DNA of 64,000 nt, taken from assembly GCA_964016885.1 (NCBI GenBank), contig OZ024755.1:35960001-36024000 (forward strand), given 5' to 3'. This DNA comes from Eledone cirrhosa. Taxonomy: Eukaryota. Below, piece after piece: positions 1-64,000 of this stretch. A program made the translations under genes and the position numbers. Under the pieces are notes generated by a model. The model made no database searches. It saw only the letters and a list, made by a program, of their open reading frames with translations, and was not told the DNA's origin. How positions within the stretch are numbered: the first letter of the stretch is position 1; each line of letters begins with the position of its first letter.

Positions 1-14519: not shown

Positions 14520-15160
14520 CCAGAAGGTGCGTTAGGTTGGTGCTTATCCCGGTTTCATGGCGTGAAGCGACTGAGAGTACAAGACTTCCCCCTGGACAGG
14601 ACACCAGTCCATCACAGAGTTAAAGTCTGTCTTAAGTGAGAAGGCTTGTTTGACTGGTGCTTACCCCGGTTTCATAGCGTGAAGCAACTAAGTGTACAAG
14701 GCTTCCTCCTGAATAGGACGTTAATCCATTGCAGGGTTAAACCTCCAGCTATTACTGGTACTCATTTTCAGCTGAGTATACTGGAGCAACATGAAATGAA
14801 GTGTATTATAGAAACACAATACACAACCAAGCCCAGGAATCAAACCCACGACATTATGATCATCAGTCCAACACCCTTACCACTAGGCCACACACCCCCA
14901 CTGAGTATACTGGAGCAATGTGAAATGAAGTGTTTTGCTCAAGAACACAACACACAACCAAGCCCAAGAATCAAACCCATGACATTAAGGTCGTAAGTCC
15001 AACACCCTTACCACTAGGCCACACACCTCCACTGAGTATACTGGAGCAATGTGAAATGAAGTGTTTTGCTCAAGAACACAACACACAACCCAGCCCAGGA
15101 ATCAAACCCACGACATTATGATCGTAAGTCCAACACCCTTACCACTAGGCCACGCACCTC
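14520..15160 (-). mobile_element. SINE with triplicated (~130-bp) tRNA head and duplicated tail
   Basis: Unit CTGAGTATACTGGAGCAA...CTTACCACTAGGCCACAC at about 14772, 14901 and 15032; tail segment GGTGCTTA.CCCGGTTTCAT.GCGTGAAGC occurs twice. Confidence 0.7.
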
Positions 15161-15604
15161 TACAGCCTATAAAGGAATGATATATTAGTAACATTGAGAG
15201 GCCAGCTACCATTAGATTAATATGGAATATCTTTCATTACTTCACTGGCATTAAAGCTGATAGACGTACTCAGTGGATCGCAAACTTCTTCTTCTCGCGC
15301 CACCACCACCCTCACCGGCCACCCACATACCTATAGAAAATGGTACGAGGAAGAGGGGGGGGGGGGGCAAAATATAATTAATACTTATAGATGAATTACT
15401 ATTTAGTTGTAATTGTCAGATGATGTAAACAATCTTTAATTATCATTTTTGTCAATTATCCCAACACACTAATTCCCAGTTTCAATAACAATACATTCAT
15501 CATTGTTACTGAGTTTCTCACTTTTTCTTCTGTCTTGTATTCTCTGTTTTTATTATTCTTCAAAGTCTTTCTTTCCAGCTCTTTACACCTCTGCCGTTAT
15601 AACA

Positions 15605-18600
15605 ACATGTCTGCAACTACAACATATACACTACACTACACTACACTACATTACATTACATTACATTACATTACCATGTCTGCAACTACAACATATACAC
15701 TACACTACATTACATTACCATGTCTCCTGCTACAACATATACACTACACTACACTACACTACATTACACTACACTACATTACATTACATTACCATGTCTC
15801 CTACTACAACATATACACTACACTACACTACACTACACTACACTACACTACACTACATTACATTACATTACCATGTCTCCTACTACAACATATACACTAC
15901 ACTACATTACATTACATTACATTACCATGTCTCCTGCTACAACATATACACTACACTACATTACATTACATTACCATGTCTCTTGCTACAACATATACAC
16001 TACACTACATTACATTACATTACCATGTCTCCTACTACAACATATACACTACACTACATTACATTACATTACCATATCTCCTACTACAACATATACACTA
16101 CACTACACTACATTACATTACCATGTCTCCTGCTACAACATATACACTACACTACACTACACTACATTACACTACACTACACTACACTACATTACATTAC
16201 CATATCTCCTACTACAACATATACACTACACTACACTACATTACATTACCATGTCTCCTACTACAACATATACACTACACTACACTACATTACATTACCA
16301 TGTCTCCTGCTACAACATATACACTACACTACACTACATTACATTACACTACACTACACTACACTACATTACATTACCATATCTCCTACTACAACATATA
16401 CACTACACTACATTACATTACATTACCATATCTCCTACTACAACATATACACTACACTACACTACATTACATTACCATGTCTCCTGCTACAACATATACA
16501 CTACACTACACTACACTACATTACACTACACTACACTACACTACATTACATTACCATATCTCCTACTACAACATATACACTACACTACACTACATTACAT
16601 TACCATATCTCCTACTACAACATATACACTACACTACACTACATTACATTACCATGTCTCCTACTACAACATATACACTACACTACACTACATTACATTA
16701 CCATATCTCCTACTACAACATATACACTACACTACACTACATTACATTACCATGTCTCCTACTACAACATATACACTACACTACACTACATTACATTACC
16801 ATATCTCCTACTACAACATATACACTACACTACACTACATTACATTACCATATCTCCTACTACAACATATACACTACACTACACTACATTACATTACCAT
16901 GTCTCCTGCTACAACATATACACTACACTACACTACACTACATTACCATGTCTCCTGCTACAACATATACACTACACTACACTACCATATACTCTACCAT
17001 GTCTCATACTACAACATATACACTACACTACATTACATTACATTACCATGTCTCCTACTACAACATATACACTACACTACACTACACTACATTACCATGT
17101 CTCCTGCTACAACATATACACTACACTACACTACCATATACTCTACCATGTCTCATACTACAACATATACACTACATTACATTACCATGTCTCCTACTAC
17201 AACATATACACTACACTACACTACACTACATTACCATGTCTCCTGCTACAACATATACACTACACTACACTACCATGTCTCATACTACAACATATACACT
17301 ACACTACATTACATTACATTACCATGTCTCCTACTACAACATATACACTACACTACATTACACTACATTACCATGTCTCCTACTACAACATATACTCTAC
17401 ACTACACTACATTACCATGTCTCCTACTACAACATATACACTACACTACACTACACTACATTACATTACCATGTCTCCTACTACAACATATACACTACAC
17501 TACACTACATTACCATGTCTCCTACTACAACATATACACTACACTACACTACACTACATTACATTACCATGTCTCCTACTACAACATATACTCTACACTA
17601 TATTACCATGTCCCCTACTACAACATATACACTACACTACACTACATTACCATGTCTCCTACTACAACATATACACTACACTACACTACACTACATTACA
17701 TTACCATGTCTCCTACTACAACATATACACTACACTACACTACACTACACTACACTACACTACACTACATTACCATGTCTCCTACTACAACATATACTCT
17801 ACACTATATTACCATGTCCCCTACTACAACATATACACTACACTACACTACACTACATTACCATGTCTCCTACTACAACATATATACTACACTACACTAC
17901 ACTAGATTACCATGTCTCCTACTACAACATATACTCTACACTACACTACATTACCATGTCTCCTACTACAACATATACACTACACTACACTACACTACAT
18001 TACATTACCATGTCTCCTACTACAACATATACACTACACTACACTACATTACCATGTCTCCTGCTACAACATATACACTACACTACACTACCATGTCTCA
18101 TACTACAACATATACACTACACTACATTACATTACATTACCATGTCTCCTACTACAACATATACACTACACTACATTACACTACATTACCATGTCTCCTA
18201 CTACAACATATACTCTACACTACACTACATTACCATGTCTCCTACTACAACATATACACTACACTACACTACACTACATTACATTACCATGTCTCCTACT
18301 ACAACATATACACTACACTACACTACATTACCATGTCTCCTACTACAACATATACACTACACTACACTACACTACATTACATTACCATGTCTCCTACTAC
18401 AACATATACTCTACACTATATTACCATGTCCCCTACTACAACATATACACTACACTACACTACATTACCATGTCTCCTACTACAACATATACACTACACT
18501 ACACTACACTACATTACATTACCATGTCTCCTACTACAACATATACACTACACTACACTACACTACACTACACTACACTACATTACCATGTCTCCTACTA

Positions 18601-18980
18601 CAACATATACTCTACACTATATTACCATGTCCCCTACTACAACATATACACTACACTACACTACACTACATTACCATGTCTCCTACTACAACATATACAC
18701 TACACTACACTACACTAGATTACCATGTCTCCTACTACAACATATACACTACACTACACTACATTACCATGTCTCCTACTACAACATATACACTACACTA
18801 CATTACATTACATTACCATGTCTCCTACTACAACATATACACTACACTACATTACATTACATTACCATGTCTCCTGCTACAACATATACACTACACTACA
18901 CTACCATGTCTCCTACTACAACATATACTCTACACTATATTACCATGTCCCCTACTACAACATATACACTACATTACAAC
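15605..18980. repeat. Compound minisatellite: 24-bp core CCATGTCTCCTACTACAACATATA plus variable (CACTA)n(CATTA)m
   Basis: Directly visible; it accounts for the 800-1305 aa pseudo-ORFs. Confidence 0.97.
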
Positions 18981-19026
18981 ATTAGAAAGTCAGATTTCTT
19001 ATTCATACTTAAGATGTCTTCTTTCA

Positions 19027-19226
19027 ACACACATACACATGCATAGAATGCATACATGCACACACTCACATCATACACACTCACAAACATTCACACACTC
19101 ACATACATACACACACTCACATACATGCACACACTCACAAATATGCACACTCACATACATACATACACTCACATACATACACACACATACATACACACAC
19201 ACACATACACTCACATACATACACAC

Positions 19227-19257
<31 letters not shown>

Positions 19258-19936
19258 TGCACACTCACATACACACACTCACACGCATACATACACACTC
19301 TCACATACACACACATACTCACATACACGCACATACACACATACACACTCACATTCACATACACACACACCCATACACACACACACACATACATACACAC
19401 TCACATACACACACATACATACACACACTCACATACACACCTCATAAAATAGAAATCTCTGTTGCCTATCAGCCAGCTGTTCCTTAATTAACAATATATA
19501 TCTTTATAATGAAATACTGGCTAGCTAGGACATACCGGAATTCCCTCGGCCAATTACTACACACATATCAGAGCCTACATACACGCACACACACACACAC
19601 ACACAGACAAAGCTACAGCCACACACACAAAGCTACAAACACACACAAAGCTACAGACACACACAGAGTTACACAAAGCTAGACACACACATAGCTACAC
19701 ACACATAGCTACACACGCACAAAGCTACACACACACTGACACAAAGATAGACACACAGACACACACAGACACACACACACACACACACAGACAAAGCTAC
19801 AGCCACACACACAAAGCTACAAACACACACAAAGCTACAGACACACACAGAGTTGCACAAAGCTAGACACACACACACACACACACACACATAGCTACAC
19901 ACACAGAAACACACGCACAAAGCTACACACACACAG

Positions 19937-19967
<31 letters not shown>

Positions 19968-19980
19968 AAGCTACACAGAC
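19027..19980. repeat. CA-rich low-complexity sequence and ACACAAAGCTAC short repeats
   Basis: Directly visible. Confidence 0.9.
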
Positions 19981-20076
19981 AAAATAAAGTAGACACCTGA
20001 AAATGTGAAGGTGATTTTCTAGAGATAATGCTTTAAGGGAAAAACAAGAAACAAGAAAATGATAAATGGATTTGCT

Positions 20077-20587
20077 AGGACATATTGAATGTTGGGAGAA
20101 TAGAGACATCTTGGTATACTTCTGGTAGGACATATTGAATGTTGGGAGAAGAGAGACATCTTGGTATACTTCTGGTAGGACATATTGAATGTTGGGAGAA
20201 GAGAGACATCTTGGTATACTTCTGGTAGGACATATTGAATGTTGGGAGAAGAGAGACATCTTGGTATACTTCTGGTAGGACATATTGAATGTTGGGAGAA
20301 GAGAGACATCTTGGTATACTTCTGGTAGGACATATTGAATGTTGGGAGAAGAGAGACATCTTGGTATACTTCTGGTAGGACATATTGAATGTTGGGAGAA
20401 GAGAGACATCTTGGTATACTTCTGGTAGGACATATTGAATGTTGGGAGAAGAGAGACATCTTGGTATACTTCTGGTAGGACATATTGAATGTTGGGAGAA
20501 GAGAGACATCTTGGTATACTTCTGGTAGGACATATTGAATGTTGGGAGAAGAGAGACATCTTGGTATACTTCTGGTAGGACATATTG
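20077..20587. repeat. Near-perfect 50-bp tandem repeat, about 10 copies
   Basis: Unit AGGACATATTGAATGTTGGGAGAAGAGAGACATCTTGGTATACTTCTGGT; I saw a single variant base (20101). Confidence 0.97.
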
Positions 20588-20764
20588 CTAGCACAATTCT
20601 CAAGACTTATGTATGCAGACACAAAGCTGCACAGAAATATACAGAATGGGGCTCAGGTTGCTGCAGTTTGTTATAATACAGACCGTGACCTCTGGCGTCA
20701 CGCAGTAATACAGAGTACTCGACCTCCCATGGGTACAAGCTGAAGCATATAGACAATATGCCCC

Positions 20765-21028
20765 CACACCCTCCCACTGCAAGGTGGTCGTGGAGGTGCC
20801 ACGGCAAAAAAGCACCCAGCCCACACTGTAAAGTGGACGTGTAGGCGCCACGGAAAAAGCACCCAGCACTCACTGTAAATGAGGTTGGTGTTAGGAAGGG
20901 CATCCAGCTGTAGAAATCAAGCCAAATCAGTTCCTGTATGAGCAAGGCATGGTCAGCCGACCAGACACTGCCCACAACAGGACAACCCGTCTAACCCATG
21001 CTAGCGTGGAAGAACGGGCGTAAAACGG

Positions 21029-21062
<34 letters not shown>
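20765..21062 (+). mobile_element. SINE family A, 5'-truncated
   Basis: Internal GGTGCCACGGCAAAAAAGCACCCAGC repeats, Meta-like domain and (GAT)n tail. Confidence 0.8.
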
Positions 21063-21065
<3 letters not shown>

Positions 21066-21676
21066 ATTATGTAATAGGAATATGACAGCTGCAGTCTGAT
21101 GATGCACATCATCCCCATACCAGTGATTGCTGCAGGTCGGTGATTGTTTTTTCGCCAGCAGGTGGTGGAGGGGGGGGGGGTTACATTTAGAAAGACAAGC
21201 ATGGTTTATGCTTTCCTTCAGTCATCTAGATCTGGTGAATGGGGGGTGACTGTAATTTGTTTGTTTAGATTTGTGGTGAGCTTTGGTATATTCTGGAAGT
21301 ATTGATGTTCAAATTAAGACAACTGATGGTCTTAGCTACAAACAGGTGTGTATGTTTGGTGCTGTAACTCCTGGGGAGTGGTAGGAGTGGAGTACAGACA
21401 TTCAAGGTTTCTTGGTCATTTTAAAACAAGACACAGCCCATCTCCCCTCCAGGTCTGAATAGAGTAGATTTCTTCCAGAGAAGGATAGAGAGAGAGAGAC
21501 AAAGGAAGAGAGAAAGAGATATAGAGAAAGAATCGATCCCAGTACAAGACTGGTACTTTCTTATTGACCTTAAATGGATTAATGGTGAAGTTGACCTCAA
21601 CATATATACATACATACAACTGTAATATGCAATAAGATTTAATAACAAGCTGCAAATCTGACTTCTCTCTCTCTCT

Positions 21677-21718
<42 letters not shown>

Positions 21719-21720
<2 letters not shown>

Positions 21721-22267
21721 TCATTCAATTTTACGTCCGCTTTTCCCTGCTTGCAAGGGTGGGACGGGAACTGATTCTGGCATGATTTCTACAGCTGGAT
21801 GCCCTTCCTAACACCAACATCATTTACAGTGAGTGCTGGGTGCTTTTTTGCCGTGGTACCTCCACGACCACTTTGCAGTGGAATGATAGGGACCCCAGTC
21901 CCTATCATCTCATTTCTACAGCTGAGTAAACTGGAGCAATGTGAAATAAAGTGTCTTGCTCAAGGAAACAACACATCACCCAGTCTGAGAATTGAACTCA
22001 CAACCTTTCGATTGCAAGGCCAATGCTCTAACCACTAAGCCATGTGCCTCCATATATATATATATCGTCGTCGTCATCGTTATCATTATCATTATCATCA
22101 TCATCATCATCATTTTACGTCCGCTTTTCCCTGCTTGCCAGGGTGGGACAGGAACTGATTCTGGCTTGATTTCTACAGCTGGATGCCCTTCCTAACACCA
22201 ACCTCATTTACAGTGAGTGATGGGTGCTTTTTTGCCGTGGCGCCTACACGTCCACTTTACAGTGGAA

Positions 22268-22270
<3 letters not shown>
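21719..22270 (-). mobile_element. Two adjacent SINE family A copies (21719-22049 full length, 22100-22270 partial)
   Basis: Same consensus as 11034-11383. Confidence 0.85.
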
Positions 22271-22304
<34 letters not shown>

Positions 22305-22306
<2 letters not shown>

Positions 22307-22378
22307 AATAAGATAACAAGGACGATTGGTTACTCCTGAATTACATTTATCGGTCGGTGACGCGCGTTTCGCATGTTC
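22305..22378 (-). mobile_element. PLE terminus with the 3' half of a hammerhead
   Basis: Minus strand gc-GAAA-cgcgcg-UC-accgaccg (palindromic stem III, GUC site) running into (TA)n; no CUGANGA upstream. Confidence 0.55.
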
Positions 22379-22909
22379 TTTTTACTCCATCTTGTTTTGT
22401 TTTTTGTTGCTTCTTTTTGTGTGAGTGTGTGGGAGTGTGTGTGTGTTTATGTGTGAGTGTTTGCACCTATTTAAATTTATAAATGTTAGCATATATAGAA
22501 AGAATATTTTAAGAATCCTCTTGAACATTTGCAAAAGGAATTTGTTTATCTTCTGGATTGTAATAGAGAGATTATCTTTCATTTTCTCTCTGACCTTTTT
22601 GCCAATTTATACATCAAGGTTAATTCTTTCTTAAACACACACTCTCTACATAAATACTCAGTCAAATTAACTTTGATAAATACAATTATATGTTGATACT
22701 GTTTACTACAACATCAATATTTTCAGTGGGGAAATTTTGCTGATTGAAGTTCTTAAGGTTCTTTAATCGAGAACTATCACTAGTGTGTGTTTCTTGAAGG
22801 AGAACTACTATGACCTTATGTGTTGGTGTTTAACCTTTTAGCATTTAAACCAGCCATATCCGGGCAGAATGCTCTCACCTCTTTCTGTTCAAACTCATAT
22901 ATATATATG

Positions 22910-23430
22910 AGAAGAAGAATACTGCGTGGTTGCACATGGGTTACATATGAAAAAATTAGTCCCTCGTCAGTGATTTGCCAACCATCATTGATATTTCATC
23001 GCATTAAAAATCAGATACCTCAGGTTGGTGCGAGCAATAACTAAAAAAAGTTATTGGGACAAGTAAATCGCGTAAGGCGAGGGGGACAAGTAAACAACAT
23101 AGAAGGATAAAAGCAAACCGAAGATAGGAAAATAAACAAGCAACATGGTTGTCCGGTCAGCATAAGCTGGGTGGGTTTCATGAGCGAGAGAGGTACAGAC
23201 CGTGTTGATGTGTGTGAGATGTAAGCAAGAAGTGACCCACACAAGCCAAACGGGAGGAAGTGAGAAGGGGAGAAACAGAGAGTGAGTGAGTGGAAGTGTG
23301 AGGAAGAGGTCAGTCGAGAGAAAGTGTAACTGACAGAGGGGGCGAAAGAAGGTGAGAGAAACAGAGAGAACGGGGAAGCAGTAAGAGAGAAACAGAAAAA
23401 CGCAGCCGAGGTAAATATGTATAAAAAACA
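22910..23430 (-). mobile_element. Dispersed (TA)n-embedded element, probable PLE pseudo-LTR; homologous to 50816-51355
   Basis: Shares blocks CCATCAT..TATTTC.TCGCATTA..ATACCTC..CAATAACTAAA..AAGTTATTGGGA with the 50.8-kb copy; CUGACGA on the minus strand. Confidence 0.55.
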
Positions 23431-24139
23431 TGATATATATATATATATATATAAACAAATGGATATCAACAGAGAGAGAGGGGAGGGGGAATGGTATGAA
23501 TATAGAAAACAAATGGACAGAGGGAGGGGGAGAGGGGAAGAGAGGAGTGCAGAGATAGAGGGAGAGAAGAAGAAGAGAGGGGTGGAGAGACAGAGAGAGA
23601 GGGGTGGAGAGAAGGACAGAGAAGAGAGATGAGATACATATATAATGGTTTCAGATCTAACCAACAGACTTCACAGAAAATGACAGAGTGCCAACTAATA
23701 CAGATTCTATATTGTAGATTGTCTCCAATCCTTACGAACATGGAAAGAGACATTAAAGCAAAATATTGTGATTATAGGAGAGAAGACAGTAAAAGTGGTG
23801 CTGTTGGTTTATGTGCAAAGGCAGTATGATTCATTTTGTAAGATATGAGTAATGTTGCTGTTGAGGCATGGTTATTACGTTGCTCAAAGTTTATCACAAA
23901 ATAATAAGGTTCCCAAAATAGGCTAGTGTAGAAAAGAGCATTCTAATGCTTTAGGCAGGGCTCTGCTTTTCACAATCAAGTAACATTAGATTTCTCTTCT
24001 ACTTCAACAACACTAGCATATTCCATTTTGTGTATGTTAATAGAAGTGTTTTTTACTTCATAACAGACTATCATTAGTCCAAACAAAATCTGGAAATTGA
24101 CTTTGATCATCTATCTAGGGCAGGTAAAATTCCTGAGAT

Positions 24140-24566
24140 CCATGGACGAGGTTCTCTCCAGCGGTCTCTGTCCCTCATCATCGCTGCCATGTCCTGATCG
24201 GTGTCTGTCCTTAGGGCATCAACATATGTCAACCCCGGTCTCCTTCTTCTAGTGTGTCCATGCAGGGGCTCCCCACAGGAGCACTGAGTGTAGTGTCAAC
24301 TCTGGATGTTGGTGAACATGTCCAGCTAACCTCAGTCTCCTCTGTGCTACTTTAAAGCTGACTTTCGGAAGGCTCCCGTACAGCTCTGAGGTCTTCATCT
24401 TCAGTGTATACTGATTAATGCTCAGAGTCATTCTCAGCATTCTCGTGTAGCACTCATCCACCATTTGAGTGAATTGCTTGGTCAGTGTCCAAGCTCCAGA
24501 CCCGTACAGCAGCACAGACTCCACTACAGCAACAAAGAGACGGATCTTCTGCTTTATTTTGATCAT
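24140..24566 (-). pseudogene. RTE (BovB-like) LINE RT C-terminal fragment
   Basis: KIRLFVAVVESVLLYGSGAWTLTK...YTRMLRMTL...RRLRLAGHV..HPE...VLLW is a typical RTE thumb-region signature. Confidence 0.9.
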
Positions 24567-24589
24567 TAAGGAATATATAGAAGGCCATT

Positions 24590-24840
24590 CATCATCCTCA
24601 GCATCATTACCATTTTATGTCTGCTTTTCCATGCTTCCATGGGATGGACTAGTCTTTTTCAACATAGCATCCCTCCACTCATTGTTGCTTTTTATCAACT
24701 CTCTGAGTTTCAGTGATTTGAAATTGGCTCGCATCATCTCCATCCACGTCTTCCTCTACTGCACTGCCTTCTTCATTCAATGATCATCATTTATACACAT
24801 CACATGTCTATACCAGCACAGTCTTCTCTCTTGCATACTT
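24590..24840 (-). mobile_element. RTE LINE 3' end fragment
   Basis: Minus strand reads RKTWMEMMRANFKSLKL..EWRDAML followed by a CCATG...GAC.TAAAATG tail like the SINE tail. Confidence 0.6.
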
Positions 24841-25283
24841 GCAAATGAACATGATAATCAGTGAAGATGTCCCAGATATGTGTGATGAAAGATTGATGAG
24901 AAACTATATTTATATTTTTAGCTGTTGGTCAATCAATGATAAACACTGATTGCCAGCTAAATTATTTATCTATATATTACTAAACCTCTCTGATTGCTTG
25001 CTTGTCTGTAATTTAATACAGCCAAAAGGGAGCATCATGGGAAAATACTTTGAAAAGGAGCTGTCCCTGAAATGGGGATACAAATGGAATGAAACAAGTC
25101 TCGTGTAAATCGAAGCATGGGTTCCAGAGATATGGGGTTTTCTGGGTACCTTCATAAACAGAGAGAGAGAAGAATAGAGAGAGGGAGAAGAGATAGAGAA
25201 GGCGAAGGATAGAGAGAGTGAGAGGAGATAGAGAAGGAGAATGGAAGAGAGAGAACTGGTGGTGTTGTTGTGTATATATATGA

Positions 25284-26198
25284 GTGTGTGTGCATATATA
25301 TATATTAGTGTGTGTGCATATATATATATTAGTGTGTGTGCATATATATATATTAGTGTGTGTGCATATATATATATATATTAGTGTGTGTGCATATATA
25401 TATATATTAGTGCGTGTGCATATATATATATTAGTGTGTGTGCATATATATATATTAGTGTGTGTACATATATATATATTAGTGTGTGTACATATATATA
25501 TATATTAGTGTGTGTGCATATATATATATATTAGTGTGTGTGCATATATATATATTAGTGTGTGTGCATATATATATATTAGTGTGTGTGCATATATATA
25601 TATTAGTGTGTGTACATATATATATATTAGTGTGTGTGCATATATATATATTAGTGTGTGTGCATATATATATATTAGTGTGTGTGCATATATATATATA
25701 TTAGTGTGTGTGCATATATATATATTAGTGTGTGTGCATATATATATATATTAGTGTGTGTGCATATATATATATTAGTGTGTGTGCATATATATATATT
25801 AGTGCGTGTGCATATATATATATTAGTGTGTGTACATATATATATATTAGTGTGTGTGCATATATATATATATTAGTGTGTGTACATATATATATATTAG
25901 TGTGTGTACATATATATATATTAGTGTGTGTACATATATATATATTAGTGTGTGTGCATATATATATATATTAGTGTGTGTACATATATATATATTAGTG
26001 TGTGTACATATATATATATTAGTGTGTGTACATATATATATATTAGTGTGTGTGCATATATATATATATTAGTGTGTGTGCATATATATATATTAGTGTG
26101 TGTACATATATATATATTAGTGTGTGTGCATATATATATATATATTAGTGTGTGTGTGCATATATATATATATTAGTGTGTGCGCATATATATATATA
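25284..26198. repeat. Minisatellite, ~24-bp unit TTAGTGTGTGTGCATATATATATA
   Basis: Directly visible. Confidence 0.97.
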
Positions 26199-26809
26199 TG
26201 CACTTCCGCTATATCGTTGCCACCACGACCACGACCACCACTTCAACTACCATATATACAGAAAGAGATAGTGTGTGATGTCAACACTTCCGGTGGCGAT
26301 CACTTAAATAAACATACTAATTTTCTGTCACTAATTTTCTCCTAATGCAGTTTATATATAATATCGTCTTTTTTTAATGTATCGTGGATTACGTTACTGA
26401 TTAAATAAGACAGTGTAACGCAGTCTTCGTTCAATTATGATTTTATTTGATGTATCATATCTACATGTATATATACCTGCGTATAATATCAATATACACA
26501 CTTCCCATGCTAGCAGAAAACCACCCGAAGGGTGGTTTTTCTACTAGTAACGATAACGGAAACACCTTCTCCATTCTATCCACTGGAGCTGTGGGGAGGC
26601 CAGCATGTGGGACTCCATTTTCTCACTATACAGAGAGATGGGGAGGGCAAGAGAGATGGAGGCGATGATAGCGGGAGTTCAGCTCTTCCACGTTCAGACC
26701 ATATCCTTGTGGTTATGTTCCTCAAGCCCTAGTGCAGTAATGAAATTCGAGACACTTGTTACTCGATTCCAATTTTGTAGCACTTAAGACATTATATAAA
26801 AGCTTCTTA

Positions 26810-27095
26810 TCACATGGCCTAATGGTTAGGATGTTTGCAGTACAATCTTAATGTCATCAGTTCAAATCCTGGACAGGCTGCTGTGTTGTGTTCTTGAGCA
26901 AGACACTTTACTTCAAACTGCTCCAGTACACTCAGCTGAGAGTGGGTAACAGCAGTAGCTGGGAAGCTAATCCTGTGATAGACTGGCATCCTATCCAGGA
27001 AGAGTCTTGTACTTTCAGTTGCTTAACGCCAACAGAACTGGCGATAAGCACCGGCCTGATGAGCCTTCAGCTTAGAACAGACTTTAACTTTAACT
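26810..27095 (+). mobile_element. tRNA-derived SINE with Nin-like segment and L2-like tail
   Basis: CATGGCCTAATGGTTAGG, GTTCAAATCC, TTGAGCAAGACAC, then ACTGGCGATAAGCACCGGCCTGATGAGCC and (ACTTTA)n. Confidence 0.7.
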
Positions 27096-27143
27096 AACAA
27101 CTTATCAGCATCTATGTGATTAACGTGAATCGGGACTCGTAGA

Positions 27144-27367
27144 TTAAGCCCTTAGCATTCACATTATTCTATATTTACTATTGCATTTTCACAGAAAAGA
27201 CCTTACCTCACATAATTATCTGATATAATATTGAATCTATGAGATTTTGATATTATTTATTTTGAGAACAATACTGTCGGTGTGGGCAGCCAATTATAAC
27301 CTGTTTGAACTGAAAGAGGCGAGAAAATTCTGGCCAGAAATGGCCGCTTTAAATGCTAAAGGGTTAA
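27144..27367. mobile_element. piggyBac-type (TTAA) MITE
   Basis: TTAA-GCCCTTAGCATT ... AAATGCTAAAGGG-TTAA. Confidence 0.8.
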
Positions 27368-27911
27368 GATGATGTAACCATGTAAAGATTAATAACTTCA
27401 ATAGCTAAAATCTGTCCGAAGAGATAAATCAGTCTCTTCTATACATAAAAACCAACATGTTTAGTTGGTTTTCAAATACAAAATAGATTGAAATGTAAGC
27501 AGTCCAACATTTTTCATGTCTGCATTAAGAATTCTTCTAAGAAAAAGCAACAGTTTATTAGAAATATGGGTAATATGTATTAGCATTTCCACAAATTCTA
27601 TAAATTCTAGTCCATTGAAAATATTACCAATAGGTTCGTCTGACCCCAGCAGTTTGTTATAAGAAATGTATTCCCACATCTTAATCTAACATAGTTCACA
27701 AAGAACATCTTTCCATTGCAGTGATTACCTAGTCATTATTCACAACAGGCCATAGCTGGGTTTAATGGTGAGGAGCAACACAATGTACATGTGCACAACT
27801 AAATATATGCTGAGTCAAACAAATAATAACTAGCATTTCTTAAATCCCACCACCTTGCCAACACCCAACCTTTTAGCTGATCTCTGTACTTCCTAGTTAT
27901 CTTATCTACTG

Positions 27912-42590: not shown

Positions 42591-44965
42591 GGTATAAGAA
42601 AAGACACTGTAGAAGAGGTAAGGGAAAGACAATATAGGACAGGTAAGAGAAAGACACTATAGGACAGGTAAGAGAAAGACAATAGGATAGGTAGGAAAAA
42701 GACAATATAGGACAGGTAAGGGAAAGACAATATAGAATATGTAAGAGAAAGGCACTATAGGATAGGTAAGAGAGAGACACTATAGGACAGCTATGAGAAA
42801 GACACTATAGGTGAGAGAAAGACACTATAGGTAAGAGAAAAACACTATAGGACAGGTAAGAGAAAAACACTATAGGACAGGTAGAAGAAAGACACTATAG
42901 GTAGGAGAAAGACACTGTAAGACAGGTAGGAAAAGACACTATAGAACAGGTAGGAGAAAGACACTATAGGACAGGTAGGAGAAAGACACTATAGGACAGG
43001 TCGGAGAAAGACAATATAGGGCAGGTAAGAGAAAGACACTATAGGACAGGTAAGAGAAAGACACTATAGGACAGGTAGGAGAAAGGCACTATAGGTAAGA
43101 GAAAGACACTATAGGACAGGTAAGAGAAAGACACTATAGGACAGGTAGGAGAAAGACACTATAGGACAGGTAAGAGAAAGACACTATAGGACAGGTAGGA
43201 GAAAGGCACTATAGGTAAGAGAAAGACATTATAGGACAGGTAAGAGAAAGAAACAATAGGACAGGTAGGAGAAAGACGATATAGGACAGGTAGGAGAAAG
43301 ACAATATAGGACAGGTAAGAGAAAGACACTATAGGACAGATAGGAGAAAGACACTATAGTTCAGGTCAGAGAAAGGCACTATAGGACAGGTAGGAGAAAG
43401 GCACTATAGGTAAGAGAAAGACACTATAGGACAGGTAAGAGAAAGACACTATAGGATAGGTAGGAGAAAGACAATATAAGACAGGTAAGAGAAAGACACT
43501 ATAGGACAGGTAAGAGAAAGACACTATAGGACAGGTAAGAGAAAGACACTATAGGACAGGTAGGAGAAAGACACTATAGAACAGGTAAGAGAAAGACACT
43601 ATAGAACAGGTAGGAGAAAGACACTATAGGACAGGTAGGAGAAAAACACTATAGGACAGATAGGAGAAAGACACTATAGGACAGATAGGAGAAAGACCCT
43701 ATAGGACAGGTAGGAGAAAGGCACTATAGGACAGATAGGAGAAAGACACTATAGGACAGATAGGAGAAAGACCCTATAGGACAGGTAAAATAAAGACACT
43801 ATAGGACAGGTAAGAGAAAGACACTATAGGATAGGTAGGAGAAAGACACTATAGGACAGGTAAGAGAAAGACACTATAGGACAGGTAGGAGAAAGACACT
43901 ATAGGACAGGTAAGAGAAAGACACTATAGGACAGGTAGGAGAAAGACACTATAGAACAGGTAAGAGAAAGACACTATAGGACATGTAGGAGAAAGACACT
44001 ATAGGACATGTAGGAGAAAGATACTATAGGACAGATAGGAGAAAGACACTATAGGACAGATAGGAGAAAGACCCTATAGGACAGGTAGGAGAAAGGCACT
44101 ATAGGACAGATAGGAGAAAGACACTATAGGACAGATAGGAGAAAGACCCTATAGGACAGGTAAAATAAAGACACTATAGGACAGGTAAGAGAAAGACACT
44201 ATAGGATAGGTAGGAGAAAGACACTATAGGACAGGTAAGAGAAAGACACTATAGGACAGGTAGGAGAAAGACACTATAGGACAGGTAAGAGAAAGACACT
44301 ATAGAACAGATAAGAGAAAGACACTATAGGACAGATAGGAGAAAGACAATATAGGACAGGTAAGAGAAAGACACTATAGGACATGTAGGAGAAAGACACT
44401 ATAGGACAGATAGGAGAAAGACACTATAGGACAGATAGGAGAAAGACACTATAGGACAGATAGGAGAAAGACACTATAGGCCAGGTAAGAGAAAGACACT
44501 ATAGGACAGGTATGAGATAGACACTATAGGTAAGAGAAAGACACTATAGGACAGGTAAGAGAAAGACACTATAGATAAGAGAAAGACACTATAGGACAGG
44601 TAAAAGAAAGACACTATAGGTAAGAGAAAGACACAATAGGACAGGTAAGAGAAAGACACTATAGGACAGGTAAGAGAAAGACACTATAGGACAGGTAAGA
44701 GAAAGACACTATAGGACAGGTAAGAGAAAGACACTATAGGTAAGAGAAAGACAGAATAGGACAGGTAAGAGAAAGACACTATAGGACAGGAAAGAGAAAG
44801 ACACTATAGGTAAGAGAAAGACACTATAGGACAGGTAAGAGAAAGACACTATAGGACAGGTAAGAGAAAGACACTATAGGACAGGTAAGAGAGAGACACT
44901 ATAGGTAAGAGAAAGACACTATAGGACAGGTAGGAGAAAGGCACTATAGGTGGGAGAAAGACAAT
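42590..44965. repeat. Minisatellite, 25-bp unit ATAGGACAGGTAAGAGAAAGACACT (20-bp deletion variant)
   Basis: About 95 units, directly visible. Confidence 0.97.
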
Positions 44966-45261
44966 TGTAAAACAATATTTTCTAAACACAGGTGATAGTT
45001 CAACAGTTGATTTATTTTTAAATATAATAAATATGTATTCCATAACTATTTGTTTTGTGAAATATATTGATGTTATGAAACATTCTAAGATTATTTGGGG
45101 TTAAACACGGTACGATGCAAATTATCAATATTCATAGTATGTAAATGATCTTGCCAAATTTGCATAAAAGTTGAAGTTTTCTACTCTCCAAATTCTGCAG
45201 CGAAGCTCTTTCATTATAATCTTTTCCAGAATGAATAAATAAATAGATAAATAGATAAATA

Positions 45262-46090
45262 AATGTATGTATGTGTGTATGTATGTGTGCATGTATGTGT
45301 GCATGTGTATGACTGTATGTATGTGTGTACATATGTGTGCATGTATGTAACTGTGTATGTATGTACGTACCTAACTTTATGTATGTAACTGTATATATGT
45401 ATGGATGTAGTTATGTATATGTAAGTATGTATGTAACTGTATGTATGTCTGTATGTATATATGTATGTACGTATGTATGTATGTAACTGTACGTATGTAT
45501 GTAACTATTAGTATGTATGTATCTATATGTATGTATGTAACTATATGTATATATGTTAGTATGCAACTTTATGTATGTATGTAACTATATGTATATATGT
45601 ATGCAACTATATGTATATATGTATGTATGTATGTAACTATATGTATATATGTATGTATGTATGTAACTATATGTATATATGTATGTAACTATATGTATGT
45701 ATGTAACTATATGTATATATGTATGTAAACTATATGTATATATGTATGTATGTAACTTTATGTATGTATGTTTATAACTATATATATGTATGTAACTATA
45801 TGTATGTATGTATGTATGTAACTATATGTATATATGTATGTAACTATATGTATGTATGTATGTAACTATATGTATATATTTATGTATGTTTGTTTATAAC
45901 TATATGTATGTATGTAACTATATGTATGTATGTATGTATGTAACTATATGTATATATGTATGTATGTAACTTTTTGTATGTATGTTTGTAACTTTATGTA
46001 TGTATGTATGTAACTATATGTATGTATGTATGTATATATGTATGTATATAACTATATGTATGTATGTAACTATATGTATGTAACTATAAT
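45262..46090. repeat. (TATG)n and TATGTAACTA low-complexity repeat
   Basis: Directly visible. Confidence 0.92.
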
Positions 46091-46353
46091 GTATTCTCTC
46101 TTAGTCCTGTTTACTCTGCCTGTTTTACTGTTTGACCACAGTTCAGCAACTGGTATAATTATGCAATTATTCCATATTTACATATTTCTGCTTGTGATTT
46201 ACCCCTGTTCCAATGGTTTGGTTGTTCAGTCAGTTAAAGTTTTTATTCTAAATTCATTTGTTTATTTCGTGGACAGTCTTAGATTTGGCACTAAGCATTC
46301 TATTGTGATAAAACACAATACTGCCTTAGAAGTGTGTGAAACTGTTGTAGCAA

Positions 46354-46871
46354 GCAGTAGTGCTACTTTATCATGGCGGAGTAATTTGGTTGTGCTTGGT
46401 CAGTTGCCAGTCCTTAGGGTTGGTGGTGTAGGAATACTAAGAACGACTTCTGCACAGCAATAGTGCTACTTTATCACGGCGGAGTAATTTGGTCGTGCTT
46501 GGTCAGTTGCGAGTCCTTAGGGTTGGTGGCGTAGGAATACTAAGAACGACTTCTGCCCAGCAATAGTGCTACTTTATCACGGCGGAGTAATTTGGTCGTG
46601 CTTGGTCAGTTGGCAGTCCTTAGGGTTGGTGGTGTAGGAATACTAAGAACGACTTCCGGCCAGCAATAGTGCTACTTTATCACGGCGGAGTAATTTGGTC
46701 GTGCTTGGTCAGTTGCGAGTACTTAGGGTTGGTGGCGTAGGAATACTAAGAACGACTTCTGCCCAGCAATAGTGCTACTTTATCACGGTGGAGTAATTTG
46801 GTTGTGCTTGGTCAGTTGCCAGTCCTTAGGGTTGGTGGCGTAGGAATACTAAGAACGACTTCTGCCCAGCA
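46354..46871. repeat. 103-bp tandem repeat x5; monomer homolog at 58036-58142
   Basis: Units start at 46355, 46458, 46561, 46664 and 46767. Confidence 0.92.
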
Positions 46872-46899
46872 TCAATTTCACGCCTAATTAAAATATATG

Positions 46900-47270
46900 A
46901 TTGTTTCTACTTTTGGCACAAGGCCAGCAATTACCCAGTACATTACTGGTACTTTATTTTATCGACCTCGTAAGGATGAAAGGCAAAGTTAACCTCGGCG
47001 GGATTTGAACTCAGACCATAAAGGGACGTAACTCTATGCTTCAAAGCATGGCGTCCGACCCTCTACCGATACTGCCAATCCACAATAATAATTTCTACTT
47101 TTGGCACAAGGCCAGCAATTACCCAGTACATTACTGGTACTTTATTTTATCGACCCCGTAAGGATGAAAGACAAGGTTGACCTCGGCGGGATTTGAACTC
47201 AGAATGGAAAGGGCCGTAACTATGCGTCAAAGCATGGCGTCCGACCCTCTACCGATACTGCCAATACAAT
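46900..47270 (-). mobile_element. Two head-to-tail SINE family B copies
   Basis: Reverse complement of the family B consensus, twice. Confidence 0.85.
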
Positions 47271-47929
47271 AATAATGATACTCGATTTGTTTGTGAGCAA
47301 TTTCTGTTTCTTTTTTCAACGAGCGTGAAACTAATAAGACTGTAATTGTATGTTATAGAGACAAACAACAGATCTGTTTCAAATCCCTCTTACACAATAA
47401 CTAAACATGCACCCAAATACCACTTTCAATGCTACATACTTGAAATACAGCACATAATTAAAATGCAATCTAAATCACACACACACACACTTTGAAAACA
47501 TACACTTTCACGTACACACACACATGCAGTGACAGAGACAAACAAACATACAACTGCACAACACCATACTATACATATCCGCTCTCCGCAACTCTGCTAT
47601 GCCACATCACACTCAACACACAGGCACTCGTCAGACTTCACACACAAACACCATACAATCTACTGTTTGCCAGAAAATTCCTTTATCATTTGTTAAGAGA
47701 GGCAGGAGCTCACTAAACCTTCTCCATCCTCCACTTATTCTCGCTGTTATGATTTCAAAACAACCACCTTCACTACTCTAAATTAAGACACTTAGGTAAC
47801 AGATGCGACCAACTTCTGCAGTACATCCCTATGGTTGCAACTCCTTTGTTTCACTTGGCACTCATAAATAACTATCCCTGAGCATCAGATACAGTCTAAA
47901 TTGTCAGTCAGCATACTAACTATCCCACT

Positions 47930-48562
47930 ATACACACACACATACACACAAACACACTCACAAGCATGTACACAAACCCGCACAGACACACCCACACACA
48001 AACCCGCACAGACGCACCCACACACAACCATGCACACAAACCCGCACAGACGCACCCACACACACAGGCATGCAAACACACACAAACCCGCACAGGCGCA
48101 CCCACACACACACAAACCCGCACAGACGCACCCACACACACAAGCATGCACACAAACACACAAACCCACACAGATGCACCCTCACACACAAACCCGCACA
48201 GACGCACCCACACACACAAGAATGCACACAAACCCGCACAGGCGCACCCACACAAACACAAACAAACCCGCACAGACGCACCCACACACACACAAGCATG
48301 CACACAAACACAAACAAACCCGCACAGACGCACCCTCGCACACAAACACACAGAAACCTGCACAGACGCACCCTTACAAGCATGCACAGAAACCCGCACA
48401 GACGCACCTTCACACACAAGCATGCACACAAACACAAACAAACCCGCCCAGGCGCACCCACACACACAAACCCGCACATACGCACCCTAACACACAAGTA
48501 TGCACACAAGCATGCACAGACGTACCCTCACACACAAGCATGCACACAAACGCCCCCACACA
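47930..48562. repeat. CA-rich minisatellite (AAACCCGCACAGACGCACCCACACAC)
   Basis: Directly visible. Confidence 0.92.
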
Positions 48563-48649
48563 GACAAGATTACTTCAAGGTTACAGCCACATCATCAGCC
48601 GCTAAGTTAAGTGATGAAAAATAAATATCTAAAGGTGTCTTTAAAAGAA

Positions 48650-48990
48650 ATAATTGTTTCTACTTGTTGGCACAAGGCCAGCAATTACCCCAGTGTATTA
48701 CTAGTGTTTTATTTTATCAACCCTGTAAGGATGAAAGGCAAAGCTAACCTTGGCAGGATTTGAACCCAGACCGTAAAGGGCCACAACTCTATGCTGTAAA
48801 GCATGGCGCCTGACGCTCTACCGATACTGCCAATCCACTGCCAGATTAATAATTGTTTCTACATATCACACAAGGCCAGCAATTATCCCAGTGTATTACT
48901 GGTACTTGATTTTATCGACCCCGTAAGGATGAAAGGCAAAATTAACCTCAGCAGGATTTGAACTCAGACCGTAAAGGGACAGAACTCTAT
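48650..48990 (-). mobile_element. Two head-to-tail SINE family B copies (one truncated)
   Basis: Family B consensus. Confidence 0.8.
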
Positions 48991-49167
48991 GATTAATGCT
49001 AATATAACAGAAACAATACCCATATTGTCCTCACATGACATGTCTCATAATGTGACACCCCATCTAACTAATGCATGGAAAATGGATGTTAAATGATGAT
49101 GGTGGTGGTGGTGGTGGTGTTGGTGGTGTGTGTGTGTACATATATATGTATGTACACATGTTTGTGT

Positions 49168-49502
49168 GAAGGTGCATGGTTTAGTAATTAGAGAATTGGT
49201 TTGACAATTGTGAGGTTGTGAGTTCAAATGCCAGGCATTGCATTGTGTCCTTGAGCAAGACACTTTATTTTCACGTTGCTCCAGTTAACTCAGCTGTAGA
49301 AATTGGTTGCAAAATCACAGTGCCAATCTGTGTAGGCCTTTGTCTTTCTTTCTCTTGGACAACATTGGTGCCATAGCAGAGGGAGATTGGTATGCATGAG
49401 CAACAGCTGGTCCTCCACAAAAGACACTTTGCTCAGGCATGTGCCTCGGAGGGGAACATTCTAAGTGCAAATCCCATGTTCATTTGTGACCGATCGGGGT
49501 CT
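49168..49502 (+). mobile_element. tRNA-derived SINE with Nin-like segment and a distinct 3' tail
   Basis: GGTGCATGGTTTAGT, GAGTTCAAATGCC, TTGAGCAAGACACTTTATTTTCACGTTGCTCCAG. Confidence 0.7.
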
Positions 49503-49614
49503 TTATATGTGCGTGTGTGTATAACACACTCACACACATACACATACATATATATACACATAAATAGATATATGTGGAAGATGGATGTTAAATGATGATG
49601 ATGATATATCAAGT

Positions 49615-49830
49615 GATGAAAGTGACAGAAAGAGTTCTAGCTCATTAGGCTAATTAGGGAAAGAGTAAAGTTATAGGAGATACAGTTCAGTTCAGTTTTG
49701 TGCCAGGGTGGAGGACTGCAGATGCTCTCTTCATAGTGAGACAACTACAACAGAAGTCCGTAGACAAGAGTAAGCGGCAATATTTAGATTTTGTTGATTT
49801 AGAAAAGGTCTTTGACAGAGTACCTTGATT
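49615..49830 (+). pseudogene. RTE LINE reverse transcriptase fragment (early RT motifs)
   Basis: QFSFVPGWRTADALFIVRQLQQK..DKSKRQYLDFVDLEKVFDRVP. Confidence 0.85.
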
Positions 49831-50539
49831 TGTCACCTGGTGATCTGATCCAACTGCTTGCAACAGAGTAGACTTTACAAAACAGGCAGCCAATATTGAG
49901 GTGGTGATGTTAAATCAAGCCAACAGATTAGCTAAGTCTCATAAACTTCTATTTTTCTCTAACTTAAATCAGAAGTTTCAGATCTACCATCGATATGGAT
50001 CAGTTGGAAAGTGAAACTTAGTGCTACGAAATCAGCTTTCACAACCTCTGCCCAGGTCTTGCTTAGTCTTTTTCTAATGCAGTTGACATCTACTGGCACT
50101 TTTTCACTAAGTAACTATCATCCACACACATCACATGTCTATACCAGCACAGTCTTCTCTCTTACACACAACATCTCATTCCTCATACACCCATTTCTTC
50201 TCTCAGATCACTTGTGCTTCATCGTTTATGCATAGTAACATTACACACCCAACAGAGCATGCTTGCTTTCTTTCTCTACACTTATTGCCTATATTCTGCA
50301 GTTACGGCGCATGTCTCACTGTCACGCAATAATGCACTTCATATGACTCTGGTGCAAGATGCATCAGTGGCATTCAATCATAACAAACTTACATAAACAC
50401 AACTGTGTTCACACACACACACACAAACTCATGAGCCTACATTCAAAGATGCGAACACACATATACATACATATACATACATAAAAGCGAACAGGAAGAT
50501 ATATGCACACACATATCACACAAGCTCATATTCTCACAC

Positions 50540-50570
<31 letters not shown>

Positions 50571-50769
50571 TAAATATTTATAAACGAAATAAGCCAATAT
50601 ATAAACACACTCATATACAAACACACATACGTATATAGATGTATTTGTTGAAAAGGCTGTGATGTATAATCACTAAAAAATGGATGTCTCTGGAGAGAGG
50701 GGCGGTGTGGGAGTGGGGAGAGATTAAAACATATAATACATATACATGCACACACACACACACACACAC

Positions 50770-50815
<46 letters not shown>

Positions 50816-51355
50816 GAAAAATGGCGAGGTGTGTTGTTGCAAATAGGATATATATAATAAATGAAGAATTAGAAATAAAAGCCAGGAATATCCGTCATCA
50901 GTGGTCTACTAGCCATCATAGGTATTTCTTCGCATTACAGACCATATACCTCCAGCTAGGGCGATACAATAACTAAATTAAGTTATTGGGATAAAAAGAG
51001 TTGGGTGTAGAAAGAGAGACAGGTGGACAAACACGAATGGTGAGGCAATGTAAAGAGAGGAAAAAAATCAAGTCAATAATTCATTTTGAATATAAGAACT
51101 TGCGAATATTGACGAGGAGGCAAAGACACATCTTGGCCGTGCGGATGTAAGCGAGGAAATAATCTCGTATGGTGTGGGATGATGGAGGAAGTGAGAAAGA
51201 GGGTGAGTAGCAGAGAGTGAGGGAGTGAGTGAGGGTGACTAGCAGAGGGTGACTAGTAAGAGGGAGAAGGAGAGAGAAAGAGGTTAGCAGTAAGGGAAGA
51301 GAAAAAGACAGGTCACAGCCAAGGGGAAAGAATATAGGAATGAAAAATGGCTTTT
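50816..51355 (-). mobile_element. Dispersed (TA)n-embedded element, homolog of 22910-23430
   Basis: Shared conserved blocks with the 22.9-kb copy; CUGAUGA on the minus strand near 50898. Confidence 0.55.
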
Positions 51356-51374
51356 ATATATATATATATGTGTG

Positions 51375-51702
51375 AATGAAGTAATTCCGTCGGAAAAGAC
51401 CAGGAAAAAAGAGTGCTCTATGTAGGTAACAGAGCTTAATAGTTATGTAATAAACAACATAAGGCAATTATTCCATTTACCAGTGGTTTCTTAAAAGCAA
51501 AGAATTTTTTTTTATTTTATTTTTCCTTTCCTTCTTCCTTGTCCAGCCTCACTTTCATATAGATTGCATTTTTGTTTTTAAAATCCAAATTCAATAAACA
51601 GACCAGGATTTTTTCATTCTGATGATTGAAAGCAAAATTTGTTTGCTTTCAAGAAACCACTGGTAAATGGAATAATTGCCTTATGTTGTTTATTACATAA
51701 CT
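51375..51702. mobile_element. Fold-back PLE terminus (arms about 51441-51508 and 51634-51702) between (TA)n tracts
   Basis: About 65-bp inverted repeat overlapping a hammerhead. Confidence 0.75.
51613..51671 (+). ncRNA. Hammerhead ribozyme with intact core
   Basis: ttcatt-CUGAUGA-ttgaaagcaaa/tttgctttcaa-GAAA-cca c tgg-UA-aatgga; perfect 11-bp stem II and a GUA site. Confidence 0.8.
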
Positions 51703-51807
51703 ATATATATATATAACTATATATATATACATAACTATATATATATATATGTATGTATATATATATATATATATATTTGTATATGTATGTATATATATGT
51801 GTATGTG

Positions 51808-51845
<38 letters not shown>

Positions 51846-51956
51846 AATATGTATATATATATATATAAATATGTATATATATATATAAATATATGTATAT
51901 ATATATATACACACACACATACACATATAGATACATACATATACAAATATATATAT

Positions 51957-51984
<28 letters not shown>

Positions 51985-51987
<3 letters not shown>

Positions 51988-52168
51988 GGAACGAGTAGGA
52001 CCCCGACGGCTGAGCTCAAGCCGTTTCGACGGCTAGTTTTGGACGTCGAAACGGCTTGAGCTCAGCCATCGGGGTCCTACTCATTCCTATTACCCACTCT
52101 ACTACCCTAAGTATTGAGTACTTTGGTGCGTTATGGTCCACCTGGTTCCTTACCACATTTCCTTCATT
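51985..52168 (+). mobile_element. Snap-back hairpin element, copy 2
   Basis: Inverted arms spanning 51985-52090 plus the conserved tail; inside (TA)n. Confidence 0.75.
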
Positions 52169-52564
52169 ATATATATATATACATATATATGATGCCTATT
52201 CACAAACGTTTGGAACTGATATTTTGAAAAAAATTATCTACAAGAAACAAAATAAGAATAAGATTTAACAATGTAATTTTAATTTGATATATTACAAAAA
52301 ATGATGTTTTCCAATTTTTCATGCATTACATTTTACATTGAGTAATATTGAAATGCAGAGTTTTACTCCATAAATTATATCACTGATTTAAAATCAATCA
52401 TCATTTTCTTACCAAAAAAAATGTGAAACGCAGCAAGGCGTGGGTAATTTGTCTAGTATATATATATAAATTAATAAATATATATACATATATAAGTATA
52501 TATATATATATATATATATAAATGCATATATGTGTGTGTGTTTGTATATATATGAATGTATGCA

Positions 52565-52608
<44 letters not shown>

Positions 52609-52611
<3 letters not shown>

Positions 52612-53493
52612 GGTGCGGACGATATTTGTTCGCAATTTTCAACTGATAATTTTATGCAAATTTTTACTTCCATTGTCACTCTTGTCTTCATAAAAACAGT
52701 GACTATATTTCCATTATTTATTTTCAGAATAATTGATTATGAATAATTTTGAACCTCCAAATTTGTGGAAGAGACACGGAGTTCTTCTTGGAATCCGCAC
52801 CGGGAGGACAAATAGGACCAGAAGATCAACTCCCAGAACAACAGGTGGCTCGCTGTCTCATCCAAAGACGTGCCCAGAGTCATGCAGACAAAGTTTACAG
52901 CAACAACATTGGTCTTAGGTGTTGTCAGCAGTGAAGGTGACGTCATGCCACCTCACTTCTTCCCTGAGGGCCTCAAGCTGAACACCGATGGCTACATCCG
53001 CGTTCTGAGCAAGGTAGTAAAGCCCTGGATCAACTAGGTAGCTGCAGGTAGGCCGTACGTGTGGCAGCAAGACTCAGCACTCTGCCATACCAGCCGAAAG
53101 ACTCAAGCCTGGCTGTCAGAGAACTTCGTCAACCACACTTCACCTGACATCTGGCCTCCCAGCTCGCCTGACTGCAATCCCCTCGACTTCTTTGTGTGGG
53201 GTGCAGTGGAACGAGACACCAACAGATCTAGCTGCAATACGAAAGACGATCTGAAGGCCAGGATCACAAGTGCCTTTAGGGGCCTAAGTCGGGGGACAGT
53301 GACGAAGGCCTGTAGCCGGTTCCGAGCCCGCCTTGAGGCCGTCATCAAAGCCAATGACGGGTTTATCGAATTAGATCGAAGGAACAAGTTATGAAGCCAA
53401 ACTGACCCAAGTTTGATAAATATATCTTAAAAAATAAAACTACTGTGTTATTTTTCCTAGACAGTAATCTTGCGAACAAATATCATCCGCACC

Positions 53494-53496
<3 letters not shown>
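52609..53496 (+). mobile_element. Tc1/mariner DD37D (maT-type) transposon, internally deleted, inserted in (TA)n
   Basis: TIRs CAGGGTGCGGACGATATTTGTTCGCAA and TTGCGAACAAATATCATCCGCACCCTG with TA flanks. Confidence 0.92.
52860..53394 (+). pseudogene. DD37D transposase catalytic-domain remnant
   Basis: VLGVVSSEGDVMPPHFF...KPWIN*...WQQDSALCH...WPPSSPDCNPLDFFVWG. There are 37 residues between the second and third Asp, an in-frame TAG, and no N-terminal part. Confidence 0.9.
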
Positions 53497-53564
<68 letters not shown>

Positions 53565-53701
53565 GAGGTTATATTTAATATGTTGGGATTCAACAAGCTT
53601 AAACATTGTTATAACTGATATAAAGCACTCAACAGGAGCTCCAACCATTAAGGTTGTCTTTTTTTCCGGGTATGTCAATATTTATTTATAAAACAAATCT
53701 G

Positions 53702-53767
53702 TATTTTATCTGATGAAAGCGCACCATAATTTGCCTTGGTTGCCCTTGAAATGTGTATAATAAAATA
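53702..53767 (+). ncRNA. Minimal hammerhead ribozyme in a PLE-like terminus
   Basis: tattttat-CUGAUGA-aagcgcacca/tggttgccctt-GAAA-ugugua-UA-ataaaata; perfect 8-bp stem I. Confidence 0.7.
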
Positions 53768-53874
53768 AATATGGTTTTATAAACATAGTTTCCATTTATT
53801 AATATATTGTCATATATATGTATATATATTTATTAATTTATATATATATACTAGCCAAATTATATATATATGGA

Positions 53875-53906
<32 letters not shown>

Positions 53907-54111
53907 CATTATTGTGTATAAGCCATTAGTGTGTGTATATATATATATATATTGTGTATGCCATTGTTTTAGAATAGTCAGACAGTATCCAGTGTCCGCG
54001 CATATCTAAGAGGCAACTAAGGTGGTTGGCAGCCGACTGTAAAAAAACTGCCTCAGAAAGCTATGTCGGACACAGGCTAGCATGAAAAGTAGACATAAAA
54101 GTGATGACGAT

Positions 54112-54126
54112 GATGTGTGTGTGTGG

Positions 54127-54158
<32 letters not shown>

Positions 54159-54245
54159 TTGTGAGTGTGTGTGTGGTTATGATTGTGTGGTTGTGTGAGT
54201 GTGATTGTGTGTGTGGTTGTGTGGTTGTGTGTGTGTGGGTGTGGG

Positions 54246-54288
<43 letters not shown>

Positions 54289-54505
54289 TTGTGAGTGTGT
54301 GTGTGGTTATGATTGTGTGTGTGTGTGTGGTTGTGTGAGTGTGATTGTGTGTGTGGTTGTGTGGTTGTGTGTGTGTGGGTGGGTGTGTGTGTGTGTGGTT
54401 GTGTGGTTGTGTGTGTGGTTGTGGTTGTGTGTGTGAGTGTGTGTGTGAGTGCGTGTGTGGTTGTGTGTGAGTGTGATTGTGTGTGTGTGTGTGGTTTTGT
54501 GTTTG
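54112..54505. repeat. (TG)n-rich repeat
   Basis: Directly visible. Confidence 0.92.
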
Positions 54506-54610
54506 TGACTATTCACCCCACCCGCTACTGTTAAGCTACATTTACTCATTTAACCATACAATATATAGCAGGTGTTCACATCAAGAGTAGATGGTATAGA
54601 AATATATATA

Positions 54611-55053
54611 TTTGGCGGTACTCAGTAACAGAGAAGACCCGCCTTACCTAAATATATAGTAAAACCTACTCCAGCCAGTAGGCATCTCTAACAAAATACA
54701 CCCCGTCCCACCACCCCCACCCCCACCCGATCCACACCACCCCGTTCTATGTAAAGTTATGTTGGTGCCGCGCCTTCGAGGCCGAAACAAATGAGATCGT
54801 GTAGGTGTCACGACAAAAAAACACACAGTCCACGCTGTAATGTGGCCGTGTAGGCAACACGGTAAAAACCTCCCAGACCCACACTGTAAATGTGGTTGGT
54901 GTTAGGAAGGGCATCCAACTGTAGAAAACCTGCCAGACAGTCCTATGCGAGCAAGACAATCACTCTTGCCTCAAGTGGGACTACCCCCGTCCAAACCCAT
55001 GCAAGCGTGGAACACGGACGTTAAACGTTGATGATGATGATGATGATGATGAT
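54611..55053 (+). mobile_element. Meta-domain/RTE-tail SINE-like element with an atypical 5' region (copy 1)
   Basis: Colinear with 57526-57953 from TTTGGCG.TACTCAGTAA to (GAT)n. Confidence 0.75.
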
Positions 55054-55073
55054 ATATATATATATATATATAT

Positions 55074-55271
55074 ATAGGAACGAGTAGGACCCCGATGGCT
55101 GAGCTCAAGCCGTTTCGACGGCTAATTTTTTTTTAGTCCAGAATTAGCCGTCGAAACGGCTTGAGCTCAGCCGTCGGGGTTCTACTCGTTCCTATTACCC
55201 ACTCTACTACCCTAAGTATTGAGTACTTTGGTGCGTTATGGTCCATCTGGTTCCTTACCACATTTCTTTTG

Positions 55272-55272
<1 letters not shown>
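55074..55272 (+). mobile_element. Snap-back hairpin element, copy 3 (best preserved)
   Basis: Inverted arms spanning 55074-55195; the right arm reads GAAA-cggct tgagctc agccg-UC-gggg. Confidence 0.75.
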
Positions 55273-55318
<46 letters not shown>

Positions 55319-55369
55319 TATATACATATGTGTATATATATATATACATTCATATATATATATGTGTTT

Positions 55370-55527
55370 CATCATCATCATCGTTTCATTTTACGTCTGC
55401 TTCTCCCTGCTTGCAAGGGTGGGACAGGAACTGATTCTGGCTTGATTTCTACAGCTGGATGCCCTTCCTAACACCAACCTCATTTACAGTGAGTGCTGGG
55501 TTCTTTTTTTCAGTGACGCCTACACGT
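55370..55527 (-). mobile_element. SINE family A 3' part
   Basis: Tail and Meta-like domain. Confidence 0.8.
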
Positions 55528-55530
55528 ATA

Positions 55531-55573
<43 letters not shown>

Positions 55574-55575
<2 letters not shown>

Positions 55576-56080
55576 TGTCATACTGTGTGTCTAGGGAACT
55601 TTGTTGTAGAGGTACTGTCATACTGTGTCTAGGGCACTTTGTTGTAGAGGCACTGTCATACGGTGTGTCTAGGACACTTTGTTGTAGAGGCACTGTCATA
55701 CGGTGTGTCTAGGACACTTTGTTGTAGAGGCACTGTCTTACGGTGTGTCTAGGACACTTTACTGTAGAGGCACTGTCTTACGGTGTGTCTAGGACACTTT
55801 GTTGTAGAGGTACTGTCTTATGGTGTGTCTAGGACACTTTGTTGTAGAGGTACTGTCATACTGTGTGTCTAGGACACTTTGTTGTAGAGGTACTGTCATA
55901 CTGTGTGTCTAGGACACTTTGTTGTAGAGGTACTGTCATACTGTGTGTCTAGGGAACTTTGTTGTAGAGGTACTGTCATACGGTGTGTCTAGGACACTTT
56001 GTTGTAGAGGTACTGTCATACTGTGTGTCTAGGGAACTTTGTTGTAGAGGTACTGTCATACGGTGTGTCTAGGGAACTTT
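55574..56080. repeat. Minisatellite, 40-bp unit ACTGTCATACGGTGTGTCTAGGACACTTTGTTGTAGAGGT
   Basis: About 12.5 units. Confidence 0.97.
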
Positions 56081-56308
56081 TAACCCTTTAGCATTTAAAC
56101 CGGCTGTATCTGGCCAGAATTCTCTCTCCTCTTTCTGTTCAAAGTGGCCATAACTGGCAGCTCATACTGATATTAACGTATTGTTCTCAACATAAATAAT
56201 ATCAAAATCTTGTAGATTCAATAATATGTGAGATAATTATGTAAGATAAAGCCTTTACGATGAAAATGTAATAGTAAACCTGGAGTAATGTAAATGCTAA
56301 AGGGTTAA
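56080..56308. mobile_element. piggyBac-type (TTAA) MITE, complete
   Basis: TTAA-CCCTTTAGCATTTA ... TAAATGCTAAAGGG-TTAA with perfect TIRs. Confidence 0.88.
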
Positions 56309-57259
56309 ACCTGCCAGAGCCCAACCCTCTCCAGGTCTGAACACAGCCGATATTCTCTATTGAGGAAGAATGGACCCCAGTACTGGACTGGTACTTTTTT
56401 TTAATGACCTCAAAAGAGTGAAAGGCAAAGTTGAGCGTGCAATGAGGTGAGACGAATACCGCAAAGCATTTTTTCCAACATCTTAACAACTCTGACAATT
56501 GGCCATCTTACTAGTAAAGATACTACACCTAAAACATTTGAATTAATCGATTTGTTTTTCTTTTTTTTTTTACTGTTAATAGGATAATATTTCATCACTT
56601 TATGGGAATTAAGTCTTATGCTTAAAGGAAATAAAATTACACTGCATTAATTCCCATGCTTCTACTATACAAACACATAAGGTGAAGTAAATATAGATGT
56701 ATCTACTTTTAAAATCTTAAGCTTTGCTATAAACCCATAATGAAATATGTATTTTGTCATGCTCTTCATGAACATAAAAATATGGGTAATGCCTCTATTT
56801 TATAGTTTATTGGCTGTTCACCAGAAAACACACGTCTTTCTCTTTCTGCCTATAGAGAAACAATATAGGAAGTTGCTATTTATATCAAACACAAACCAAA
56901 GCCCAACTGAAGTGGCCAGTCTAATTTGCATAATACACCTTGGCGATATGAATAATTGAATAATATTTATGCACATCACAGCATATATTAGAAAATTGAA
57001 GATGAATTTAATGTAGGCCTAACTACATTTCTTTTTAATGATAAACCTTAATGCATCTTAATTGCTTCCGTATCTATATGACAGCTTCATTATGATGTAT
57101 ATGTTTAATATACTATTGCTACATAAATGTATGTGTGTGCAAACACAGACACACACAGACATATATATATTTTCTTTCACATCCACATATCACTTAAGAT
57201 CATGGATCTGCAACTAGAAATGTTTATTTCAGCCTGTGTTGGTAAAGTGTGGTGAGGTA

Positions 57260-57500
57260 GATAACACTAGAGTGTCCACTCCAGGGATACATATAGAGAT
57301 AACAGAGTGTTCACTCAAAGGGGACATATAGCGATAAGTGTTCACTCGAGGGGGACATATATAGATAAGAGAGTGTTCACTCCAAGGGAACATATATAGA
57401 TAACACTACAGTGTTCACTCCAGGGGTACATATATAGATAACAGAGTGTTCACTCCAGGGGGACATATAGAAATAACAGAGTGTTAACTCCAGGGGACAT
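57260..57500. repeat. ~34-bp minisatellite (AGATAACAGAGTGTTCACTCCAGGGGGACATAT), continued at 57952-58030 and 58878-58920
   Basis: Directly visible. Confidence 0.85.
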
Positions 57501-57525
57501 ATATATATATATATATGTTCAGATC

Positions 57526-57953
57526 TTTGGCGCTACTCAGTAATACAGAAGACCCGCCTTACCTAAGTACAAAGTGAAACCTACTACAGTCAGTAGGCAC
57601 CTCTAACAAAATACACCCCCGTCTCACTACCCCCACCCCATCCACCCCACCCCTTTCAATGTAAAGTTATGTTGGTACCACAACATCCAGTCCGAAACAA
57701 ATGAGGTCGTGTAGGTGTCACGACAAAAAAACACACAGTCCACGCTGTCATGTGGCCGTGTAGGTAACACGGTAAAAACCTCCCAGTCCACACTGTAAAC
57801 GTGGTTGGTGTTAGGAAGGGCATCCAGCTGTAGAAAACCCGCCAGACAGTACTATGCGAGCAAGACAACCACTCTTGCCTCAAGTGGAAAAACTCCCGTC
57901 CAAACCCATGCAAGCGTGGAAGATGGACGTTAAACGATGATGATGATGATGAT
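57526..57953 (+). mobile_element. Meta-domain/RTE-tail SINE-like element (copy 2)
   Basis: Colinear with 54611-55053. Confidence 0.75.
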
Positions 57954-58551
57954 ATAACAAATTGTTCACTCCAGGGGGGGGACATATGTAGATAATAGAG
58001 TGTTCACTCAAGGGGGACATATAGAGATGCAGCAAGCAATGGCACTATTTTATCACTGCGGAGTAATTTGGTCATGCTTTATCACTCGCCAGCCTTTAGG
58101 GTCGGTGGCGTATGAATACAAAAGACGACTTCCGCCTAGCAGTTGCTTCGCACCTTTTTTCAGTTCTAGCTAGCAGTTGTGCCTAGCCCTTCGTTGACAC
58201 CAGCAGCTCACAAATGGCTTCCCCGGTCGAGTCCCCATCTTTCAAAACTACCCACCAGTTGCGTTTTGGAGTTGACAACTAGCAGCTCATAATGGCTTCC
58301 CTACTCCTGTGACTTTGCTCTCTAACAATGAGAGTAGTTTCATTATACAGCTTTTAGGAGATTTACCGTTACGAACAACTTGGTCCCAAAGTACTTGCCA
58401 TTAAGAGATTTGCCATTACATGTCAGCTTTGTTACACAAAATCTCTGTACCACTTCACACCCTTTATACATGGGTTCACGTCAAGCTAAAATAAGTCTTT
58501 ATTATGTTTTGAAATATGCCTTCAGATCTTTTCTGCTACCATGGAATATGA

Positions 58552-58740
58552 AGTGGATTGGCAGTATTGGTAGAGGGTCGGACGCCATGCTTTGACGTAT
58601 AGAGTTACGGCCCTTGCCATTCTGAGTTCCAATCCCGCCGAGGTTAACTTTGCCTTTCCTCCTTATGGGGTCGATAAAATAAAGTACCAGTAATGTACTG
58701 AGTAATTGCTGGCCTTGTGCCAAACGTAGAAACAATTATT
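58552..58740 (+). mobile_element. SINE family B, full length
   Basis: GTGGATTGGCAGTATTGGTAG ... GAGTTCCAATCCCGCCGAGGTTAACTTTGCCTTTC. Confidence 0.85.
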
Positions 58741-59024
58741 ATATCTGTTTACCTCAAGTAGTAATCTCTACTGACATATAAGTCCAACATCTAATTGCTA
58801 CCTTTATCAATTGTACCGTTGTGAATCTCTCTTGAAAACCTTTCTGCTACCACTACAACAAAAGTACTTTTTACTAAAGAGATAAGAGAGTGTTCACTCG
58901 AGGGGGACATATATAGATATGTTGAACCTCTGTATTTCCTGATGATAGGTGTTCCAGGTGATTCAATCAATAGAACTACCTACTCATCAAGTTAATGTGT
59001 GGCTCACCATTCCACAGACACTCT

Positions 59025-59482
59025 TAACTCTTTAGCATTTAAACCGGCCATATCCGGTCAGAACTATCTCACCTCTTTTTGTTCAAACCGGCTATAAGTG
59101 CGGTTCATACTGATATTATGGTATTGTTCTCAATATAAACATCAAAAGCCAAGGTCAACTTTGTCTTTTATCCTTTCAGCAGTTGGTCAATAAATAAAGT
59201 CTCTCTCCATTGGATTGGCAAAATTGTTAACAGAAGTAGCGTTCTTAGGTGTTTATAGAAATAGATGAATAGTTTTAACCCTTTAGCATTTAAATCGACC
59301 ATATCCAGCTAGAATTCTCACTTCTTTCTCTTCAAACATGGCTGTAACTAGCCGCTCATACTGATGATAAGGTATTGTTCTCAAAATAGATAATATCAAA
59401 AATCTCAGATTCCATATTATGTGAGATAATTATATGAAAATATAATAGTTAATATAGAATAATTTAAATGCTAAAGGGTTAA
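59025..59482. mobile_element. Two piggyBac-type MITE copies (59025-~59145 partial, 59275-59482 complete)
   Basis: TTAA-CCCTTTAGCATTTAAA ... TTTAAATGCTAAAGGG-TTAA. Confidence 0.8.
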
Positions 59483-59699
59483 TGTAGTTACCAATGAGGA
59501 CCATTACCAGCCATGTTAGCTGCTCGGCAATACACTGCACATGCCCTGTCAATCTATGAAGGGTTTGTAGCAAGTTAGAGAAAAACACAACCAGTAAAAC
59601 AGTAATGGAATGAAAAAATAAAAACATTTTTTTTATAATCAAAGCCTTAAAATGCCCCTTCCTTACAATATACATTTCAATTACATTGAAACTTATTTG

Positions 59700-59887
59700 A
59701 TAAGCTTAAATTAAAAACACTTTTTATTCAGATGTAAATACCGCAATAAGAAAATAGACATGTTCTAACAAAAAAATCTGCGGTGTAGCGAGGATTATCG
59801 CGATAGGAAATTAGATACGTTACAAAGAAAAATCTGTGATGTAGCGGGATCGCGAAAAGTGAACCGTAATATAGCGAGGGATTACTG

Positions 59888-59888
<1 letters not shown>
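59700..59888. mobile_element. pogo/Tigger-like DNA transposon right end
   Basis: Subterminal ..GCG.TGTAGCG repeats and terminal ATAGCGAGGGATTACTG-TA; I found no left TIR. Confidence 0.55.
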
Positions 59889-59926
<38 letters not shown>

Positions 59927-60000
59927 ATATATATTTTAGTCTTCAAATTTATTATTATTACTATATATATATATATTTTAGTCTTCAAATTTATTATTAT

Positions 60001-60090
<90 letters not shown>

Positions 60091-60138
60091 AAGAAATCAA
60101 AGAACGCTTATATACCAACAAATTGAATATCCCTTTTG

Positions 60139-60190
<52 letters not shown>

Positions 60191-60369
60191 TGTGTGTATG
60201 TGCAGACATACTCACAAATACAAATATATAATCGCAGTATCATATGTTCGGTTGAGATAGAGCTTTCACCAGATTCACACACATATATATAAGTCTGTGT
60301 ACACTTTTACATGTGACACATGTATGTGTGTCCGTGCAACCATGCATGTGAGTTTGTGGCTATAGACGT

Positions 60370-61938
60370 ATATAGTATGGATATATAGTATGGATATATA
60401 TAGTATGGATATATATAGTATGCATACATATAGTATGGATATATAGTATGGATATATAGTATGGATATATAGTACAAATATATAGTATGGATATATAGTA
60501 CAAATATATAGTATGGATATATAGTATGGATATATAGTATCGATATATAGTATGGATATATAGTATGGATATATAGTATGGATATATAGTATGGATATAT
60601 ATAGTATCGATATATAGTATGGATATATAGTATCGATATATAGTATGGATATATAGTACAAATATATAGTATGGATATATAGTATGGATATATAGTACAA
60701 ATATATAGTATGGATATATAGTATGGATTTATAGTATCGATATATAGTATGGATATATAGTATCGATATATAGTATGGATATATAGTATGGATACATAGT
60801 GTGGATATATAGTGTGGATATATAGTATGGATATATATAGTATCGATATATAGTATGGATATATAGTATCGATATATAGTATGGATATATAGTATGGATA
60901 TATAGTGTGGATATATAGTATGGATATATATAGTATCGATATATAGTATGGATATATAGTATCGATATATAGTATGGATATATAGTATCGATATATAGTA
61001 TGGATATATATAGTATGGATATATATAGTATGGATATATAGTATCGATATATAGTATGGATATATATAGTATCGATATATAGTGTGGATATATAGTATGG
61101 ATATATATAGTATCGATATATAGTATGGATATATATAGTATGGATATATATAGTATGGATATATAGTATGGATATATAGTACAAATATATAGTATGGATA
61201 TATAGTATGGATTTATAGTATCGATATATAGTATGGATATATAGTATCGATATATAGTATGGATATATATAGTATCGATATATAGTATGGATATATATAG
61301 TATGGATATATATAGTATGGATATATAGTATGGATATATAGTATGGATATATAGTATGGATATATAGTATGGATATATAGTATGGATTTATAGTATGGAT
61401 ATATATAGTATGGATATATAGTATGGATTTATAGTATGGATATATAGTATGGATATATAGTATGGATATATATAGTATGGATATATAGTATGGATTTATA
61501 GTATGGATATATAGTATGGATATATAGTATGGATTTATAGTATGGATATATAGTATGGATATATATAGTATGGATATATAGTATGGATTTATAGTATGGA
61601 TATATAGTATGGATATATAGTATGGATATATATAGTATGGATATATAGTATGGATTTATAGTATGGATATATAGTATGGATATATAGTATGGATTTATAG
61701 TATGGATATATAGTATGGATTTATAGTATGGATATATAGTATGGATATATAGTATGGATTTATAGTATGGATATATAGTATGGATATATAGTATGGATAT
61801 ATAGTATGGATATATAGTATGGATATATAGTATGGATATATAGTATGGATAGAAAATATGGATATATATAGTATGGATATATAGTATGGATTTATAGTAT
61901 GCATATATAGTATGGTTATATAGTATGGATATATAGTA
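60370..61938. repeat. Minisatellite, 13/15-bp unit TAGTATGGATATA
   Basis: Directly visible. Confidence 0.97.
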
Positions 61939-63079
61939 AATGTCTCAGAATGTCTATAGTCTCTCTCTCCTCTTTACCACACGAACATGCATGCACACAC
62001 ATACTCGCACACATGTGTGAACACACACACGTGTGCAGACATACATACTCACATGCACATACATGCCCACACACTCAAACATGCACATGCACACACATGC
62101 ATGCGCATGCAGACATGCACGTACACAGACATGCACACTCACACATACACATGCGCAGATATGTACACATGCACGCACACATGCATGCACACATGTGCAT
62201 ACACACACACACTCACACATGCATGCACACACAAACATGCGCACACGTGTGCACATATGCATACACACCCACACACATACACACGTGCACACACATGCAT
62301 AGACATGCATACGCACATGCAGGCACACACACATGCACACATGCATAGAAATGCATACACACACACACACAGGTGCGCTCGCAATAATCACAATCAAATG
62401 AGACATTACACAGGTGTGAATGAATGAGGTCTCTAAAGTCCGAGGAAAGAGAATAGAAAAATGAAGGAAGCAAAGAAGGAAAAAAGGAACGAAAAGAAAA
62501 TAATCTGAAGGAATAATAAAGAAAGATGGAGGGAAAAAAATGTCTTGAGAAAATTAGAAAAAATGAACGAATGTAAGGAAAATATAGGAAAGAAAATATA
62601 GAAGTTGAAGGAATGAGGAAAATAGATGACTGAATGAAATTGAAGAAAGAGTAAAAGAAAGAAGGTAAATGAAAGGATGACAGCTGAAATATGAGAATGA
62701 ATGAAAGAATGAATGAAAGAAAGAAAAATAGATGAAAGAATAAAGTGAAAGAAGGATTTAGGTGAATGAGAACAGATAAAGGAAAGATTGACAGAAGAGA
62801 CAAAGAAAGAATAAATGAATGAATGAAGTAGGGGGGAAAATAAATAATTAAATGGCAAAATAAAAGGTGAATGAATGAAAGGATGAAAATAAAAGTAAAG
62901 TGATGGAAGAGAGAATTAAAGAAGGCAAGAAGAAATTGAAGGAAAGAAGAAATTGAAGGAACAAAGGAAATGTGGAATAAAATAATAATAAAAAATGCAA
63001 TAGATCAAAGTGAGGAAAATTTGAAGGAAAGAGATAGGAATGAGTTAGAGAAATTAAGAGACAGAACGAGTTAGGTGGG

Positions 63080-64000
63080 AGATAGAGAGAATAAGAGAAA
63101 GAAAGAGTCAGGAGTGAGATAGAGAGAATAAAAGAAAGAAAGAGTTAGGAGTGAGATAGAGAGAATAAAAGAAAGAAAGAGTTAGGAGTGAGATAGAGAG
63201 AATAAGAGAAAGAAAGAGTTAGGAGTGAGATAGAGAGATTAAAAGAAAGAAATAGTTAGGAGTGAGATAGAGAGAATAAAAGAAAGAAAGAGTTAGGAAT
63301 GAGATAGAGAGAATAAAAGAAAGAAAGAGTTAGGAATGAGATAGAGAGAATAAAAGAAAGAAAGAGTTAGGAGTGAGATAGAGAGAATAAGAGAAAGAAA
63401 GAGTTAGGAGTGAGATAGAGAGAATAAAAGAAAGAAAGAGTTAGGAATGAGATAGAGAGAATAAAAGAAAGAAAGAGTTAGGAATGAGATAGAGAGAATA
63501 AAAGAAAGAAAGAGTTAGGAGTGAGATAGAGAGAATAAGAGAAAGAAAGAGTTAGGAGTGAGATAGAGAGAATAAGAGAAAGAAAGAGTTAGGAGTGAGA
63601 TAGAGAGAATAAAAGAAAGAAAGAGTTAGAAGTGAGATAGAGAGAATAAGAGAAAGAAAGAGTTAGGAATGAGATAGAGAGAATAAAAGAAAGAAAGAGT
63701 TAGGAATGAGATAGAGAGAATAAAAGAAAGAAAGAGTTAGGAGTGAGATAGAGAGAATAAAAGAAAGAAAGAGTTAGAAGTGAGATAGAGAGAATAAGAG
63801 AAAGAAAGAGTTAGGAATGAGATAGAGAGAATAAAAGAAAGAAAGAGTTAGGAATGAGATAGAGAGAATAAAAGAAAGAAAGAGTTAGGAGTGAGATAGA
63901 GAGAATAAAAGAAAGAAAGAGTTAGGAATGAGATAGAGAGAATAAAAGAAAGAAAGAGTTAGGAATGAGATAGAGAGAATAAAAGAAAGAAAGAGTTAGG
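63080..64000. repeat. Minisatellite, 37-bp unit GAGTTAGGAGTGAGATAGAGAGAATAAAAGAAAGAAA (runs off the window)
   Basis: Directly visible. Confidence 0.97.

What the first reader, a model, noticed from the sequence alone, without database searches (positions are those of the whole stretch)
55074..55272. Snap-back family: a hammerhead whose 5' half is overwritten by a mirror copy of its 3' half (also at 10817 and 51985)
Seen: three copies, each with a ~45-55-bp-arm hairpin plus a conserved ~75-bp tail, embedded in (TA)n. The right arm is a clean HHR 3' half (..gccgtc-GAAA-cggct[tgagctc]agccg-UC-gggg). Where CUGAUGA should lie upstream of stem II (gacggctaatt/aattagccgtc) there is instead the reverse complement of that half. 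Arms differ between copies (GAGAATGTTTGA/TCAAACATTCTC versus GAACGAGTAGGA/TCCTACTCATTC) yet remain complementary within each copy. All left arms stop at the same ATAGG, where the element matches the TA repeat. Inference: the cDNA stalls in stem II, self-primes on that hairpin, copies back, and joins the target by TAT microhomology, so the ribozyme stem would act as a second-strand primer. Alternatively this is a fixed non-autonomous hairpin element. Either way it would yield long dsRNA, a potential ADAR or small-RNA substrate.
Basis: partly seen in the sequence, partly recalled or inferred. Interest (0 to 1): 0.8.

Follow-up and report, generated by a model that had tools for sequence, protein, structure and literature searches.

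The report
Twin-primed Penelope retrotransposon stubs
These three hairpins are cut-short ends of a very abundant Penelope-type jumping gene, likely made when both strands of a cut TA repeat each start their own DNA copy and the two copies join head to head; their stopping points likely record where the element's RNA begins and where its ribozyme cuts.

Summary
Observation confirmed; snap-back mechanism not supported. The hairpins are stubs of a 3,531-bp Penelope-like retrotransposon (Hydra-clade motifs, intact 717-aa ORF, tandem arrays). The genome holds 36,161 exact matches to the ribozyme's 3' half. Whole hammerheads exist (6,874 5' halves, mostly a U3-A8 core), but their native stem II strand is not the left-arm sequence. 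Both outer ends are fixed sites (+61 and +141); lone copies end at either. 95 of 99 short head-to-head pairs have one of each. The tail-less arm often reaches farther than the tailed arm, sometimes does not overlap it, and runs to 16 kb against 287 bp, which fold-back copying cannot give. Best reading: twin target-primed reverse transcription from two internal start sites. Inner ends pile up at about +1 (likely an RNA 5' end) and exactly at the hammerhead cut, +42 (likely in vivo cleavage). Run-off-and-jump products restart at the same two sites. The inverted, one-tailed layout is known; how it arises is an open question that these copies address. RNA data were uninformative. This scan reported the twin-priming reading before, on other DNA of this and other genomes.

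The parts
55074..55127 (-). tail-less arm, element positions +61 to +8 (numbering: +1 is the A of TTT|AGTCC in hammerhead loop II)
55128..55134 (.). T-run at the head-to-head joint, longer than the native three T
55132..55195 (+). tailed arm, -3 to +61: 3' strand of stem II, GAAA (55153), stem III, cut site between 55175 and 55176, 3' strand of stem I
55196..55275 (+). 80-bp tail, +62 to +141; in the parent it continues into the leader of the ORF
51985..52044 (-). second copy, tail-less arm +61 to +2 (reaches farther 5' than its partner)
52044..52170 (+). second copy, tailed arm +15 to +141
10818..10876 (-). third copy (older subfamily), tail-less arm ending at +3
10876..11016 (+). third copy, tailed arm +1 to +141
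55053..55073 (.). (TA)n target, left half
55276..55316 (.). (TA)n target, right half

Best explanation
The hairpins are short stubs of an abundant Penelope-like retrotransposon, likely formed by twin priming rather than fold-back. Shown: the parent is a 3,531-bp tandem unit with one RT plus GIY-YIG ORF and a type I hammerhead at the unit junction; insertions sit in (TA)n; they have two fixed outer ends (+61, at the foot of stem I, and +141), both ending in TAT; nearly every inverted insertion has one of each; either arm can be the longer. Inferred: the endonuclease cuts both strands of (TA)n; one 3' end primes at +141, the other at +61, mostly on the same RNA; the two cDNAs run toward the RNA's 5' end and are joined head to head with trimming, microhomology or a few added bases. 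If the +141 copy stops at or before the second primer the arms do not overlap; if it goes through, a hairpin results. Inferred: most cDNAs run off an RNA 5' end near +1 (likely the transcription start inside the pseudo-LTR), which lies only 60 and 140 nt from the start sites and so yields stubs lacking the ribozyme's 5' half; a minority run off at +42, the hammerhead cut. Long and multi-unit copies would come from circular or read-through RNA.
For: Parent, ORF and arrays. Hammerhead topology in the parent. Mixed ends: 95 of 99 short pairs (p 6e-24 against independent ends), 15 of 15 more, and 13 of 13 long pairs with both ends in view (read). Tail-less arm farther 5' by 5 nt or more in 24 of 95, tailed arm in 16, within 4 nt in 55; 6 pairs do not overlap, L029 with the tailed arm starting at +61/62. 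Tail-less arm the longer in 8 of 13 long pairs, such as L122/L123, about 16.1 kb against 287 bp. Tips: 70 of 91 core-anchored arms end at -6..+8 and 11 carry the 5' half; 21 of 30 tail-anchored arms end at -4..+7, none beyond -4. 0 of 16 arms that span a whole unit (13 insertions) stop at -6..+8. Cut site: in the first 50 of 834 very short hairpins, 13 have both arms ending exactly at +42 with a foreign spacer, 5 more are perfect CCCCGGGG joints, and about 9 have one arm at +42 (read by eye; p 9e-6 for 13 of 50); 20 of 50 loci end at +42. Jump products restart at -3, +1, +1, +1, +2, +4 or at +41, +42, +42; L237 stops at +42 twice and L214 at -3 three times. In vitro, a Penelope protein cuts and extends both strands and starts at two internal sites that bound the tail (PMC11167929).
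Against: No RNA data: one contig run covered nothing relevant, so neither the start site nor cleavage is seen in RNA. The test for a cap-templated extra G failed: G 49, A 8 of 100 at +1 against G 25, A 6 of 100 at a control site, p 0.55; hairpin spacers gave about 15 G against 10 C (by eye). Tips near +1 spread over about 14 nt. Some T before GGGG could be CpG decay of +41; the 7 of 50 cases preceded by A are not significant alone (p 0.12). For the 55 of 95 near-symmetric pairs fold-back is not excluded copy by copy. One RNA versus two is unsettled: arms differ by 1.42 within pairs against 3.66 between pairs, but L056 and L162 disagree at linked subfamily sites. PMC11167929 found equal use of the start sites on both strands, cleavage dispensable in vitro, and no RNA-seq reads ending at the cut site in the anole element. 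The parent hammerhead folds no better than shuffles (z 0.28).
Confidence: 0.8

Rival explanations
1. One reading: one cDNA stalls in stem II, folds back on the hairpin, copies itself and joins the target at TAT. A related self-priming idea was published for Penelope head-to-head palindromes.
For: 55 of 95 short pairs are symmetric within 4 nt; arms share subfamily letters; a few copies keep part of loop II (L061, L116, L148); PMC3846280 proposes self-priming.
Against: Tail-less arms carry sequence absent from the tailed arm (24 of 95; 6 pairs non-overlapping; 16 kb against 287 bp); lone copies end at +61; kb-scale inversions break far from the ribozyme; the native stem II 5' strand is not in the hairpins; only 2 rare variants are shared by both arms against 56 in one arm.
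Confidence: 0.06
2. Twin priming is right, but the stop near +1 is a road-block (folded stem II or bound protein), not the RNA's 5' end.
For: Tips spread from -6 to +8; T-runs are lengthened as in slippage; no cap-G signal; no RNA data.
Against: 0 of 16 unit-spanning arms stop there, and arrays pass the site up to five times; jumps to a new template start from -3..+4; the stop lies behind the stem's 3' strand, not at its foot (inference).
Confidence: 0.2
3. A fixed non-autonomous hairpin element (MITE-like) that is copied as a unit.
For: One spacer recurs in 5 of 50 hairpins.
Against: Joints differ from copy to copy; arms pair by insertion, not left with left; the recurring spacer occurs in both subfamily types; only one end has the tail; the sequence is the junction of a coding retroelement.
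Confidence: 0.01
4. Hairpins began as perfect fold-backs and the asymmetries arose later by deletion at the palindrome centre.
For: Perfect palindromes are unstable (general knowledge, recalled).
Against: Cannot give a 16-kb tail-less arm beside a 287-bp tailed arm, tips exactly at +42 or +61/62, or lone copies ending at +61; seen in copies 99-100% identical to the intact unit.
Confidence: 0.03

Closest known systems
Hydra clade of C-terminal EN+ Penelope-like elements (Craig et al. 2021, PMC8557442; passages and part of the supplement read)
   Same: RWK-like motif (RWR here, RWK in 13 of 14 aligned homologs), DKT, CxCx5C linker, no CCHH, CxxC and CxH near the end, canonical hammerhead, (TA)n target, inverted 5'-truncated copy.
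   Different: Unit 3.5 kb (clade generally under 3 kb); tail 80 bp (30-40 bp described); U3-A8 core and a long stem II; the listed Hydra-1_Obim has another hammerhead; this family's stem III motif was not found in that supplement.
Poseidon element of the green anole, PAc (Frangieh et al. 2024, PMC11167929; parts 1-2 of 4 and passages read)
   Same: Two internal reverse-transcription start sites bound the tail; both target strands cut and extended; AT-rich target; predicted dimer.
   Different: Other clade; no strand bias of start sites in vitro and no RNA reads at the ribozyme cut, whereas here ends are almost always one of each and cDNA tips pile up at the cut.
Adineta vaga Penelope insertions with inverted pLTR and tail (PMC3846280; passages read)
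   Same: Head-to-head arrangement, palindromic joints, one-sided tail, initiator-like motif in the pLTR.
   Different: Explained there by self-priming on an antisense template; the counts here favour two separately primed cDNAs.
L1 twin priming (recalled; no paper read)
   Same: Second target strand primes internally on the RNA; head-to-head joint with microhomology.
   Different: Here both start sites are fixed, lie near the RNA's 5' end, and usually give an inverted duplication, not a simple inversion.
Animal non-LTR retrozymes (bioRxiv 10.64898/2026.07.22.740005; part 1 of 5 read)
   Same: Non-coding, hammerhead-derived, dependent on Penelope-like machinery.
   Different: Retrozymes are tandem units each with a whole ribozyme; these stubs have two half ribozymes and are dead-end products.

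Membership tests
EN+ Penelope-like element (parent) | single ORF, RT followed by GIY-YIG endonuclease | tested here: met
   717-aa ORF with FDI..Y, LYRDD and VIY..YIG motifs by inspection; 2,049 homologs, the top one with a Pfam GIY-YIG hit. Pfam itself gave 0 families for P0001 and the PDB sequence search 0 hits.
EN+ Penelope-like element (parent) | tandem or partial tandem copies forming pseudo-LTRs | tested here: met
   3,531-bp units, up to about 4.5 in a row
EN+ Penelope-like element (parent) | inverted 5'-truncated copy and one-sided tail | tested here: met
   tail is 80 bp rather than 30-40 bp
EN+ Penelope-like element (parent) | hammerhead in the pseudo-LTR | tested here: met
Hydra clade | RWK, DKT, CxCx5C linker, no CCHH, terminal CxxC and CxH | tested here: met
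   (RWR in this protein)
Hydra clade | (TA)n targeting | tested here: met
Hydra clade | placement in an RT tree with reference elements | not tested
Neptune clade | CX2-5CxxC linker and CCHH motif | tested here: not met
   linker is CxCx5C, CCHH absent; my first guess, dropped
Type I hammerhead (window copies) | YUGANRA core and three stems in one molecule | tested here: not met
   5' half absent from all three copies
Type I hammerhead (parent) | self-cleavage after GUC | not testable with these tools
   indirect only: cDNA tips pile up at +42; a U3-A8 core is reported in other Penelope hammerheads (PMC4209133)
MITE | uniform internal sequence, terminal inverted repeats at both ends | tested here: not met
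   variable joints, one-sided tail
Non-LTR retrozyme | tandem non-coding units each with a complete hammerhead | tested here: not met
   stubs hold half ribozymes; the tandem unit is coding

The most novel reading that the evidence does not exclude
Tens of thousands of stubs are a fossil record of the Penelope reaction cycle: an obligate two-primer reaction that uses one start site per target strand (+141 and +61), runs off the element's own transcription start so that the mRNA yields mostly abortive hairpins, runs off the hammerhead cut (evidence that a Penelope ribozyme cleaves in vivo and that the cleaved RNA is a template), and jumps from those 5' ends to new RNA 3' ends; productive copies come only from circular or concatemeric RNA.
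Probability: 0.5. Interest if true: 0.7.

Novelty: new member of a known kind. Interest (0 to 1): 0.5.

Why it matters
[quoted passage not shown] This family offers intact young ORFs and tens of thousands of insertions whose ends discriminate between these models and predict exact positions (+1, +42, +61, +141) for RNA mapping and in vitro assays. At least 3,831 near-perfect hairpins could also be a source of double-stranded RNA when transcribed, which is untested.

Tried and rejected
Rfam scan: no hammerhead among the listed matches. The repeat finder was swamped by TA repeats. A CTGANGA-only pattern found about 11 whole ribozymes among 87 matches and missed the majority, which have a TTGANAA core. 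Pfam and PDB sequence searches did not name the protein. Neptune as clade: rejected on motifs. Cap-G test for a capped 5' end: inconclusive. Target-site duplications cannot be read inside (TA)n and were not scored. No structure prediction or tree was run. A sequence look-up of earlier findings returned nothing. The first tip script (ungapped) misplaced diverged long arms and two partners; one search replaced it, and still underestimates L116 and L148, which by eye keep part of loop II.

Full report
Observation. The three copies are present as described, each between (TA)n tracts. Each folds into one long hairpin plus a tail. The window is part of a 3.0-Gb animal assembly. A 29-letter core pattern has 36,161 exact matches, the reversed control 0.

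The parent. A pattern for whole ribozymes gave 87 matches, about 11 of them non-inverted hammerheads. Upstream of two of these lay RT and endonuclease fragments. A protein search scored 141 of 58,338 candidates, many with open frames of about 784 codons and some spaced 3.53 kb apart. One array (L122, L123) holds near-identical 3,531-bp units with a 717-aa ORF. I number from +1, the A of TTT|AGTCC in loop II: the ribozyme cut falls after +41, the short end at +61, the long end at +141, the ATG at +232. The junction folds as a type I hammerhead whose stem I ends at about +61 (z 0.28, so topology only). A pattern for the 5' half has 6,874 matches, mostly TTGANAA in the 100 listed; a U3-A8 core is reported for other Penelope ribozymes (PMC4209133, passages). 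The native 5' strand of stem II is G(A/T/C)TCGGCTATT, so the left arm's gacggctaatt is mirror sequence, not native. The protein shows RWR, DKT, CxCx5C, no CCHH, terminal CxxC and CxH, the features listed for the Hydra clade (PMC8557442, passages; alignment). Pfam and PDB searches did not name it; no tree was built. The paper's supplement lists one octopus Hydra family with a different ribozyme (part 2 of 59 read, plus searches). That the host is a cephalopod is my guess from recall, untested.

Two fixed outer ends. Lone copies end at +61 or at +141, both after TAT. Among 99 short head-to-head pairs pooled from all loci then held (some sets were selected for a tail or for long arms), 95 had one tailed and one tail-less arm, 3 two tails, 1 none. 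All 15 loci were mixed as well, and so were 13 of 13 long pairs with both ends in view (read). The one-sided tail and inverted copy are the known Penelope layout (PMC8557442, PMC3846280), and two internal start sites bounding the tail were shown in vitro for an anole element that cuts and extends both strands (PMC11167929, parts 1-2 of 4).

Fold-back fails. A mirror arm copied from the tailed cDNA cannot hold sequence that the tailed arm lacks. Yet the tail-less arm reaches farther 5' by 5 nt or more in 24 of 95 short pairs (the tailed arm in 16, within 4 nt in 55), including the window's 51985 copy; 6 pairs do not overlap at all, one with the tailed arm starting at +61/62. In 8 of 13 long pairs the tail-less arm is the longer, up to about 16.1 kb against 287 bp. 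Arms of a pair differ by 1.42 letters over +20..+58 against 3.66 between pairs; rare variants are shared by both arms 2 times and confined to one arm 56 times; L056 and L162 disagree at linked subfamily sites. This fits two cDNAs, mostly from one RNA or one source, and does not settle one RNA against two. For symmetric pairs fold-back cannot be excluded one by one.

Where the arms stop. Of 91 core-anchored arms (the positions listed first, of which most were fetched), 70 end at -6..+8 and 11 carry the ribozyme's 5' half; of 30 tail-anchored arms 21 end at -4..+7 and none passes -4. 3,831 hairpins have both arms reaching +1, often with lengthened T-runs. By contrast 0 of 16 arms that span a whole unit (13 insertions, 30 loci examined) stop there, and arrays pass the site repeatedly, which argues against an intrinsic block. 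Nine of those 30 loci are run-off-and-jump products: the first segment begins at -3, +1, +1, +1, +2, +4 or +41, +42, +42 and is preceded by a second segment that ends at +203 to +959; L237 stops at +42 twice, L214 at -3 three times. So an RNA with a 5' end near +1 reaches into the ORF. TTAGTC resembles an initiator (recalled), and the Drosophila Penelope promoter lies in the pseudo-LTR (PMC2377424, passages). A test for a cap-templated G was inconclusive: G 49 and A 8 of 100 at +1 against G 25 and A 6 of 100 at a control site, p 0.55 (tallied by eye).

The ribozyme cut. 834 very short hairpins were counted; among the first 50, 13 have both arms ending exactly at +42 with a foreign spacer, 5 are perfect CCCCGGGG joints and about 9 have one arm at +42 (by eye; 6 and 2 of the 15 printed; p 9e-6 for 13 of 50 against a flat 1 in 16). 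20 of 50 distinct loci also end at +42 (a few overlap). CpG decay could mimic some T-preceded cases; the 7 A-preceded cases alone are not significant (p 0.12). The simplest reading is that self-cleaved RNA serves as template in a minority of events. This contrasts with the anole study, which found cleavage dispensable and no reads at the cut.

Model. Shown: parent, target, two fixed ends, one of each per insertion, independent arm lengths, two tip clusters. Inferred: both target strands prime, at +141 and +61; cDNAs run off RNA 5' ends at about +1 (likely transcription start) or +42 (cleavage) and are end-joined; long and multi-unit copies need circular or read-through RNA, as proposed in PMC4209133. 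No RNA data bore on this, so expression, editing and small RNAs are untested.

Novelty. The element kind and the layout are known; the family appears unlisted in the one supplement searched. Paper searches for Penelope-like with twin priming, with head-to-head self-priming and with template jumps, gave no listing whose title or abstract start proposes this two-site twin-priming account; I read only the listings of those hits apart from the six papers named, the library lacks most subscription papers, and the bioRxiv supplement was not seen. Earlier notes of this scan reached the twin-priming reading on other DNA of this and other genomes (read after my notes); they are not independent support. 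Interest 0.5.

Noticed in passing
window 32095-34802: A second hammerhead-bearing family with the same layout at kb scale: a 294-bp inverted tail-less arm (32095-32388) joined to a 2.4-kb arm with a roughly 90-bp tail, between (TA)n; a broken endonuclease end matches P0001 at 36% (32376-32591). A related ribozyme lies near 9950.
   Followed up: partly
L126/L127 (G000:C1:91471000-91490999): An array of about four units whose 5' tip continues into more than 30 tandem copies of a 55-bp piece of the ORF, possibly repeated template slippage or jumping.
   Followed up: no
L214:1308-2034: The segment -3..+254 occurs twice in a row before the last segment, as if one short RNA were copied round more than once.
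   Followed up: partly
L023, L027, L042, L069, L094: A sister family with another stem II and stem III sequence makes the same hairpins; L023 holds a nearly whole ribozyme of it.
   Followed up: no
listing: Roughly a fifth of listed cores read CTGANAA (C3 with A8, a mismatch) rather than U3-A8 or C3-G8; whether these cleave, and whether they lack tips at +42, is testable.
   Followed up: no
window 54770-55030, 55380-55520, 10640-10770, 11050-11390: The hairpins sit next to SINE-like repeats ending in (GAT)n; two weak tRNA-like Rfam hits at 21981-22044 and 30560-30617, no ARAGORN gene.
   Followed up: no
L031, L032: Old, diverged relatives with CTGANGA directly followed by GACGGCT and a long stem II.
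   Followed up: partly
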